A DNA stretch of 64,000 nucleotides from Dehalococcoidia bacterium. GTDB lineage: Bacteria > Chloroflexota > Dehalococcoidia > Bin125. The notes under the pieces are model-generated. The model had not been told where the DNA came from, searched no databases, and saw only the letters and a list, made by a program, of their open reading frames with translations. The position numbers and the translations under genes were made by a program. The number at the start of each line of letters is the position of its first letter. Positions within the stretch are counted from its first letter, which is position 1. This document shows, one piece after another, positions 1 through 64,000 of this stretch. The stretch lies in assembly GCA_034421135.1 (NCBI GenBank), contig DAOUKQ010000010.1:21659-85658 (forward strand), given 5' to 3'.

Positions 1-242
1 GGCGCGGGCGTCTCGTTCCCAGTCCTCCGCCCAATCCTGCGCGAACTCGCCGGCGGTGACGTCGTCGAGATGTACGACTCGGCCTTCGGCTTTGGAGACG
101 ATCTTCTGCGTGACCACGAGGACATCACCCGCTTCGAGCGGGGTTTCCTGCGCGGTCAGCGCGACATCGATGAGTTCGGCCAGGTCGTCGCCGGCGACGA
201 CCTCGGGAATCCCGCCGACCGCGAATACCCGGTACTCGGAAG
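1..242 (-). CDS. cofE: F420-0:gamma-glutamyl ligase CofE, N-terminal part; gene runs off the left edge of the window
   Basis: Hand translation of the minus strand from the ATG at 242-240 gives [64 protein letters not shown]..., which matches the conserved CofE N-terminus (GDDLA..LI...[15 protein letters not shown]). It lies 10 nt downstream of npdG on the same strand. It is not in the ORF track because it is truncated. Confidence 0.6.
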
Positions 243-251
243 GTGGCGCCA

Positions 252-917
252 TCAGTCGATCCCCACCATGCGGACAGCCGCCTGCGTCTTGTAGCGCATG
301 TTCATGCCGATGATCAGGGCGGTCAGGTCCTCGACGAACTTGGACATCGAGAGCGGACCTGCGTCGATCGGACGCAGATCCGGCATCTTCAGAACCAGAT
401 CCACCACCGCTTGCTTGGCATCGGCGTCGTCGCCGGTGATCAGTACGTCGCCCTCCATCGGATCCGCGAGCTTCTGCAGTTTGCGCGCGCTGAGGTTGTG
501 GAACGCGCCGACGACCCTGGCGTCGGGCAGCAGCGCCTGCGCTTGTTCGGTCGCCGAGCCTTGCGCCACGTCCTCGATGCCGGGTACCCGATTCTCCATG
601 GTCAGCGGGACCGCGGCGTCGATCACGAGCTTGTCGCCGATTGCGTCGCGAAGATCGTTGAGCGTCGCCTCGTGGCCGTCGAAGGGGACGACGATGATGA
701 CGACATCGGACTGCTCCACCACGTCGCGGTTGACGCCGCCGCCGGCATCGGCCGTCGCGCCTGCCTCGGCGACCGCGTCGCGGATCGTCTGCGCCGCGTC
801 TTCGGCGCGTTCGATGCGCCGGGAACCGATCAACACCCGCTCGCCGGCCATGGCGAGTCGCATCGCCAGCCCCAACCCCTCCGGTCCCGTGCCGCCGATG
901 AATCCTATGGTCGCCAT
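252..917 (-). CDS. npdG: NADPH-dependent F420 reductase (F420H2:NADP+ oxidoreductase)
   Basis: Rossmann motif [25 protein letters not shown] and overall similarity to Fno/NpdG. The true start is taken at the internal Met 917, because the ORF-track start at 977 adds a 20-aa leader. Confidence 0.75.
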
Positions 918-1013
918 GCGCACTCCTGATCTGTGCCTAAACTGGAATGGCGGCTCGCGCCGCACGCACGATAGCAAGGCTAACGCCCAACACGCTCAGG
1001 CTCACTCGAACCC

Positions 1014-1895
1014 GTGTCCAGCATCAGCACCGCTCCGCCAACCAACGTACCGTTTGTGATCAAGCACCCGATCGAGCCGGATGCCGAGCCCGCGGTGCGC
1101 CTGCGCGATGCGCGGCTGTCCTATGAGACGAATGAAGGGGCCGCGCTTGAGGCGGTTGCTCCGACCACGCTGACCATTCGCGCCGGCGAGTTCACGGCGC
1201 TGGTCGGACCGTCGGGCTGCGGCAAGACGTCGTTGATGCGTATCATCGCCGGTCTGACGGCGCCGTCGGGCGGGGAGATCATGGTCTTCGGCCAGTCCCC
1301 ACGCGACGCCCAGCGGCACAAGCGGCTGGGCCTGGTGTTCCAGGAGCCGGCCCTGCTCGCCTGGCGCAGCGTCGAGGACAACATCCGTCTGGGCCTGCAA
1401 CTCAACCCGAAAGAGACGCACTCGACCGCCGAGATCAAAGAGTTGATTGAAATCGTCGGGCTGCGCGGCTTCGAGCGCTACCGCCCGGCGGAGCTTTCGG
1501 GAGGCATGCAACAGCGGGTCGCGCTGGCCCGAGCGCTGGCCATCGATCCGCCGCTGTTGCTGCTCGACGAGCCGTTCGCGGCCCTGGACGAGATCACCCG
1601 CGAGCAGATGCGCTATGAGTTGCAACGGCTCTGGGCCGTCTCTCACGACCCGACGGAGCCGCCCAGATCGGCCATCTTCGTCACGCATTCCGTACCCGAG
1701 GCGGTCGCGATCGCCGACCGCGTGCTGGTGATGTCGCCGCGACCGGGACGGATCATCGCCGACATTCCGATCAGCGCGCCGCGGCCCAGACGCCCCGAGC
1801 ACGAGCACTCGGACCGCTTCATCAACGACACCGCCATCGTCCGCGCCGCGCTGCGCTCACCAACCACGACCGCCGTTCCGCTCGACGCCGCCTGA
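1014..1895 (+). CDS. ABC transporter ATP-binding protein, NitT/TauT (SsuB/TauB-like) family
   Basis: Walker A GPSGCGKTS, ABC signature LSGGMQQRVALARAL and Walker B LLLDEPFAALD. The GTG start at 1014 is uncertain. Confidence 0.85.
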   Translation: MSSISTAPPTNVPFVIKHPIEPDAEPAVRLRDARLSYETNEGAALEAVAPTTLTIRAGEFTALVGPSGCGKTSLMRIIAGLTAPSGGEIMVFGQSPRDAQRHKRLGLVFQEPALLAWRSVEDNIRLGLQLNPKETHSTAEIKELIEIVGLRGFERYRPAELSGGMQQRVALARALAIDPPLLLLDEPFAALDEITREQMRYELQRLWAVSHDPTEPPRSAIFVTHSVPEAVAIADRVLVMSPRPGRIIADIPISAPRPRRPEHEHSDRFINDTAIVRAALRSPTTTAVPLDAA

Positions 1896-1903
1896 GCACC
1901 ACC

Positions 1904-2752
1904 ATGATCTCCGAACCGATCCACGACCTGGACGCATTCGACGCACCCGAGCGGCGGCGGTTTGCGCCGTCTCCGCCCGATCTCCGGCCGTTGATCGGCT
2001 GGGTGCTGCCGCCGCTGATCGCGCTGCTGTTGCTCGCCGTCGCGGTCGAGCTGTGGGTCCGCATCGGCGACGTATCGATCTGGCTGATGCCCCGTCCGAC
2101 GGCGGTGATTGAGAACTTCTTCGTCGACTTCGGACGCTACTTCGGCGAAGGGCTGAAGACGCTGGGCGTGTCGTTGGGCGGACTGGCGATCGGCACGGCC
2201 GCCGCGACCCTGCTCGCCGCCGGGGTTGCGCATTCCAGCATCCTCGAACGCGCCGTGCTGCCGATCGCCATCATGGTTAAGGTCACGCCGGTCGTGGCGC
2301 TGATTCCGCTGTTCATCATCTGGTTGGGACACGGCTGGAACCCGAAGATCGCGATTGCCGCGCTGATCACCTACTTCCCGGTTCTGATCAACGCAATTGC
2401 CGGATTCCGCGATGTCGATCCACGGATGTACGATTTCTTCCGCTCGGTCGATGCATCGACCTGGGAGATCTTCCGCCACCTGCGTCTGCCGGCGGCGGTG
2501 CCGTATCTGTTCGCATCGCTGAAGATCTCGGTCACGCTCTCGCTCATTGGGGCGGTGGTGGCTGAGTTCTTTCTGTCCGGACAGGGCGGACTGGGCGCCG
2601 TGATCTGGATTGAGCAGAACAATCTGCGCCTGGAGCAAGTCTTCGCCGCCGTATTGATGCTGACCGTGATCGGCGTGACGCTATCCACTGCGGTGGTCGT
2701 CGCCGAGCGACTCTTCTCCTGGCGCCTCGACCAACCCGTGACCGCCTCGTAA
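1904..2752 (+). CDS. ABC transporter permease (SsuC/TauC-like)
   Basis: Multi-TM hydrophobic protein with the BPD_transp_1-like core, immediately downstream of the ATPase. Confidence 0.85.
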   Translation: MISEPIHDLDAFDAPERRRFAPSPPDLRPLIGWVLPPLIALLLLAVAVELWVRIGDVSIWLMPRPTAVIENFFVDFGRYFGEGLKTLGVSLGGLAIGTAAATLLAAGVAHSSILERAVLPIAIMVKVTPVVALIPLFIIWLGHGWNPKIAIAALITYFPVLINAIAGFRDVDPRMYDFFRSVDASTWEIFRHLRLPAAVPYLFASLKISVTLSLIGAVVAEFFLSGQGGLGAVIWIEQNNLRLEQVFAAVLMLTVIGVTLSTAVVVAERLFSWRLDQPVTAS

Positions 2753-2772
2753 GCTCAGCCACTGGAGCCACC

Positions 2773-3057
2773 ATGACCACTTCCGATTCGTCCCTCGACG
2801 ACACCGACAACGCCGAGAACACCGACTACCGGCTGCCCCGGCAGCGCGAGGCGCGGCAAGCCGATGCTGTCGTGATCAAGTTCTCCAACGATGGACTCGT
2901 GCTCGAACTCGAAGGCGACGACGTCGATCTGGGCACCGACCTCAAGGTCCGCAACGAGCACCGGTTGATCGCCGAGTTCCGACGCGACGCGGTCGACGGC
3001 TGGTGGTTCAAGTCGTCGGTCCTCGCCGAGCCGAAGCAGGTTCAACCCGACGCCTGA
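2773..3057 (+). CDS. hypothetical small acidic protein inside the ABC operon
   Basis: 94-aa ORF in the operon gap between the permease and the binding protein, with an upstream GGAG-like motif. No recognised family. Confidence 0.35.
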   Translation: MTTSDSSLDDTDNAENTDYRLPRQREARQADAVVIKFSNDGLVLELEGDDVDLGTDLKVRNEHRLIAEFRRDAVDGWWFKSSVLAEPKQVQPDA

Positions 3058-3210
3058 CCCGTTCTCCACCGGGAACTTGCCCGAATTCGCGGGCATTCAT
3101 AAGCTGGTTATCGGTCGCTATCGCTGCGGTAACCCCGTGGAGGCGGCTCCGGCTAGCCGGCCCGGCCATGAGATTCGTCCGGCATCCGACCAGCCAGGAA
3201 GCCTACCTCC

Positions 3211-4251
3211 ATGCCCCCGTTCGACGTTTCCATTCGCACACCGCTGCTGTGGTTGACTGCCGTTCTCGCGGTACTTGCCGCCGGTTTCGCTGTCGCCTGC
3301 TCGGGCGACGACTCAGACGACCTGCTCTCGATGACCTACATGGGCGGCTTCGTCCCCCAGGCCAATCTGCCCTTCGTCGCTGTGTACGTAGCCGAGGACC
3401 AGGGATTCTTCGCCGATGAAGGACTGGAAGTCGACATCCAGCACGCGGGCTTCACCGGCAGCCACAAGAGCCTGATACTCGCAGGCGAGATCGATATCAC
3501 CACGTTGCCTGCGTCCGAGATGCTGCAGGTCCGCGCCAACTCCGGCGCGCCGTACGTCGCGGTGATGCTCTTCGGACAACGCGGCGACTTCGGCTACGCC
3601 GTGCTCAACTCCTCAGGGATTTCGTCGCCGGCCGATTTCGCCGGTCGCAATGTCGGCTTCAAGGGCATCGTCCAAGCCGAGTTTCACGCGATGCTCGCCG
3701 CGCACAACCTGACGACCGACGACATGAACATGATTGACGTCGGATTCAATCCGGTCGTCCTGGTCGAGCAGCAGGTCGAGGTGTACCCGGTCTTCCTCTC
3801 GAACGAGCCCGACAGCCTGTCGCGCAATCTCAACCAGGAGATCACCGTCTTCGAGGCCGCCGATTACGGCGTGCCGACACTCGGCGTGGTCTACCTGGTG
3901 ACCGAGGAGTTCCTCGAGGACGAGACCAACCGCGAAAAGCTCGAGCGGTTCTTGCGCGCCACCGTCCGCGCCTTCGAGTTTGCCGCAGAGGACCCGGCCG
4001 CCGCGATTGAGTCGACCGAGAAGTTCCTCGCCGAGGACCCGCCGCCCGACCTGGTCCACGAGCGATTCATCCTCGACACGGAGCTGGAGAACGCGCTCAG
4101 CGACCTGACCCGCGCCAACGGCGTCGGCTGGTTCACCCAGCAGCAGTTCCGAGCGCTCACCGATGTCCTGATCGAGTACGGAGCACTGGAAGACGACATC
4201 GATGTCGAAGCGGCCATCGATCGCTCGTTCCTCGAAGAGATTCACCGATAG
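3211..4251 (+). CDS. ABC transporter substrate-binding lipoprotein (NMT1/THI5/SsuA-like)
   Basis: Signal peptide with lipobox (AVACSG) and similarity to NMT1/SsuA-type periplasmic binding proteins. Confidence 0.8.
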   Translation: MPPFDVSIRTPLLWLTAVLAVLAAGFAVACSGDDSDDLLSMTYMGGFVPQANLPFVAVYVAEDQGFFADEGLEVDIQHAGFTGSHKSLILAGEIDITTLPASEMLQVRANSGAPYVAVMLFGQRGDFGYAVLNSSGISSPADFAGRNVGFKGIVQAEFHAMLAAHNLTTDDMNMIDVGFNPVVLVEQQVEVYPVFLSNEPDSLSRNLNQEITVFEAADYGVPTLGVVYLVTEEFLEDETNREKLERFLRATVRAFEFAAEDPAAAIESTEKFLAEDPPPDLVHERFILDTELENALSDLTRANGVGWFTQQQFRALTDVLIEYGALEDDIDVEAAIDRSFLEEIHR

Positions 4252-4289
4252 GGACGGTCGGTCGGCGATTCACCCCGCTCCCTTTGGAG

Positions 4290-4445
4290 ACCCGAGCGTA
4301 AACCAGATCCGGTCCCCTCTCCCCGCGGGAGAGGGTGAGGGTGAGGACCCTCGGTGGCCCCGATGAGTGGCGATGACCAGATAGGCAGAGGCCGCCGGAC
4401 CCTCACCCCGGCCCTCTCCCGGAGGGAGAGGGAGTAAGACCCCAG
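4290..4445. repeat. palindromic intergenic repeat element, family 1, copy A (composite: two inverted hairpin units)
   Basis: Carries gcgtaaaccagatccgg, the hairpin cccctctccccgcgggagaggg, then ...ccctctcccggagggagaggg and gtaagaccccagcga. It matches the reverse complement of the copy at 25338-25446 and has an extra inverted unit. The ORF-track entry 4242..4457(-) lies inside it and is an artefact. Confidence 0.7.
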
Positions 4446-4494
4446 CGACTTATGCACAGGTCTCTTTAGGAAGTGGGGACCGGAGGGATCGAAT

Positions 4495-4992
4495 CTAGCC
4501 GCGGCTGCGGAGGAACTTTTCCTGGCCGGGGGTGGGCTTGTCGCCCGGATAGTGCAGCTTCTTGAGTTCCGGGCGACGCGGGAAGATATGCACCGCGTCC
4601 CAACCGCAGGACTGCTCGCAGAGACGGCAGCCGGTGCAGTTCTTCTCGATCACCACGGCCTGGCCGAAGAAGTCGGAGGCCGACTCGGTGAAGTCGAGTT
4701 CGAGCGCGTCGAACGGGCAGACGTTGATGCAGATTTCGCAGCCTGAGCCGATGCACTTGTCGGCGTCGACCTGCGCTTTGGGCCATTCCTTCTTGGCGAA
4801 CTTGCGGCAGATATCGCCGTCTTCATCGAGGATGCACTCGACCGGGCAGACCGCGCCGCAGGCGCCGCAGTCGATGCAGAGGGCCGGGTCGATGTAGTGA
4901 ATCGCATTGCGCTCGCCCCAGATGGCGTTGGTAGGGCAGCGGTTGGTGCAGGCCGTACAGCCGATGCACGTTTCAACGATTTCGTATGACAC
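4495..4992 (-). CDS. 4Fe-4S ferredoxin, four Cys-cluster motifs (polyferredoxin-like)
   Basis: Four CxxCxxCxxxCP-type motifs: CIGCTACTNRCP, CIDCGACGAVCP, CIGSGCEICINVCP and CTGCRLCEQSC. Confidence 0.8.
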   Translation of the reverse strand: MSYEIVETCIGCTACTNRCPTNAIWGERNAIHYIDPALCIDCGACGAVCPVECILDEDGDICRKFAKKEWPKAQVDADKCIGSGCEICINVCPFDALELDFTESASDFFGQAVVIEKNCTGCRLCEQSCGWDAVHIFPRRPELKKLHYPGDKPTPGQEKFLRSRG

Positions 4993-5136
4993 GACGCACT
5001 CCTCTGCGTTCCCACTACACGCTCATGCGATTATATCCGCCGCGTGAAACGACATTCAATCAACGGCAAGACCGCGCGTCCACCTGGGGCATATGCTCCT
5101 ATAGTGAGACTGAGGCGGTCGGGATTGGTATCGACT

Positions 5137-6504
5137 ATGCGCAGATTACGCCCGCGCGGGCCTCGCGTCGTCCTTGGATTCTCCATTGGGCTGCTCCTGA
5201 TTACGATGCTGGCCGCCGCCTGCAGCGACGACACGCCCACGGTTGAGGATTCCGAGCAGGCCCAGTCGGAGCAAGCGGACGCCGCTGCACAGCCCCAGCA
5301 GGAACAGCAAGCGGAACCGATCGACGCCGCCCAGCAAGAGGGAGCCGAATCAACGGCGCAAGAGCAGGCCGCTGCACAGGAGCAGGCCGCCCAGCAGCAG
5401 TCCCAGGCCGAGCAAGAGCCGGCCGAGGAACAGGCCGACGCTCAATCGACCCAGTCCGAGCCAGTCGCAGACGACCCCGATCGTGACATCCTGATCGAGG
5501 GCGAGCTGTTTGCCTCATCGCTGGGACCGGACGAGGACGAGCGTCAGTTCCGCTTCCAGGCGGCGACCGGCGCCTGGCTGCGCGTCCATGTCGACGGCAA
5601 GGGCGGCATGGATCCCGTGGTCACGCTGCTCGATCCCGACGGCGTTGAAGTGGCCGTCAACGACGATCTCTCAACCACCAATCGCGACTCGCTGCTGATT
5701 GCCCAGGTACCCGTCGAGGGCTTGCAGTTCATCCGCGTGCAGCCGTTCGACTCCAACAGCCGCGGCGATTTCGTCATCCAGGTACAGACGCTGACGATCG
5801 GCGCGGACGACGACAACGCCGTCATTGCCGTTGGTACGAGCGCCGACGGTCGCCTGAACACTCCCAACGATGTGGACGTGTTCGAATTCCAGGTCGAGGC
5901 CGGTCAGCAGGTGTTCGTCCAGGTCGACGGCGACACCGGAGTGGATGTCTTCGCACAGCTCCTGCAGCCGGACGGCAACCTCGTCCAGATCGACGACGAC
6001 GGCGGACATGGTCTGGACTCCGAGATCTATTTCACGGCCGACACGGCCGGGCTCTGGCGAGTCGAAGTCTGGCCCGCGGTCAACCGGGCGGGGCAGCGCC
6101 AGTTGATCGGCGCGTACCGGGTCACGGTTCGCGAGGGTCTGCCGACGAGTGCCGTGAACGACGCCGTCGCCTCCGACCTCGCCGCTGCCGCGCTGACCTT
6201 CCTGCAAGCGCTTCGCGACGGCGACGCGCTCACCATCCTGGCGCTCGCCGGACCGGAGGCGCTCACGATCTGGGGCTGGGACGACGACAGCGACGTGGGC
6301 CGCGACATCCAGAAGATCCAATCGATCGATCTCGGCGGCGAGATCCTGCAGACGGCGTCCTTCGGCGATGTCCTGAATCCCGCTCGGGGCCGTGCATACC
6401 TGCAGTTCAGCGAGGATGACTGGATGCGATTCGAGCTGATCCAGCTCGGCGGCCGCTGGCTCGTCGACGATTGGGCACACAGCATTGGACCGCCGGGTTC
6501 TTGA
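5137..6504 (+). CDS. secreted lipoprotein with a Q/E/A-rich acidic linker and two pre-peptidase C-terminal (PPC)-like beta-sandwich domains
   Basis: Signal peptide with lipobox MRRLRPRG...LLITMLAAAC|SDD. About 90 aa of low-complexity QAEQE linker follows. Two repeats fit the PPC-domain pattern (G.LNTPNDVDVFEFQVEAGQ...VQVDG.). The start is taken at Met 5137 rather than the ORF-track start at 5044. Confidence 0.7.
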   Translation: MRRLRPRGPRVVLGFSIGLLLITMLAAACSDDTPTVEDSEQAQSEQADAAAQPQQEQQAEPIDAAQQEGAESTAQEQAAAQEQAAQQQSQAEQEPAEEQADAQSTQSEPVADDPDRDILIEGELFASSLGPDEDERQFRFQAATGAWLRVHVDGKGGMDPVVTLLDPDGVEVAVNDDLSTTNRDSLLIAQVPVEGLQFIRVQPFDSNSRGDFVIQVQTLTIGADDDNAVIAVGTSADGRLNTPNDVDVFEFQVEAGQQVFVQVDGDTGVDVFAQLLQPDGNLVQIDDDGGHGLDSEIYFTADTAGLWRVEVWPAVNRAGQRQLIGAYRVTVREGLPTSAVNDAVASDLAAAALTFLQALRDGDALTILALAGPEALTIWGWDDDSDVGRDIQKIQSIDLGGEILQTASFGDVLNPARGRAYLQFSEDDWMRFELIQLGGRWLVDDWAHSIGPPGS

Positions 6505-6602
6505 TCTGTTCACGATCGGCTCCGCTGGCCCAGACTCCAGCTGCTGATATCGTCACTGCGTATCCACAAAGTGAGCGCCTCGCAGCAGGTGGAGCGATTG
6601 CC

Positions 6603-7049
6603 ATGACCGATCAACAGAACGATGCCGACGGCCCGCTTGACGCCGTGATCGTGATGACCAACGGCGCCGATGCCGAGTGGTCGAATCACCGTTCGGGCAT
6701 GTCGATCCAGTTCGGCGTCTCGGGCGATCTCTCCGGCTCGGAAGAGGTCTTCATGACCCGGCAGAAGATTCCGCCCGGGATGTACTCGACGCCGCACTGG
6801 CACGTCAACTGCGAAACGGCGATCTACATCCTCCAGGGACCGGTCACGATGGCTTACGGCGAGCAACTGGAGCATGTGCACGAGTGCGAGAGTGGCGATT
6901 TCCTCTACGTGCCGCCGCGATCGATCCACCAGATCAGTAATCCACGCGACGATCGCGACGCCGAGGTCGTGCTCTGCCGCAACGCGGCGGAAGAGATCGT
7001 GGCGGAAGTGGACATCCCCGGCGCGCCCGGCTGCTCGCCGGCTGAGTAA
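6603..7049 (+). CDS. cupin domain protein
   Basis: Cupin motifs (HWH...E...GD.LYVP...H), with the start at the internal Met MTDQQ. Confidence 0.65.
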   Translation: MTDQQNDADGPLDAVIVMTNGADAEWSNHRSGMSIQFGVSGDLSGSEEVFMTRQKIPPGMYSTPHWHVNCETAIYILQGPVTMAYGEQLEHVHECESGDFLYVPPRSIHQISNPRDDRDAEVVLCRNAAEEIVAEVDIPGAPGCSPAE

Positions 7050-7082
7050 CCGGTACGCGCATGGAGTTGGTTCCCCGCTGGA

Positions 7083-7118
7083 ACCTCCGTCATACCCGCG
7101 CTTGGCGCGGGTATCTCG
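7083..7118. repeat. short palindromic repeat element, family 2 (stem ATACCCGCGC-ttgg-GCGCGGGTAT)
   Basis: cctccgtcatacccgcgcttggcgcgggtatctcg lies just after the cupin gene. It is a near-identical copy of the element at 30450-30483. Confidence 0.5.
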
Positions 7119-7250
7119 CCGCAACGAGCACCGACGCACGTTCCCATGGCGGCGAGCTTGCCGCGACAGGCGCGGCAATGTCGGAATGCTCTGGGCCCGA
7201 GAAACGCAGTGTGTACAGGTCCTGGCCGCGCTGGCAACTGCTTGGCCGGC

Positions 7251-8840
7251 TTAGCCGGCGGCCATCGCCAGCGATCGCGAAGCGTGTAGCTGATTCAGGT
7301 ACTCGAGCATCGTCGGGATGGCGGTGTGCGCGCCCGCGAGCGCGGTGACCACGAGGTCGGCGCCGATCACGTTGTCGCCGCCGGCGAACACGCCCGGCCT
7401 GGATGTCCGGCCGTGCTGGTCAACGATCACCTCGCCCCAGTCGTTCACGTCGATGCCGGAGTCGGCGTAGAGTTCACGACCCACGTCATATCCGACCGCG
7501 ACCACGAACGCGTCGCAGTCGATTACGAATTCCGACCCCGGAACCGGCGCGGGACGGCGGCGGCCGCTCTCGTCGGGCGCACCGAGGCTCATCCGCACGC
7601 ATTCAACCCCGACCACAGCGCCGTCGCGTTTGACGAGGCCGACCGGCGTGGTCAGGTACTCGAAGATCACGCCCTCTTCGCGCGCGTGGCGGCGCTCTTC
7701 CTCGCGGCCCACCATTTCATTCTCGGTGCGCCGATAGAGCAGCGTGACCTGGTCGGCGCCGAGACGCACGGCGGAACGCACGCAATCCATCGAGGTATCT
7801 CCACCTCCAACGACAACCACCTTGCGTCCCACATCGGGAGTGGACCGCAGGACGGTCGGAAGCATCGTGTCGCCGAGGTTGGCGCGGACCAGGAACTCGG
7901 TGGCGCTGTACACACGCGCCAGTCGCTCGCCATCGAGACCCAGTCGCTTGCCGACGCTCGCGCCGTGCCCGAGGAACACCGCGTCGAAGCGGGACAGTTC
8001 GTCCCAACCGATGTCGACGCCGACTCGAGTGTCGAAGCGGAACTCAACGCCCGCCTCGCTCAGCGCATGGACTTTCTCGTCAACGATGTCCTTGGCCGTC
8101 TTGAAGTTGGGAATGCCGTAGCGCAACACGCCTCCGGCGGCGGGCCAGGATTCGAATACGGTCACGGCGTGACCGGCGATCCGCATCTGCTCGGCGACGG
8201 CCAAGCCGGCCGGCCCCGAGCCGACGACGGCGATGCGCTGTCCGCTCTCGTGCTCCGGCTCGAGAACGGGGAAGCCGCCGCGTTGCTTCCGATCCCAATC
8301 GCCCAGGAAGGCTTCCAGCTTGCCGATAGCGACGGGCTTCGCATTCTTGCCGATCACACACGATCCCTCGCAGAGCGCCTCTTGCGGACAGAGACGCCCA
8401 CAGAGTTCCGGCATCTCCGATGTCCGGCGGAAGACGGCTGCTGCGTCGGCCAGTTTGCCGATCTCGAGGTAGGCGAGCGCGCCGGGAATGTCATTGTCAA
8501 CCGGACAGGCTTGGGTGCAGGGCGCGGCCGGGCATTGGATGCAGCGCTGAGCCTCGAACATCGCCGGTCCTGCGGTATAGCCGTAGTAGACCTCGTCCCA
8601 GTTGCGGACGCGGTCATGCGGAGTCTGCTTGGTCACGTGATGCGGGGGAATGCGTAAGCGCTGTCGCCGATCGATCGGCAGGCCGGCGCGCGTCAACTGC
8701 TGTTTCTTGGCCCGCTGCTTGCCCCGCTGCCCGTTCTGCCGTTTGGTCTGCTGCGGCGCTGCCGACTTGCCTGCCTTGGGCGGCGGTTCCGGCTCGCCGT
8801 GGTTGGAATCGATCGTCTCGTCCGGCATCTCAGCCCACAC
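7251..8840 (-). CDS. gltD: glutamate synthase small-subunit-like NADPH-dependent FAD/Fe-S oxidoreductase (GltD family)
   Basis: Two Cys clusters, FAD/NAD Rossmann motifs (VVGSGPAGL, VVVGGGDTSMDC) and GltD-like N- and C-termini, plus an unusual ~50-aa basic N-terminal extension. Confidence 0.8.
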   Translation of the reverse strand: MWAEMPDETIDSNHGEPEPPPKAGKSAAPQQTKRQNGQRGKQRAKKQQLTRAGLPIDRRQRLRIPPHHVTKQTPHDRVRNWDEVYYGYTAGPAMFEAQRCIQCPAAPCTQACPVDNDIPGALAYLEIGKLADAAAVFRRTSEMPELCGRLCPQEALCEGSCVIGKNAKPVAIGKLEAFLGDWDRKQRGGFPVLEPEHESGQRIAVVGSGPAGLAVAEQMRIAGHAVTVFESWPAAGGVLRYGIPNFKTAKDIVDEKVHALSEAGVEFRFDTRVGVDIGWDELSRFDAVFLGHGASVGKRLGLDGERLARVYSATEFLVRANLGDTMLPTVLRSTPDVGRKVVVVGGGDTSMDCVRSAVRLGADQVTLLYRRTENEMVGREEERRHAREEGVIFEYLTTPVGLVKRDGAVVGVECVRMSLGAPDESGRRRPAPVPGSEFVIDCDAFVVAVGYDVGRELYADSGIDVNDWGEVIVDQHGRTSRPGVFAGGDNVIGADLVVTALAGAHTAIPTMLEYLNQLHASRSLAMAAG

Positions 8841-8851
8841 GCTCCTCGCTC

Positions 8852-8882
8852 TGAACCGTGCGACTACAGCTTCTACGGTTCA
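8852..8882. promoter_or_regulatory. perfect 8-bp inverted repeat TGAACCGT-N15-ACGGTTCA in the divergent promoter region
   Basis: Seen directly between the divergent gltD-like (-) and transglutaminase-like (+) genes. It may be an operator site. Confidence 0.3.
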
Positions 8883-17789: not shown

Positions 17790-18575
17790 CTAGCGGCCTG
17801 TGAAGACCGGTCGTCGCTTCTCGACGAAGGCCTTGCGCGCCTCGATCGAGTCTTCCGTTTCGCCCACGCGACGCATCCGATCCGCCTCGCGCCGGACTGC
17901 CTCCGACAGCGGAATCGTGAACGCGTCGTTGAGGTTGTTCTTGATCTCAGCAATCGCGCCAGGATGCGAGTCCCGCAACTGAGCGGCGACTTGCAGGACG
18001 TTGGGCATCAGCTCCTCGGGGTCGAACGCCCCGTTGGCGAGTCCGAGTGACATCGCCTCCTCCGCGTTGACGCGGTCGGGCAGCAGGTACATCTCCCGCG
18101 CCTTGCCCATGCCCACCAGCCGCGGCAGCAACCAGGTGCCGCCGAAGTCGCCCGAGAAACCGACCTTGAGAAACGCCGTGTAGAGGTACGCCGTGGTCGA
18201 CATGTAGCGCAGATCGCAGGCCAGCGTGATCGAACAGCCCGCGCCGGCCGCGCCGCCATTGATCGCGGCGATGGTCGGCTTTGGCATCTGGTGCAACAGC
18301 ACCGAGGCGCGTTCCTGGTTGGTCAGCGAGTAGATGCTCTGCTCGAGGTTGCGGATATCGCCGCGGCCGGTGTCCTTGAGGTCGCCGCCTGCGCAGAAGA
18401 GCCGTCCGGATCCTGTCAGGATCACGACGCGCACATCGTTGTCGGCGGCCGCGGCCTCGCAGGCCAGCGGCAGCTCGTTGAGCATCGTGCCGTTCAGCGC
18501 GTTCAACGACTCGGGTCGGTTGAGCGTGATCGTGCAGATGCCGTCTTCCACGTCGTAGAGCAGGGTTTCGTACAT
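17790..18575 (-). CDS. enoyl-CoA hydratase/isomerase family protein
   Basis: Crotonase-fold motifs (LNRPESLNAL, FCAGGDLK, AAINGGAAGAGCSITLACDLR). The true start is the Met MYETLLYD; the ORF-track N-terminal 257 aa are an antisense artefact. Confidence 0.8.
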   Translation of the reverse strand: MYETLLYDVEDGICTITLNRPESLNALNGTMLNELPLACEAAAADNDVRVVILTGSGRLFCAGGDLKDTGRGDIRNLEQSIYSLTNQERASVLLHQMPKPTIAAINGGAAGAGCSITLACDLRYMSTTAYLYTAFLKVGFSGDFGGTWLLPRLVGMGKAREMYLLPDRVNAEEAMSLGLANGAFDPEELMPNVLQVAAQLRDSHPGAIAEIKNNLNDAFTIPLSEAVRREADRMRRVGETEDSIEARKAFVEKRRPVFTGR

Positions 18576-18731
18576 GCAGGACCCTCTTCGCCTCTGTCTG
18601 GGGACTGGTTCGATGGGTTCCAGTCTACCTGCCGAGATATGGGCCCAACGACGTCGGAAAACCCTCTTCGCAGGGATGAAGCGTTGCATAACCGCGTCCT
18701 GTGCGCCAGGTACTGGCATAGACTGATCGGG

Positions 18732-19439
18732 ATGCTCACAATCACCGCCGCGCTGCCCTGGGAATCGAAAGCCGCACGAGCCGGTCAGGCGATCGCCGGC
18801 CGGGGCCGGGTGCGCATCATCACCACCGGCGTTGGCCCGGATCGGGCGAGGGATGCCGCCGAGGAGGAGTTTGAGCGCCATGAGCCGACGCAGGTGATCA
18901 GCATCGGCGTCGCCGGCGGACTGACCAACAACCTGCGGCGTCCGTCGATCACGATCCCGACCAGCGTCATCCGCCAAGGCGACAGCGCGGAGTTCAAGCC
19001 CGACGACGACCTGCGCAAGCAGGTCGTGCGCCTGCTGAACCAGGCCGACATCTTCTGGCAGTCGGTGACCAGCATTACGACGCCCAAGATTCTCTTCACG
19101 CGGCCCGAAAAACAGGAAGCCGCCGAAACCGGGGCCGAAATCGTCCAGATGGAAGACGCAGAGTGGGCCGAAGCATGTGAACAGGCCGGCATTCCCTTCC
19201 TCTCGATTCGTGTCGTGATGGATGCGCTGGACGACGACATTCCCAACGAGGTCGTCCAGTGGCGCGGCAAGCCGTCGGCGCTGGACATCGCGGTCGGCGC
19301 GATTCGCCGTCCCGGATTGCTGCCCGAACTGCTGTCGCTTGGCATCCAGCGCCAATCGGCAATCCAGGAACTTGAACGCGCCATGACGTTGATCATTCCC
19401 GCGATGACGCCCGAGCTGATCAGCGCTGACGTCGACTAG
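18732..19439 (+). CDS. hpnG: hopanoid-associated phosphorylase/nucleosidase HpnG (PNP_UDP_1 family)
   Basis: PNP_UDP_1-fold motifs (RVRIITTGVGPDRA, ISIGVAGGL, SIRVVMDAL). Supported by its position immediately upstream of the hpnA homolog and near hpnH. The start is the internal Met at 18732. Confidence 0.65.
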   Translation: MLTITAALPWESKAARAGQAIAGRGRVRIITTGVGPDRARDAAEEEFERHEPTQVISIGVAGGLTNNLRRPSITIPTSVIRQGDSAEFKPDDDLRKQVVRLLNQADIFWQSVTSITTPKILFTRPEKQEAAETGAEIVQMEDAEWAEACEQAGIPFLSIRVVMDALDDDIPNEVVQWRGKPSALDIAVGAIRRPGLLPELLSLGIQRQSAIQELERAMTLIIPAMTPELISADVD

Positions 19440-19456
19440 CCCACGAACTGAGCAAC

Positions 19457-20458
19457 GTGAAACGCGCGCTCGTCACCGGCGCGAACGGCTTCATCGGCGC
19501 GCATGTCGTACGCGCCGCGCTCGACGCTGGCACGGAAGTCCGGGCCATGGTTCGCGGGGGCAGCGATCAACGCAGCCTCAATGGGCTGCCGATCGAGATC
19601 GTCCACGGAGACCTCACCGACCCGGCGTCGCTCGCCAAGGCACTGGCAGGTGTCGACACGCTGTTCAACGTCGCCGCGCGATACGACCTCAGCCGCCGCG
19701 CCCGAGCCGACGCCTATCGAGCCAACGTCGACGGCACGCGCAACCTGATGCTCGCCGCGCTCCGAGCGCAGGTTGACCGCGTTGTGCACACATCCTCCGT
19801 CGCCGCAATCGGACCGCCCCATGACCCCGCTCGTCCCGCCGACGAAACGCAGTGGGCAACAGTCGAGGATGCGCCAGGACCGTACGAGGAGACCAAGATT
19901 CTCAGTGAGCGCCTGGTGCACGAGCTGGTCGAATCGGAGAGCCTGCCTGCGGTCTGCGTGCTACCCACCGCGCCGATCGGTCCGCTGGACCTGAAGCCCA
20001 CGCCCACGGGACGGTTAATCCGCGACTCGGCGTCGGGATCGATGCCCGCGTACATTCGCACAGCGGGCCTCAACATCGTCCACGTCCACGATGTCGCGGT
20101 CGGCCACGTACGTGCGGCCGAGGTCGGACTCGTTGACGAGCGCTACATCCTCGGTCATCTGGACGGCAACCTGACGCTGCGACAGATCATCGAGCGCGCC
20201 GCAGCAGCCGGCGGAGCGAACCCGCCTCGCCTGGCGATTCCCTCGTCGCTGGCCTACGCCGCCGCCTTCGTGGACGAGTACCTGGTCAGCGCGCTGACCC
20301 GTCAACAGCCCAGGGCGACCATCGCCGGCGTGCGACTGGCCCGTCAGCGCCAGTTCTTCGACCCGACGAAGGCAATCGAAGAGCTGAAGATGCCTCAGAC
20401 CGACCTGGGAGACGCATTCGGGGACGCCGTCGACTGGTTTCGTACACTCAGTGAATGA
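19457..20458 (+). CDS. hpnA: hopanoid-associated sugar epimerase HpnA (NAD-dependent epimerase/dehydratase family)
   Basis: LVTGANGFIGAHVV Rossmann motif and an extended-SDR fold. Synteny with hpnG. Confidence 0.65.
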   Translation: MKRALVTGANGFIGAHVVRAALDAGTEVRAMVRGGSDQRSLNGLPIEIVHGDLTDPASLAKALAGVDTLFNVAARYDLSRRARADAYRANVDGTRNLMLAALRAQVDRVVHTSSVAAIGPPHDPARPADETQWATVEDAPGPYEETKILSERLVHELVESESLPAVCVLPTAPIGPLDLKPTPTGRLIRDSASGSMPAYIRTAGLNIVHVHDVAVGHVRAAEVGLVDERYILGHLDGNLTLRQIIERAAAAGGANPPRLAIPSSLAYAAAFVDEYLVSALTRQQPRATIAGVRLARQRQFFDPTKAIEELKMPQTDLGDAFGDAVDWFRTLSE

Positions 20459-21321
20459 ACACTCACAGCCAACCCCCGACCGTACTGATCACCGGCGCGA
20501 ACAGCGGCATCGGCAAGGCCGGAGCGACCGAGCTGGCGCGTCGCGGCTGGCACGTCTTCGCCGCCGCCCGCTCGCTCGAACGCGGCCAGGCCGCCGTCGC
20601 GCAGATTCAGAAGGACAGCGGCTCAATCGCCGTCGAACTGCTGGAGATGGACCTTGCCTCGTTCGATTCCGTCCGGCGAGCTGTAGACGAACTGCTTGAG
20701 CGCACCGAACGGCTCGATGTCCTGGTCAACAACGCCGGTCTCACGCTCGACCAACGACAGCTCACCGGCGACGGCCTCGAAACGATGATGCAGACGAATC
20801 ACTTCTCCCCGGTCCTGCTCACCTCGCTGCTGCTGCCCACGCTGCTCGAGTCGGACGATGCGCGCGTCGTCAACGTCAGCTCGCGCGTCTACGAGCGTGT
20901 GGATGCGATGCCGCTGGACGATCTCAACTTCGAGCACTATTGGGGCGGTATCCGACCGTACTGCGCGACCAAGCTGGCCAACATTCTGTTCACGAACGAG
21001 CTGCATCGTCACACACACGAGCTTGGCCTGGCCGCCTTTTCCGTCCATCCAGGCGTCGTGGCAACCAACTTCCTGCAGAACTTTCCCGCTCCGCTGCGAG
21101 CGGTCCTCCGCGTTGCCCGTCCGCTGTTGCGCAGTCCCGAGCAGGGCGCGGCGCCAGTCGTGGAGCTTGCGACGGACCCAGGCCGGCGCGCCGACGCTGG
21201 AGCCTACTTCGACCGGCACACGTTGACCCAGCAGCAACCACAAGCCAGCGATCGGCAAACCGCCGAGCGCCTGTGGCAACTGACCAACGAGATCACAGGT
21301 GCGGAGTGGCCAGGAACATGA
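20455..21321 (+). CDS. SDR family oxidoreductase
   Basis: TGANSGIGKA Rossmann motif, NNAG, and the Y-x3-K catalytic pair (YCATK). ATGA overlap with hpnA. Confidence 0.8.
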   Translation: MNTHSQPPTVLITGANSGIGKAGATELARRGWHVFAAARSLERGQAAVAQIQKDSGSIAVELLEMDLASFDSVRRAVDELLERTERLDVLVNNAGLTLDQRQLTGDGLETMMQTNHFSPVLLTSLLLPTLLESDDARVVNVSSRVYERVDAMPLDDLNFEHYWGGIRPYCATKLANILFTNELHRHTHELGLAAFSVHPGVVATNFLQNFPAPLRAVLRVARPLLRSPEQGAAPVVELATDPGRRADAGAYFDRHTLTQQQPQASDRQTAERLWQLTNEITGAEWPGT

Positions 21322-21815
21322 GCATCAACAATCGCGACGACCTGATCGCCGAGCTTGAGCAAGACAGTGAGGAATTCCAGGCCGCAGTCGCGCAATTGCC
21401 CGAGGAGGCCTTCGAGCGCGGCGTCTACGAACAGGGCTGGAACGCACGGCAGCTGCTCGCCCACATCGCCGCGATTGAGTGGACCTATCCCCGCCTGATC
21501 GAACGGGCCGAGCAGCGTGCCGCAGGAGACGATGTCCCCCAGGGAGGCGGCGCCGGCTTCGATATGGACGCCTACAACGCCAAGCAAGTCGAACGCCGAG
21601 ACGATCAGCCGGTCGAACAACTCCTCACCGAGTTCCGCCGAAACCGAGCCGAGACGATCGACGCGATCCGAGCGGCCGACGAAGAACTGCTCAAGCAGCC
21701 GACCAGGTCAGCGGGAGGGGTCGAGGGAACCCTGCTCGACGTGCTTGAGGGCGTCGCCGTGGGTCATGTGAGGGAGCACGTCAACGATCTGCTCAGAGGG
21801 GCCCGTTCGGGTTGA
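21318..21815 (+). CDS. DinB/YfiT-like four-helix-bundle (DinB_2-like) protein
   Basis: Small helical protein with the LLAHIAAIEW and HVREH motifs typical of the DinB_2 family. ATGA overlap with the SDR stop. Confidence 0.45.
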   Translation: MSINNRDDLIAELEQDSEEFQAAVAQLPEEAFERGVYEQGWNARQLLAHIAAIEWTYPRLIERAEQRAAGDDVPQGGGAGFDMDAYNAKQVERRDDQPVEQLLTEFRRNRAETIDAIRAADEELLKQPTRSAGGVEGTLLDVLEGVAVGHVREHVNDLLRGARSG

Positions 21816-21852
21816 ACGCTTAACATGTCTCAAAGGACCATTCCAGTAAGTG

Positions 21853-22596
21853 TCAGTCGCTGGGGTCGATGTAGAACCGGAATGAAACGTCCGTACTCTC
21901 GTAAACTTGATTCTCCGAAACTTGCGTGTACATAATCCAGATCGCCCAGATGTCGATCCACTGCTGATCCTGATGGCTTAAGCGAACGATGGGCAGACCA
22001 GCCTCAAGCAACTCTTCCGGGTAGATTGATGCCTCATGGACCTGTGGAGCTTGAATCAGAACACGTTCAAGATGCATTGTCAAATCGCTTATCTCTTCTC
22101 GCTTCCTGGACGGACAGTTGGCCAGTGACTGTTCCAACTGTAGTGTCGCGTGGTCAAGAGACTCACGAGCCTCTTGAGCCTCAAAAGCACTTCGATTCTC
22201 CAGGGTCATCGCGTGAAACGAGGCAAGAACTCCTTCTGTGGCGGCCGCCGCCTCGGCTCTCCGGAAGGCCTCGAGGACGGTCTTGGCTGGCTTCCGTCCG
22301 TAATGTTCCAGCCATAGCTGCGGGTCGATTGGTCCCAAGTCACTGGTTGGTCCCGTAACTATCTCGTCCGCTCCTAGAAGAAGCAACGTCCCAGCACTCT
22401 TCGCTTCCAATGGAACGATCACAGTCAGGTGGGTACACCTCGTTCGCATTTGCCGGACTAAGCGAATTGCTGCTTCACCCTCACCGCCCAAGGTGTTCAG
22501 GAACAGGTGCAGAGATTCACAGTCCCCGATCTCAAGGAGAATGTCTTCAATATTGACGGCGCTCGGGGTGAGGATCTCGGCATCAACGACAATCAC
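21853..22596 (-). CDS. SDH-family ClpP-fold serine proteinase (serine dehydrogenase proteinase, PF01972-like), in a low-GC island
   Basis: LNTLGGEGEAAIRLVRQMR...LEAKSAGTLLLLGADEIVTGPTSDLGPIDPQ matches the SDH/ClpP-fold proteinase core with the Ser nucleophile. GTG start, and an in-frame TAG lies just upstream. Local GC is ~48-52%. Confidence 0.6.
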   Translation of the reverse strand: MIVVDAEILTPSAVNIEDILLEIGDCESLHLFLNTLGGEGEAAIRLVRQMRTRCTHLTVIVPLEAKSAGTLLLLGADEIVTGPTSDLGPIDPQLWLEHYGRKPAKTVLEAFRRAEAAAATEGVLASFHAMTLENRSAFEAQEARESLDHATLQLEQSLANCPSRKREEISDLTMHLERVLIQAPQVHEASIYPEELLEAGLPIVRLSHQDQQWIDIWAIWIMYTQVSENQVYESTDVSFRFYIDPSD

Positions 22597-22615
22597 ACGA
22601 CAGTCGTATCGAGAC

Positions 22616-22882
22616 TCATACTCCTCTAGCAGGCTGCTGACGGCTGTCTAGCGCCTCGTCCTCCTGTTGGTCACCACCCTCAGAATCGAACTCTGAGGCC
22701 TCATCCGTACAGTCCGGCTCGCTCACGCAGCCTTCCGTTTCTTTTCCTTTAGCCGTCGCTCGTTTTCCAGTCGGCTCTTTCGCCACTGGGGCGCTATCTG
22801 CTTTCTCCAATAGGAGTCGCTCAAACTCGGCGCTCGCGCCGGCGCCCTTCTCGTTCCCGTGGGTTGACTTGCCATCGCACAC
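22616..22882 (-). CDS. hypothetical small acidic protein (D/E-rich), upstream partner of the SDH proteinase
   Basis: 88-aa ORF in the same low-GC island. It ends 19 nt before the proteinase start on the same strand. No recognised family. Confidence 0.35.
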   Translation of the reverse strand: MCDGKSTHGNEKGAGASAEFERLLLEKADSAPVAKEPTGKRATAKGKETEGCVSEPDCTDEASEFDSEGGDQQEDEALDSRQQPARGV

Positions 22883-22925
22883 CTTCTCTGCGTCGACAGT
22901 ATCCGGAAATAGTCATCCCCGCCAG

Positions 22926-24107
22926 CTACTGACGCGGAAGCTGCAGGCCTCGAGTCGCGATGATGTTTCGCTGGATCTCCGACGTGCCCGCCGCGATCGT
23001 GCTGGGGACCGTGCTCATGTAGGCGCGGCCAATGCGGGCGGCGAGCGGGGCGTCGGGGTCGTCGGGGTCGATCCGCTGCGAGTGCAGGCCCATCATGTTG
23101 ACGCCGAAGTGGGACACCCGCTGGCCGAGCTCGGAACCGAACATTTTCGACATCGACGCCTCGTGGTTGGGAACCAGATCCTGCGACTGCATCCAGACCA
23201 CGCGGTAGGAGATCAGCCGGGAAATCTCCGACTCGATCATCAGGTTGGCGAGTCCATTGCGGACACCCGGGTCGTCGATCAGCTTGGCTCCGCCGCGACG
23301 GCCGGGGCGCTCGGTCGCATACTCGGACATCAGCTCGATGCTCTTGCGCGAGGTCGCCGACCAGGCCACGCCCGAACGCTCGAAGTCGAGCAGCGTCGCC
23401 GCGACGTACCAGCCGCGGTTGTACTCGCCCATCATGTTCGAGGCGGGCACGCGCACGTCGGTGAAGTAGACCTCGTTGAAGCCGTGCTCGCCGAGCATGT
23501 TGATCAGCGGACGCACCTCAATGCCCGGAGAGTTCATGTCGAGCAGGAAGTAGGAGATGCCGCGGTGCTTGGGCGCTTCGGGATCGGTGCGCGTGAGCAC
23601 GTGGATCCAGTCGGCGTGGTGCGCGCCCGAGGTCCAGATCTTCTGCCCGTTGATTACGAAGTCGTCGCCGTCGCGCACGGCGCGGGTCTGCAGACCCGCC
23701 AGGTCCGAGCCGTTGCCCGGCTCCGAAAAGCCCTGCGCCCAGTAGGACTCGGCGTTGGCGATGCGGGGCAGGTGCTCCTGGCGCTGCGCCTCGGTGCCGT
23801 GCAGCATCAAGCAGGGGCCGACCATCGAGATGCCCTGGCCGCCCGAGCCGGGCGCGCCGCGGTAGGCGGCTTCCTCGCGGTAGATCATCTGCTGGATGTG
23901 GCTCGCGCCGCGGCCGCCGTATTCCTCCGGCCAAGCCATGGTTAGCCAGCCCTTGGACGCCGCCCGCTTCTCGAACGCGCGCTCGGCCTCGAAGTGCGCG
24001 TCGTCGCCGGGTTCGTTTGCCCCGGAGGCGGGCACCCAGTTGTTATCGATGAAGTCCACCACTTCCGTGCGGAAGTTCTCGTCGGATTCGGTGAATTGAT
24101 AGTCCAT
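22926..24107 (-). CDS. acyl-CoA dehydrogenase family protein
   Basis: ACAD N-terminal, middle and C-terminal domains (YWAQGFSEPGNGSD, GQKIWTSGA, IAAGTSEIQRNII). The start is placed at MDYQFTE, which is preceded by GAGGAG. Confidence 0.85.
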   Translation of the reverse strand: MDYQFTESDENFRTEVVDFIDNNWVPASGANEPGDDAHFEAERAFEKRAASKGWLTMAWPEEYGGRGASHIQQMIYREEAAYRGAPGSGGQGISMVGPCLMLHGTEAQRQEHLPRIANAESYWAQGFSEPGNGSDLAGLQTRAVRDGDDFVINGQKIWTSGAHHADWIHVLTRTDPEAPKHRGISYFLLDMNSPGIEVRPLINMLGEHGFNEVYFTDVRVPASNMMGEYNRGWYVAATLLDFERSGVAWSATSRKSIELMSEYATERPGRRGGAKLIDDPGVRNGLANLMIESEISRLISYRVVWMQSQDLVPNHEASMSKMFGSELGQRVSHFGVNMMGLHSQRIDPDDPDAPLAARIGRAYMSTVPSTIAAGTSEIQRNIIATRGLQLPRQ

Positions 24108-24204
24108 TGTCGGCTCCTCGGCGTGATGCACTCGTCAGCGACTTGCTCGCAGGCGCACAAAGTATAGACAATCGCCTGCGAACGGCCCGATACGCTGATC
24201 CCAC

Positions 24205-25347
24205 ATGCCCGACTTTGCCGCGCACACCTGGGATGCCGTCGTGATCGGCGCTGGTCCGGCCGGCGCGACGGCGGCTCGTCGGCTCAGCGCAGCCGGCGCG
24301 TCGACTTTGCTGATCGAGAAACAGGCGCTGCCGCGCTACAAGGCTTGCGGGGGAGGCGTTCCCGCACGAACGATTCAACTGCTCGACGATCTGGACATCT
24401 CGCCGGTCAGCGAGGGCTATGTCGACACCATCGATATCTCCCGCCTCGGCCGGCATCAGTTCCGCAAGACATCCGATCAACCGCTCGCCTGGATGGTGAT
24501 GCGAGACCGCTTCGACCAGTTCCTCACCGACATCGCGGTGGAAGCCGGAGCCTGTATCCAGGACAAGACGCCGGTTCAATCGATCACCACTCGTGCGCAG
24601 CATTACGACCTGGAGACGCCAGCCGGTACGGTTCGAGCCCGGCACATCATCGCCGCCGACGGAGCCACCGGACCAACTGCGCGATGGTTGAACATCGGCG
24701 CTGCCCCAACGCGCAGCGCGGCCTACGAGGTCGAGGTGGCAGCGCCGCGCCCCGCGCTCGAGCACTGGCACGGGGCGGCCAACGTCGATATCGGCTACCG
24801 GCCGTGGGGCTACGGCTGGGTCTTTCCCAAAGCTGGCAAGCTCTCCGTCGGTGTGGTCAACGCGCCGAAACGCGGGCGCTCAATCCGAAAGCACACCGAC
24901 CGCTATCTCGAGCGTCTCGGCCTCAGCGCCGCTGAAGTAATCAAGGTCCAGGGTCATCCGATTCGCTACCGCCGATCGAGCCGAGAACCCGTCGCGGCAG
25001 GCCGCACGCTGCTGCTCGGCGACGCCGCCGGTCTCGCCGACGAGTTCACCGCTGAGGGCATCGCCTACGCCGTGCATTCGGCCAACCTCGCAGCAGAGGC
25101 ATTGCTCACATCAGACGAACCCGCTGCTGTCTACACAAGATCGATCAACCAGGAGATCCAACCCGAGCTCAACGCCGCGAGAACCATCTCCCGTCTCTAT
25201 TACTGGTGCGTCACCACCTGGCCCTGGCTCGCGCTAAAGACATCCAAGCACGTCGACTACCTCTGGCGAGCCTTCTTTCGAGTCATGCGCGGCGACTCCA
25301 CCTACGCCGCCGAGCTCTCGAGAGTCCCTCTGATCCCCTCTCCCTGA
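24205..25347 (+). CDS. geranylgeranyl reductase family FAD-dependent oxidoreductase
   Basis: DAVVIGAGPAGATAA FAD motif and the characteristic ...YKACGGGVP... of the GGR family. Confidence 0.75.
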   Translation: MPDFAAHTWDAVVIGAGPAGATAARRLSAAGASTLLIEKQALPRYKACGGGVPARTIQLLDDLDISPVSEGYVDTIDISRLGRHQFRKTSDQPLAWMVMRDRFDQFLTDIAVEAGACIQDKTPVQSITTRAQHYDLETPAGTVRARHIIAADGATGPTARWLNIGAAPTRSAAYEVEVAAPRPALEHWHGAANVDIGYRPWGYGWVFPKAGKLSVGVVNAPKRGRSIRKHTDRYLERLGLSAAEVIKVQGHPIRYRRSSREPVAAGRTLLLGDAAGLADEFTAEGIAYAVHSANLAAEALLTSDEPAAVYTRSINQEIQPELNAARTISRLYYWCVTTWPWLALKTSKHVDYLWRAFFRVMRGDSTYAAELSRVPLIPSP

Positions 25348-25446
25348 GGAGACCAGCGCGTAAATCGCTGGGGTCTTACCCCCTCTCCCGCGGGGAGAGG
25401 GGGCCGGATCTGGTTTACGCGCAGTTCTCCTGAGGGAGAGGGTTAG
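25338..25446. repeat. palindromic intergenic repeat element, family 1, copy B
   Basis: Outer arms gcgcgtaaa...tttacgcgc enclose the hairpin cccctctcccgcggggagaggg. It is the reverse complement of the core of the 4290-4445 copy, and it abuts the start of small-membrane-protein paralog 1. Confidence 0.7.
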
Positions 25447-25456
25447 GGTGAGGGCC

Positions 25457-25816
25457 ATGCCGTGGCTAGTGCTGGATCACCTTGGGGTCGGCCTCATCGA
25501 GTTCGTTGGGATCTTGTTCCTCTTCTTCGTGGCCCCGTCACTCGTTGGCGCCGTCGCCGGCACTTGGATCATGTGGGGGAAGGATCGGAGCCTCTTCCTC
25601 GGCTTTCTGATGGGCTTCGCCATCGGCGCCGCGGGCACGGCGATCGGATGGGGGTTAGTGGTATTGGTCAGCCATCTTGCGCCCTACTTCGTCGGATTGA
25701 CCCTGGAGGTCGCCGCACTCATCGCGATCGCGAAGCATCTGCCAAACGGCGAACCGGACACTTATCTGAGACCAACCGCCCCGCCCAAACCAGACCGAAC
25801 AGACCCTCACCAGTGA
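25457..25816 (+). CDS. small membrane protein, paralog 1 of a tandem family (N-terminal MPWLVLD motif)
   Basis: Hydrophobic, ~2-3 TM segments. Protein and nucleotide similarity to 25846..26144 and 26937..27167. A conserved 5' region (tagggtgag[g/c]gccATGcc[g/c]tggct) is shared with paralog 2. Confidence 0.55.
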   Translation: MPWLVLDHLGVGLIEFVGILFLFFVAPSLVGAVAGTWIMWGKDRSLFLGFLMGFAIGAAGTAIGWGLVVLVSHLAPYFVGLTLEVAALIAIAKHLPNGEPDTYLRPTAPPKPDRTDPHQ

Positions 25817-25845
25817 CCCGTTGCCGGGTGCTAGGGTGAGCGCCA

Positions 25846-26144
25846 TGCCCTGGCTCGTTCTGGACAATCTTGGAATCGAGCCATGGCAGTTCTTTGCACT
25901 GCTATCTATCTTCTTCGTCGGGATTCCACTTGCCGTCGGCGTTGGCGGCTACCTGCTCATGTCGAGCCTGGGACGCAGCCGCAAACTCGGGTTCTTTCTG
26001 GGTACATTGTGGGCGGCGGGCATCATCGCTGCGCTGGCGATTGAGTGGCTTGGCGAGGGCGTAGCGCTGATTCTTGTTGTGGCCGCTGTCGTCTGGATCT
26101 GCTGGCAGTTCCGACAGCGAGGTCGTGACCCAGATGACCCGTGA
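25846..26144 (+). CDS. small membrane protein, paralog 2 (MPWLVLDNLG...)
   Basis: See paralog 1; same family, hydrophobic core FFVGIPLAVGVGG. Confidence 0.55.
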
Positions 26145-26902
26145 CCGAACAGGCTCCTGTCGGTCACTACACTGAACACACCAATCGGAGCGACATGTCC
26201 AACCGCGATGCCCACACCTCGACTCAGACCCTGGTCCGTTTCCGCCTCCCGGACCCGCCAGAGCGTGAGCCGGACGAAGTGACTTCCTACGACTTCGTCT
26301 ATGAAGACGGTGTGACCGCGTGCTTGAAGTGGCACTTCGGGCATCCGGAGTCGACCCTGGTCAAGGCAGACAAGTGGATCGCCGCTTACGTCGGCTACCG
26401 GCCGCTGCGCCGACCCGACCTCTTGGTCGCATTCAACGTCGATCCCGAGCTCTACCGCGAGCAGAACGGCTATGTGATCTCGGACCAGGGCAAGCCGCCC
26501 GACTTCGTGCTGGAAGTCGCCTCGCCGAGCACGGCCGAGGTAGACACGGTCCAGAAGCGTCAGGAGTACGCGTCGCTGGGCATCCGCGAGTACTGGCGCT
26601 TCGACCACACCGGCGAGTCGCACGGGACGCGCCTGGCCGGCGATCGGTTGGTTGGCGATCGATATGAGCCAATCGACATCGTCGAGATCGCGCCGGACAT
26701 TCTGCAGGGCGAGAGCGAAGCCCTGAACCTCTGGCTTCGCTGGGAGGACGGCGAACTGGGCTGGTACGACCCGGCCACCGGCGAGCACATCCCCACCTTC
26801 GACAGCACCCAGGCCGAACTCGCCGCCGAACGCGAGGCGCGCCAGGCCTCCGAAACCAGGGTCCGCGAGCTGGAAGCCGAACTCCGCCGCCTGCGGGAGT
26901 GA
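26141..26902 (+). CDS. Uma2 family endonuclease (DUF820, PD-(D/E)xK putative restriction endonuclease-like)
   Basis: The core PDFVLEVASPSTAEVDTVQKRQEYASLGIREYWRFD matches the Uma2 PD-(D/E)xK signature. GTGA overlap with paralog 2. The N-terminus is unusually long and the start is uncertain. Confidence 0.6.
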   Translation: MTEQAPVGHYTEHTNRSDMSNRDAHTSTQTLVRFRLPDPPEREPDEVTSYDFVYEDGVTACLKWHFGHPESTLVKADKWIAAYVGYRPLRRPDLLVAFNVDPELYREQNGYVISDQGKPPDFVLEVASPSTAEVDTVQKRQEYASLGIREYWRFDHTGESHGTRLAGDRLVGDRYEPIDIVEIAPDILQGESEALNLWLRWEDGELGWYDPATGEHIPTFDSTQAELAAEREARQASETRVRELEAELRRLRE

Positions 26903-26936
26903 GCTTCCCAGCTCGACGCGTTCCCGCCTCACGAGG

Positions 26937-27167
26937 ATGACCCGCGTGGAGCTCCCAAACATCGCCGCCGCCTGGCTCGTCCTGGACCATGGGTCGGACG
27001 TTGCGATTTTCGCATCGATCGCTGGGATTTTCCTGGGTATCCCACTGGTCGCCGGCGTGATCGGAGCGGCAATCATGTCTCGTCTTGGGCGACGGTGGCA
27101 GGACGGAATGTTGTTCGCGGCGCTCTTAGCCCTCCTGGTCGTCGTCATCGTCCTGTTCGGGACCTGA
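26937..27167 (+). CDS. small membrane protein, paralog 3 (AAWLVLDHGS...)
   Basis: Same family as 25457 and 25846 (GIFLGIPLVAGVIGA). Nucleotide similarity around ctggctcgtcctggac. Confidence 0.5.
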   Translation: MTRVELPNIAAAWLVLDHGSDVAIFASIAGIFLGIPLVAGVIGAAIMSRLGRRWQDGMLFAALLALLVVVIVLFGT

Positions 27168-27177
27168 AGGCTGAGTC

Positions 27178-27868
27178 GATGCCACGCCGACGCCGCACAC
27201 CCAGACCCCTCCGACCCACCGCGATCATCAACCGCCTGATCCGCGAAGCCCCCCTCACGCCCTGGCGCGCCACCAACGACCCCGTCACCGAACTCGTCCT
27301 CACCCTGCTCTCGCAGAACACCTCCGACACCAACTCGGGACGCGCTTTCCAGGCACTACTCAAGCGTTATCCCGACTGGGACGCCGTGCTCGAAGCGCCG
27401 GTTGAGGAACTGGAGGAGACGATCCGGCCCGGCGGACTCGCCAGAACCAAGGCCCCGCGAATGCAGGCGCTCCTGTCCCAGCTCCGCGAGCGGCTCGGCC
27501 CCGAGTGGGACGCTTCACGGCTCGAAGACATGCCGATCGACGAAGCCAAGCGGTGGCTGACCGAGCTGCCCGGCGTCGGACCCAAGACCGCCGCCTGCGT
27601 CCTGCTCTTCTCGCTCGGACGTCCGGCGCTGCCAGTCGATACCCACGTCCACCGAGTCGCCATCCGCCTCGGACTGATCGGCGCCAGGGTCGCCGCCGTC
27701 CCGGCCCACGACATGCTGGAGGCGCAACTGCCGCCCGACAGGTACTACGACTTCCACGTCACCCTGATCCGCCACGGACGCCGCGTCTGCCACAAACAGC
27801 GACCGAGATGCGGCGAGTGCGTGCTGCTGGATCGCTGTCCGGGAGCGGACGATTTCATCTACGGCTGA
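27178..27868 (+). CDS. nth: endonuclease III-like HhH-GPD DNA glycosylase with a 4Fe-4S cluster loop
   Basis: HhH-GPD motif LPGVGPKTAACVLLFSLGRPALPVDTHVHRV and the C-terminal Cys cluster CHKQRPRCGECVLLDRC. Confidence 0.7.
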
Positions 27869-27920
27869 TGCCGAAGTTGTAGCCTCATCTCGGTCTCAAG
27901 TCAGTACGAGGAGTCGAGTC

Positions 27921-29450
27921 ATGAGCGCCATTGCAGAAACCACTGCCGGAACCGTCGAGGGAAGCGAAGAGAACGGACTCTGCGTCTTCCGCGGCATCCC
28001 CTTCGCCGCGCCGCCGGTCGGCGAGCTCCGATTCAAGCCGCCGCAACCCGTCGAGCCCTGGGACGGCATCCGCAAGGCAACATCCTTCGGACCGATCTCG
28101 CTGCAAGCTCCGAACGAAATGCTGGAGGGCCTGCTGCCGCCCTCCGATCCGCCACAGCCGCAGAGCGAGGACTGCCTCTACCTCAACGTCTGGACGCCGG
28201 GCGTCGACGACGCCGCGCGACCCGTCATGGTCTGGATTCACGGCGGCGCGTTCACCATCGGATCGGGCAGCGAGGACTACTACAACGGCGCAAACCTCGC
28301 ATCCCGAGGCGATGTCGTCATTGTCACCATCAACTACCGACTCGGCGCGCTCGGCTTCCTCAATCTGCCTGCGCTGGGCGAGACCAACTTCGGTATGCGC
28401 GACCAGGTCGTTGCGCTCAAGTGGGTCCAGGCGAACATCGCCAACTTCGGCGGCGACCCAGGCAACGTCACCATCTTCGGCGAGTCCGCCGGAGGCATGA
28501 GCGTCGCCTCGTTGATGGCTTCGCCCGAAGCTGCCGGACTCTTCCATAAGGCGATCCCGCAGAGCGGGGCCGGACACAACGCCCTCACGGTCGAGGAGAC
28601 CAACGCGACCGCGCTCAAGTTCTGCGCGGCGCTGGGAGTCGACCCCGACGATGTCGACGCGCTCATGGCCGCCGATCCTGCCGACATCCTCGCCGCCTCG
28701 GTCGCAGTCGATCCGATCGCCAGCGCCGAATCAGCCGAAGACATGGCCGACGCCGGCGCCTCCCCGACTCCGCAGATGCCATTCCAGCCGGTGATTGACG
28801 GCTCATTCCTTTCCGTGTTGCCAATCGACCACATCCGCCAGGGCTCGGCCGACGGCATCGCGACGTTGGTTGGAGCGCTCGATGAAGAGTTAAAGCTGCT
28901 GGCCGCCGCCGGTCCGGCTGAACCGATGACCGAGGAAGCGGCGGTAGCGGTCTTCGGGATGATGCATCCTGATGGCGAATCGGCTTACTCGACCTACCGC
29001 GCAGCACGGCGCGAACGGGGTGAGGACGACTCGCCGAACGAGATCTTCGTCGCGGCGATCGGCGACGTGATGTTGCGCGTCCCTGGTCTGCGGCTGGCCG
29101 ACGCGCAGACCATGCGAGCGCCGACCTACGCGTACCTGATCGACTGGAAATCGCCCGGCATGGACGGCGCGCTCGGCTCCTGTCACGCGCTCGAGCTGCC
29201 GTTTGTGTTTGGTACGCACGAGACGGTACCCAAGTTCGCCGGCACGGGACCGGAGGCCGATGCCTTCGCCGAGGCGACCATGGACACCTGGCTTGCATTC
29301 GCCCGTTGCGGCGACCCAAACAGCGATGCGGCCGAGGCTCCGATCTGGGACACGCAGAGCAAACCGATCATGGTCTTGGGTCCTAATGTCCGAGTCGAGC
29401 ACGACTGGCGAGGCCAAGAACTCAGCGTCTGGGATCACGTCATCTCGTAG
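27921..29450 (+). CDS. carboxylesterase type B (alpha/beta hydrolase)
   Basis: GESAGG nucleophile elbow, an oxyanion-hole HGGAF-like motif and ~500 aa length typical of COesterase. Confidence 0.85.
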   Translation: MSAIAETTAGTVEGSEENGLCVFRGIPFAAPPVGELRFKPPQPVEPWDGIRKATSFGPISLQAPNEMLEGLLPPSDPPQPQSEDCLYLNVWTPGVDDAARPVMVWIHGGAFTIGSGSEDYYNGANLASRGDVVIVTINYRLGALGFLNLPALGETNFGMRDQVVALKWVQANIANFGGDPGNVTIFGESAGGMSVASLMASPEAAGLFHKAIPQSGAGHNALTVEETNATALKFCAALGVDPDDVDALMAADPADILAASVAVDPIASAESAEDMADAGASPTPQMPFQPVIDGSFLSVLPIDHIRQGSADGIATLVGALDEELKLLAAAGPAEPMTEEAAVAVFGMMHPDGESAYSTYRAARRERGEDDSPNEIFVAAIGDVMLRVPGLRLADAQTMRAPTYAYLIDWKSPGMDGALGSCHALELPFVFGTHETVPKFAGTGPEADAFAEATMDTWLAFARCGDPNSDAAEAPIWDTQSKPIMVLGPNVRVEHDWRGQELSVWDHVIS

Positions 29451-29491
29451 CACCTGAATCCAGTAAGCATCGAAGCAAAGGACCGACCCAC

Positions 29492-30442
29492 ATGCCACTC
29501 ACCCCAATTCGCAAGGACCAACTCAGCAAAGTCGGCGTCGGCGTCCAGCGACCCGAGGATGTCGTCGTCTCCCGCGACGGCCGCGTTTGGATGTCCGACC
29601 AGGCCTCTGCCGCTGCCGAGGCGCTGCCCGATGGCACGCTTAACCGCGTCGGCAACGCCGGCGGATCGCCCAACGGCAACAACATGGACGCCCAGGGCCG
29701 GATCATCATCGCCAACGTCGGCGGACTCGAAGGTGACGGAGGCTCGGGGCCCGTCCAACGACTCGACGTCGACACCGGCGAGATCGAAATCCTCGCCGAC
29801 CAGATCGACGGCATCCCGCTGGTCGCCTCCAACTATCCACACGTCGACTCGCAGGGTCGCATCTGGGTCACGCACTCGACCTCGCGCTCCGGCGGCGCCG
29901 CCTTCTCCGGCGATCCTGACGGCTTCCTCTTCCGCATCGAAGCCGACGGCTCACTTACGATGCTCGCCACCGAGATCGAGTTCGCCAACGGCATCACACT
30001 CGATCCCCGAGAAGAGAACGCCTACGTCTGTTCAACCACCGGCTGCCACGTATTGCGATATCCAATCAACGAGGACGGTTCCCTCGGCGAGCCCGAGGTC
30101 TATGGCCCGCAACTCGGCAAGACCGTCCAAGACCTGGCCGCCATGCGACCGCTCAGCGCGGAACAACGCGGCGAGCTTGGACTCACCGATGGCTGCGGCT
30201 TCGATCAGGAGGGCAATCTCTGGGTCACGCTGCCGATGTCGAACAAGGTCGTCGCAATCACGCCGCAGTTCGAGGTCGTCACCATGATCGAAGACCTCGA
30301 AGGCGACATCATGCAAGCCCCAACCAACGTGAGCTGGGGCGGAGACGACATGTCCGATGTCTACATCGGCTCAATCCGTAGCGACTACGTCGTCCACGCC
30401 AAATCCCCCATCCCCGGCGAGCCCCTGATCCACCAGCGCTAA
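29492..30442 (+). CDS. SMP-30/gluconolactonase/LRE-like beta-propeller protein
   Basis: Repeated Asp/Gly-rich blade motifs and overall similarity to the SGL family. Confidence 0.55.
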   Translation: MPLTPIRKDQLSKVGVGVQRPEDVVVSRDGRVWMSDQASAAAEALPDGTLNRVGNAGGSPNGNNMDAQGRIIIANVGGLEGDGGSGPVQRLDVDTGEIEILADQIDGIPLVASNYPHVDSQGRIWVTHSTSRSGGAAFSGDPDGFLFRIEADGSLTMLATEIEFANGITLDPREENAYVCSTTGCHVLRYPINEDGSLGEPEVYGPQLGKTVQDLAAMRPLSAEQRGELGLTDGCGFDQEGNLWVTLPMSNKVVAITPQFEVVTMIEDLEGDIMQAPTNVSWGGDDMSDVYIGSIRSDYVVHAKSPIPGEPLIHQR

Positions 30443-30449
30443 CCCACAG

Positions 30450-30483
30450 CCTCGTCATACCCACGCTTGCCGGGGGTATCTCG
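30450..30483. repeat. short palindromic repeat element, family 2
   Basis: cctcgtcatacccacgcttgccgggggtatctcg matches 7083-7118 at ~30 of 34 positions. Again located just after a + strand gene. Confidence 0.5.
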
Positions 30484-30858
30484 ATGCGACGTGCAGTTCG
30501 TTCGCAACCAGGAAGCTCCAGCATGCGCAGCCGCCTCTGGCCTCGCGACCGGCTCGCCATCGCGATCCTGCTCTACGCGATCTGGATCCCGTTCATCGTC
30601 GTGCTGATTGACAACGTCGATGACAACCAGGATTCCAACGGCGCTAGCGAGGTCCGCACCGAGGACGAAGAACCAAACGACTTCGCCGAGACGGTCGGCT
30701 GGACCTGGGGCGTGCTCTGGATCGGCTACGCATCCCTGGCCGCCTGGCTGGCCCGGATCAAGGGCCGCGACCCAATCCGTTGGGGCCTCGCCAGCCTGCT
30801 CACCTTCATAGCGCTCTTCCCCTTCCTCGCCGTCGCGCCCGAACGTAAACGGGAGTGA
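30484..30858 (+). CDS. hypothetical membrane protein
   Basis: Three hydrophobic segments with an acidic central loop. Start uncertain (alternative Met at 30523). Confidence 0.4.
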   Translation: MRRAVRSQPGSSSMRSRLWPRDRLAIAILLYAIWIPFIVVLIDNVDDNQDSNGASEVRTEDEEPNDFAETVGWTWGVLWIGYASLAAWLARIKGRDPIRWGLASLLTFIALFPFLAVAPERKRE

Positions 30859-30912
30859 CACGCTATCTGGCATACTGCGCTCAAACTCCGGCACGGAACT
30901 GAAGGAACTCAC

Positions 30913-32622
<1,710 letters not shown>

Positions 32623-32649
32623 CGCCGGGCACCCGGCTGCAATCGTGTA

Positions 32650-32674
32650 GGGGCAGCCCTTGTGGCTGCCCCTC
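32650..32674 (+). terminator. GC-rich hairpin (AGGGGCAGCC-cttgt-GGCTGCCCCT) after the amidohydrolase gene
   Basis: Perfect 10-bp stem 28 nt after the stop. No T-tract, so it is a factor-dependent terminator or a stabilising hairpin. Confidence 0.4.
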
Positions 32675-32696
32675 GTGCCTCTGTCTGGGAGCGATT

Positions 32697-33320
32697 ATGA
32701 CCGGTTCCGCCATCAACCGCATCGTCACGCAGCGCGTCGTGCATCAGTTGGTGACGGAACGCCTTGTTGCGCGCGTCTACGACAACCCACTCATCAGCAA
32801 TGTGGAACGCGGAGCCTACGTCGAATGCATGATCGAGCTTGCTCTGAGCGACACGCGTCCGCCATGGTCGCTCACGGACACATGGGCCGCATGGGACCTG
32901 CAACAGGATGAGACTGGCGCCCGCATCGAGGTCAAGCAGTCTGCGGCGCTGCAGACCTGGACCGCTGTGACTCCGGGGAACTCACCGCCCAGCTTCGACA
33001 TCGCGCCCCGCACTGGATACTACGAAGATGGCGGAGGCGGCTGGGTCGAGCCCCTCACCCCCTCTCGCTTTGCCGACCTCTACATCATGGCCTGGCACTC
33101 GGAGCGCGACCCGCGGGTCGCCGACCACCGGCGGCCGGATCAATGGCAGTTCTTCGTCGTCCCCGAACACAGGCTGCGATCCGGCCAAAAGCAGATCAGC
33201 CTCAATCCTCTTGCAAGAATGGCCCAGCCGGTCACCTTCGAGGCGCTGGTTCCAGCAGTTGAAGAAGCTCTATTGACCTTGCCGATCTTGAAGGCTGACG
33301 CTGAGTCGGGGGATAGCTGA
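32697..33320 (+). CDS. hypothetical protein
   Basis: 207-aa ORF with good codon usage and no family recognisable by eye. Confidence 0.4.
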   Translation: MTGSAINRIVTQRVVHQLVTERLVARVYDNPLISNVERGAYVECMIELALSDTRPPWSLTDTWAAWDLQQDETGARIEVKQSAALQTWTAVTPGNSPPSFDIAPRTGYYEDGGGGWVEPLTPSRFADLYIMAWHSERDPRVADHRRPDQWQFFVVPEHRLRSGQKQISLNPLARMAQPVTFEALVPAVEEALLTLPILKADAESGDS

Positions 33321-33364
33321 GCGCTCAGAGGACCAGAATCCGAAGGCGGCCTTGCGCTATGATA

Positions 33365-33378
33365 AGAACACTTGTACT
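33365..33378. promoter_or_regulatory. candidate LexA/Cheo-box-like site AGAACacttGTACT in an AT-rich promoter
   Basis: Near-palindrome with one mismatch from GAAC-N4-GTTC, ~10 nt upstream of the radical SAM SPL-type repair gene start. Confidence 0.3.
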
Positions 33379-33386
33379 ATCTCTAA

Positions 33387-34226
33387 ATGCTGCAACTCTC
33401 CCTCTTCGATCCCAATCCGGCGACCGCGCGTCCATTGACCCAGGGAACCGCCGATGTCATCTATGCCGATTCGTCATCAATCCTCGCCCGTCCGACGGGA
33501 CGCCTTGCCGACCTTGACTTTGTGATCAACCCGTACCAGGGCTGCACGTTCTCTTGCACCTACTGCTACGCGGCGTTCTTCGTTGCCGAGGAGGAGCAGC
33601 GGGAACGTTGGGGACAATGGGTGCGGGTCAAAACCAACGCGATCGCCAAGCTACGCAACTCGCGGCGCGACTTGCGCGGCCGGACCGTACTGATGAGCAG
33701 CGCTACCGACCCGTATCAGCCAATCGAGAACCGGCTGGAACTCACACGGTCACTGCTACCAATCCTCGCCGAACGAGGCGCGCATCTCGCCGTGCTCTCC
33801 CGCAGCCCGCTCGTCACACGCGATATCGACCTGTTCAATGAGTTCGCTCACATCAACATCACGCTCAGCATCACGACCGACTCGGACGACATCCGCAAAC
33901 GATTCGAGCCGCAGTGCGCCAGCATCGACCGTCGGTTCGCCGCGCTGCAGGAGCTGAGCGACGCCGGTTTCCGCACCAGGATCAATGTCGCGCCGCTACT
34001 CCCGCTGGCGGACGTTCAGAGCTTCGCCGAACGGATCCTGGACTCCGGGGTGTCGCGCGTCCACATCAACACATTCCACGAGTCGAGCGGACCGTTCGCG
34101 TCGGGCACGCGACCGCCGGCGCTCCGGCTCGCCCGCGAGATGGGCTGGACGGAGGAGCGACGCGAGTGTGTGATGGAGGAACTGCGGAGCTACCTCAATC
34201 AGGAAGGTCGGAGGCTGGCCGCTTGA
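33387..34226 (+). CDS. radical SAM protein, SPL/SplB family (DNA repair photolyase-like, COG1533)
   Basis: NPYQGCTFSCTYCY is a radical SAM CxxxCxxC motif in the SplB context. Confidence 0.7.
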   Translation: MLQLSLFDPNPATARPLTQGTADVIYADSSSILARPTGRLADLDFVINPYQGCTFSCTYCYAAFFVAEEEQRERWGQWVRVKTNAIAKLRNSRRDLRGRTVLMSSATDPYQPIENRLELTRSLLPILAERGAHLAVLSRSPLVTRDIDLFNEFAHINITLSITTDSDDIRKRFEPQCASIDRRFAALQELSDAGFRTRINVAPLLPLADVQSFAERILDSGVSRVHINTFHESSGPFASGTRPPALRLAREMGWTEERRECVMEELRSYLNQEGRRLAA

Positions 34227-34230
34227 GCTG

Positions 34231-35367
34231 CTACAGACTCGCGTAGACCGCGTCGATCATTGGCTTCCAGCGCGGATCGGCCCCCAGACCTGCCGACATC
34301 TGGTTCATGACGTAGCCGAAACCGATCTCGGCGTCGGGATCGGCGAAACCGAGTGAACCGCCCGCGCCGGAGTGTCCGAATGTCCGTGGATTTGGTCCCC
34401 ACTCGTAACGACCGCCGGCTGTGCTGAGAATGAAGCCCAGCGAACGGCGGACCAGGAAGCCGAGCACCAGGTCCTCGCGCGCCGCATGTTCCGTGGCGCC
34501 GCAGGCCTCGATCGATTCGGCCGTGAGCAAGTCGCCTCCGCCCTGGGCCAGCGACGCGTAGATCGTGGCCATGGCGCGTGCGTTGCCGTGGCCATTGGCG
34601 CCTGGCAGCTCGGCAGCCCGCCATTCGCGCGAGTTAACGGTTCCGGCCAGTCGCGGCGCAGCCAGACCAAGCGCTTTCGCGGCCAGGTTGTCCTGCGCGG
34701 TCACGCCAATTGGCGGAGCGCCCGGCGCAGCGATCAGGTCTGCAGTCCGATCATCCTCGGACTCCGGCAATCCAATGTAGAAGTCGACGCCAAGTGGTGC
34801 GGAAATCTCTTGCTGGACAAACTGACCGCAGCTCAGGCCGGTGATCCGCCGGATGACCTCACCAACCAGCCAACCGTAGGAGATGGCGTGGTAGCCCATG
34901 CCTTCGCCGGGCGTCCACATCGGAGCCTGGCGCTCCAGTGCGCCGACCATGTAGTCCCAGTCGAGCGATGCGCCGTCGGGTAACTCCTCATCGATGCCGG
35001 CCAGACCGGATTCGTGAGTCAGCAGGTGTCTGACCTTGTTCTCAGATTTGCCCGCCTGTCCGAACTCGGGCCAGTAGTCGACCACGGGGCGCTCGACATC
35101 GAGCTCGCCGCGGTCGACCAACATCGCCGCTGCGACGGCGGCGATGCCTTTGGTCGACGAGTAGACGTTGGCGATCGTGTCGCGCTCCCAGGGACGGGTG
35201 CGGGCTTCGTCGGTAAAGCCGCCCCAGAGGTCGACGACGGTCTCCCCGCCGACGATGACGCAGAGCGATGCGCCGACTTCGGCGTGGTCGGACCAATTGG
35301 CGGCGAAGGCGTCGCGAACCGCGCCGAAGCGCGGGTCGCAGTGTCCTTGCAGTTCGATGTCGGGCAT
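34231..35367 (-). CDS. serine hydrolase, beta-lactamase/EstB-like (class C beta-lactamase-related)
   Basis: The SxxK motif (YSSTKG) sits at the N-terminus of a ~380-aa beta-lactamase fold. Confidence 0.75.
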   Translation of the reverse strand: MPDIELQGHCDPRFGAVRDAFAANWSDHAEVGASLCVIVGGETVVDLWGGFTDEARTRPWERDTIANVYSSTKGIAAVAAAMLVDRGELDVERPVVDYWPEFGQAGKSENKVRHLLTHESGLAGIDEELPDGASLDWDYMVGALERQAPMWTPGEGMGYHAISYGWLVGEVIRRITGLSCGQFVQQEISAPLGVDFYIGLPESEDDRTADLIAAPGAPPIGVTAQDNLAAKALGLAAPRLAGTVNSREWRAAELPGANGHGNARAMATIYASLAQGGGDLLTAESIEACGATEHAAREDLVLGFLVRRSLGFILSTAGGRYEWGPNPRTFGHSGAGGSLGFADPDAEIGFGYVMNQMSAGLGADPRWKPMIDAVYASL

Positions 35368-35379
35368 GAGGCGCGGCCC

Positions 35380-36552
35380 CTAGTCGGCCGAGACCGGCTC
35401 GGCGACGGCGCGTCCCGAGAGCTCTTCCGGCAACGTGGCTTCGAGCTCGTGCAGGGCCGGCAGGACCTCCGACGCGAACAGCCTCATGCTGCGCTCGGCC
35501 GTCTCGGCCGGCATACCGCCGGAAACGCGGAAGTTCATGATCATCTCTTCCGCGGCGGTCACCTGCTGAATGTGCTTGAGCTTCTCGATCACCTGGTCCG
35601 GCGTGCCCCAGGCTTGCGGGGTCGCCGCGTATCGGGCGCGCTGCTCGGGAGTGGTTTTCTCGTTCGTCTTGCCGAACTCGGCGTAGTACTTGTAGCCCTT
35701 GGTCGCCGCGAAGCGCGCGGAGTCGGAGAAGTTGTAGTGCCGCTCGACGCTCTCCTGGAACTCGCCGGTGTGCTGCACCATCACGTCCCACGCCTCTGCT
35801 TCGCTGTCGAAGCAGGCGACATTTGCGACGACAGTCGGCTGGCGCGGCTGCCAACCGTTGTTGACGCGAATCTCATTGAAGCGCTGGACGTCCGCCTGGT
35901 ATTCGTCCCACTTCTTCGAGTTGGTGAACAGCATCCCCAGACCGGCGTTGGCCGCGATTTCGAGCGTCTCGGGCGAGATCCAGGCGACGCGCATCGAGTC
36001 GAGCAATTGCTGCGGGTTGCGCGGACGCGGACGGATCGTGGTCTCCGGAATCGTGTAGAAGTCGCCTTCGTGCGAGAAGTACTCCTGCGTCAGACCCTTG
36101 CGCACGACTTCAAGCGACTCCATGAAGCGGTCGCGCGACTCGCCCATTGGCGAGCGGAAGGCGTCGAACTCGCGCTTGGCCGCGCCGCGTCCCAGGCCGA
36201 GCGTGAGCTTGCGGCCCTGGAGCATGTTGTCGAGAACCGTGATCTGCTCGGTGATCGCGACCGGGTCATACCAGGGCAGCACGATCACCATCGTGCCGAA
36301 GTCAATGCGCTCGGTCTTGCCGGCGAAGTAGGTCAGGTTCTGCAACGCGCCCGAGGTCATGATGTAGGGCGAAAAGTGGTGGTCGATGCACCAATAGGAG
36401 TCGAACCCCAGCGGCTCTACGAGGCCGCCCAGGTGCAGATCTTCCTCGTAGATCTGCTGGTCGCTGACTGGCATCGCTTCGGTCACGGCGTGAGCCTCGA
36501 AGCGATCCCAATCGGTGTAGTTCTGGAAGTTGAAGTGGACGCCAACCTTCAT
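35380..36552 (-). CDS. LLM class (luciferase-like) flavin/F420-dependent oxidoreductase
   Basis: TIM-barrel luciferase-like monooxygenase similarity over the whole 390-aa length. Confidence 0.7.
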   Translation of the reverse strand: MKVGVHFNFQNYTDWDRFEAHAVTEAMPVSDQQIYEEDLHLGGLVEPLGFDSYWCIDHHFSPYIMTSGALQNLTYFAGKTERIDFGTMVIVLPWYDPVAITEQITVLDNMLQGRKLTLGLGRGAAKREFDAFRSPMGESRDRFMESLEVVRKGLTQEYFSHEGDFYTIPETTIRPRPRNPQQLLDSMRVAWISPETLEIAANAGLGMLFTNSKKWDEYQADVQRFNEIRVNNGWQPRQPTVVANVACFDSEAEAWDVMVQHTGEFQESVERHYNFSDSARFAATKGYKYYAEFGKTNEKTTPEQRARYAATPQAWGTPDQVIEKLKHIQQVTAAEEMIMNFRVSGGMPAETAERSMRLFASEVLPALHELEATLPEELSGRAVAEPVSAD

Positions 36553-36703
36553 CGGACAAGCCTCGTTTCAGCGGTGGGGGTTCATGCGCAGCCTGCGCGG
36601 CATCTGCGCGGGGCACGTGAGGGATATGCGCAAGATACGCTAAGCAGGCCGGCGGCGTCAGGGCGACCGGTCCTGCTTGTGGTGAGCCGGGGACGGGGAG
36701 CGA

Positions 36704-37030
36704 CTAGGCGAGGACCTCGTCGAGTCGCTTGGCGAGGTCGCTCTTGGGGCGGAAGCCGACGATCTGGCCGGCCACTTCGCCGCCCTTGAAGACGAGCAGC
36801 GTGGGGATGCTGCGGATGCCGTACTCGGTGGCAATGCCCGGGTTCTCGTCGGTGTTCAGCTTGTAGAACGCGACGCGACCGTCGTACTCCTCGGAGAGCT
36901 CGTCTACGATCGGCGCAACCATGCGGCAGGGACCGCACCACGGGGCCCAGAAGTCGACCAGCACCGGCAGGTCGCTGTCTTTCACGTCGGCCTGGAAGCT
37001 TGCGTCCGTCACTTCCTGTGGCTTACTCAT
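36704..37030 (-). CDS. trxA: thioredoxin
   Basis: WCGPC active site, 108 aa. Confidence 0.9.
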   Translation of the reverse strand: MSKPQEVTDASFQADVKDSDLPVLVDFWAPWCGPCRMVAPIVDELSEEYDGRVAFYKLNTDENPGIATEYGIRSIPTLLVFKGGEVAGQIVGFRPKSDLAKRLDEVLA

Positions 37031-37111
37031 TTGAATCCTCCAAGCAGTCTGAAATCGATCAGGTTCTCACTCGTCAAATGTACCGTATTGGCCGAACCGA
37101 TCGGCAAGCCC

Positions 37112-38251
37112 CTAACGGCGCTCGTAGCGCCAAGTGTCGCTCACCTCACCCTGGGCGGGCGCATGCTCCGATACATCCTCGGCAGCCTCGGCATCCTCAT
37201 CCGGAGCCGTTCCTGCGAAGGCGTCGCGAATCTCGTCGACGACTCCCGACTGCACGACGCTGCGCGCCGAGCGGATGCCGCTGGTCACCGCCTCGGCGTT
37301 CGCCCGACCGTGTCCGACCAGCACCGCGCCGTCGATTCCGAAGAGCGGCGCCGAACCGACCTTGGCGTAGTCCCAATGCGAGCGCAGGCTGCGGAACGCG
37401 CCGCGCATCAGCCAGGCGCCGGCCATGTGCAGCATGTTCGCTTCGATCGATCGCCGCAGTTCGCCGAAGAGCTGTTCCGCCAAGCCCTCGGTCAGCTTGA
37501 CCGCGACGTTGCCGGAAAAGCCGTCGGAGACGATCACGTCGGCGACGCCGGCGACCATCTGGTTGGCCTCGATGTTGCCGACGAAGTTGGGCTCCTGACG
37601 CGCCAGCAGTTGATAGGTCTCCTGGTGCATGCTGGTGCCCTTCAGCTCCTCCTCGCCGACATTGAGCAGTCCCACGCTGGGATTGCGGTGTCGCAGCACG
37701 CGCTCCACGTAGGCGCGACCCATGGTCGCGAACTGGCAGAGGTGTTGCGGTCGCGCTTCGACATTGGCCCCGACATCCAGTAAGAGCGAGGTCGTGCCGC
37801 GGCCGTTACGGAACAGCGCGCCCAGCGCCGGACGAACCACGCCGGGGATGCGACCCAGGGTAAACAGCGACCCCGCCATCACGGCGCCGGTGTTGCCGAA
37901 TGAGAGGAAGGCATCAGCGGAACCGTCGGCGAGCAACCCCAGGCCGACCATGATCGACGAGTCCCGCATCCGGCGCACCGCCGTGGGCGATGCGTCCATG
38001 GAGATCGCCTCCGATGCCTCCTGAATCCGCAGATTGCGCTGCGGCGCAGGCATCAGGCTGCGAATCTCGCGCCCCCGGCCGACGAGGATGATGTCGACAT
38101 CAAGCTCTCGTGCCGCGCTAAGTGCGCCGCGCACGACCGCTGCCGGCGCATGGTCGCCACCCATCGCGTCGAGCGCCACCGTGATCGGACGTCCTGGTCT
38201 GCCCTTCGAAGTGTCCGCCATCAATCTCTCCCGACTCAGAGTTACGTCCAA
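37112..38251 (-). CDS. plsX: phosphate acyltransferase PlsX
   Basis: The GGDHAP motif and PlsX-wide similarity. Acidic C-terminal extension. Confidence 0.85.
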   Translation of the reverse strand: MDVTLSRERLMADTSKGRPGRPITVALDAMGGDHAPAAVVRGALSAARELDVDIILVGRGREIRSLMPAPQRNLRIQEASEAISMDASPTAVRRMRDSSIMVGLGLLADGSADAFLSFGNTGAVMAGSLFTLGRIPGVVRPALGALFRNGRGTTSLLLDVGANVEARPQHLCQFATMGRAYVERVLRHRNPSVGLLNVGEEELKGTSMHQETYQLLARQEPNFVGNIEANQMVAGVADVIVSDGFSGNVAVKLTEGLAEQLFGELRRSIEANMLHMAGAWLMRGAFRSLRSHWDYAKVGSAPLFGIDGAVLVGHGRANAEAVTSGIRSARSVVQSGVVDEIRDAFAGTAPDEDAEAAEDVSEHAPAQGEVSDTWRYERR

Positions 38252-38257
38252 GCTGTG

Positions 38258-39518
38258 CTACTCGTCAGGCTCCGCCTCGGCCTCGACGCTGCAGCGGAAG
38301 CCTTCGATCAACGGCAATGCTACGGACTCCGGATCTTCCTGATCGAGTACATGGATCACGAACTCGCGGCCGCTGTCGCTGCAGTACCAGGCGAACGAGC
38401 GAATCATCATCACGCCCTCCCCGAACGGGGTCTCAGTCTCGCCGGTTCGCGTCGGTTGTCCATCGACCGGGGACGCATCGGCAAAACCGGTCACATTCTC
38501 GATCCCCAGCGAGTCGCGCAGCGACTGGGTGATGGCCGTGTCGCCGTCGTAGAAGGCTTCGCCCAGCACTTGCCAGGTCAACACCGCCTTCAGCGCGGTC
38601 GTGGTCTGGAGGACGAAGATTCCGGCCTGTTCGCTGGGCGGATTGTCGGTCGGCTGGCCAAATTCCTGGACGATGTCGGCGGTGTCGTAGTCGAACACGA
38701 AATCGAACCGCTCGTATCGTCCCGGTCGAGCAGTGATCTCGGACGGCAGGAAGAAGGAGCCGATGGCACGCTCCAGCGCGTCGGACACCGCTTCGTAATC
38801 CTCCATCACCGCGCCGGCGCGAAGCAGGATGGCCAGGTCGTGCGCTCGGACCAGGATCGCGTGCCAGCGGACCTGGAAGCCGCCGGTGGCGCGCCGATCC
38901 TCTTCCCAGTTGAATCGTTCGGCCTCCTCGCCGGTAATCGTCGTGGTCGGCTCGATCGACGAGAACTCGATGTTCTCCAGATCGAGGCGCGACCTGATGA
39001 ACGCCTCGGAGTCGGAATCGTCGTCCGCATACACGTCGACGCCGATCAGCGCTCGACCGGTTTCGGAACCGAACGTGACCCGATCGATGCCGTTCGACGT
39101 CGGTGCGCAGAAGGGCGAACAGATCAGCTCGATCGAATAGCCGTAGGTTGGGTTCGTGTAGCGGCGGATGATGTCCTCGGCTGTCTCCAACGGCGTGACA
39201 TCTCGCTCTTCCTGGTCCGCCTGCTGCGAGTCGTCGTCGCGGTCCGCCTCGGCCTCTTGCGACTCCTGATCGGAAGACTGCGACTGTTGCTGCGCGGCAT
39301 CGGACGAGTCTTCCTCAGCGGCCTCCTGTTGCTCTGCCTGATCGTCCGATCGACTCGCTTGTTGATCGGTTTGGGCCGCGCTCTGCTGCTGCTGGGTCGG
39401 CGCGGCCGGGCGGAAGAATTCGTTGGATTGCACATGCTCATTGGGATTCTCGGCGCAGGCGACGAGCGCAACTGCAGCGAGCACCAGCAGGCTGAGCGCC
39501 ACGGTCAATCGCGTCATG
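38258..39518 (-). CDS. lipoprotein with a long Q/E/S/D-rich low-complexity linker
   Basis: Start at MTRLTV (GGGAGG Shine-Dalgarno) and lipobox LVAC|AENP. About 90 aa of QQ/EE/SD-rich linker follows, then a ~330-aa globular domain with no recognised family. Confidence 0.5.
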
Positions 39519-40347
39519 CTGCCTCCCGCGCCACCACGATCAGGCGATCTCCCTCGCCTGGCTCGTCGAACTCCCACGATCCGAACCACTCGACCGCAAC
39601 CAGACCGGACTCGGCGAGCAGTCCAGCCATTTCCCCTGCGGTCAGGTTCACTCGCAAGGGAAATCTCGATAATGAGCGGCGGACCGCACCTGACTCGCCA
39701 GCGGCGTCGTATTGATACGTGATCCAGGCAATCGCCAACGCGCGATCGAGGGCGCTGCCGCACGTTCGCTCAAGGGCCAGTTCCTGGGTAGCGTGCTTGG
39801 TCACCCACTCGCCCGACTCCGACTGTCTCACCCACTCCAACTGCATCGGCCGCGGTGTGGGATCGACATCGTCGGGTCTCGGCGCGGTCCAGTCGACCAG
39901 CAGCCTGCCTCCCGGGGCGAGATGCGAACGCGCAACGCGGAGGGCGGCGAGTTGATCCGCTCTGCGCAGTAGATGTTGGAAGGTCGAGAGGCCAATCAGC
40001 ACAAGCTGAAACGACTCGTCGAGCGCCAGGTTGCGCATATCGCTACGGACCACGTTGACTCTTGCCTCGCGCATTCGTTGTCCGCCAAGTCGCAGCATGG
40101 CGTCAGATGAATCGACTGCCGTGACCTCGCAACCCGCCTCGGCGAGCGGCACGGCGATTCGACCGCTGCCTGCGCCAAGCTCCAGCACCTGTTGCTGTTC
40201 TGGTTGATCGGAAACGAGATCGAGGATCATCTCTACGTCATCGGTGAGCGGGGCGAAATCGAGGTCGTACCAACGGGAGATTGCGTCGAGGGCGCGTTCC
40301 TGGTCGTCGGGCGACCAGTTGAGAGGATCGTGCAACATGGCCTCCAC
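39514..40347 (-). CDS. class I SAM-dependent methyltransferase
   Basis: Methyltransferase motif I VLELGAGSGRIAVPLAEAG and post-I acidic CEVTAVD. Confidence 0.7.
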   Translation of the reverse strand: MEAMLHDPLNWSPDDQERALDAISRWYDLDFAPLTDDVEMILDLVSDQPEQQQVLELGAGSGRIAVPLAEAGCEVTAVDSSDAMLRLGGQRMREARVNVVRSDMRNLALDESFQLVLIGLSTFQHLLRRADQLAALRVARSHLAPGGRLLVDWTAPRPDDVDPTPRPMQLEWVRQSESGEWVTKHATQELALERTCGSALDRALAIAWITYQYDAAGESGAVRRSLSRFPLRVNLTAGEMAGLLAESGLVAVEWFGSWEFDEPGEGDRLIVVAREAA

Positions 40348-40435
40348 TCGACCGCGACGACGATGAAACTCAGCCTATCAGCGTATCCACGAAGGACCGC
40401 GACTCGAAAGAGAGCTTGCTTGATACGCTGACTGC

Positions 40436-40966
40436 ATGACCGACACGCCTACCGCGCAGGACCTGGTTGCACAGTACGTCCGCGCCGTTCCCGACTTTCC
40501 CGAGCCCGGCATCCTGTTCCGCGACATCACGCCGCTGCTGGCGGAACCGGTGGCGTTTGCCCGCGCGCTCGATTGGCTCTGCGAGCGCTGCGATGGTTCC
40601 GACGCGGTTGTCGGCGTGGAGTCGCGAGGCTTCATCCTCGGCGCGCCCGCAGCGCAGCGGCTGGGTCTGCCCTTCGTCCCGATCCGCAAGGCGGGCAAAC
40701 TGCCGGCAGATACGATCGCTCGCTCCTACGATCTCGAGTACGGGTCGGCGACCATCGAGATGCACACCGACGCGCTCGCCGCCGGCCACCGGATCGCGCT
40801 GGTCGACGACCTGCTCGCTACCGGCGGAACTGCGGAGGCGGCCATCCAGCTGCTCCTGCAATCGGGCGCCGATATCGCCCGCGTCGCGTTCCTGATCGAG
40901 CTCGAAGGGTTGAACGGGCGCGATCGGTTGCATCCGCATGAGATTGATTCGATGCTCGTCTACTGA
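40436..40966 (+). CDS. apt: adenine phosphoribosyltransferase
   Basis: PRPP-binding motif ALVDDLLATGGTAEA and Apt-wide similarity. Confidence 0.85.
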   Translation: MTDTPTAQDLVAQYVRAVPDFPEPGILFRDITPLLAEPVAFARALDWLCERCDGSDAVVGVESRGFILGAPAAQRLGLPFVPIRKAGKLPADTIARSYDLEYGSATIEMHTDALAAGHRIALVDDLLATGGTAEAAIQLLLQSGADIARVAFLIELEGLNGRDRLHPHEIDSMLVY

Positions 40967-40985
40967 GTCCAGCAAGGAACGCACC

Positions 40986-41876
40986 ATGGCCAACGACCAG
41001 GGCACTGATCAGGCGACCGCGCAGCTAGCCGTGATTGGCGGCTCGGGCTTCTACCGGATGCCCGGCCTCAGCGACGTCGAGGCCTGGAGCACCGACACGC
41101 CGTTCGGCAGCCCGTCAGACGAGATCATGATTGGCACGCTGCACGGGAAGCGAATCGCGTTTCTACCGCGCCATGGCGTTGGACACCGGCTGATGCCGCA
41201 CGAAATTCCGGTGAGAGCCAATATCTGGGCGCTCAAGGCGCTCGGCGTGCAGGGCATCCTGGCCGTGTCCGCCGTGGGCTCGTTGCGACAGGAGATCGTG
41301 CCCGGACACATGGTCGTGCCCGACCAGATCATCGACCGCACGCGAGGCGCGCGTCCGACGACATTCTTCGGCGATGGCATCGTCGTCCATGTCGGCTTCG
41401 CCGACCCGTTCTGCGCCGATCTCAGCTCCCGTCTGGTCGAAAGCTCCGGCCGCATCGGACAGACGGTGCATGCCGGCGGCGCGTACATCGCGATGGAGGG
41501 TCCGCTGTTCAGCACGCGCGCCGAGTCGCACATGTATCGCTCCTGGGGCGCGTCGATTATCGGGATGACGGCCGTGCCCGAAGCGAAGCTGGCTCGCGAG
41601 GCCGAGATTGCGTACGCCATGCTCGCAACGGCGACGGATTACGACGTGTGGCACGAGTCCGAAGCGGATGTCAGCGCCGACGCCGTGGCCCAGGTCGTCG
41701 CGCAGAACGTGCAGAACGCGCAACAGATCATTGCCGATCTGGCCGAACACCTGCCGGAAGACTGGACATCGACCGCGGAGGGTGCGCTGCGCGGCGCGAT
41801 CATGACCGACCCTCAGCGGATTCCGATGGAAACGCGCGAACGCTATGCGCTGCTGATCGACGGTCGATTGTCGTGA
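40986..41876 (+). CDS. mtnP: S-methyl-5'-thioadenosine phosphorylase
   Basis: MTAP/PNP family motifs (AVIGGSGFY, LPRHGVGHRLMPHEIP). The start is the internal Met MANDQG. Confidence 0.8.
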   Translation: MANDQGTDQATAQLAVIGGSGFYRMPGLSDVEAWSTDTPFGSPSDEIMIGTLHGKRIAFLPRHGVGHRLMPHEIPVRANIWALKALGVQGILAVSAVGSLRQEIVPGHMVVPDQIIDRTRGARPTTFFGDGIVVHVGFADPFCADLSSRLVESSGRIGQTVHAGGAYIAMEGPLFSTRAESHMYRSWGASIIGMTAVPEAKLAREAEIAYAMLATATDYDVWHESEADVSADAVAQVVAQNVQNAQQIIADLAEHLPEDWTSTAEGALRGAIMTDPQRIPMETRERYALLIDGRLS

Positions 41877-42847
41877 GCCAGGGCGACAGCGCGCGTCGGG
41901 AGATCGATCTCGCAGTCGTCGGCGCCATCGCGCTGGACGAGATTCACAGTCAGGCCGGCGACATCGACCAGCTGCTCGGCGGCTCGGCCGTTTACTCCTG
42001 CCTCGCCGCATCCTTGCTCGCGAGATGCGCGCCGATTTCCGTTATCGGCGACGATTTTGATCGCGACCTCTTGCGGCCGCTGTCGGACCGCGATGTGCGT
42101 CTCGACAGCCTGCTTGAAGCAGAAGGGCCGAACTTCCGCTGGGGTTGCCGCTACTCGGAGAGCGGCGATTTCCGCGAGACGCTGTACACCCACGCCGGCG
42201 TGTACGACTCGGCGCCGGTCGTCGTCAATGAACAGGTGCGGCGCGCTCGCTACGTGTTGCTAACCGCGGGCAATCCCGACCAGAACCATCGCGCGATGGA
42301 GCAGATGATCGCGCCCGAGCTGGTGGCGATCGACACGATCGAGCGCGAGGTCGCCGAGCGACGCGACGAGTTCCGCGCTCAACTGCGATACGCCGATCTG
42401 ATCTCGATCAACACGTTGGAAGCGGCGCACCTGATCCAATGGCCGGGCAACGAGGCTGATCCCGAGTTGCCTCTGGCTGCATGGCGCGAGATTCGCGAGC
42501 TGGGGCCGAGCGTCTTCATCCTCAAGAAGGCGTCGCAAGGCATCGAGATCTTCCAGGAGGGACGCCGCACGCTGGTCAGCGCGGTACCGGGGATCAACGC
42601 CATCGATCCGACGGGCGCGGGCGACTCGTTCCTGGGCGCGCTGCTGAGCGCACTCTCGCGCGACGACGATCTAATCCAGGCGACAGTCTGGGGCTGCGCG
42701 GTCGCCTCGTTTTCTATCGAGCGTTTCGGCATAGAGGGGATCCTGAGCGCGTCCGCCGATCAGGTCCGGGGCCGTATTCCGTCGATCACGGTCGAGGACA
42801 TCGCTATGTCGGCAATCGGGTCGGCGGCTAGTGGGCAGAGCAGTTAA
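41873..42847 (+). CDS. PfkB family carbohydrate/nucleoside kinase (candidate adenosine kinase)
   Basis: Ribokinase-fold C-terminal motif DPTGAGDSFLGALL. GTGA overlap with the mtnP stop. Confidence 0.7.
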   Translation: MSQGDSARREIDLAVVGAIALDEIHSQAGDIDQLLGGSAVYSCLAASLLARCAPISVIGDDFDRDLLRPLSDRDVRLDSLLEAEGPNFRWGCRYSESGDFRETLYTHAGVYDSAPVVVNEQVRRARYVLLTAGNPDQNHRAMEQMIAPELVAIDTIEREVAERRDEFRAQLRYADLISINTLEAAHLIQWPGNEADPELPLAAWREIRELGPSVFILKKASQGIEIFQEGRRTLVSAVPGINAIDPTGAGDSFLGALLSALSRDDDLIQATVWGCAVASFSIERFGIEGILSASADQVRGRIPSITVEDIAMSAIGSAASGQSS

Positions 42848-42856
42848 CGTTGGGCC

Positions 42857-46241
<3,385 letters not shown>

Positions 46242-46261
46242 GTCAACGCAACCCACCGACT

Positions 46262-46275
46262 GCCTCGCGCGAGGC
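46262..46275. terminator. perfect palindrome GCCTCGCGCGAGGC between convergent metK and rpsI
   Basis: 14-nt self-complementary GC hairpin in the 63-nt convergent gap. No T-tract. Confidence 0.35.
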
Positions 46276-46304
46276 TACGCGCAGGCGCGACGGACTCGCC
46301 GGCC

Positions 46305-46706
46305 TTAGCGCTTGGTGTACTGAGGCGCCTTGCGTGCCCGCTTGAGACCCGGCTTCTTGCGCTCCTTGGCTCGCGGATCGCGAGTCAACATGCCGGCCTG
46401 GCGGAGCGGGCGGCGAAGCGTTTCGTCGCTGGCGAGCAGCGCGCGGGCGATACCCAGGCGGATCGCCCCGGCCCAGCCGTTGACGCCGCCGCCGCTGCAC
46501 TTGACGACCGCCGAGAAGCTGTTCTGCATACCGGTATGTCGAAGCGGTTCCTCGATCAGGCGTCGCTGCTCGGGGCGCCGGAACAGGTCCTCCGCCGGCT
46601 TGCCGTTCACCGTGATCTGGCCGTTGCCCGGGTAGAGCCGCACGCGCGCGATCGACGTCTTGCGGCGTCCCAGTCCGAAGTAGTAATGCCCTGTTGCGGT
46701 TGTCAT
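46305..46706 (-). CDS. rpsI: 30S ribosomal protein S9
   Basis: C-terminal ...PQYTKR and full S9 similarity. Confidence 0.9.
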   Translation of the reverse strand: MTTATGHYYFGLGRRKTSIARVRLYPGNGQITVNGKPAEDLFRRPEQRRLIEEPLRHTGMQNSFSAVVKCSGGGVNGWAGAIRLGIARALLASDETLRRPLRQAGMLTRDPRAKERKKPGLKRARKAPQYTKR

Positions 46707-46709
46707 GGT

Positions 46710-47138
46710 CTACTCCGCTCCCTGGGAGACGATCTGTCCGGTGTGTGGGTGGTCGGGGCCGGCATACACGCGCATATGGCGGTACTGCGTGCGGCCCAAC
46801 GAGTTCTTCGGTAGCATTCCGCGCACGGCGTGCTCGATCACGCGCTCCGGGCGCTTGGCCAGCATGTCCTTGAGCGAGGTCTCTTTGAGACCGCCCAGAT
46901 GGCCGGAGTGCCGGTAGTAGATCTTCTGCTCGAGCTTCTTGCCGGTCACGGCGACCTTGCCGGCATTGACGACGATGACGTAATCGCCGATGTCCTGCGA
47001 CGGATGAAAGGCAGGCTTGTGTTTGCCTCGCAGCAGCGTCGCGATCTGGCTCGCGACCCGGCCCAGTGGCCGATCAGCCGCGTCAATCACGTGCCACTGG
47101 CGCGGGACCTGGTGCGGTCCCAGAACGGTGGTCGACAT
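46710..47138 (-). CDS. rplM: 50S ribosomal protein L13
   Basis: L13 N-terminus [20 protein letters not shown]. Confidence 0.9.
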
Positions 47139-47141
47139 CCT

Positions 47142-47963
47142 TCAATCTCCCTCACGATCCCATGCACAGGGTGGTTCGTCTTGTGGTGAACGCATCGGCT
47201 GCGGACATGATCCGGTGTAGGCGACCTCGGCCAGCACGAGTCCACAGGCCGGAGCGGTCGGGCCCATCGAGCCCGGCTGGGCTCGTTCGACGTCGAGACG
47301 AAACCGCTCGGTCGTGACTCGACCGCGAGCCACATCGACGATCGCCCCAACCATCCGTCGCACCTGGTGTTGCAGAAACGACTCGGCCTGAAACGTCAGC
47401 AGGATCGAGTCGCCGCGGCGTTGCATTGACGCTTCGTCGAGCGTCCGAACGGTCGACCGCTCGCTGGTCGGCGGTGTGAAGGCGGCGAAGTCGCGCCGCC
47501 CTTTCAGAATCGAGAGCGCCTGCTGCGCTGCGTCGTCGGCAATGGGCGGAGCGACCACCCAGGCGAACCGCTCCCAGAGCGGTTGGCGCTGCGGGGCGAG
47601 CCGCAGCCGGTAGTGATACGTGCGGGAAACGGCGTCCCGGCGCGGGTCGAACTCGTCGGCTACTGCGCTCGCCGATTGCACTGCAATCGAGGCTGGCAGG
47701 AAGTGATTGAGTCCACGAACCCAGCGGCGAGCGCTCATCTCGTCCGCGCGCCAGTCCGAGACGAACGAGGCCACTTGCCCCGTCGCATGCACGCCGGCGT
47801 CGGTCCGGCCAGCCAGGGACACCGGCGTTTCCACGCCGGTGAGCGAATGCAAGGCTTGTTGCAGCGCGCCCTGAACGGTCGGTTGATTTGGCTGCCATTG
47901 CGACCCTGCGAACTCCGTGCCCTCGTACTGCAGTAACAGCGCCCATCGCCGGCTCACGTTCAC
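47142..47963 (-). CDS. truA: tRNA pseudouridine(38-40) synthase
   Basis: TruA motifs (QYEGTEFAGSQWQPN, GRTDAGVHA). Confidence 0.85.
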   Translation of the reverse strand: MNVSRRWALLLQYEGTEFAGSQWQPNQPTVQGALQQALHSLTGVETPVSLAGRTDAGVHATGQVASFVSDWRADEMSARRWVRGLNHFLPASIAVQSASAVADEFDPRRDAVSRTYHYRLRLAPQRQPLWERFAWVVAPPIADDAAQQALSILKGRRDFAAFTPPTSERSTVRTLDEASMQRRGDSILLTFQAESFLQHQVRRMVGAIVDVARGRVTTERFRLDVERAQPGSMGPTAPACGLVLAEVAYTGSCPQPMRSPQDEPPCAWDREGD

Positions 47964-47971
47964 GCACCGAG

Positions 47972-48376
47972 CTACTCGGCCGAGTCTTCTTCGGCGGACT
48001 CGTCCGCGGGCGCCGGCGCGGCGCGCTCGACGAGTTCGATGTGCGCCATCAGCGCGCCATCGCCTCGCCGCGGTCCGAGCTTGATGATCCGGGTGTAGCC
48101 TCCGTTGCGCTCGGCAAAGCGCGGCGCAATCTCGTCGAAGAGGGTGCGCAGGACCTTTCGGTCGGTCAGCACCGCGCCGGCCTGTCGGCGAGCATGGAGG
48201 TCGCCCCGCTTGCCCAGCGTGATCATCCGCTCGGCTACGGGACGGATCGTCTTGGCCTTTGCTTCCGTGGTCACGATCGCCTCATGACGCAATAGGTCGG
48301 TTACTTGGTTACGCACCAGCGCCGAGCGATGTGATCGGCTGCGACTCAGCGCGCGTCCGCCTTTCCGATGCCGCAT
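47972..48376 (-). CDS. rplQ: 50S ribosomal protein L17
   Basis: [20 protein letters not shown] is the L17 N-terminus. Confidence 0.9.
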
Positions 48377-48465
48377 CCGTCCACTCCTTCAATCGCGCCG
48401 GCCTGTCGCCGGCGCGAGCCGAACGACGCTTCGCCGACTCGGGGGTTGGTGTTGTGCAATCTCGC

Positions 48466-49635
48466 TTACTCGTCGTTTCCCGAACCGGCTTCTCGCAACG
48501 CCTCGAGAAGCGCCGCTCCGAGCGATCCGGTGACTTCAGGATCTTCTTCGCTCTGACCCACCTGCTCCGACTCTTCGGGCGCCACCGTGCTGAGCGACGG
48601 CCCGGTCGCCGGCTCGTCCGCGGGAGGCGGCAGCTTGGTCAACACGTCGTCGCTGCTGGGTGCGAAGACGCCGTCGCGGGCGCGACGCACACGGGGGTCA
48701 TCGTCGTCGATCAAATCCATCTCGAGCAGCTTGTCGATCAGCTCGATGTAGGATTTCTCACCGAAGTTGCGCAGCGTGAGCAACTCGTCGTCGCTCTTTT
48801 CGAGAATCTGACCGACGAGCATCAGGCCGCTGCGCTTGAGGCAGTTGTGAGCGCGAACCGAGAGGCTGAGATCCTCGATCGGCATGTCGTACTGCTCCGC
48901 GCTGAGCCCGACACGCGCGTGAGCGGGGAGTTGACGCGTGGTGATCGGCTGGCCCATGGTCTCGAACAGTTCGAGCTCGGTACGCAGCGACCTGGCCGCG
49001 GCTTGCACCGCGTCGACGCCGGAGATCGTGCCGTCGGTCCAGACCTCGATCAGGAGCTGCTCGTACTCGCTGCCGCGACCGCCTGAGGCCGGCAGCACCT
49101 CGTACGAGACCTTGCGCACAGGCGTGAACACCGCATCGAGCGGAATCACGCCGAGCAGGTGCTCGCCATTCTTGTTCCGTTCGGATGGGCGGAAGCCGAA
49201 ACCGGTCTCGACGTCCATGACGACGTCAAGCCGGCCGCTGTCGCCGTCCAGCGTGGCCAGGTACAGGTCGGGGTTGACGATCTTGTAGTCGCCGGGCACC
49301 TCGATGTCTCCTGCGGTGACTTTCTGGGATCCGGTGATCCTGAGGTGCATCTCCGCCGGACGATCGGCGAGCGCGTGGATGCGTATCTCGCGCAGGTTGA
49401 GCAGGAACTCGGTCGTGTCTTCCTTCATCTCCGGGATCGTTGAGAACTCGTGCTGGACCTGGTCGATCCGCACGGAGGTGATCGCCGCTCCGCGGATACC
49501 GCTGAGCAAGACGCGCCGCAGCGCGTTGCCTTCGGTGTGCGCGAACCCTCGGGTGAGCGGCTCGACCGCGATCCGAACGTAGTCGTCGCGTTCTTCCTCG
49601 ATCGAGAGCTTGGGAGTTTCGGTAGCCAAGATCAC
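48466..49635 (-). CDS. rpoA: DNA-directed RNA polymerase subunit alpha
   Basis: RpoA N-terminal domain and alpha-CTD (NCLKRSGLMLVGQILEKSDDELL), plus a ~50-aa acidic C-terminal tail. Confidence 0.9.
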   Translation of the reverse strand: MILATETPKLSIEEERDDYVRIAVEPLTRGFAHTEGNALRRVLLSGIRGAAITSVRIDQVQHEFSTIPEMKEDTTEFLLNLREIRIHALADRPAEMHLRITGSQKVTAGDIEVPGDYKIVNPDLYLATLDGDSGRLDVVMDVETGFGFRPSERNKNGEHLLGVIPLDAVFTPVRKVSYEVLPASGGRGSEYEQLLIEVWTDGTISGVDAVQAAARSLRTELELFETMGQPITTRQLPAHARVGLSAEQYDMPIEDLSLSVRAHNCLKRSGLMLVGQILEKSDDELLTLRNFGEKSYIELIDKLLEMDLIDDDDPRVRRARDGVFAPSSDDVLTKLPPPADEPATGPSLSTVAPEESEQVGQSEEDPEVTGSLGAALLEALREAGSGNDE

Positions 49636-49678
49636 GTTCTTGTGTCCCTCCCTGGGACTGTGTGGCGCCGGATGGGCT

Positions 49679-50305
49679 TTAGCGCGAGTAGTACTCGACG
49701 ATGGCGTTCTCGTCGACTCGCATGTCCAGGTCTTCGCGGGCAGGTACCGCAGTCAGCTCGCCTTCCAGTTGAATCGGATCGATCCGCAGCCAGCCGGGAA
49801 CCTCGCGCGAACCCTGCCAGGTGCGCGCGTTCTCGTAAAACTTGCTCTTGCGGCCGCGATCGGTCCAGCCGATCGTGTCGCCGATTCGCGTCTCGATCGA
49901 CGGGATATCCGCCTTCTTGCCGTTCAGCGTGATGTGACCGTGGCGCACGAGCTGACGCGCCTGTGCGCGAGACTCGGCGATGCCCAGCCGGTAGACCACG
50001 TTGTCGAATCGCAACTCGAGCATCTGCAGCAGGTTTTCGCCGGTCGCGCCGGGTCGGCGGTTTGCCTCGGCGAACATACGCCGAAACTGCCGTTCGAGCA
50101 CGCCGTAGGTCTTGCGAACCTTCTGCTTTTCCTTGACCTGTTCGCCGTAGTCGGAGATCTTGCGGCGGCGCGGTGATCGCTGCCCGGGGGGCTGGTTGCG
50201 ACGCTCGATCGCGCACTTGGGGCCAACGCAGCGTTCGCCCTTGAGCATCAGCTTCTCGCCGGCTCGGCGACAGATGCGGCAGACGGGTCCGGTGTAACGA
50301 GCCAT
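49679..50305 (-). CDS. rpsD: 30S ribosomal protein S4
   Basis: MARYTGPVCRICRR is the S4 N-terminus. Confidence 0.9.
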   Translation of the reverse strand: MARYTGPVCRICRRAGEKLMLKGERCVGPKCAIERRNQPPGQRSPRRRKISDYGEQVKEKQKVRKTYGVLERQFRRMFAEANRRPGATGENLLQMLELRFDNVVYRLGIAESRAQARQLVRHGHITLNGKKADIPSIETRIGDTIGWTDRGRKSKFYENARTWQGSREVPGWLRIDPIQLEGELTAVPAREDLDMRVDENAIVEYYSR

Positions 50306-50361
50306 GGACGGTTCTCTCTGTCGGTCGGTTCTGGAAGACGGTGTGTCGTCGTGGGTGGCGC

Positions 50362-50763
50362 CTAGACGCGGCGCCGCTTGCGCGGGCGGCAGCCGTTGTG
50401 CGGGATGGGCGTGACGTCGCGGATGGACAGCAGGGTCAGGCCCTGGGCCTGCAGCGCGCGCACGGCCGACTCGCGACCCTGTCCTGGTCCCTTGACGTAG
50501 ACATCGACCTGGCGCATCCCGTGGCTCATCGCCTTCTGCGCCGCATCTTCGGCGGCGAGCTGGGCGGCGAAGGGCGTGCCCTTGCGCGACCCGCGGGTCG
50601 CGGCGGTGCTGCCGGCCGAGGCCCAGGCAACCGGGTTGCCGGCCAGATCGGTCATCGTGATGATCGTGTTGTTGTACGTCGACTGGATGTAGGCGCGACC
50701 GTGCGGAACATTCTTGCGTTCGCGGCGGCGGCGGGCGCGTTCTCGTCGTTGGCTGGTGCTCAT
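50362..50763 (-). CDS. rpsK: 30S ribosomal protein S11
   Basis: S11 similarity ([16 protein letters not shown]). Confidence 0.9.
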
Positions 50764-50779
50764 CCCGTTCCCCTCTTCG

Positions 50780-51160
50780 TTAGCGCTTCACGGCGCGGCG
50801 GCGACCGGCGACCGTCTTCTTGGCGCCTCGGCGCGTGCGCGCGTTGGTCCGCGTGCGCTGACCATGCATGGGCAGGTTGCGACGGTGCCGCTGACCTCGG
50901 TAGCAGTTGATGTCGATCAGGCGCTGGACGTTGCTTCTGACCACGCGGCGCAGGTCGCCCTCGACGACGTAGTCGCGGTCGACGATCTCGCGGATCCGCG
51001 CCAACTCCGCGTCGGAAAGTTCGCGAACCCGCGCCTCCGGATCGATGTTGGCCTTGTCCACGATCTCTTTCGCGCGGGTCGCCCCGATGCCGTAGATGTA
51101 GCGAAGCGCGTAGGGCGCTTTCTTGTTGTCGGGAACGTCCACGCCCGAGATTCTCGCCAT
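50780..51160 (-). CDS. rpsM: 30S ribosomal protein S13
   Basis: [14 protein letters not shown] is the S13 N-terminus. Confidence 0.9.
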
Positions 51161-51227
51161 CCGTCGCTTCCTCTCGAATCCGGCCGGTCAGGCCATGCGC
51201 AGCGCTGCTCGGCGCCGCTGGGGTCAG

Positions 51228-51515
51228 CTAACTCTTAAACCGATACACGACCCGACCTCGGGTCAGGTCGTACTCGGACAGTTCAACCAGCACCCGGTCA
51301 CCGCGCAGGACGCGGATGTGATGCTGTCTCATCTTGCCCGCCAGGTGGGCGAGGACTTCATGGCCATTGGGCAACTCGACTCGGAAGGTTGCGTTGGGCA
51401 ACAACTCCTTGACGACGCCTTCGACCTCGATCTTGTCTTGCTTGGGCGGAGGCGACGGCGACGCAGCGCGCCGATCCCGTCGTCCCGACCTGGTCTTCCG
51501 ATTTCTCGCCACCAA
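51228..51515 (-). CDS. infA: translation initiation factor IF-1 with a ~25-aa basic N-terminal extension
   Basis: S1-like core [35 protein letters not shown] is preceded by [28 protein letters not shown]. Confidence 0.8.
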
Positions 51516-51566
51516 ACCCCCGTTGCTATCGCGTTCTGTGCCGGTTGGCCTTCGTTGCCGGTAGCC

Positions 51567-52343
51567 TCATACCGGCGCTGTCAGAATCTCTGCCGGTCCG
51601 TCCTCGCGGAGCGCGACTGTGTGCTCGAAGTGAGCCGAGAGACTGCCATCGGCCGTGACGACGGTCCAGCCGTCGTCCAACACGGCGGTAGCGGGATCAC
51701 CGATAGTCGCCATCGGCTCGAGGGCGACTACCATCCCGCGACGCATCGTCATTCCAGAGCCGCGCCGACCGTAGTTGGGCATACTGGGCGGCTCGTGCAT
51801 ATCGCGGCCGACGCCATGCCCCACATACCCTCGGACGACTCCGTATCCCGCTGATTCTATCACTTCCTGTATCGCTGCTGCGATATCGCCTTTACGCACG
51901 CCGACACGCGCGGTCGATATTCCCGCTGCCAGCGACTCAGCCGTGACATCGAGTAGCCGCCGGGCTTCAGCCGAGATGGTCCCCACGGCGATGGTTCGCG
52001 CCGAGTCGCCGACCCAGCCGCCGATGGTGGCGCCGAGATCGATCGACAGGATATCGCCGTCCTCCAGCACCCGCTCAGTCGCAAATCCGTGCACGATCTC
52101 GTCGTTCACCGAGGCGCAGATCGTGTGCGGAAATCCCTGGTAGCCGAGAAATGTGGGGATCACATCGAGCCGCTCGTACTTATCCAACACGTACTGGTCC
52201 AACTCCGAGAGCTTGCGTCCCGGTTTCACCATGTCGGCCAGTTCTGCCAGCGTTTCGCCCACCATCCGGCCGGGCACGCGCATCTGCGCGATCTCGTCCT
52301 CAGTCTTGAGGATGACCTGTCGTGGACGCTGACCGTTCGCCAT
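51567..52343 (-). CDS. map: type I methionyl aminopeptidase
   Basis: MetAP motifs and metal ligands (D...D...H...E...E). Confidence 0.9.
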   Translation of the reverse strand: MANGQRPRQVILKTEDEIAQMRVPGRMVGETLAELADMVKPGRKLSELDQYVLDKYERLDVIPTFLGYQGFPHTICASVNDEIVHGFATERVLEDGDILSIDLGATIGGWVGDSARTIAVGTISAEARRLLDVTAESLAAGISTARVGVRKGDIAAAIQEVIESAGYGVVRGYVGHGVGRDMHEPPSMPNYGRRGSGMTMRRGMVVALEPMATIGDPATAVLDDGWTVVTADGSLSAHFEHTVALREDGPAEILTAPV

Positions 52344-52367
52344 CGGGATTCTCTGATCTAGGTTCGG

Positions 52368-53033
52368 TTAATCGCTCACAGCCTCGAGCGCAGCCAGCAG
52401 CTCCTGGCCGACTGCATCGGGAGCCTGTTCGCCGTTGACGGTCGAGAGCTTGCCCGCCTCGCGGTAGTAGGCGACCAGCGGTTCGGTCTGGTCGGCGTAG
52501 ACCTGGAGGCGGTTGGCGATCGCTTCGGGCTTATCGTCGTCGCGTTGGATCATGTTGACGCTATCGCAGCAGGGACTGTCCTCGTCGAGTGGGTTGAAGA
52601 CCCGGTGGAAGACGCTGCCGCAGGTGGCGCAACTGATCCGACCGCCAAGCCGGCGGGTGATCTCCTCGTTCGAGACGTCGATCAGCACCGTCACGGCGAT
52701 TTCGTCGCCCTGTTCGGACAACGATTCGTCCAGCGCCCTGGCCTGTTCGACCGTGCGTGGAAAGCCGTCGAACAGGCAGCCGGCCCTGGCGTCGTCGCGG
52801 CCGATCCGCTCAAGCAACATGCGAATCGTGACGTCGTCCGGGACCAGCTCGCCCTTGTCCATGAAGGTCTTGGCCAGATTGCCCAGCTCGGTGCCGTTGC
52901 GTAGATTCTCGCGGAACATGTCGCCGGTCGAGAGATGGAGCAATCCGGTGCGCTCGGCGGTTTGCACGGCCTGGGTGCCTTTGCCGGCGCCCGGCGGTCC
53001 AAGCAGGATGACGTACATCGTCTTGTCGGTCAT
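52368..53033 (-). CDS. adk: adenylate kinase
   Basis: P-loop GPPGAGKGTQA, and a Zn-lid CxxC...CxxC (CATCG...CC). Confidence 0.9.
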   Translation of the reverse strand: MTDKTMYVILLGPPGAGKGTQAVQTAERTGLLHLSTGDMFRENLRNGTELGNLAKTFMDKGELVPDDVTIRMLLERIGRDDARAGCLFDGFPRTVEQARALDESLSEQGDEIAVTVLIDVSNEEITRRLGGRISCATCGSVFHRVFNPLDEDSPCCDSVNMIQRDDDKPEAIANRLQVYADQTEPLVAYYREAGKLSTVNGEQAPDAVGQELLAALEAVSD

Positions 53034-53035
53034 GG

Positions 53036-54784
53036 CTAGCGAATAAACCCTTCGTAATTGCGCATCAGCAGTTGCGCTTCAATCTGCCGCATCGTGTCCA
53101 GCGCGACGCCGACCACGATCAGCAACCCAGTGGAGGAGATCGTCAGCGCCGTCGAGTCGGGAATGAACTCGGTCGCCAGGAACGGCACCACGGCGACAAA
53201 GCCGAGGAACAACGCTCCCGCCCAGGTGATCCGAGCCAGTACACGGTTGATATAGTCCTGCGTTGGCCGTCCCGGTCTGATACCGGGAATGAACCCACCC
53301 TGTTTCTGCAGGTTCTCGGCCAGGTTCTGCTGCTGGAAGGTCACGAAGGTATAGAAGAAAGTGAATCCGACCACCAGCACGAAGGACAGGGCCCAGTACG
53401 CCGGACGACCGGGCGAGAGGTTGAGCTGAACCCAGTCGGCGGCGCGAATGATCCAACCGGGACGCTCGCCGAGCGTCTGACCCTCAGCGATGTCCGGTGT
53501 GAGCGGGTTATCGACGGGATCCTCGTGCGTCTTGATCTCCGAAATCGCGACGAAGTTGCCCTCGCGATCGGCGAGGCGGATCGGATCCTCGGATATCTCA
53601 TTCGCATCGATGCGCCAGGCGTACAGCGTGTCGCCACTGATCGGATCGGACGTGGTCTCCACCTGGGTCAGCACATTTGAATCGGAGTTCGAGTTGATCC
53701 GATCGAGGACGCCCTGGAAGGTGTCTTCTTCCTTGTTCCATTCAATGATGCCCTCGTTGACGACAAACTCGCCGGAGCCGTCCAGGTCGGGTAGTAACGT
53801 GGCGAGCGTCTCATCGGCGTCCTCGCGCGAGAACGGCAGCTCGACCGCGACCTGGGTCTGCGCCTCTTCGCCGGCGGCGCCGGTCACCCAACCGGCCAGC
53901 ACCGAGGGGAAGATAATGATCGAGAACGCGAAGATCAGTGGGATCATGCCGGCCGAGTTCACGCGCAGCGGAATGTAGGATTGACCGCTCTGGCGGTACA
54001 TCCTCCCTCCTCTGAACACCGATCTCGCGTACTGGACGGGAATGCGCCGCTGCGCCTCCTGGAAGAACACGATCAAGGCGACCAGCGCAATCGCAATCGC
54101 AATCACGACGGCGATGCCGGACCAGCCGATGTCGGACAGGCGGACCGAGTTGAACAGCGTGGGGAAGCTGGCCACGATGCCGGCGAAGATGATCAGCGAG
54201 ATGCCGTTGCCGACGCCCTTCTCGGTGATCAGTTCGCCCAGCCAGATCAGGAACATCGTGCCGGCGGTCATGGTCATCAAGGCCGAGATGGTCGGCAGCC
54301 ACTCCTCCGCGCCGAAGCCGATGCCGGTGATCGCGCGGGCGTTTTCGAGCAGCAGCAACTGTCCGTAGCCCTGGACCAGCGACATCGGCACGGCCAGCCA
54401 GTAGGTGTAGAGCTGAATCCGGTTGCGGCCCGACTCGCCTTCCTGCGCCAGCGCCTGGAGTCGGGGGACGACGGGCTGCATCAGGTTCATCACGATCGAC
54501 GCCGTGATGTAGGGATAGACGCCGAGCGCGACGATGGACAGGTTGTCGAGCCCGCCGCCCGAGAAGAGGTTGAGGAAGCCCAGGACCGGGTTGTTGTCCA
54601 GCGCGTTTTCGAGCTGGGTCTTGTTGATGTCGGGGATCGGTACGTGCGCGACCAGCCGGAAGACCACCAGCATGGCCAGGGTGAACGCGACTTTCTGGCG
54701 AACGTCCGGCTGCCGCCAGGCGTCGACCAGGGCCTGCAGCAGCTTAGGCCTCGTCGGACCCGTCGCTGTCTGGGCTCTCTGCAT
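53036..54784 (-). CDS. secY: preprotein translocase subunit SecY with a ~140-aa hydrophilic insertion
   Basis: Canonical SecY N-terminus (LLQALVDAWRQPDVRQKVAFTLAMLVVFRLVAHVPIPDIN) and C-terminal TMs. Total 582 aa against the usual ~440, with an acidic insert (VAVELPFSREDADE...IRAADWVQLN) within the second half of the protein. Confidence 0.85.
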   Translation of the reverse strand: MQRAQTATGPTRPKLLQALVDAWRQPDVRQKVAFTLAMLVVFRLVAHVPIPDINKTQLENALDNNPVLGFLNLFSGGGLDNLSIVALGVYPYITASIVMNLMQPVVPRLQALAQEGESGRNRIQLYTYWLAVPMSLVQGYGQLLLLENARAITGIGFGAEEWLPTISALMTMTAGTMFLIWLGELITEKGVGNGISLIIFAGIVASFPTLFNSVRLSDIGWSGIAVVIAIAIALVALIVFFQEAQRRIPVQYARSVFRGGRMYRQSGQSYIPLRVNSAGMIPLIFAFSIIIFPSVLAGWVTGAAGEEAQTQVAVELPFSREDADETLATLLPDLDGSGEFVVNEGIIEWNKEEDTFQGVLDRINSNSDSNVLTQVETTSDPISGDTLYAWRIDANEISEDPIRLADREGNFVAISEIKTHEDPVDNPLTPDIAEGQTLGERPGWIIRAADWVQLNLSPGRPAYWALSFVLVVGFTFFYTFVTFQQQNLAENLQKQGGFIPGIRPGRPTQDYINRVLARITWAGALFLGFVAVVPFLATEFIPDSTALTISSTGLLIVVGVALDTMRQIEAQLLMRNYEGFIR

Positions 54785-55235
54785 TGATCACCTCGACGCT
54801 GCCGCCTGCGGCAACGATCTTCGCTTGAGCTGCCGGAGAAATTCGTTCCACGCGCAGATGCACGGCAGCGGTGATTTCACCACCGGCGAGCACCTTGAAT
54901 CGCTGGGTCGCGCGGCGGAGCAACCCCACCGCGACGAGCGATTTCGCTTCGACCGTATCACCATCGGAGAAGCGGCGATCGATGTCGACGACATTGATCG
55001 GGTGCGCTTCCACCCGGAACGGGGCTTTGAAGCCTTTGCGCCGGGGCAGCGTGCGCATCATCGACATCGCGCCGCCCTCGAATACCGAGTTGTAGTCGCG
55101 ACCCGAGCGCGAAAGCTGACCCTTGAGGCCGCGTCCCGAGTAGGTGCCCTTGCCCGAGGCGTTGCCCCGGCCGACCCGCTTGCGCTTCTTGCGCGACCCG
55201 GGCGCGGGCTGCAGATCGTTCATCCGCAAGACCAT
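54744..55235 (-). CDS. rplO: 50S ribosomal protein L15
   Basis: L15 Gly/Lys-rich N-terminus RVGRGNASGKGTYSGRG. Confidence 0.85.
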   Translation of the reverse strand: MVLRMNDLQPAPGSRKKRKRVGRGNASGKGTYSGRGLKGQLSRSGRDYNSVFEGGAMSMMRTLPRRKGFKAPFRVEAHPINVVDIDRRFSDGDTVEAKSLVAVGLLRRATQRFKVLAGGEITAAVHLRVERISPAAQAKIVAAGGSVEVINAESPDSDGSDEA

Positions 55236-55423
55236 CAGGCCTCCTCGACTTCCGTCACCGTGACGAGATGGGAGACTTTGTGAATCATCCCCCGCACATC
55301 CGGCGTATCTTCTTTGAGCGTGCTCTGACCAAGCCGCCGCAAGCCGAGCGAGCGGATGGTGTGGCCCTGATCGGAGCGGTAGCCGATGGCCGACTTGGTA
55401 TAGGTGATCTTGATCTGGGCCAT
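55235..55423 (-). CDS. rpmD: 50S ribosomal protein L30
   Basis: MAQIKITYTKSAIGYRSDQ. Confidence 0.85.
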   Translation of the reverse strand: MAQIKITYTKSAIGYRSDQGHTIRSLGLRRLGQSTLKEDTPDVRGMIHKVSHLVTVTEVEEA

Positions 55424-55429
55424 GATCTG

Positions 55430-56035
55430 TTACTCGCTCGCTCCGGCAGCGACGGCCTCAGCCTCCGCAGCCTGGGCCTCGACTGGCGCTTGCGGCTCGG
55501 CGGGCACGCGACCGGCGAGTCGCAGCCGCTCGCGGCGGACCTGGACCGGGTCGCGCAGTTGCTCCAGCGCGCGCTGGGTTGCCTGGACGACGTTGACCAC
55601 GTTGTTCGAGCCCAACGACTTGGACAGCACGTTGCGCAGGCCGACCGCCTCCAGCACGGCGCGGACCCCGCCGCCGGCGATGACGCCGGTACCGGGCGCC
55701 GCCGGCTTGAGCAGCACCTGCGAGGCGCAAAATCGCGCCGTGATCGGGTGGGGGATTGTGCCGTTGCGAATCGGCACGCTCACCATCTCCCGGCGGGCGA
55801 TGGTCGAACCCTTGCGGATCGCATCGGGTACTTCGTTGGCCCGGCCAATGCCGATGCCGACCTGTCCATTGCCATCGCCGACGACCACCACCGAGGTGAA
55901 CGAGAATCGACGACCGCCCTTGACCACCTTGGCCACGCGGGAGACCGAGACGACCTTCTCGATGATGTCGTCCTGCGGTTCCTCGCGCTCGCGACGCCGG
56001 CCTCGCCCGCGTCCGCCTTCTCGCTGTTGCACCAT
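55430..56035 (-). CDS. rpsE: 30S ribosomal protein S5
   Basis: S5 core [20 protein letters not shown]. The start is the Met MVQQREGG at 56035; the ORF-track 308-aa frame is over-extended. Confidence 0.85.
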
Positions 56036-56073
56036 GTGTCGCTCCTGATCCTCGACTCCGGAATCCGTCGACC

Positions 56074-56457
56074 CTAGAAGACGAGTCCCGCCTTGCGCGC
56101 GGCCTCGGCCAGAGCGCGAACGCGTCCGTGATACTTGTACCCGGCTCGGTCGAAGACGACAGCGGAAATGCCGGCCTCTTGCGCCACCTGAGCCAGTTGA
56201 CGGCCCACCGCTCGCGCGCTGGCCTGCTTGCCCGAACCGTCGTCTTCGGTTGCCGCAGCAGCGCCGGAGCCGAGGTCCGAGGCGCTCGCCAACGTCACGC
56301 CGGCATCGTCGTCGATGACCTGACCGTAAATGTGCCGGGCAGATCGGAAGACGCACAGTCGCGGGCGCTGCGCGGTTCCATGCACGCGCTTGCGCACGCG
56401 CAGGTGCCGACGTTTGCGCGCGGCCCGATTAGTAAGCCGCTTTCTGCGAATCGTCAT
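56074..56457 (-). CDS. rplR: 50S ribosomal protein L18
   Basis: L18 similarity ([12 protein letters not shown]...RLCVFRS). Confidence 0.9.
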
Positions 56458-56502
56458 CTCATCATCTCCACATCAACGCCGCGCTTCGCGCTCGCCCGAG
56501 GG

Positions 56503-57039
56503 CTAGCCGATCGCGCTCTTGCCCTGCTTGCGGCGCACCCATTCGCCCTGGTAGCGGATGCCCTTGCCCTTGTAGGGCTCGGGCGGACGCACCGCGCGAA
56601 TCTCGGCAGCCTGCTGGCCGACGACCTGCTTGTTGGCGCCGCGCACGTGTACGAGCTGGCCCTCGACGGCGAACTCGATGCCGTCGGGCGGGTCCTTGCG
56701 CACCAGGTGCGAGTAGCCCACACGCAGCACCAGCGTCTTCCCGTCCATCTCGGCGCGGTAGCCCGTGCCTTGGATTTCAAGGGTCTTGGTCCAACCTTCG
56801 GACACGCCGGTGACCATGTTCTGAATCAGCGACCGAGCCAGGCCGTGCTGCGAGCGATGCTCGCGCCGGTCGCTGGGTCGCGTTACGACAATCTCATTCT
56901 CGCCGAGGGAGATATGCAGATCAGGATGCACGTGCTGGTCGAGCTCGCCGCGCGGTCCTTTGACCGACACGTGGCCCGACTCGATCTCGACGCTCACGCC
57001 CGAGGGCACCGCGACGGGCAACCGGCCAATTCGACTCAT
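56503..57039 (-). CDS. rplF: 50S ribosomal protein L6
   Basis: MSRIGRLPVAVPSGVSV. Confidence 0.9.
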   Translation of the reverse strand: MSRIGRLPVAVPSGVSVEIESGHVSVKGPRGELDQHVHPDLHISLGENEIVVTRPSDRREHRSQHGLARSLIQNMVTGVSEGWTKTLEIQGTGYRAEMDGKTLVLRVGYSHLVRKDPPDGIEFAVEGQLVHVRGANKQVVGQQAAEIRAVRPPEPYKGKGIRYQGEWVRRKQGKSAIG

Positions 57040-57070
57040 CGTCCCGCTCCCGTCCTGATTGCTGGATCGA

Positions 57071-57475
57071 TTACCAGACGAAGCACAGCACTTCTCCGCC
57101 CACGTTCTCGCGGCGCGCCTGGGCGCCGGTCATGACGCCGCGCGGCGTCGTGAGGATCGCGACGCCGAGACCGCCGTACGGCCGCGGGATCTCTCGCTTC
57201 TGCACGTAGACGCGCAGTCCCGGCCGCGATACCCGCTTCAGACCGGTGACGACCGAGGAGCCTTGCTCGTCGTAGAGCAGTTCGACATCAATGTCGCGCC
57301 CGGCGCGGCCGATTCGTTCCCTGACTTCGAACGAGCGGATGAAGCCTTCCTCTTCGAGCACGTTGGCGATCGAGATCTTCATCTTCGACGCCGGTATCTC
57401 TACTCGCGGATGGCCCGCGTGGATCGCGTTGCGAATGCGGGTCAGCATGTCGGCGACGGGATCGGTAACTGGCAT
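57071..57475 (-). CDS. rpsH: 30S ribosomal protein S8
   Basis: [17 protein letters not shown]. Confidence 0.9.
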
Positions 57476-57559
57476 TGCGAATCCTGCCTGCTAGCGCAGT
57501 TCCTGGCTGGTCTGGCTGTTGTCGTGGTTGGTGTTCTGCATGTTCTGCATATCGGTCGC

Positions 57560-58144
57560 TCACTGCGTCCGCTCGAAGGGGAATCCAAGCAGTTCCAGCA
57601 GGCGTCGTCCCTCGGCATCGTTGCGCGCCGTGGTGATGATGTTCACCTGCAACGAGCGCACCTGATCGACGTTGCCGTAGTCGATCTCGGGGAACACGAT
57701 CTGCTCGCGAATCCCCAGCGAGTAGTTGCCGCGGCCGTCGAACGCGGTCCGCGAGACGCCCTGGAAGTCGCGGATACGAGGCAGCGCCGCGTTGATCGTG
57801 CGGTCGAGGAACTCCCACATCCGCGCGCCGCGCAGCGTGCACGAGACGCCGACGTTGTTGCCGGCGCGCAGCTTGAAGTTGGCGATCGACTTCTTGGCCT
57901 TGTTGATCACCGGCTTCTGTCCCGTAATCGTGGTCATGTCGGCGACGCAGTTCTCCAGGATCGCCGCACCGCCCTGACCGAGCGCCTCGCCGACGCCCGA
58001 GTTGACCACGACCTTTACCACTCGCGGAACCTGCATCACGTTGTCGTAGCGGAACTCCTCGAAGAGTCGCGGCGCGATCTCTTCGTTGAAGCGCTGCTTC
58101 AGCCGCGGTGCGGCGCCGTTGGTGTCGCTTGCGTTCGTCGTCAT
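57560..58144 (-). CDS. rplE: 50S ribosomal protein L5
   Basis: L5 similarity from the internal Met MTTNASD...LKQRF. The ORF-track start is over-extended. Confidence 0.9.
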
Positions 58145-58458
58145 CAGTCGATATCCCCATCGCATTTGCGGCAGACGCGAGTCTTGGCGCCGTCCGCACG
58201 CTCTCGGAATCCGATGCGCGATGGTCGGTCGCAAATCGGGCAGACCACGGCGACATTCGACTCGTGCAGCGGCGCTTCACGTTCGACGATGCCGGCCGGC
58301 GCGCCCAACTGCGTCGCCTGCATATGCCGCTTAACCATGTTCAGGCCGGTCACGATGACCCGGTCCTTGCGCGGGAGCACCTGGCGCACCTGACCGCGGC
58401 GCCCGCGGTCCTTGCCGCTTCGCACTTCCACCAGGTCGTCACGTTGCACTCGTCGCAT
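58144..58458 (-). CDS. rplX: 50S ribosomal protein L24
   Basis: KOW motif [13 protein letters not shown]. Confidence 0.9.
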
Positions 58459-58830
58459 CTAGACCACCTCCGGTGCGAGCGAGACGATGCGCATGAAGTC
58501 GCGCTCGCGCAGTTCCCGCGCTACTGGACCGAGAATGCGCGTCCCGGTTGGATTCTGTCCGTCGTTGCCGAGAATCACGGCGGCGTTGTCGTCGAAACGG
58601 ATGTAGGAGCCGTCGACCCGGCGGTACTGCTTCGCCACTCGGACGATGACCGCCCGCACGACCTGGCCGGCGCGAATCTCACGGTTGGGATCGGCCTGCT
58701 TGACCGTCGCAACGATCGTGTCGCCGACCGACGCGTAGCGGCGCTTGGTGCCCCCCAGCACGCGGATGCATTTGATCACCCGGGCGCCGGAGTTGTCGGC
58801 GACTCGCAGGGATGATTCCTGCTGGATCAC
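58459..58830 (-). CDS. rplN: 50S ribosomal protein L14
   Basis: [16 protein letters not shown]. Confidence 0.9.
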
Positions 58831-59171
58831 TCCGAATCCTCACTCCCCGCGACCACCGGCGCCTCGTCGGGCGTTGCGGCCTCTTCCAGCGACGGCGCGC
58901 CGATCTCTTGCGGCTGGATGTCGGCGACTTCGCGGCGCTCGAGAATCTCGACCACGCGCCACGACTTGCGCTTCGACAGCGGCCGACATTCTTCGATCAC
59001 CACGCGATCGCCAATCTTGCAATCGTTCATCTCGTCATGCGCCAGGTATCGCTTGCGCCGGCGCATGACTTTCTTGTAGAGCGGATGCCGGACCGTGCGC
59101 TCCACGTGGACCGAGACGGTCTTGTGCTGAGCGTCAGCGACGGCAAATCCGACACGTCGTTTGCGGGCCAT
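58827..59171 (-). CDS. rpsQ: 30S ribosomal protein S17 (with an acidic C-terminal extension)
   Basis: S17 core [18 protein letters not shown], then a ~30-aa acidic tail. Confidence 0.9.
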
Positions 59172-59174
59172 CGG

Positions 59175-59489
59175 TTACGCTTCCTCGCTCGGCGAGCCGT
59201 TCGCCGGCTCGGACTCTGGATCGCTCTCAGGTTCGGTCTCGTTGGCGTCGGCGACTCGCGCCAGAGGGGCAATCGGCTCGCCGCGAGCCTCGGCCAACTG
59301 ACGTTCGCGCAGAATCGTGCGCAGACGCGCGACCTGTTTCCTGGCCTGGCGCATCGCCATCGGGTTCTGGAGCTGTCGGGTTCCGCTCTGGAACTGCAGG
59401 TTGAACACCTCGCGGTAGGCTTCGTTGATCGCATCGCCCAACTGGGCGTCGGTCATCGCGCGGGCTTCGTCGGCCAGTGCGTTTGCCAT
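59175..59489 (-). CDS. rpmC: 50S ribosomal protein L29 (with a C-terminal extension)
   Basis: L29 core (REVFNLQFQ...KQVARLRTILRER), then a ~35-aa acidic tail. Confidence 0.85.
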   Translation of the reverse strand: MANALADEARAMTDAQLGDAINEAYREVFNLQFQSGTRQLQNPMAMRQARKQVARLRTILRERQLAEARGEPIAPLARVADANETEPESDPESEPANGSPSEEA

Positions 59490-59491
59490 TG

Positions 59492-59911
59492 CTACACCAC
59501 CTCCGCTTCTCGCACGACCACGCGGGTCCGCACCGGCAGCTTGTGGCTGGCACGGCGGAGCGCTTCGCGGGCGTCTTCTTCCGGGACTCCGGCGAGCTCA
59601 AACAGCACGCGACCGGGCTTGACGACGGCGACCCACTTCTCGGGAGCGCCCTTGCCCTTGCCCATGCGCGTTTCCGCCGGCTTTTGGGTCACCGACTTGT
59701 CGGGAAACACCCGGATCCAAACTTTGCCGCCACGGCGGACGTAATGGGTGATCGCGCGACGCGCCGCCTCGAGCTGGCGACCGTCGATCCAGGCCGCGTC
59801 CAGCGACTGCAATCCGATGTCGCCAAAAGCGACCGAGTTGCCCGACTGCGCCATCCCGCGGCGTCGGCCGCGGTGATGCTTGCGCCACTTGACTCGTCTC
59901 GGTTGAAGCAT
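59492..59911 (-). CDS. rplP: 50S ribosomal protein L16
   Basis: [16 protein letters not shown]. Confidence 0.9.
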
Positions 59912-60621
59912 CAGCGGCCTCCCCGTCCACCGGCGACCGGCGGCTCAATCGCCTGGGCGGGGCCGCCCGGCGCGTCCGGCTCGGCGCCGAAGGGCAGAAT
60001 CTCACCCTTGTAGATCCAGACCTTGACGCCAATCTTGCCGAACACCGTGTTGGCCTCGGCAAATCCGTAATCGATATCCGCCCGCAGCGTGTGCAACGGG
60101 ACTCGACCCGCCATCTCCTGCGCCTTGCGCGACATCTCGGCGCCGCCCAGGCGACCCGAGATGATGATCTTCGCGCCTTCGGCGCCCCGCTGCATCGTCC
60201 GCTGCACGGCCTGCTTGATCGCGCGGCGAAATGCGATCCGCCGCTCCATCTGCTCGGCCACGTTGCGAGCCACGAGCTGCGCATCCAGTTCGGGCACGCG
60301 AATCTCCGAGACATCCACGCGCAGCTTGATTGGCCGCGCGATCAACCCTTCGAGCGACTTTCGCAACTCTTCCACATTCTGTCCGCCACGACCGATCACG
60401 ATGCCCGGCTTCGCGGTGTAGAGCTTGACGCCGAGCTGATTCGCATCGCGCTCGATGTCGATGCGCGAGATCATCGCCTCGCGCAGACGTTCGTTGATGA
60501 ACTTGCGAATCTTGAGGTCTTCGGCCAGCAGCTCCGCGTAGTTCTTCTCCGAGTACCACTGCGAGCGCCACTCGTAGATGGTGCCGATCCGGAAACTGGT
60601 GGGATGTACTTTCTGTCCCAT
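59911..60621 (-). CDS. rpsC: 30S ribosomal protein S3
   Basis: [13 protein letters not shown] at the internal Met. The ORF-track 5' extension is an artefact. Confidence 0.9.
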
Positions 60622-60641
60622 GGCGTGATCCGTCCCCTGCC

Positions 60642-60983
60642 CTATTGGTCGTTGCCGTCGGACACGACGACGGTGATGTGCGCGGTGCGCTTGAGGATTC
60701 GACCGACCCGGCCGCGCGCTTTGGCCCGGAAGCGGCGCAGGGTACGACCATCGCCCGCGTGAATCGAGTGGATGTGCAGGTCGCGCGCGTCGAGCCCGTG
60801 ATTGTTCTCGGCGTTCGCGACGGCTGAGTCGAGCACTTTCGCCACGTCGCGCGCGATCGGCTTGGGCGTAAAGCGCAGTTGCAGCCGGGCATCTTCGACC
60901 GGCATCCCGCGCAGTCCCTGCATGACCAGGCGGACCTTGCGCGGCGAGGTGCGGACGAACTTGGCGCTGGCCTGTACTTGCAT
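60642..60983 (-). CDS. rplV: 50S ribosomal protein L22
   Basis: [20 protein letters not shown] at the internal Met, 113 aa. Confidence 0.85.
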
Positions 60984-61267
60984 CAGCGCACCCGCGTTCC
61001 ACGGTCGGAACGACCGATGTGTCCGCGGAACGTTCGCGTGGGCGCGAACTCGCCAAGCTTGTGACCGACCATGTTCTCGGTGATGAAGACCGGCACATGG
61101 CGCCGGCCGTCGTGCACCGCGATCGTCAGTCCGACCATCTCGGGCACGATCGTCGAAGCGCGCGCCCAGGTCTGGATCACCGTGCGCGCGCCCGCCGAAC
61201 GTACGCGCTGCACTTTTCTCATCAGCTTGTGGTCCACGTATGGACCCTTTTTCGTCGATCTCGACAT
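60983..61267 (-). CDS. rpsS: 30S ribosomal protein S19
   Basis: [19 protein letters not shown]. Confidence 0.9.
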
Positions 61268-61290
61268 CGCGACAGACCTCTACGTCTTCC

Positions 61291-62127
61291 TTAGCGCCGT
61301 CGACCACGTCGGCGAACGATGTACTTGTCCGATTGTTTCTTGCCCCGCGTGCGGCGGCCAAGCGTGTACCAACCCCAGGGCGACTTGGGACCGGGCAGAC
61401 CGATTGGGGCCTTGCCCTCGCCGCCGCCGTGGGGGTGGTCGACCGGATTCATCACCGAACCGCGCACCTGCGGTCGTCGGCCACGGTGGCGATTACGTCC
61501 GGCCTTGCCCAACTTGATGTTGGAGTGTTCCACGTTGCCGACCTGGCCAATCGTCGCGTAACAGGCCGAGCGCACGCGCCGCATCTCGCCCGAGGGCAGT
61601 CGCAGCAGCGCGTAGTCGCCTTCTTTGGCCATGATCTGCGCCGATGCGCCGGCCGAGCGCACCATCTGCGCGCCGCGACCTTCGGTCAGCTCGACATTGT
61701 GGACCTGGGTTCCGTTGGGAATCGCCGACATCGGCAGCGCATTGCCAACTCGAATCGGCGCCTCGGGGCCGGACATCAGCCGGTCATCGACCTGGAGGCC
61801 ACTCGGCGCAACGATGTAGCGCTTGACGCCATCGGTGTAGAAGATCAGTGCAATCCGCGCCGTGCGGTTGGGGTCGTACTCGATCGCGGCGACACGGCCC
61901 TCAATGCCGATCCGGTCGCGCCGCTTCCAGTCGATCACGCGGTAGCGGCGCTTGTGGCCGCCTCCGCGATGGCGGACGGTGACGCGGCCCTTGTTGTTGC
62001 GTCCCGACTTCTTCTTGAGCGGAGCGAGCAGGCTCTTCTCCGGCTTCTTCTTCGTGATCTCCTCAAACGTGTGGCCCGAGGAGTTACGGCGTCCGGGCGA
62101 GGTGGGCTTGAAGTTCTTGATCGGCAT
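61291..62127 (-). CDS. rplB: 50S ribosomal protein L2
   Basis: [14 protein letters not shown] and the C-terminal HPHGGGEGK motif. Confidence 0.9.
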
Positions 62128-62128
62128 G

Positions 62129-62443
62129 TCAGACCCCCTCGAACAGGCGGATCTCGTAGCCGTCGGCCAACGTGATGATCGCCTTCTTCCAGTCGCGCTC
62201 GCGACCCGGTCGCCCGCGACCGATGCGCCGCGTCGCGCCGCGCACGTTGATCACGTTGACCTTCTTCACTTGCACCGAGAACGCGATTTCAATCGCTTCG
62301 CGAATCTGCAGCTTGTTGGCGCGCGGATCGACCTCAAAGACGTACTTGCCGTGTTCGGCCAGCTCAGTCGATTTCTCGGTGATGATCGGTTCGCGCAGCA
62401 CGGCGTATGGATGAATGTCTTTAGGCATCGTTCGCCCCCTCAT
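62129..62443 (-). CDS. rplW: 50S ribosomal protein L23
   Basis: L23 motif [12 protein letters not shown]. Start possibly at the internal MPKDIH. Confidence 0.85.
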
Positions 62444-63080
62444 CCGCCGCGTCCGAGCCCACGGCCCACATCGCCTCGCAGCGACGCAGGGCGGCCTCGG
62501 TCATGATCAGGTGGTCGTGCGTCAGGATCAGGTAGCTGCTCAACGTCTGCGCGGGCATCGCCTGGATGTTGGGCAGGTTGCGCGTGCCTCGGACCAGCGC
62601 CTCGTCGACACCGTCGGACACGACCAGCGCCGTGCGCTCGATGCCGAACGACTTGCAGAGCCCAGCCATCGCCGAGGTTTTGGCGTCGAACTCCACGTCC
62701 GGAGCCGCGACCAGCACGCCGCCTTCGGATGCGCGTTGCGACAGCAGCGAGCGAATCGCCAGCCGGCGCATCCGCTTCGGCAGGCGTTGTCGGTACGAGC
62801 GAGGATGAGGGCCGTGCGCCACCGCGCCGCCGATGCGGGTCGGCGAAGACGGCGTACCCAGGCGCGCGCGACCGCCGCCCTTCTGCCGCCCGGTCTTTTT
62901 CGACGCCTGGCGAATGCCGGAGCGGTCGAGAGTCGAGCTATTGCCCTGACGCGCGTTCGCGCGTTGCGCGGTCACCGCCTGATGTATCACGGCGAGGTTC
63001 GGCTCGATACCAAAGACCGAGTCGTCGGCATCGATCTCGCCGGCGGCGTTGCCTTGCGCGTCGATCAGCGGAAGTTTCAT
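62421..63080 (-). CDS. rplD: 50S ribosomal protein L4
   Basis: L4 similarity (MKLPLIDAQG...). Confidence 0.9.
   Translation of the reverse strand: MKLPLIDAQGNAAGEIDADDSVFGIEPNLAVIHQAVTAQRANARQGNSSTLDRSGIRQASKKTGRQKGGGRARLGTPSSPTRIGGAVAHGPHPRSYRQRLPKRMRRLAIRSLLSQRASEGGVLVAAPDVEFDAKTSAMAGLCKSFGIERTALVVSDGVDEALVRGTRNLPNIQAMPAQTLSSYLILTHDHLIMTEAALRRCEAMWAVGSDAADEGANDA

Positions 63081-64000: not shown

What the first reader, a model, noticed from the sequence alone, without database searches (positions are those of the whole stretch)
4290..4445. Family-1 nested palindromic intergenic repeat (two copies in the window, in opposite orientations)
Copy A (4290-4445) and copy B (25338-25446) share gcgtaaaccagatccgg, the hairpin cccctctccccgcgggagaggg, and gtaagaccccagcga. 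Copy B is the reverse complement of copy A, and copy A carries an extra inverted hairpin unit plus a ~40-bp spacer. Copy B is itself flanked by outer arms gcgcgtaaa/tttacgcgc. These are REP/MITE-like structured elements. The ORF-track entry 4242..4457(-) is a translation artefact of the repeat. Both copies sit in convergent or terminator-like gaps, and one abuts the small-membrane-protein family described above.
Basis: seen in the sequence. Interest (0 to 1): 0.6.

Follow-up and report, generated by a model that had tools for sequence, protein, structure and literature searches.

The report
BoxC-carrying mini transposon nested in BoxC
The two repeats are real copies of a small, non-coding, probably mobile DNA element of a Chloroflexota lineage that is built around the already known BoxC "triplex-motif" hairpin of E. 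coli and sits inside the loop of another such hairpin, which hints at how this puzzling motif moves.

Summary

The shared hairpin is not new. It matches the published BoxC / PIT / TM_ECO pattern described in E. coli (PMC4666352). Copy A's extra hairpin plus spacer is a BoxC inverted pair (one type-B unit and one type-A-like unit with loop TGA), the arrangement seen in E. coli.

What is specific to this lineage is a frame around the BoxC modules:
- terminal inverted repeats, (GG)AGACYNGCGCGTAAA
- two different subterminal segments
- short flanking direct repeats

Copy B is 79 nt (25350-25428) and is flanked by CCTGAGG on both sides. Removing it in silico restores a 33-nt BoxC identical to one in E. 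coli K-12.

Further copies lie outside the window, and occupancy differs between close relatives:
- a third copy on the same contig
- a copy at a different site in a relative about 95% identical in DNA
- copy ends at two contig breaks
- one copy seen only as a spurious ORF

No transposase or RAYT gene lies in the ~71 kb examined, and Rfam gives no match.

The best reading is a MITE-like, non-autonomous element that carries BoxC modules and lands in BoxC loops. Recombination between BoxC copies also contributes to its spread. It is a new member of a known kind, of moderate interest.

The parts
4273..4287 (+). Copy A, left flank: decayed outer hairpin arm CCCCGCTCCC, with the direct repeat CTTTGG at 4282-4287
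   Evidence: (pair I2). Removing the element in silico leaves CCCCGCTCCCTTTGGAAGTGGGG, an imperfect BoxC-like hairpin.
4288..4302 (+). Copy A, terminal inverted repeat at the alpha end: AGACCCGAGCGTAAA
4303..4314 (+). Copy A, alpha subterminal segment: CCAGATCCGG(TC)
4315..4347 (+). BoxC/TM_ECO unit 1: CCCTCTCCC-CGC-GGGAGAGGG-TGA-GGGTGAGGA. It has one mismatch to the published pattern.
   Evidence: pattern taken from PMC4666352
4348..4399 (.). Spacer of the BoxC inverted pair. Parts of it (ACCAGATA, GCCGGACCCTCACCCC) recur in the pair at L081:5072-5137.
4400..4432 (-). BoxC/TM_ECO unit 2, type B, an exact match to the pattern: CCCTCTCCC-TCC-GGGAGAGGG-CCG-GGGTGAGGG
4433..4448 (+). Copy A, beta subterminal segment: AGTAAGACCCCAGCGA
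4449..4463 (+). Copy A, terminal inverted repeat at the beta end: CTTATGCACAGGTCT. It is decayed, matching the alpha end at 11 of 15 positions.
4464..4478 (+). Copy A, right flank: direct repeat CTTTAGG (4464-4470) followed by the decayed outer hairpin arm AAGTGGGG
4242..4457 (-). Spurious 71-aa ORF that reads through the repeat
25336..25349 (+). Copy B, left flank: 5' arm of the interrupted type-A BoxC (CCCTCTCCC), with the direct repeat CCTGAGG at 25343-25349. The TGA at 25345-25347 is the stop codon of the geranylgeranyl-reductase-family gene.
   Evidence: (family D2)
25350..25428 (-). Copy B proper, 79 nt. Its layout is: beta terminal repeat 25350-25364; beta segment 25365-25378; central 11-bp perfect hairpin 25379-25403 with no third strand; alpha segment 25404-25413; alpha terminal repeat 25414-25428. 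The two terminal repeats match at 13 of 15 positions, or 15 of 17 if the adjacent GG is included.
25429..25454 (+). Copy B, right flank: second CCTGAGG (25429-25435) and the rest of the interrupted BoxC (GGGAGAGGG-TTA-GGGTGAGGG)
   Evidence: Excision in silico gives the exact 33-mer CCCTCTCCCTGAGGGAGAGGGTTAGGGTGAGGG.

Best explanation
'Family-1' is a non-coding, non-autonomous element of MITE type, specific to a Chloroflexota lineage.

Anatomy. Its ends are about 15-17-nt terminal inverted repeats, (GG)AGACYNGCGCGTAAA. Inside these lie two unlike subterminal segments: alpha is CCAGATCCGG, and beta is TCGCTGGGGTCTTAC read inward from its end (GTAAGACCCCAGCGA on the alpha-to-beta strand). The cargo is one or two copies of the known BoxC / TM_ECO hairpin-triplex motif. 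The long form (copy A, 176 nt) carries a BoxC inverted pair. The short form (copy B, 79 nt) looks like a 97-nt deletion between the two hairpins of such a pair.

Target. The element is found in the loop of a resident BoxC-like hairpin, flanked by a 3-7-bp direct repeat of the loop region.

Shown: the anatomy; the direct repeats; the perfect target restored by in-silico excision; several copies at non-orthologous sites; and different occupancy in close relatives.

Inferred: it is moved in trans by a transposase encoded elsewhere, most likely a DDE enzyme that makes staggered cuts, given inverted ends plus a target duplication. Homologous recombination or gene conversion between dispersed BoxC copies also moves and reshapes it. 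Where it lands, at the 3' ends of genes, it contributes a very stable stem-loop and can supply or alter stop codons. I see no evidence that it is a gene.
For: Repeat identity:
- Between the two window copies, 40 nt are 97.5% identical and 37 nt are 91.9% identical.
- Ten element ends from six loci align to one consensus.

Ends and duplication:
- Copy B's terminal repeats match at 13 of 15 positions (15 of 17 with GG), and CCTGAGG flanks both sides exactly.
- In copies A, B and the L084 copy, the asymmetric middle bases of the flanking repeat have the same orientation on both sides (cctGagg/cctGagg; cTTTgg/cTTTagg; TTCAg/TTCAg). This fits a duplication rather than an extension of the palindrome.

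Target:
- Excising copy B in silico gives a 33-mer that matches the TM_ECO pattern exactly. It is identical to E. coli K-12 TM no. 17 and to L084:19406-19438.

Copies elsewhere:
- L081:5170-5365, on the same contig.
- L084:19280-19510, in a relative about 95% identical in DNA, at a site where the window has unrelated sequence.
- L095:1-52 and L103:1-80, which are contig ends.
- P0242, a spurious ORF that translates another long-form copy at 77% identity over 65 aa.

Turnover:
- Copy B is absent from the orthologous site in L084 (97% identical flanking protein) and in L088.
- The copy A site holds other palindromes in L095, L097, L098 and L104.
- The recent copy B has intact ends, while the older copy A has decayed ends.

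Not a gene or a known RNA:
- Pfam and Rfam give nothing.
Against: - No transposase with matching ends was found. The ~71 kb of the source contig holds none, and the whole genome could not be scanned.
- Only three copies have both ends, so the length of the duplication (3-7 bp) and the target rule rest on a very small sample.
- At the copy B site, the relatives do not show a clean empty site. They carry a 25-nt mini-hairpin inside the BoxC 3' arm. The window allele may therefore have arrived by recombination with another BoxC locus rather than by insertion on the spot.
- At the L081/L095/L103 site, the beta end abuts coding sequence and not a BoxC arm.
- Exact-pattern scans of public genomes and metagenomes returned only chance matches. 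Copy number and host range are therefore unknown.
Confidence: 0.55

Rival explanations
1. It is a passive repeat spread only by homologous recombination or gene conversion between the many dispersed BoxC motifs. No dedicated transposase is involved. The 'frame' hitch-hikes between BoxC arms that serve as homology.
For: - At the copy B site, the segment that differs from L084 and L088 is bounded exactly by BoxC sequence: CCCCTCTCCCTGAGG on the left and TTAGGGTGAGG on the right. The relatives share a different insert there, so this is a replacement and not a simple insertion.
- At two other sites the ends are retained while the interior is swapped for unrelated palindromes.
- The 97-nt difference between copies A and B is bounded by direct GGGAGAGGG repeats.
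- Holder et al. link BoxC loci to rearrangements.
Against: - This does not explain how the frame first came to lie inside a BoxC loop with a perfect 7-bp direct repeat and 15-17-nt inverted ends.
- The beta end at the L095/L103 site abuts coding sequence with no BoxC homology.
Confidence: 0.2
2. It is a REPIN-like element moved as single-stranded hairpin DNA by a REP-associated tyrosine transposase (RAYT) or an IS200/IS605-type enzyme.
For: - The whole element is one long imperfect palindrome.
- BoxC units occur as inverted doublets with a spacer, the REPIN layout (PMC3116915).
- The beta end can form its own subterminal hairpin, AGACC.AGCG / CGCT.GGTCT (my reading).
- The lineage also holds a GTAG-headed REP family.
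Against: - There is no GTAG or CGTC head on the family-1 ends (criterion from PMC3733652, of which only the abstract was seen).
- Flanking direct repeats are present, and by my knowledge Y1 transposition does not make them.
- No Y1_Tnp gene appears among the Pfam-annotated genes of the window and its flanks.
Confidence: 0.12
3. It is a selected cis-acting RNA or DNA structure, such as a factor-independent terminator, an mRNA 3' stabiliser or a non-B DNA (triplex or G-quadruplex) element. Its repetition would reflect function rather than mobility.
For: - Both copies lie at 3' ends of genes, and copy A lies between convergent genes.
- The folds are extremely stable.
- Relatives have some other strong hairpin in the same gap.
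- The BoxC strands match a G-quadruplex pattern. BoxC oligonucleotides form triplexes in vitro (PMC4666352).
Against: - No T-tract follows the stems, and the terminator scan finds nothing at either element.
- Earlier work found no promoter or terminator activity for BoxC/PIT elements.
- The arm differences in copy A are not compensatory.
- Occupancy of the sites is not conserved between near-identical strains.
Confidence: 0.08

Closest known systems
BoxC / PIT / TM_ECO intrastrand-triplex motif of E. coli and other bacteria (Bachellier et al., 1990s; Hoyne et al. 2000; Holder et al. 2015, PMC4666352; Kaplan et al. 2016, PMC5100583)
   Same: - The hairpins and G-rich strands match the published pattern CCCTCNCCC-N3-6-GGGNGAGGG-N3-GGGNGAGGG.
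- Type A (loop TTA) and type B (loop CCG) units are both present in the lineage, and they form inverted pairs as in E. coli K-12.
- They are strictly intergenic or lie at gene ends.
- One 33-mer is identical to a K-12 copy.
   Different: - The host is a Chloroflexota lineage. Holder et al. counted 262 proteobacterial genomes.
- Here the motif is enclosed by a frame with terminal inverted repeats and flanking direct repeats, and a second BoxC is the insertion target.
- No such vehicle was reported for BoxC. The authors state that they never found mobility functions.
- The pair spacer is about 52 nt and lineage-specific, against 16 nt in K-12.
Bacterial MITEs (for example Correia/NEMIS, ERIC/IRU, RUP; review PMC3184786)
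   Same: - Under 300 bp and non-coding.
- Terminal inverted repeats and a short flanking direct repeat.
- Several dispersed copies, with presence/absence differences between strains.
- Folds as a long stem-loop.
- Sits at gene ends and can change a C-terminus or a stop codon.
   Different: - No parent insertion sequence has been identified.
- The interior consists of a motif shared across phyla rather than remnants of a transposase gene.
- The preferred target is the loop of that same motif.
Insertion sequences that target REP palindromes (IS1397 and ISKpn1 from my knowledge; survey by Tobes and Pareja 2006, PMC1525189; ISPpu9, PMC12288879)
   Same: A mobile element lands inside a repeated extragenic palindrome, giving nested repeats.
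   Different: Those are full-length insertion sequences that encode transposases and target REP/PU sequences. Here the inserted element is 79-176 nt, has no gene, and the target is BoxC.
REPINs and RAYTs (Bertels and Rainey 2011, PMC3116915; Nunvar et al. 2010, PMC2817692)
   Same: Inverted doublets of a roughly 35-nt palindromic unit separated by a spacer, forming a long hairpin and dispersed in intergenic DNA.
   Different: There is no GTAG/CGTC head, flanking direct repeats are present, and no RAYT gene was seen. A separate GTAG-headed REP family in the same lineage fits that class better.

Membership tests
BoxC / TM_ECO motif | Sequence pattern 5'-CCCTCNCCC N3-6 GGGNGAGGG N3 GGGNGAGGG-3', with one mismatch tolerated (Holder et al. 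2015) | tested here: met
   
- 4400-4432(-) is an exact match.
- 4315-4347(+) has one mismatch.
- The copy B flanks give an exact match once the element is removed.

The central hairpin of copy B lacks the third strand, so it is only a partial unit.
BoxC / TM_ECO motif | Intergenic location, and frequent inverted pairs of one type-A and one type-B unit | tested here: met
   - Copy A pairs a type-B unit with a type-A-like unit whose second loop is TGA.
- L084:19320-19438 is a type-B plus type-A pair.
- The E. coli K-12 pair was read for comparison.
BoxC / TM_ECO motif | Forms an intrastrand purine-motif triplex or a G-quadruplex | not testable with these tools
   Only the G3N3G3N3G3N3G3 pattern could be confirmed. 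The structure itself needs CD or NMR, as in PMC4666352.
MITE | Short (under about 300 bp) and without coding capacity | tested here: met
   The elements are 79 nt and 176 nt. The ORFs across them have no Pfam hit and were not called as genes. The matches inspected were other repeat translations.
MITE | Terminal inverted repeats | tested here: met
   - Copy B: 13 of 15 positions match, or 15 of 17 with GG.
- Copy A: 11 of 15 positions match.
- Ten ends align to one consensus.
MITE | Target-site duplication | tested here: inconclusive
   - Copy B has a perfect CCTGAGG on both sides.
- Copy A has CTTTGG / CTTTAGG.
- The L084 copy has TTCAG on both sides.

The length is ambiguous (3-7 bp) because the target is itself nearly palindromic. 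Only three complete copies are available.
MITE | Multiple dispersed copies, with insertion polymorphism between strains | tested here: met
   - At least three loci in the source contig, one in L084, ends in L095 and L103, and one more copy seen through P0242.
- Occupancy differs at orthologous sites.
MITE | A cognate autonomous insertion sequence with the same ends in the same or a related genome | not testable with these tools
   Whole genomes could not be scanned. No transposase appears in the annotated ~71 kb of the source contig or in the 21-kb loci of relatives.
REP / REPIN with RAYT | Conserved GTAG or CGTC tetranucleotide head on the palindrome (Di Nocera et al. 2013; only the abstract was seen) | tested here: not met
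   The ends read (GG)AGACYNGCGCGTAAA, with no GTAG/CGTC head.
REP / REPIN with RAYT | A RAYT (Y1 transposase) gene flanked by the repeats | not tested
   None was found in the sequence available. A genome-wide search was not possible.
Intrinsic terminator | G+C-rich stem-loop followed by a T-tract | tested here: not met
   No terminator-like site was found at either element.
Known RNA family (Rfam 15) | Score at or above a family's gathering threshold | tested here: not met
   There were 0 matches in the window. Only sub-threshold matches to hairpin-like (miRNA) models were seen.

The most novel reading that the evidence does not exclude
Family-1 could show how the BoxC/TM_ECO motif spreads, a motif whose mobility has been unexplained since the 1990s. 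On this reading, BoxC units travel as cargo of small elements bounded by terminal inverted repeats, and a transposase specifically recognises BoxC hairpin loops as landing sites. That would make the system self-nesting and self-propagating. It could also account for the inverted pairs, the clustering and the 'genomic instability' seen at BoxC loci, and perhaps for the near-identity of the motif across phyla (33 of 33 bases between a Chloroflexota lineage and E. coli).
Probability: 0.15. Interest if true: 0.7.

Novelty: new member of a known kind. Interest (0 to 1): 0.42.

Why it matters
BoxC/TM_ECO is one of the oldest unexplained bacterial repeats. It is almost identical in distant bacteria, it forms triplex or quadruplex DNA in vitro, and it marks unstable loci. 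No mobility function has ever been linked to it (PMC4666352).

This locus shows three things about BoxC modules:
1. They lie inside an element that has the hallmarks of transposition.
2. That element lies inside the loop of another BoxC, with a duplication whose removal restores a perfect motif.
3. Occupancy differs between strains about 95% identical in DNA.

This gives a concrete hypothesis that can be tested on the complete genomes of this lineage: a transposase that targets BoxC loops.

For annotation, it also explains three local features: the spurious ORFs, contig breaks at these sites, and stop codons or C-termini supplied by repeats. An example of the last is the TGA loop that ends the geranylgeranyl-reductase-family gene.

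Tried and rejected
Searches that led nowhere:
1. A genome-contig scan with the 17-mer GCGTAAACCAGATCCGG returned 80 stretches. None carries the hairpin next to the match, and they look like unrelated sequence from diverse taxa.
2. A metagenome-contig scan with GCGTAAATCGCTN{6,14}CCCTCTCC returned 5 matches, all by chance.
3. A viral-contig scan found nothing.
4. A chimeric query made of five reading frames of copy B, meant to catch spurious ORFs over other copies, gave no hit at E <= 0.01. The later exhaustive search with the real ORF did find one further copy.
5. A look-up with the ferredoxin gene returned only the source contig.
6. A BLAST search of plasmid records hit only the BoxC part, in enterobacteria, Neisseria and Methylomonas, and never the frame.

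Interpretations considered and rejected:
- Integron attC site. By my knowledge, the ends do not fit RYYYAAC / GTTRRRY, and there is no integrase gene nearby.
- Intrinsic terminator. There is no T-tract.
- Known RNA family. Rfam gives nothing.
- Protein-coding ORF.
- Chance similarity.

I also looked in E. coli BoxC flanks for a frame like the one here. The K-12 pair has only a 16-nt spacer, ATCAGCGCGCACGTTC, and no GCGTAAA-type ends.

Full report
**Source and setting.**
The window is 64 kb of a 149.6-kb metagenomic scaffold, ENA ERZ23495175, NGUY21-1_SAMN17524320 scaffold_73. Its G+C content is 65%. The organism belongs to the Chloroflexota: close homologues of a flanking protein are labelled 'Chloroflexota bacterium'.
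- Copy A lies between an NMT1-family substrate-binding protein gene (3211-4251, +) and a 4Fe-4S ferredoxin gene (4495-4992, -). This is a convergent gap.
- Copy B lies between a geranylgeranyl-reductase-family gene (24205-25347, +) and a small ORF on the same strand (25462-25839).
- The rest of the window holds housekeeping genes, including the ribosomal protein operons. It contains no transposase.

**Checking the observation.**
- The 17-mer, the 15-mer and the hairpin are at the stated places and nowhere else in the window. Chance expectations are 0.24, 1.6 and 0.
- The two copies are in inverted orientation. The similarity runs further than reported, 4274-4490 against 25322-25455 (pairs I1 and I2).
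- Copy A has 97 extra bases, 4336-4432.
- Each element folds as one long rod. Copy B gives -85.6 kcal/mol (z = -7.0) and copy A gives -125.4 kcal/mol (z = -6.0).

**The hairpin is a known motif.**
- A BLAST search of copy B against plasmid records matched only 26-30 nt of the G-rich/hairpin part. The hits were in E. coli, Klebsiella, Enterobacter, Neisseria and Methylomonas.
- An idealised 49-nt palindromic version of the motif, built from copy B's flank, matched 4346 of 5426 complete E. coli genomes, with a median of 6 places per genome.
- The literature identifies this as BoxC, also called PIT or TM_ECO. [quoted passage not shown] E. coli K-12 has 23 copies, often as inverted pairs of one type-A and one type-B unit. 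Oligonucleotides form a triplex in vitro. The loci are prone to rearrangement. No mobility function was ever found (PMC4666352; also PMC5100583 and PMC2267715).
- I applied the published pattern to the window. 4400-4432(-) is an exact type-B unit. 4315-4347(+) matches with one mismatch.

**What is specific to this family.**
Outside the BoxC modules both copies share a frame. Aligning ten element ends from six loci gives this consensus, read from outside inward: [outer flank]-(GG)AGACYNGCGCGTAAA-YC...-[inner hairpin]. The two ends of one element differ in what follows the inverted repeat:
- Alpha end: CCAGATCCGG.
- Beta end: TCGCTGGGGTCTTAC.

*Copy B.*
- It is 79 nt, 25350-25428.
- Its terminal repeats, AGACCAGCGCGTAAA and AGAACTGCGCGTAAA, match at 13 of 15 positions.
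- It is flanked by CCTGAGG on both sides, at 25343-25349 and 25429-25435.
- Deleting the element and one CCTGAGG leaves CCCTCTCCCTGAGGGAGAGGGTTAGGGTGAGGG. This is an exact type-A BoxC. It is identical over 33 nt to K-12 TM no. 17 and to a BoxC in the relative L084.
- The TGA in that loop is the stop codon of the upstream gene.

*Copy A.*
- It is 176 nt, 4288-4463.
- Its terminal repeats are decayed, matching at 11 of 15 positions.
- It is flanked by CTTTGG and CTTTAGG, inside a decayed hairpin CCCCGCTCCC...AAGTGGGG.

*Duplication or palindrome?*
In copies A, B and the L084 copy, the asymmetric middle bases of the flanking repeat point the same way on both sides. That is what a duplication gives and what a palindrome extension would not. 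Because the target is nearly palindromic, the repeat can be read as 3 to 7 bp.

*Relation between the two forms.*
The 97-nt difference between copies A and B is bounded by the direct repeat GGGAGAGGG of the two hairpins. Copy B therefore looks like a deletion derivative of a long form (inference).

**More copies, and turnover between relatives.**
- L081:5170-5365 is a third member on the same contig, 6 kb upstream of the window. It has the same terminal repeats, but a different palindrome fills its centre.
- L095 and L103 are relatives whose flanking protein is 95% and 92% identical. They carry a canonical beta end plus a BoxC arm (decayed in L103) at the orthologous place, and their contigs break inside the repeat.
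- L084 is a relative about 95% identical in DNA. At 19280-19510 it has a long-form copy with a type-B plus type-A BoxC pair. At that site the window has a 742-nt island with an unrelated ORF, and L088 has plain BoxC units.
- Copy B is absent from L084 and L088. Both of them carry a 25-nt mini-hairpin inside the BoxC 3' arm instead.
- At the copy A site, L095 and L103 have a possible alpha-end remnant (GAGCGTCAACCTAGACACGG) followed by a doublet of a GTAG-headed REP. L097, L098 and L104 have only simple hairpins.
- The exhaustive protein search with the artefact ORF found 15 matches among 1.84 billion representatives. Five were inspected. P0242 translates another long-form copy, preceded by an outer BoxC.

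**Interpretation.**
Six features fit a MITE:
1. inverted ends
2. a flanking duplication
3. a perfect target restored by excision
4. several non-orthologous copies
5. strain-level presence/absence
6. a young copy with intact ends beside an old copy with decayed ends

Its cargo is BoxC and its landing site is a BoxC loop. Insertion of mobile elements into extragenic palindromes has precedents (PMC1525189, PMC12288879).

The enzyme is unknown. I infer a DDE transposase encoded elsewhere, because Y1/RAYT transposition does not, to my knowledge, make duplications, and because the ends lack the GTAG/CGTC head of RAYT-type REPs (PMC3733652).

Recombination between BoxC copies clearly also acts. The copy B allele replaces a different ancestral insert, with breakpoints in BoxC sequence, and interiors have been swapped at two other sites.

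A selected RNA or terminator role is not supported:
- There is no T-tract.
- Rfam gives no match.
- No compensatory change is seen.
- Occupancy is not conserved.

The stem-loops may still act incidentally at 3' ends of genes.

**Limits.**
- Only three copies are complete.
- Whole genomes could not be scanned.
- Both large-collection DNA scans returned only chance matches.
- Copy number, host range and the transposase therefore remain open.

**Verdict.**
The hairpin module is already known as BoxC/TM_ECO. The framed element is a new, lineage-specific member of the MITE kind. Its value is that it may show how BoxC is carried and where it lands.

Noticed in passing
window 32645-32677; L081:4962-4992; L095:5797-5910; L103:5816-5843: A second repeat family with a GTAG head, GTAGGGGC(G/A)(A/G)CCCTTGTGG..GCCCC. 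In L095 it forms an inverted doublet, a REPIN-like layout, exactly where the window has copy A. It is a better candidate than family-1 for a RAYT-associated REP.
   Followed up: partly
L081:4833-4862, 5197-5216 and 5306-5325: A third palindrome family, GTCCCCGACTTGTTCGGGGAC. One inverted pair of it fills the centre of the third family-1 copy, in place of the BoxC module.
   Followed up: no
window 16100-17003 and 32622-33363: Two islands are present in the window but absent from the relative L084, which is about 95% identical in DNA. One encodes a DUF3800 protein (16120-16833). The other encodes a 207-aa protein with no Pfam match (32697-33320). The second island occupies the site where L084 has a family-1 copy.
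   Followed up: partly
window 25434-26991: The block just downstream of copy B is only 81-86% identical to L084, while the flanks are about 95% identical. It holds small ORFs without Pfam matches and a Uma2-family (putative restriction endonuclease) gene at 26141-26902. It looks like a locally fast-evolving or exchanged segment.
   Followed up: no
window 25345-25347; L088:11140-11170: The stop codon of the geranylgeranyl-reductase-family gene is the TGA loop of the BoxC hairpin, and the last four codons (IPSP) are the BoxC 5' arm. In L088 the loop reads CGA and the protein is 8 residues longer (388 aa against 380). The repeat therefore sets the C-terminus.
   Followed up: partly
L084:11146-11176; L088:11146-11173: A 25-nt mini-hairpin, AGCCTG-CCCCGTG-CCTGA-CACGGGG, sits inside the 3' arm of the BoxC at the site orthologous to copy B. 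It is shared by relatives whose flanking protein is 97% and 81% identical, but it is absent from the window.
   Followed up: no
L100:80-112 (E. coli K-12, 3781029-3781061); L084:19406-19438; window 25336-25454 after excision: An identical 33-nt non-coding sequence, CCCTCTCCCTGAGGGAGAGGGTTAGGGTGAGGG, occurs in E. coli K-12 and in this Chloroflexota lineage. Holder et al. counted TM_ECO only in proteobacterial genomes, so the host range is wider than that count.
   Followed up: partly
proteins P0244 and P0245: These predicted 'proteins' from other organisms consist of three or four tandem ~39-aa units (...PLSLWERAGVRVPF.SRPGPHPHPLPRGEGTGIRRLVIY...). They look like translations of tandem arrays of ~117-nt units that contain BoxC, an arrangement not seen in the window.
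   Followed up: no
L095:1 and L103:1 (contig ends): Two independent assemblies of relatives break inside the family-1/BoxC repeat at the same orthologous site. This fits a multi-copy repeat that short-read assemblers cannot cross.
   Followed up: no

Follow-up and report, generated by a model that had tools for sequence, protein, structure and literature searches.

A low-GC cassette between two convergent core genes

The window, by which we mean the whole 64,000-nt stretch of Dehalococcoidia DNA analysed here, contains a block of 1110 nt that occupies the entire space between the stop codons of two convergent core genes, a DinB-like gene and an acyl-CoA dehydrogenase gene (Table 1). Within this block lie, in the same direction, a gene for a small basic protein and a frameshifted gene for a serine protease with the ClpP fold. 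Only 37 nt separate the protease stop from the DinB stop, and the small protein is encoded in the 200 nt that lead from the dehydrogenase stop to the protease start. The location between a DinB-like gene and an acyl-CoA dehydrogenase gene, as given in the initial annotation of this DNA, was confirmed by Pfam.

Table 1. Positions of the cassette, its genes and signals, and the flanking genes in the window
Feature	Position	Strand	Remarks
DinB_2/MDMPI-type gene	21318..21815	+	Conserved core gene, convergent with the cassette; Pfam and synteny
Cassette	21816..22925	.	From the DinB-like gene stop (21813-21815) to the acyl-CoA dehydrogenase stop (22926-22928)
SDH-type ClpP-fold serine protease gene	21853..22726	-	290 aa in intact relatives; frameshifted here; native start GTG 22726
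247-aa ORF	21853-22596	-	Open frame from GTG 22596
Predicted general-base Lys codon, K148	22282-22284	-	At least 90% conserved in 68 homologues
Predicted nucleophile Ser codon, S110 in AKSAGT	22396..22398	-	Invariant in 68 homologues
88-aa D/E-rich ORF	22616..22882	-	Open frame, not a gene; 19 nt upstream of the 247-aa ORF
Frameshift lesion	22630..22632	-	1-nt insertion plus substitution, from DNA alignment
50-aa basic protein gene	22723..22875	-	MASQPTGTRRAPARAPSLSDSYWRKQIAPQWRKSRLENERRLKEKKRKAA, pI 11.7; TGA overlaps the protease GTG (GTGA)
Putative expression signals	22882..22901	-	TACTGT, -10-like (22896-22901); GAGAAGG, Shine-Dalgarno (22882-22888), 6 nt before ATG 22875
Acyl-CoA dehydrogenase gene	22926..24131	-	Conserved core gene; Pfam Acyl-CoA_dh N, M and C domains; 88-95% identity in 46 related species

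The GC content of the block is 55.0%, compared with 64.9% for the whole window, and among 1258 sliding windows of 1110 nt the block ranked lowest in GC (z = -4.8), far beyond the level of chance, with an internal minimum of 49.3% in one 300-nt window. The low-GC island recognised at first sight was thus borne out by windowed GC, but the size of the contrast given at that time (48-52% against about 68%) was overstated. The coding sequence of the block is likewise distinguishable from the flanking genes in its codon composition, its GC3 being 0.59 against 0.76-0.90 in five neighbouring genes. These two measures, taken together with the comparison of neighbourhoods described below, support the view that the block is an insert of foreign composition, present in some relatives and absent from others; atypical composition and presence/absence among close relatives are the marks by which genomic islands are recognised. 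The hallmarks of integrons and islands, such as an integrase, a tRNA target, flanking direct repeats or an attC-like element, were not detected in the block or at its ends. A tRNA scan and an Rfam search over the whole 64 kb gave zero matches, and no meaningful terminal direct or inverted repeats or att-like sites were found at the block ends, in agreement with the absence of tRNA, integrase and flanking repeats stated in the initial annotation.

A split protease gene and its small basic partner

On comparison with PF01972 (SDH_protease), the 247-aa ORF scored 43.3 bits against a cut-off of 31.3 (E = 3e-11), and the same domain is present in 120 of the 120 homologues listed, so that the assignment to a PF01972-like, SDH-type proteinase with the ClpP fold holds and the sequence motif quoted for it is present. 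The alignment is limited to profile positions 93-180 of 286 and is not full-length, and the NCBIfam equivalog NF047768 gave 53.3 bits against a cut-off of 250. Since the PF01972 match covers only the catalytic core and the NF047768 cut-off is missed by far, the window-type protease is, judging from these scores, a divergent subfamily of PF01972. At E <= 1e-30 the subfamily counts 255 clusters, and the superfamily to which it belongs has about 4,500 when the threshold is E <= 1e-10. In the literature searched for PF01972 proteases and SDH proteinase, essentially no functional work was found.

The AF2 model of the intact protease (pLDDT 93.8) gave ClpP, 1510-N and SppA as the best structural matches, and a profile of 68 homologues found its best match among solved structures in the 1510-N domain of Pyrococcus PH1510 (E = 9e-7). 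PH1510 1510-N is a stomatin-specific protease with a Ser97/Lys138 dyad (PMC3795559). In the profile alignment, S110 is aligned with the catalytic serine in SAGT of 1510-N, while K148 meets the catalytic lysine only by extrapolating 6 residues past the end of the alignment. The window-type protease thus presents the ClpP/crotonase fold, the Ser in an xSAGT turn and the downstream Lys that characterise clan SK, and a Ser110/Lys148 dyad is predicted. For pairs of protease alleles dN/dS is 0.05-0.09, and the intact copies therefore represent functional proteins.

The initial annotation had set the start of the protease at GTG 22596, downstream of an in-frame TAG, and had taken the 88-aa D/E-rich ORF that lies 19 nt upstream as an acidic partner. 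The TAG is indeed present, 17 codons upstream of this GTG, but GTG 22596 is not the native start: it is without a ribosome-binding site, and the homologues begin 43 codons earlier, at the position of GTG 22726. The closest database protein (P0001, from a Logan contig) is 290 aa long, about 99% identical, and has the N-terminus MSEPDCTDEASEFDSEGGDQEEDEALDSRQQRLEEYESRYDCRVIVVD; its residues 1-31 correspond to the end of the 88-aa ORF, and the remainder follows the frame of the 247-aa ORF. By this alignment, the 247-aa and 88-aa ORFs are a single protease gene split by a frameshift. The lesion reads CAGCAG-CCTG-CTAGAG in the window and CAGCAG-CGT-CTAGAG in an intact copy of the cassette (L001), and the frame after it terminates at TGA 22616-22618.

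The open frame of 88 codons does exist, but the frameshift and the dN/dS values leave no real gene or partner in it. It is made up of 52 codons of the small basic gene read out of frame, 31 codons of the protease N-terminus and 5 codons after the frameshift; over the first 52 codons dN/dS exceeds 1.6, and homology to P0001 and the indel explain the remainder. What makes it acidic is the disordered tail (pI 4.1) at the N-terminus of the protease itself. This case teaches that a frameshift combined with an overlapping reading frame can imitate a two-gene module of a protease plus an acidic partner.

Residues 16-40 of the intact protein are modelled by AF2 as one long helix, placed with confidence and bearing the conserved residues R29, I33 and Y36; a product started at GTG 22596 would lack residues 1-43. 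Because the insertion removes this conserved N-terminal helix from any product, the protease copy in the window is most likely inactive, as a recent pseudogene, the small gene being still intact. A programmed frameshift was considered and rejected, as the lesion has no slippery or stop-codon context and all other alleles are in one frame. Scans of JGI metagenomes for the frameshift allele and for close relatives gave no match.

The partner of the protease is instead the 50-aa basic protein encoded in another frame. In most related cassettes the two genes are joined by a 4-nt stop-start overlap, GTGA or ATGA. Between the window and the related cassette L022, dN/dS is 0.06 in the 50-aa frame but 1.6 and 4.6 in the other two frames; for the pair L038 and L040 it is 0.07 in the small-gene frame and 3.1-4.5 in the others. 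The small basic gene is, as judged from these ratios, under purifying selection, and no positive selection was detected in either of the two genes, plain purifying selection being observed. Nearly every cassette has a homologous small ORF upstream of its protease, and such ORFs occupy this position in distant hosts and phage contigs as well. The more distant two small proteins are, the more distant are their proteases (Spearman 0.78; Mantel r = 0.85, p = 1e-4), indicating joint inheritance and divergence of the two genes. The two-gene accessory module suggested at the outset therefore stands, with the identity of the partner changed.

A profile of the small proteins retrieves 62 proteins of 50-108 aa that have been called but carry neither a name nor a Pfam domain. 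Searches of the small ORFs against Pfam, NCBIfam, PHROGs and PADLOC gave nothing usable, and in PADLOC the 15 small proteins submitted gave only two stray matches (E = 0.012-0.045). In the AF2 model of the small protein, the N-terminus is disordered and residues 20-49 make up a single long helix (pLDDT about 84). The C-terminus of many small-protein alleles is an extended, hydrophobic motif with proline, RRLIVPFRxTIP, which window-type proteins do not carry. No protein was found that naturally joins the small protein and the protease in one chain, the long N-termini of some proteases being acidic low-complexity tails. Upstream of the small gene, the -10-like and Shine-Dalgarno elements listed in Table 1 have counterparts (TACAGT or TACGGT, and GGAGG) at corresponding positions in other alleles, although the rest of those leaders cannot be aligned; from this we infer that TACTGT and GAGAAGG may act as the expression signals of the cassette. 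A scan for consensus sigma-70 promoters gave no match at 22882-22901, and the promoter/terminator scan was uninformative.

Presence, exchange and decay of the pair

In order to compare the site among relatives, the acyl-CoA dehydrogenase was used as a query, and 61 loci were obtained, all from metagenome-assembled Dehalococcoidia/Chloroflexota, many with bin names that suggest sponge samples. The gene order is kept in 46 of the 61 loci, with the dehydrogenase 88-95% identical. Counted over GTDB species representatives with conserved flanks, the site is empty in 17 species, with either 7-8 bp or about 77-175 bp carrying only a terminator hairpin between the flanking genes. In 16 species it holds the protease pair, always in the same orientation and directly after the dehydrogenase, six of these 16 having additional genes. 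A questin-oxidase-like gene replaces the pair in 4 species, two small ORFs, one of them for a DUF2335 membrane protein, are found in one, and decayed stubs remain in 3. In some genomes this hotspot also carries an addiction-module antidote gene and an IS1595 element. The comparison of neighbourhoods thus identifies the pair as an indel, with 17 empty against 16 protease-bearing sites, and the possibility that it is a core gene conserved in all relatives is not the case.

The protease does not diverge in step with the flanks (Spearman -0.05 to 0.08); among the flanking genes themselves the coefficients are 0.78-0.83. This is seen most directly in three genomes (L027, L028 and L029) in which the flanking proteins are 97-99% identical but the proteases only 48-52%; the DNA is about 98% identical exactly up to the dehydrogenase stop, only about 38% from there on, and identity recovers at the DinB stop. 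The opposite pattern is observed between the window and L001, of which the cassettes are 98.5% identical (about 17 of 1110 positions differ) and the flanks about 85%, differing at about every sixth base from 8 nt into the DinB-like gene and from 20 nt into the dehydrogenase gene. These two patterns indicate horizontal exchange of the whole cassette as one sharply bounded unit. Because orientation and position are constant, the exchange is compatible with an ancient insertion, after which alleles were replaced by way of the flanking DNA. Alternatively, the edges may be produced by a site-specific mechanism; the ends of the cassette differ between alleles, and no recombinase, att site or repeat that accounts for the sharp edges was found.

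Decay of the pair has taken several forms. Besides the window copy, the protease is frameshifted in L025, and that of L024 has lost its start codon; in L043 and L100 the small gene and a 5' stub of the protease remain, and in L018 a 3' stub only.

The pair is also carried outside this group. When phage and plasmid collections were searched with the protease protein, only distant matches to the catalytic core were obtained; gp31 of Gordonia phage BeeGee is a distant relative without a recognisable small partner. In IMG/VR, seven contigs carry near full-length relatives of the protease, and a small ORF is located upstream of it in 4 of the 4 contigs with a readable upstream region (L074-L076 and L079). 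In phage contig L076 the pair has a DNA polymerase/primase gene on one side and the terminase on the other, and in L074 it adjoins an integrase, both of which are typical positions of phage accessory genes. As to other genomes, the pair is located beside PIN/MazE and NYN genes in L068, and beside integrase fragments and an ISL3 transposase in a Nocardia (L069), while in L071 and L099 it is flanked by housekeeping genes; the stub in L100 adjoins a gene for a Piwi-domain protein.

Candidate function and comparison with known systems

Taken together, the best explanation for the block is a two-gene cassette that is exchanged between genomes, is frameshifted in this one, and is a candidate conflict module; for this reading as a whole we estimate a probability of about 0.6. 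Its structural and evolutionary description is held with high confidence. The cassette, with a putative promoter and ribosome-binding region of its own, encodes a 50-aa basic helix protein and, by translational coupling, a protease of 290 aa in its intact form; at the site between two convergent core genes, in a sponge-type Dehalococcoidia clade, very divergent alleles replace one another whole, and copies decay there until they are deleted. The co-translated basic helix might restrain or direct the acidic-tailed protease, in which case proteolysis would be unleashed once the small protein is lost or titrated away. On this model the small protein would physically interact with the protease.

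A role of the pair in conflict, be it defence, superinfection exclusion or a toxin-antitoxin-like function, is suggested by its genomic context and its evolutionary behaviour, and in our estimate falls somewhat short of an even chance. Several points weigh against such a role: the small protein shows no recognisable DNA-binding or antitoxin fold and is a single helix modelled with moderate confidence, several copies stand alone among housekeeping genes, and both genes are under plain purifying selection. PADLOC models match neither protein, no family in PADLOC-DB 2.0 being found at E <= 1 for the protease or the small ORF of the window; of the candidate accessory system proposed initially, the accessory two-gene character is thus supported, but not, by PADLOC, the part in defence. 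In the literature searched, PF01972 proteases were not linked to defence or toxin-antitoxin systems, and nothing relevant was found on ClpP-like proteins in defence. The more specific proposal that the pair represents an undescribed family of conflict systems, serving either anti-phage defence or superinfection exclusion or else as a protease-based toxin-antitoxin, spread by temperate phages and swapped as whole alleles at chromosomal hotspots, in which the protease would be the effector and the helix its cognate inhibitor or trigger sensor, is put forward as a tentative one.

The tight coupling and co-divergence of the two genes could also be expected if the small protein were the dedicated substrate or pro-peptide of the protease, serving peptide maturation or regulated turnover with no role in conflict. 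By sequence, the closest of the solved structures is 1510-N, a Ser-Lys protease that cleaves its operon partner stomatin, the NfeD-stomatin pair being the precedent, and the small-protein ends of the RRLIVPFRxTIP type resemble a ligand of a protease cleft. The small proteins of the window type are, however, without this motif, neither membrane segments nor a stomatin-like partner is present, and physiology leaves unexplained the presence/absence, the replacement of whole alleles, the frequent decay and the carriage by phages as an accessory. On this analysis, a dedicated substrate or pro-peptide, though the main rival reading, appears unlikely.

With respect to the lesion itself, an assembly or sequencing error, with a working pair in the organism, is given little credence. 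The length difference is a single base, the rest of the cassette is nearly identical to the intact copy at 98.5%, and the catalytic residues are kept, all as expected for an error; yet the lesion lies outside a homopolymer and is accompanied by an adjacent substitution (CGT to CCTG), and the independent decay in L025, L024, L043, L100 and L018 indicates that pseudogenisation is common at the locus. A degraded prophage remnant with a prohead (head-maturation) protease is hardly tenable, for the weak profile matches (NF045542, E = 0.002; phrog_1684, phrog_53 and phrog_94, E = 3e-4 to 0.02) and the presence of the pair in phage contigs are set against a top PHROG match to a family of unknown function (phrog_11747, E = 8e-24), a cassette of just two genes with no further phage gene, purifying selection across many species, and a phage (L076) that encodes, with portal and capsid genes, a separate and strongly scoring head-maturation protease within its structural module.

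We therefore retain the exchanged two-gene cassette as the preferred reading. Shown for the subfamily are its constant association with an unannotated small partner gene, the swapping-in at a fixed hotspot and the carriage by phages as an accessory. A family of about 4,500 clusters with essentially no functional literature hereby gains a concrete and testable handle on its role, and a candidate is added to the protease-based conflict systems.

To our knowledge, no system has been described in which a protease of the ClpP fold acts as effector alongside a single-helix partner, and none was found in the literature searched. With the 'SDH family Clp fold serine proteinase' of PF01972 and NF047768, the window subfamily shares the ClpP-like fold and the core motifs xxSAGT and GPxDPQ, to which it adds its own N-terminal helix, a C-terminal helical domain and the unannotated small upstream partner. 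In contrast to PH1510 1510-N and SppA, the window protease is without membrane segments, an OB-fold C-domain or a stomatin, its partner being a basic helix of 50 aa; from NfeD it differs in that PF25145 (NfeD1b_N) stays below the cut-off, at 23.1 against 40. Sequence identity to ClpP is 13-18%, and PF00574 scores 15.5, below its cut-off of 20.2; the window protease has an extra C-terminal domain of 120 residues and no linked AAA+ partner, and the position of the His in the ClpP triad falls in the GPIDPQ motif, where there is no His. The pair is set apart from type II toxin-antitoxin systems by the lack of an antitoxin DNA-binding fold, of a Pfam family and of a known toxin family. With these systems and with single-operon phage-defence 'morons' it shares the form of a small operon of two genes, in which stop and start codon overlap and which is inherited as a unit, as well as the patchy distribution, the lower GC content, the carriage by prophages, the hotspots shared with other toxin-antitoxin parts and the frequent decay.

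Cargo of the variable site

In addition to the protease pair, consisting of the small basic-protein gene and the SDH-type serine protease gene, the hotspot between the acyl-CoA dehydrogenase and DinB-like genes was found to accommodate a questin-oxidase-like gene of 345 aa (PF14027) as alternative cargo. At the related loci L038-L040 this gene and the protease pair are both present at the hotspot, with an addiction-module antidote gene (PF21716) located between them. Further cargo of the hotspot is listed together with the other features in the table.

Features of the compared loci and of the window
Feature	Locus	Position	Strand	Match
Questin-oxidase-like gene in place of protease pair	L009, L015, L016, L017	~9195-10370		PF14027
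Decayed remnant of questin-oxidase-like gene	L036	3084-3972		
109-aa ORF and 148-aa membrane protein as hotspot cargo	L023	9207-10512		DUF2335 (148-aa protein)
Transposase, inserted adjoining protease pair at hotspot	L101	7191-8078		IS1595
Leader elements, TAC(A/T)GT and ribosome-binding site	window	22882-22901		
Leader elements	L014, L024, L027, L022	~30-55 nt past dehydrogenase stop		
DUF3800 protein gene, 237 aa	window	16120-16833	+	PF12686, E = 9e-10
938-aa protein and, ~2.2 kb away, stub (small gene, 41-codon protease remnant)	L100	1-2808 and 5001-5296		

Cassette leaders and the hairpin of empty sites

The cassette leaders of the window and of four related loci (L014, L024, L027 and L022) could not be aligned apart from two shared features, namely a short TAC(A/T)GT element and, after it, a ribosome-binding site of the GGAG type immediately upstream of the small gene; the TAC(A/T)GT element may represent the -10 element of a promoter belonging to the cassette itself. 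The empty sites of ~77 bp, which lack cargo, share a common hairpin, AAGAAGCGGCCTC...GAGGCCGCTTCTT, just past the dehydrogenase stop (L064, L012, L032-L034 and L021), and this hairpin looks like a bidirectional terminator serving both of the convergent flanking genes. The protease cassettes are devoid of the empty-site hairpin, and a similar hairpin is retained in the questin-oxidase cassettes.

Related contigs and a second cassette

An identical copy of the 304-aa protease P0004 was identified at the same locus on four separate large contigs, L002-L005, from a single metagenome (sample ERZ25070917), of which one is 6.29 Mb in length, about twice the size of related complete genomes (2.4-3.6 Mb). 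This pattern may reflect either co-existing strains or duplicated assembly.

The DUF3800 gene of the window is also a presence/absence cassette, because it was found in L004 but is missing from L002, L003 and L005. It is flanked by a radical-SAM gene on one side and on the other by a 257-aa gene of unconfirmed family, of which the L003 ortholog gave a weak match to Glyoxalase_3. The single-gene insert is low in GC (~56-57%), ranking second-lowest among the window regions.

A stub near a possible Piwi-type gene

A decayed remainder of the cassette was detected on L100, an unrelated circular contig of 4.65 Mb. The neighbouring 938-aa protein, with weak matches to Piwi and HATPase_c_4, may be the product of an Argonaute-type defence gene.

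Follow-up and report, generated by a model that had tools for sequence, protein, structure and literature searches.

Three small genes for hydrophobic proteins, here called P1, P2 and P3, lie around a nuclease gene and beside a palindromic repeat in an uncultured Dehalococcoidia bacterium. The question raised by this locus is whether genes, nuclease and repeat belong together, either as a family carried about by the repeat or as one functional module, or whether they are merely adjacent. The window, which is the whole stretch of DNA analysed, comprises 64,000 nt of contig DAOUKQ010000010.1 (GCA_034421135.1). Taken jointly, the evidence makes it probable that P1-P3 are old, lineage-restricted paralogues that occupy one hypervariable spot and multiply by local tandem duplication, with the Uma2-family nuclease gene and the repeat as independent neighbors. 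The features are listed in Table 1.

Table 1. Features of the locus and copies of the palindromic element, with positions in the window
Feature	Position	Strand	Remarks
Copy B of the element	4274-4488		Inverted, longer, with an extra insert of ~97 nt; no family gene beside it
GGR	24205-25347	+	Geranylgeranyl-reductase-family flavoprotein gene; conserved gene bounding the variable locus on the left
Copy A of the element	25325-25441		REP/MITE-like nested palindrome; overlaps the GGR stop; at this site in the window lineage only
P1 leader, TTAGGGTGAGGGCC	25442-25456	+	Native to the gene, outside the repeat
P1	25457-25816	+	119 aa; three predicted TM helices; Pro-rich basic C-tail
P2 leader, CTAGGGTGAGCGCC	25830-25844	+	Duplicated along with the gene
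P2	25845-26144	+	99 aa; three predicted TM helices
Uma2	26195-26902	+	Uma2-family PD-(D/E)xK nuclease gene with C-terminal coiled coil; ORF open from GTG 26141
P3	26937-27167	+	76 aa from ATG 26937; two predicted TM helices
nth	27179-27868	+	Endonuclease-III-like DNA glycosylase gene; conserved right border

The three same-strand ORFs reported in an earlier note are real, although the start of P2, given there as 25846, is at 25845. P3 has an alternative start, GTG 26946, which would yield 73 aa and is the start position used by several relatives. The proteins had been described as hydrophobic, and a hydropathy scan bears this out with three, three and two TM segments in P1, P2 and P3, respectively; the AlphaFold model of P3 is a helical hairpin (pLDDT 82). 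They share a build in which a short acidic N-tail with W-x-x-LVL(D/N)G leads into TM1 with GIPL/GxxG, a basic loop and TM2, to which P1 and P2 add a third TM helix and a tail. Read by the positive-inside rule, the hydropathy scan suggests that the conserved N-tail faces outward. When aligned, the paralogues are 38% identical to P1 with W-L-V-L-D invariant, and tblastn inside the window links P1 to P2 (E=1e-7) and P2 to P3 (E=4e-5). Codon composition follows GC3 > GC1 > GC2, like that of the neighboring genes. Conservation in relatives, which the earlier note had proposed as a check, was assessed in 16 orthologous comparisons and gave dN/dS values of 0.12-0.58 (flanking genes, 0.08-0.29), below 1 for every family comparison, with the upper values, to 0.58, fairly relaxed. 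Orthologues of P1 occur in the related loci L001, L002, L005, L085 and L086 (dN/dS 0.31-0.49 for pairs with the window), the P2 orthologue in L002 is 97% identical (0.20), and P3 is near-identical in L001 and L005 (0.12-0.20). These comparisons support P1-P3 as a genuine protein-coding paralogue family. A derivation of the P1 motif MPWLVLD from the string WPWLALK near the GGR C-terminus was dropped, as the string is too short to test.

That the small proteins belong to no described family held up in profile searches of Pfam, NCBIfam, PADLOC and PDB, all of which stayed under threshold. The best matches in Pfam-A and NCBIfam were far under the curated cutoff (E at least 0.0045), no PADLOC model matched above noise, and the PDB-sequence profile search gave no match at E<=1. 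The family amounts to 15 clusters among 5.8 billion proteins and, by exhaustive search, only 11 representatives among 1.84 billion, and a metagenome-wide scan for the exact leader and start, GGGTGAGSGCCATGCCSTGGCT, matched four unrelated sequences by chance but no member of the family. On these searches, the family appears to be lineage-restricted, very rare and without a described protein family. An identity as holin, type I toxin or bacteriocin-immunity protein was rejected for want of a model match and a partner gene; holin models gave only sub-threshold matches (E at least 0.09), confined to distant relatives of the family, and the neighbors are GGR, Uma2 and nth, with no typical holin, toxin or immunity partner (endolysin, antisense RNA, bacteriocin). 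An Rfam scan of 24900-27400 produced one sub-threshold match (whalefall-1, E=0.53), and a promoter and terminator scan found nothing promoter-like, with terminator-like sites no more frequent than in shuffled sequences.

Where genomic context is available, family members occupy a single site. The left border, GGR (NCBIfam TIGR02032, 212 bits, cutoff 158.8), is syntenic across all related loci, and the right border, nth, matches Pfam HhH-GPD (52 bits, cutoff 26.2) with NCBIfam matches under cutoff (NF053634, 183 bits against 400; TIGR01083, 110 bits against 211.7). All ten family loci with context (L001-L005, L085-L088 and L010), from related Dehalococcoidia MAGs, lie between these two genes; contigs with family members are mostly metagenomic, and some members sit on short contigs without context. 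Window-wide tblastn (64 kb) found no family copy beyond P1, P2 and P3, and the family HMM together with tblastn found no member in the window outside 25457-27167. Across loci, the GGR-nth gap holds zero to five family genes. Counted before and after Uma2, there are two and one in the window, three and two in the closest relative, L002 (GGR 96.6% aa identical to that of the window), one and four in L005, one and one in L004, none and one in L010, and one and three in L001, where a remnant takes the place of Uma2. Uma2 stands alone, with no family gene, in L007, L013, L015, L018 and L028, and family genes occur without it in L085, L086 and L087. P1 is found 3' of GGR every time, 5-110 nt away and on the same strand, and the lone family gene of L087 overlaps GGR at its stop and nth at its start, so that the three would form one operon. 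Other membrane proteins stand in the family's position in L006, L008 and L023.

The arrays had been attributed to recent duplication on the strength of the near-identical starts of P1 and P2. The shared start is confirmed: the only two occurrences of the 18-nt string TAGGGTGAG[G/C]GCCATGCC in the window are those at P1 and P2, where 0.05 would be expected by chance. The recent date fails: the paralogues have diverged to saturation at synonymous sites (dS 1.6-2.0) and are therefore old. In L002, the same leader-bearing spacer type separates P1, P1' and P2. Spacer alignment showed homology between the P3 spacers of relatives and the 5' end of nth, whose first ~65 nt have been copied into each P3-type duplication unit. 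Divergence also differs between genes and their flanks: P3 shows a dS of 0.10 against L001 where the flanks show 0.51-0.72, and P1 a dS of 0.37 against L002 where GGR shows 0.06. By these contrasts, the locus is a mosaic. Copy number would change by local tandem duplication and deletion, to which the unit structure points as unequal crossing-over; P1/P2-type units would carry ~25 nt of their own leader and ribosome-binding site and P3-type units the duplicated nth start of ~65 nt, while homologous recombination may also swap alleles between strains.

The Uma2 assignment was confirmed by Pfam PF05685 (54.7 bits, cutoff 27; E=1.1e-14), and dN/dS for the gene is 0.26-0.29. The gene also matches PADLOC model PDC-S03 (E=1.5e-15), itself only a defence candidate. 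It had been read as GTGA-coupled to P2, which is doubtful, since the leader ACTGAACACACCAATCGGAGCGAC and the following ATG are conserved in loci with GGR directly upstream and make ATG 26195 the likely start. The view that Uma2 splits the array does not fit its distribution either: of the 18 syntenic loci, 14 have it in the GGR-nth gap, several of them lacking the family (L001, with its 46-aa remnant, comes in addition), and the family also occurs without Uma2. In these genomes Uma2 belongs to a multi-copy paralogue family (454 relatives, several per genome).

It is against this distribution that the best-surviving rival has to be weighed, namely that P1-P3 and Uma2 form one module for defence or abortive infection, or a toxin/immunity pair, with the variability of the array reflecting an arms race. 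Family genes flank Uma2 tightly and on the same strand in seven loci including the window, the locus is a hypervariable mosaic, the family's place is taken by other membrane proteins in L006, L008 and L023, and Uma2 matches the candidate model PDC-S03. However, L085-L087 have the family without Uma2 and five loci have Uma2 without the family, the small proteins match no PADLOC model above noise, and the family HMM found no member beside any of the 65 Uma2 paralogues at non-syntenic loci. Among the titles and abstracts listed by a literature search on Uma2/DUF820, none hinted at small membrane partners. We consider such a module unlikely and favor Uma2 as an independent occupant of the family's spot, probably at least as old as the family.

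A second possibility, that P1-P3 are membrane accessory subunits of the GGR enzyme acting on membrane-embedded polyprenyl substrates, takes its appeal from the constant placement of P1 just after GGR and from the apparent operon of L087. Against it, nine syntenic loci have Uma2 straight after GGR and no P1-type gene, five lack any family gene, Uma2 separates the P3-type copies from GGR, and stoichiometric subunits rarely vary in copy number. This role therefore seems rather improbable, and old paralogues at a shared hotspot are the preferred reading.

The palindromic element noticed beside P1 is real, at ~25325-25441, and folds at -90.2 kcal/mol (z=-7.0). Copy A is homologous to copy B, and the element core, CCCTCTCCC-N3-6-GGGAGAGGG, occurs three times in the window against none expected; the two copies are intergenic and strongly self-complementary, which places them among REP/MITE-like elements. 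Copy A is absent from the equivalent site in L001, L002, L004 and L005, and its insertion junction has two imperfect TCTCC(C)TGAGG(G)AGA copies with no clean duplication. The proposal that the P1 leader is the 3' edge of this repeat does not stand: homology between copies A and B ends at GGGAGAGGG, after which the flanks differ (TTAGGGTGAGG versus GTGAATCG), so that the leader TAGGGTGAGGGCC is not part of the homologous stretch, and the leader is present in relatives without the ~115-nt element. It is kept 5' of P1 in L001, L002, L085 and L086, all of which lack the element, and is probably the ribosome-binding region (GGTGA). The GAGGGTGAGG fragment reported within copy B is indeed there, at 4331-4346, but in an internal, non-equivalent position and in low-complexity sequence.

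These observations largely refute the idea that the family was mobilised or duplicated with the repeat, whose 3' edge would supply the gene leader or promoter, and we regard it as very unlikely. The element does directly adjoin P1, L085 and L086 also have a short core hairpin where GGR meets P1, and the GAGGGTGAGG string lies inside copy B. Yet the leader falls beyond the repeat homology; L001 and L002 have leader, ATG and gene without the element, contrary to the claim that the gene start moves with the repeat; the element is missing from P2, P3 and every other paralogue; and the family is confined to one locus. A search for the association elsewhere, also proposed in the earlier note, found no family gene by the other repeat copies (the window; L021, L025, L026, L030, L056 and L058), and no repeat-flanked gene copies at different sites with the leader inside the repeat, as expected of a MITE cassette, were found. 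The repeat is better explained as an independent neighbor, a genome-wide REP/MITE-like hairpin that, in the window genome alone, would have enlarged a small hairpin native to the GGR 3' end, by the P1 ribosome-binding region.

That P1-P3 are open frames arisen by chance in GC-rich DNA between genes is scarcely credible, for although they are short, hydrophobic and without a database family in a 65% GC window full of long spurious ORFs, their frame is kept between paralogues only 38% identical, dN/dS is below 1 throughout with a gene-like GC3 pattern, and TM architecture, motifs and leaders are all conserved.

As to function, we propose with low confidence that P1-P3 are dispensable, strain-variable membrane proteins for which an envelope accessory or conflict role is likelier than housekeeping. 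A more specific and quite speculative picture, to which we give little weight, is that of strain-diversifying cassettes, in which a constant outward W-x-x-LVLDG tag is combined with rapidly swapped, amplified TM cassettes, with Uma2 in the recombination hotspot, serving to exclude phages or in conflict between strains of sponge-associated or marine Dehalococcoidia; if true, small membrane proteins would here make up a defence or immunity array of a new kind. Should the variability reflect pressure from phages or competitors, Dehalococcoidia would have in this family a new conflict factor acting at the envelope. The locus offers a clean example of how an uncultured lineage gives rise to an orphan small-membrane-protein family and amplifies it, in which expansion and contraction by unequal recombination at one hotspot would leave readable scars, the copies of the nth 5' end. 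It also cautions that a palindromic repeat or nuclease gene that is merely adjacent does not amount to a functional or mobility link.

Among known systems, the element resembles REPs and MITEs in being a nested, near-perfect palindrome of ~115-215 nt that is intergenic, present in several copies per genome and found in related genomes as well; it differs in that no RAYT, transposase or clear target-site duplication was identified in the 64 kb of genome and in having no Rfam family. Uma2 clearly belongs to PF05685 (DUF820) and to a multi-copy paralogue family, but has a C-terminal coiled-coil extension.

P1-P3 share with a set of small zinc-ribbon membrane proteins a TM1-basic loop-TM2 core with the motif GAxIMSxKGRSxxxGFxLGxxLGxIG, and a homologue with this hairpin and a Cys-rich C-terminal domain fills the Uma2-nth gap in L006 and L008, whose proteins the family HMM matches at about 1e-4. 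Aligned with hhalign, family and hairpin set reach 96.9% probability (E=1.5e-10, 51 columns), a link that is not secure, because profile-profile scores are inflated by TM-rich composition. The hairpin motif GAxIMSxKGRSxxxGFxLG is present in the family, subject to the same compositional bias; no Pfam model covers the hairpin region itself, and the hairpin relatives mostly carry PF13248 zinc ribbons. P1-P3, in contrast, have no zinc ribbon, no Cys motif after the TM region and no zf-ribbon Pfam match; they have the family-specific N-terminal W-x-x-LVL(D/N)G extension and, in P1 and P2, a third TM helix, and form tandem arrays at one locus. The TM core may descend from a widespread two-TM hairpin, elsewhere fused to a zinc ribbon (PF13248 zf-ribbon_3), with the family then losing the ribbon and gaining the N-terminal LVLDG motif.

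Tandemly amplified, strain-variable small membrane-protein genes are known from hotspots such as bacteriocin-immunity or superinfection-exclusion arrays. The present locus departs from these in having no toxin, bacteriocin or phage genes nearby and no match to immunity, holin or toxin families, but it resembles them in its divergent head-to-tail paralogues, in a copy number that varies among close relatives and in mosaic allele exchange.

The three small membrane proteins of the window (P1, P2 and P3) are paralogues: their alignment gives 38% identity to P1 with an invariant W-L-V-L-D, and tblastn within the 64-kb window linked P1 to P2 (E=1e-7) and P2 to P3 (E=4e-5) and detected no further family copy. 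GC contents at codon positions 1, 2 and 3 of the small ORFs (~0.65, 0.44 and 0.67-0.77) follow the pattern of neighbouring genes. In all 16 comparisons with orthologues on related contigs, dN/dS was 0.12-0.58, which shows that the small ORFs encode proteins under moderate constraint; values for flanking genes were 0.18-0.28 (GGR, a geranylgeranyl-reductase-family gene), 0.08-0.10 (nth, encoding an endonuclease-III-like glycosylase) and 0.26-0.29 (the Uma2 endonuclease gene). A hydropathy scan placed three TM segments in P1 and P2 and two in P3. The acidic N-tail has no K/R in P1 and P2 and a single Arg in P3; together with a basic first loop, this would predict an N-out topology by the positive-inside rule. 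The AlphaFold model of P3 (pLDDT 82) consists of a short N-helix followed by a helical hairpin. The earlier note took the similar 5′ ends of the paralogues as a sign of recent duplication; however, paralogue-versus-paralogue dS in the window is 1.6-2.0, so the duplications are old, and the similarity is due to a conserved leader and N-terminal motif.

All three small ORFs of that note are present, with the start of P2 corrected by one base to 25845. Its GTG start for Uma2, overlapping P2, is disfavored by ACTGAACACACCAATCGGAGCGAC plus ATG, which lies upstream of Uma2 in all loci, even where the end of GGR immediately precedes it; ATG 26195 is thus the likely start. P3 may be 73 aa long, since several P3-type genes can start only at the equivalent of GTG 26946.

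Coordinates of features in the window and in loci fetched from related contigs (L numbers), and gene content of the GGR-nth gap
Feature	Location	Strand	Description
GGR	window 24205-25347	+	TIGR02032, 212 bits
Palindromic stretch, copy A	window 25325-25441		~115 nt, strongly palindromic; overlaps the GGR stop codon
P1	window 25457-25816	+	119 aa
P2	window 25845-26144	+	99 aa
Uma2 ORF	window 26141-26902	+	Pfam Uma2, 54.7 bits
P3	window 26937-27167	+	76 aa
nth	window 27179-27868	+	endonuclease-III-like glycosylase gene
Palindromic element, copy B	window 4274-4488		
Palindromic element, other copies	L025 1751-1866; L026 1752-1867, 6022-6098; L030 594-719; L021 6078-6152		
Direct repeats	window 5267-5396		two, imperfect, 43 nt, spaced 87 nt (CGGAGCAAGCGGACGCCGCTGCACAGCC...)
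Uma2 remnant	L001 6345-6485		in-frame, 46 aa
nth 5′-end copies	L001 7065-7130; L005 5315-5380; equivalents		between P3 units
Different gap protein	L006 4824-5444; L008 4904-5386; L023 4844-5158		104-206 aa, between Uma2 and nth
Extra sequence	L028 5530-7263		~1.7 kb, between nth and carboxylesterase gene
GGR-nth gap	window		P1 P2 Uma2 P3
GGR-nth gap	L002/L003		P1 P1′ P2 Uma2 P3 P3
GGR-nth gap	L001		P1, Uma2 remnant (N- and C-termini only), three P3-type genes
GGR-nth gap	L005		P1 Uma2 + four P3-type genes
GGR-nth gap	L004		P2-like Uma2 P3
GGR-nth gap	L010		Uma2 P3
GGR-nth gap	L007, L013, L015, L018, L028		Uma2 only
GGR-nth gap	L006, L008, L023		Uma2 + different membrane protein, Cys-rich C-terminal domain
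GGR-nth gap	L085, L086, L087		family genes, no Uma2

The relatives are uncultured Dehalococcoidia (Chloroflexota) MAGs, and every family member with a readable contig (L001-L005, L085-L088 and L010) sits between GGR and nth within a conserved ACAD(-)/GGR/.../nth/carboxylesterase block. The variable gap content, with the family occurring without Uma2 (L085, L086, L087) and Uma2 without the family (e.g. L007, L013), argues that Uma2 is an independent, widespread occupant of the same hotspot and does not, as had been proposed, interrupt a pre-existing array. The family HMM found no member beside 65 fetched non-syntenic Uma2 paralogue loci. Uma2 genes of this subtype, which have a C-terminal coiled coil, make up a large multi-copy family in related genomes (454 relatives confirmed; loci L006-L084), and one chromosome, OY820591.1, holds five copies among the best 80 hits. 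In the L001 remnant the nuclease domain has been cleanly lost, so that the C-terminal coiled coil (RVRELEAELRRLRE) follows an extended leader region at the N-terminus (YTEHTNRSDMANRDA). The different gap protein of L006, L008 and L023 begins with a TM segment or hairpin and ends in a Cys-rich domain (YRWEC..C). In L006 and L008 it resembles DUF7848 weakly, below threshold, and its hairpin shows a distant relationship to the family. In L028 the nth-carboxylesterase gap, whose flanking genes are neighbours in other loci, is another variable spot of the same block.

The first ~65 nt of nth (ATGCCTCGCCGACGCCGCACACCC...CCAACCG) align with the spacers that separate P3-type copies, so each P3 duplication unit comprises P3 plus the nth 5′ end. 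Spacers among P1, P1′ and P2 contain ~25 nt of P1 leader (...TAGGGTGAG(G/C)GCC ATG); the window has exactly two occurrences of this leader/start string (0.05 expected), and a metagenome-wide scan returned chance matches only. Unequal crossing-over would leave such a unit structure. The nth 5′-end copies retain a short Arg-rich ORF (MPRRRRTPSHP...H*), its ATG gone in some, whose stop (TAG) lies one base ahead of the next P3 ATG and which could couple translation to that P3. The GGR-nth locus is also a mosaic. Between the window and L002, its closest relative, nucleotide identity is 94-97% in the flanks and 81-86% in the locus, and dS is 0.37 for P1 and 0.06 for GGR. The first 18 residues of the window P3 and L002 P3a are identical, the remainder being unrelated in detail. 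The P3 protein is 95-97% identical to those at L001 7131-7361 and L005 6001-6231 with dS of ~0.10-0.12, against flanking-gene dS of 0.5-0.7 between these genomes (for L001, 0.10 against 0.51-0.72), a pattern suggesting that the P3 cassette alone was recently exchanged horizontally or underwent gene conversion. Allelic exchange between strains is the simplest reading of the mosaic, and ordinary processes in a hotspot, tandem duplication and recombination, account for the layout of the array.

Copy A of the palindromic element folds as one long nested hairpin (-90.2 kcal/mol, z=-7.0); copy B is longer and inverted, with an additional ~97-nt insert carrying a second core hairpin. Three instances of the core, CCCTCTCCC-N3-6-GGGAGAGGG, lie in the window (0 expected), and nested near-perfect palindromes (REP/MITE-like) built on it are common to several Dehalococcoidia MAGs. 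A scan of 24900-27400 found no Rfam family above threshold for the element, and a promoter/terminator scan was uninformative (no promoter-like site; terminator-like sites no more frequent than in shuffles). The P1 leader had been regarded as the 3′ edge of the repeat, and the repeat as possibly mobilizing the gene. Homology between the copies stops at ...GGGAGAGGG, the next bases being TTAGGGTGAGG at P1 versus GTGAATCG at copy B, and L002 (GGR 96.6% identical) and L001 carry CCCCTCTCCC(T/C)GAGGGAGA...GGTTAGGGTGAGG(G/T)CCATG, a small native hairpin and leader without the ~75-nt insert. The leader is thus probably P1's own translation-initiation region, its GGTGA presumably complementary to the 16S 3′ end. 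The similar fragment reported in the other copy (4331-4346) is G-rich, low-complexity and at a non-equivalent internal position. Further evidence against mobilization by the repeat comes from cores in other Dehalococcoidia loci without a family gene. L085 and L086, too, carry a core hairpin where GGR ends, and the composite element is a hairpin of terminator-like or REP-like type that has been expanded in a lineage-specific manner. Elsewhere in the window, the 43-nt direct repeats probably reflect repetition of a coding segment rich in Q/A.

Profile searches of Pfam, NCBIfam, PADLOC and PDB gave no match to P1-P3, bearing out the suggestion of a previously undescribed, real orphan gene family. 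It is tiny, with 15 clusters among 5.8 billion in a word-indexed search and 11 members at E<=1e-3 among 1.84 billion representatives in an exhaustive HMMER search. It is dispensable across close relatives and variable in copy number, its short N-tail being the best-conserved part. The small proteins could form a defence module with Uma2; the presence/absence pattern weakens this. Among the titles and abstracts listed in a search of the Uma2 literature, none pointed to small membrane partners. The presence/absence pattern likewise weakens the possibility of an accessory subunit of GGR. We are reasonably confident of the structural and evolutionary account and much less so of any specific role.

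The family profile matches the TM hairpin found at the N-terminus of the proteins from L006 and L008 and of two orphan proteins (hhalign, 96.9% probability, E=1.5e-10, with TM compositional bias as a caveat), and the motif GAxIMSxKxRSxxxGFxxG is common to both. This hairpin type has many relatives, annotated solely as 'zinc ribbon domain-containing' or hypothetical, the majority with a C-terminal zf-ribbon_3 domain. The family thus resembles a locally derived form of the hairpin module, subject to the same compositional caveat, in which the ribbon would have been lost and an LVLDG tag gained: the TM hairpin is shared with the zinc-ribbon hairpin proteins, whereas zf-ribbon_3 is found only in the latter and the LVLDG tag only in the family.

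Follow-up and report, generated by a model that had tools for sequence, protein, structure and literature searches.

The SecY encoded here appears to be the housekeeping channel protein of its host, into whose TM7-TM8 loop a single Flagellin_IN-type beta domain was inserted in the ancestor of one Dehalococcoidia clade, and this is an interpretation in which we place high confidence. The more complete explanation, which combines this FliD-head-like insert with an accessory role on the exit side of the channel, is one to which we would give a probability of roughly 0.5. The gene lies within a stretch of DNA of 64,000 nucleotides (the window), and the features considered are as follows.

54744..55235, minus strand: rplO (ribosomal protein L15), directly upstream of secY (TIGR01071, 135.7 bits)
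53036..54784, minus strand: secY coding sequence, ATG start, 582 aa plus stop (ORF list, TIGR00967 and PDB SecY matches)
53879..54784, minus strand: SecY N-terminal core, aa 1-302, with TM1-TM7, the plug helix and cytoplasmic loops C2-C4 (from Geobacillus SecY 7-284, hydrophobic segments and AF2 helices)
53459..53878, minus strand: inserted domain, aa 303-442, 140 aa, acidic, in the TM7-TM8 loop and extracytoplasmic by homology
53783..53878, minus strand: N-terminal segment of the insert, aa 303-334, SecY-specific and conserved among inserts
53531..53782, minus strand: Flagellin_IN / FliD-head-like core of the insert, aa 335-418 (profile positions ~36-118 match FliD and IN-repeat proteins)
53459..53530, minus strand: conserved C-terminal tether of the insert, aa 419-442, SecY-specific, with the motif TH..DP.DNPLTPD.AEGQTLGERP
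53036..53458, minus strand: SecY C-terminal core, aa 443-582 plus stop, with a short outer helix, TM8-TM10 and loop C5 (PGIRPGRPT) (from Geobacillus SecY 293-424)
52368..53033, minus strand: adk (adenylate kinase), directly downstream of secY (NF001380, 261 bits)

Few membrane proteins are as highly conserved as SecY/Sec61, whose outer loops are as a rule minimal. Judged by its family scores and gene neighbourhood, the ORF is the housekeeping SecY of the organism. TIGR00967, the SecY equivalog model, matches it over positions 1-414 of 414 at 350.8 bits, well over its cutoff of 253.6, whilst PF00344 (SecY) matches at 329 bits in two segments, one on either side of the insert, and a PDB sequence search with the whole protein returns SecY structures at E 2e-93. 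The gene occupies the end of the spc ribosomal-protein operon, where rplO overlaps the secY start by 41 nt and adk is followed by map (TIGR00500), infA, rpsM, rpsK and rpsD; the order around secY (rplO-secY-adk-map) is identical in a relative (L080). Assignment to the accessory SecY2 was considered and rejected, since both SecY2 models score below their cutoffs (NF009082, 157.1 against 353; TIGR02920, 151.5 against 249.6) and the gene belongs to the spc operon and not to an accessory sec locus.

The original prediction had read the 582-aa ORF as a SecY that is canonical on both flanks, encoded in a conserved operon, and interrupted in its second half by a discrete in-frame insert of ~140 residues, and alignment bears this out. 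Against Geobacillus SecY (5eul_Y), residues 21-299 correspond to chain positions 7-284 and residues 451-582 to positions 293-424, leaving ~150 query residues opposite ~8 residues of the canonical protein. When aligned with the nearest insert-less relatives (443-454 aa), the extra length falls in a single block, aa 303-442 (nt 53459-53878), rather than being spread evenly along the protein. The outer loop between TM7 and TM8 measures ~8-20 residues in solved SecYs and in the nearest Dehalococcoidia and Tepidiformaceae relatives, the insert-less relatives having TG-(5-6 aa)-GW at this place, and homology to the solved structures places the insert in this loop, on the extracytoplasmic face. The ten-TM core around it is readily recognised from hydrophobic segments and predicted helices at the expected places (444-455, 461-495, 508-539 and 545-573 in the AF2 model of the C-terminal core). 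The cytoplasmic loops C4 (TM6-7) and C5 (TM8-9) are intact, with RRIPVQYAR...GRMYRQSG and PGIRPGRPT invariant or nearly so; neither the channel core and its plug nor the loops that bind SecA and the ribosome have changed. C4 and C5 are the loops that bind the ribosome and SecA, and lie on the cytoplasmic face, opposite the TM7-TM8 loop (PMC8082313). Since the TM7-TM8 loop is extracytoplasmic, the suggestion that the insert could interact with ribosomes finds no support, and any partner of the insert must itself be extracytoplasmic.

The insert had also been described as a D/E-rich hydrophilic segment, which is correct as far as it goes. Its maximum 19-residue Kyte-Doolittle mean is 0.52, with no TM-like stretch, and the region 300-450 is composed of 22.5% D+E and 6% K+R, giving a net charge of -25, whereas the core carries +8. 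Inserts are acidic in every member of the clade (median net charge -20) and more so than FliD-type domains (-14.3 vs -5.0 per 100 aa). What the description left out is the fold. AF2 models the insert alone as beta-rich at pLDDT 80-94, on which prediction it is a folded, very acidic, FliD-head-like domain of ~15 kDa, and a disordered acidic linker was rejected on the same grounds. A model of the full-length protein shows the same secondary structure in the insert; its overall pLDDT of 64 and pTM of 0.53 are too low for a reliable placement of the domain with respect to the pore.

Three parts can be distinguished within the insert. The N-terminal segment comprises a linker, a first beta-strand (12-17 in the insert model) and two short helices, carries a conserved T and a VE.PF motif, and lies outside the reach of most FliD-type matches. 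The core that follows has the motif G.F.VN ... RIN ... NVLT ... W.I..N ... I.L.D..GNFIA. The tether, of the form DDPLTP..VEGQT.GERP, has an invariant T, E-G-Q and G and is missing from FliD-type domains; its pLDDT is low in both the insert-only and the full-length models (57-61 in the latter).

The relationship of this domain to known families becomes visible only with a family-specific profile, since the Pfam models miss it: neither the insert by itself nor any of 31 homologous inserts matched a Pfam family, and PF07196 (gathering score 22.7 bits) matched 0 of 31 diverse inserts even at E<=1. A PDB sequence search with the insert profile likewise returned only a chance-level match, to an IgA Fc receptor (E 0.22). 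An exhaustive search with the insert profile, by comparison, found 269 proteins at E<=1e-3 among 1.84 billion, and those matches that were checked are either FliD (FliD_N + Flagellin_IN + FliD_C) or tandem Flagellin_IN repeat proteins, the best non-SecY domain scoring ~47 bits. In the other direction, a profile built from FliD only recovers all 92 insert-bearing SecYs and none of 24 insert-less ones, matching the present protein at aa 311-420 with 48.5 bits, and there is significant reciprocal profile similarity to proteins that pass PF07196. The central 'IN' dipeptide of the PF07196 motif (G.F.ING ... IN ... V.A) is retained as N364 (insert position 65), which is invariant, and I363 (insert position 64), present in >=90% of sequences, and the flanking motif positions are common to 112 FliD-type domains; where the IN core is conserved, the positions are for the most part generic fold-determining ones that FliD has as well. 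The predicted structure of the insert is also of the beta-rich type seen in the FliD D2-D3 head. Taken together, these comparisons identify the insert as a remote homologue of the Flagellin_IN / FliD cap-head (D2-D3) domain. Six apparently standalone paralogues of the insert (P0127, P0125, P0142, P0126, P0128 and P0122) proved to be frameshifted or truncated SecY fragments, and the protein library therefore contains no free-standing close relative or donor. In the literature on SecY insertions in Chloroflexi, on SecY with a FliD or IN motif and on the SecY of sponge symbionts we found no earlier description of such a protein.

The insert is lineage-specific and relatives carry the same block, as had been anticipated. 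It is found in 92 SecY protein clusters and in at least 21 species-level Dehalococcoidia genomes, part of them from sponge metagenomes and some of them complete chromosomes; OZ242034.1 is one complete genome of the clade. The region 300-450 is 146-159 aa long in every insert-bearing member. On core-only distances, which reach 0.27, the insert-bearing proteins are monophyletic (48/48), and it follows that the domain was gained once, most simply in the ancestor of this one Dehalococcoidia clade. For these uncultured, partly sponge-associated Dehalococcoidia the insert is a sharp molecular synapomorphy. In public records the proteins of this clade are labelled merely 'preprotein translocase subunit SecY'.

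If one considers what such a domain might do, the likeliest role, which we put forward tentatively and by analogy, is that of an exit-side module, next to the lateral gate and the vestibule, for the handling of unfolded chains as they emerge. The insertion places the acidic ~15 kDa module on the channel's outer side, where it is attached to TM7 and TM8 and linked to the channel by the constrained, SecY-specific tether. It would thereby stand at the edge of the outer vestibule, the exit of signal-peptide cleavage regions and of unfolded mature chains, and there it may act as a built-in accessory that takes up emerging chains, hinders their backsliding and aggregation and promotes their release. 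Its strong negative charge may keep it away from the anionic membrane surface and may also ease its own translocation, since loops with few positive charges are those that cross most easily (the positive-inside rule). In E. coli the corresponding task falls to PpiD/YfgM, acting in trans, and in Mycoplasma to a dome of PrsA-like foldases, and in concept the proposed role is like that of the FliD head at the mouth of the flagellar export channel. TM7 and TM8 form half of the lateral gate (one jaw), the region of signal-peptide cleavage is located in the periplasmic vestibule beside TM7, and the periplasmic domain of PpiD enters that vestibule and limits backsliding (PMC8082313), whilst in Mycoplasma an extracellular foldase dome lies over Sec (bioRxiv 10.1101/2025.04.25.650208). 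FliD heads are beta-rich D2-D3 domains situated above the outlet of the flagellar channel, and the FliD protomer folds back on itself such that its N and C termini are adjacent (PMC7316729), from which we infer that its head domains have adjacent ends and are easily inserted into a loop. A stronger version, in which a FliD-type head recruited in cis provides a permanent extracellular cap or folding platform over SecY and perhaps assembles SecYEG exit chambers, we think rather unlikely. The role of FliD in flagellin folding is mainly that of the whole pentameric cap and its legs, not of isolated heads (PMC7316729), and since the conserved positions of the IN core are mostly generic fold positions, the insert has no obvious substrate-binding surface. 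The fast evolution of the fold core is no less compatible with a decorative domain, or one exposed at the surface, than with a chaperone.

Several other explanations need to be weighed against an exit-side role. That the insert is an artefact or a mobile element (a fusion by frameshift, a misassembly or an intein), or else a cytoplasmic loop in contact with the ribosome, is suggested by its unusual length alone (582 aa vs ~440) and has in our view a practically negligible chance of being correct. The gene is a single ORF with even GC content along its whole length, and where a frameshift might have joined secY to an unrelated ORF, the hydrophobicity pattern instead resumes correctly past the insert, and the last 132 residues can be aligned to SecY. 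The protein and 31 inserts have no Hint/intein, homing endonuclease or transposase matches in Pfam, and neither the FliD-like predicted fold nor the outward-facing loop, placed by homology to solved SecYs, suits these explanations. The original prediction had judged an assembly error unlikely, and the frame and length of the insert are indeed reproduced across the 92 clusters and 21 independent species genomes, complete chromosomes included, so the insert does not arise from assembly or frameshift error. A more serious competitor, if a doubtful one, is that the IN module is a passenger tolerated in a permissive loop, kept because its loss or unfolding damages SecY biogenesis and having no part in translocation. 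The rates of evolution can be read in this way: within the insert clade the core is 77-97% identical and the insert only 37-65%, dN/dS is 0.28 for the insert and 0.06 for the core, and the fold core (0.33, against 0.29 for the N-terminal segment) evolves ~five times faster than the channel and becomes near-neutral between subclades, where its dN/dS nears 0.7-1.0. The generic nature of the conserved IN-core positions and the narrowness of the clade point the same way, as does the occurrence of IN domains, with their adjacent termini, as modular repeats in many extracellular proteins. Yet within subclades dN/dS is 0.02-0.2, and the tether (0.075) is, on these estimates, as constrained as the channel itself. 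Moreover, the insert has been lost or shortened in none of the 92 clusters or 21 species, and its extreme acidity has been kept beyond the level of the parent family, whereas a loop of 140 aa that has to be translocated and serves no purpose, in a protein both essential and highly expressed, would be expected to decay over core distances of up to 0.27.

The remaining alternatives accept that the domain is useful and differ in what it is useful for. It could be a docking or oligomerisation module making outer-face contacts with other SecYEG complexes, as FliD heads do with one another in rings, or with an envelope partner (SecDF, YidC, signal peptidase, a foldase or an S-layer component), which we consider quite unlikely. 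Isolated FliD D2-D3 heads do form tetramers, pentamers or hexamers through plastic interfaces (PMC7316729), YidC and PpiD contact E. coli SecY at the lateral gate, adjoining the position of the insert (PMC8082313), and a domain that co-evolves with a partner could well diverge as fast between subclades as this one does. However, the annotated parts of the 64-kb window contain no envelope or secretion genes, the window has no second copy of the domain, and a net charge of ~-20 per domain disfavours self-association without counter-ions. Very unlikely, in our estimation, is a regulator of the gate or plug, in which the domain, through its attachment to TM7 and TM8, biases the dynamics of the lateral gate or plug in sealing or priming, much as the enlarged luminal loop 7 of eukaryotic Sec61-alpha and the BiP bound to it influence closure of the channel. 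The insertion loop corresponds to loop 7 of Sec61-alpha and TM7/8 form one jaw of the gate (PMC8082313), and the tether leading to the pre-TM8 helix is highly constrained. Clade-specific substitutions in the core also affect TM7 near its outer end (V295, G298), the plug region (P66, G78) and the helix that precedes TM8 (R447, W451), and are enriched on the outer face (10/90 vs 5/136, p ~0.05). This enrichment is explained by background variability, outer-face loops being ~2.5 times more variable in general, and so does not demonstrate co-adaptation of the channel, and a fast-evolving fold core is unlike a precise allosteric element.

To our knowledge, help on the exit side of the channel has been thought to come only from separate proteins, namely PpiD/YfgM, SecDF, YidC and PrsA-like foldases. 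A clade-wide, selected, folded domain between lateral-gate helices is therefore a natural experiment on what the channel outlet accommodates, and its kinship with the FliD cap head connects two otherwise separate export systems. SecY with and without the 140 residues would also make a compact, genetically tractable construct for tests of release, backsliding or gating. Should the cap in cis prove to be true, this would be the first SecY/Sec61 known to own a folded exit-side domain, a one-polypeptide natural analogue of PpiD/YfgM and of the Mycoplasma foldase dome, and a case in which the flagellar and Sec export systems have exchanged a module.

Compared with canonical bacterial SecYs (Geobacillus 5EUL, E. 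coli and Thermus), the present protein has the ten-TM core, the plug region, C4/C5 and the position between rplO and adk in common, and differs in having a 140-aa folded domain where those proteins have a TM7-TM8 loop of ~8-20 residues. The same loop of the same protein family is the luminal loop 7 of eukaryotic Sec61-alpha, which is enlarged relative to bacteria, is implicated in gating and BiP binding and influences channel closure. That loop consists of a few tens of residues with small helices; it holds no independently folded 140-aa beta domain and is not homologous to the insert.

The comparison with FliD (HAP2; PDB 6SIH, 5H5V/W, 5H5T, 5FHY, 6IWY and 6KTY) is one of a shared domain in a different protein. 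The insert is only ~9-18% identical to the solved FliDs and has a single IN core where most FliD proteins have two IN matches; it adds the SecY-specific N-terminal and tether segments, is ~three times more acidic and is embedded in a membrane protein. The FliD_N/FliD_C legs (D0/D1) are absent, Pfam finding only SecY in the protein, and unlike FliD the domain is encoded within secY of a ribosomal-protein operon and in no flagellar locus, the annotated parts of the 64-kb window containing no flagellar genes. Given the lack of FliD_N and FliD_C and the flanking TM7 and TM8, the insert shares a domain with FliD and is not itself a FliD. Giant extracellular proteins that match PF07196 (for example P0121, with a TadE/G-like N-terminus, tandem IN repeats and VWA) belong by profile to the same domain family; 6-13 stretches per protein match the insert profile, at ~35 bits per repeat, lower than for FliD heads (~47 bits). 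In these proteins the domain forms secreted repeat arrays, whereas in the present SecY it is a loop insertion. Closest in proposed function are PpiD/YfgM of E. coli, the P1 domain of YidC and the PrsA-like dome of Mycoplasma pneumoniae, which place soluble-type domains at the outer face of SecY to handle emerging chains (PMC8082313; 10.1101/2025.04.25.650208). These are separate proteins with PPIase/chaperone or beta-sandwich folds, whereas here an unrelated fold is fused within SecY, and the likeness we propose between them is one of functional analogy.

Judged by every sequence test, the 582-aa ORF is SecY: its match to TIGR00967, the SecY equivalog model, runs over the full model and scores 350.8 bits (cutoff 253.6), and it matches the Pfam SecY family at 329 bits in two separate stretches. 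A SecY2 identity was rejected, both SecY2 models scoring far under their cutoffs. The gene is flanked by rplO and by adk-map-infA-rpsM-rpsK-rpsD, as is canonical where the spc operon ends, within an S10-spc-alpha gene order common to the window and a relative's contig (L080), and GC is flat along it. The relevant features of the window are:

53036-54784 (-): secY, ATG start, 582 aa
53459-53878 (-): the insert, aa 303-442 (140 aa), confirmed by translation
54744-54784: 41-nt overlap of the rplO 3' end with the secY start codon
51161-51227: gap between infA and rpsM, 67 nt
55430-56356 (-): ORF holding rpsE (~55430-56050)

The identical 41-nt overlap is annotated in the relative (L080 6001-6041), and because it recurs there, translational coupling of rplO and secY is suggested; the rplO product has an acidic C-terminal tail. 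At its usual site between infA and rpsM, rpmJ (ribosomal protein L36) is absent, the gap being only 67 nt (62 nt in L080, 9537-9598), and tblastn of the whole window with two L36 sequences gave nothing convincing. S5 is apparently lengthened to ~200-207 aa (it is called at 207 aa in L080); its N-terminal tail is rich in Arg/Gly and its C-terminal tail in Ala/Glu, and local GC climbs to 0.69-0.73. The sampled parts of window 1-34000 hold ordinary heterotroph metabolism (ABC permease, NMT1/THI5-like binding protein, PPC-domain protein, DPD-like Fe-S flavoprotein, transglutaminase-like+TPR protein, two radical-SAM proteins, one with DUF3463, enoyl-CoA hydratase, acyl-CoA dehydrogenase, carboxylesterase, SMP-30-like lactonase and amidohydrolase), and none of the genes seen there serves secretion, flagella or the envelope.

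Against Geobacillus SecY (5EUL), query residues 21-299 align with chain residues 7-284 and residues 451-582 with 293-424, so that some 150 query residues stand in place of about eight. When the nearest relatives lacking the insert (443-454 aa, 61-68% identical) are aligned with the query, the extra length falls in one block between TM7 and TM8, aa 303-442, rather than spread along the protein. This block is bounded by '...SVLAGWVTG', where TM7 ends, and by 'GWIIRAADW...' in the short helix preceding TM8; it contains no TM-like stretch, and region 300-450 has a net charge of -25 vs +8 for the SecY core. The original prediction of a discrete, in-frame, acidic and hydrophilic insertion is therefore borne out, as is its reading of the insertion as lineage-specific; relatives carry it. 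Its proposal of ribosome contact is untenable, because the TM7-TM8 loop is extracytoplasmic, opposite the cytoplasmic ribosome- and SecA-binding loops (review PMC8082313), which are intact and nearly invariant in this group. A real insertion was thus recognised, but it was assigned to the wrong face of the membrane, and its domain identity was missed.

The insert is folded, and a disordered acidic linker was rejected. AlphaFold2, supplied with an alignment of 31 diverse inserts only, returned pLDDT values of 80-94 across residues 11-110, in a model of eight beta-strands and one long helix. Its secondary structure is the same in the full-length SecY model, whose confidence is too low to fix how the domain sits on the channel. 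Searches of Pfam and PDB sequences with the insert returned no match. An exhaustive HMMER search of 1.84 billion representative proteins with the insert profile returned 269 matches at E<=1e-3 and 38 at E<=1e-10; those checked were SecY itself, SecY fragments, FliD flagellar caps (FliD_N + Flagellin_IN + FliD_C), matched in the stretch directly before FliD_C, and giant proteins with 6-13 tandem Flagellin_IN (PF07196) repeats. The top single-domain scores beyond SecY were ~40-47 bits for FliD heads and ~35 bits for each giant-protein repeat, and the resemblance is plain to the eye (G.F.VN...I.Y...D.f..vl.RIN....nV.t ... I.L.D..GNFiA), down to the family's eponymous 'IN' dipeptide. Foldseek ranked FliD first (probability 0.99-1.00) at a modest TM-score of 0.43, and the insert lies under Pfam's own PF07196 threshold. 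We conclude that it is a remote member of the Flagellin_IN/FliD-head domain superfamily. It is not itself a FliD, since D0/D1 legs are absent and the locus is not flagellar. Neither a close donor nor a free-standing paralogue was found in the libraries searched, nor a second copy within the window; three public proteins considered as standalone insert domains (P0125, P0127, P0142) proved to be frameshifted SecY fragments. The IN-repeat giants (P0121, P0123, P0124, P0129-P0138; 0.9-3.7 thousand aa, 6-13 tandem Flagellin_IN-type repeats) are an uncharacterised extracellular repeat-protein class having the same domain; P0121 (2452 aa) joins a TadE/G-like N-terminus, IN repeats and a C-terminal VWA.

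Among 5.8 billion protein clusters, 92 carry the insert (557-590 aa), reaching down to ~63-70% overall identity, under which there is a sharp change to insert-less SecYs of 437-454 aa; all insert-bearing clusters with names are labelled Chloroflexi/Chloroflexota or Dehalococcoidia. The insert is present in 21 species-representative genomes (73-96% identity) as intact single ORFs of 581-584 aa, complete chromosomes included, and the next-best loci, from other Dehalococcoidia and Tepidiformaceae, are insert-less. Nucleotide identity of the window secY to the eight closest species representatives compared does not exceed 87%, so a further species is its probable source. In a neighbour-joining tree of core positions only, all 48 insert-bearing sequences form one clade with all 15 insert-less ones outside, which fits an insert acquired once and never lost. 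Clade-specific core changes include A66P and A78G, either side of the plug helix, and changes at positions 295 and 298, at the TM7 outer end; the helix before TM8 has R447 and W451, and the TM9-TM10 outer loop (core positions 539-544) has gained one residue, P542. These changes are suggestive of outer-face remodelling, though statistically inseparable from background variability. Two public versions are damaged or fused: P0094 has a foreign-looking N-terminus, probably from a chimeric contig, and P0097 a 300-aa low-complexity N-terminal fusion. The 'SB06xx_bin' MAG series, which includes insert carriers, appears in a published table of sponge-associated genomes (PMC7883664). The MAG names 'RHO3' and 'COS3' presumably point to sponge hosts too.

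TM7/8 form the lateral gate with TM2/3, and TM3 and TM7 hold the segment following the signal-peptide core at the periplasmic side; the vestibule accommodates the cleavage site (PMC8082313). We tentatively favour, at a probability of about 0.3, the insert being a built-in exit-side accessory, which would receive unfolded chains as they emerge from the channel and favour their forward release; its negative charge may hold the module away from the membrane and make its own translocation easier. PpiD and YidC of E. coli extend their periplasmic domains into the SecY vestibule, and PpiD gives better release and less backsliding (PMC8082313); in wall-less Mycoplasma the Sec translocon lies under a dome of PrsA-like foldases (bioRxiv 10.1101/2025.04.25.650208). 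FliD heads are beta-rich D2-D3 domains over the flagellar channel outlet, and the FliD protomer doubles back, which brings its termini together (PMC7316729); from this we infer that the two ends of a head domain also lie side by side, so that it would insert easily into a short loop.

We rate a tolerated passenger domain as only slightly less likely than such an accessory. By the Nei-Gojobori method on 22 coding sequences, median dN/dS is 0.28 for the whole insert vs 0.06 for the channel core; insert values inside subclades are 0.02-0.2, indicating strong constraint, and reach 0.7-1.0 between subclades, in agreement with a drop in insert identity from 89% to ~60% while the core holds 94-97%. 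Region 300-450 is always 146-159 aa long. When FliD-type domains are aligned to the profile, the insert falls into three parts, here with median dN/dS:

aa 303-334: N-terminal segment, SecY-specific (linker, first strand, 'VE.PF'), 0.29
aa 335-418: IN core, common to the insert and FliD-type domains, 0.33
aa 419-442: C-terminal tether, SecY-specific ('TH..DDPLTP..VEGQT.GERP'), 0.075

Acidity of the insert is a maintained trait, with a pI of 4.05-4.72 and a median net charge of -20 (range -27 to -7), or -14.3 per 100 aa vs -5.0 in FliD-type domains. A docking or oligomerisation module is an unlikely reading. The plug closes off the outer vestibule of SecY, and by analogy with Sec61 loop 7 the insert might regulate gate or plug, which we consider very unlikely.

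Our analyses show a folded, selected and acidic FliD-head-like module tethered to TM7/TM8 on the outside of a SecY that is canonical in all other respects. The protein is a genuine SecY whose domain architecture is new; public records that carry names call such proteins simply SecY, and a limited literature search found no SecY with such an insertion described and no link of SecY to FliD or the IN motif. To a Sec specialist, finding that the lateral-gate helices of a housekeeping channel flank a folded FliD-like domain would come as a surprise. The insert-bearing organisms are uncultured; the question of exit-side assistance becomes testable through simple deletion. To our knowledge, no bacterial SecY has a large extracytoplasmic domain; such domains are known from SecD/SecF, from Gram-negative YidC and from the trans-acting partners PpiD and YfgM.
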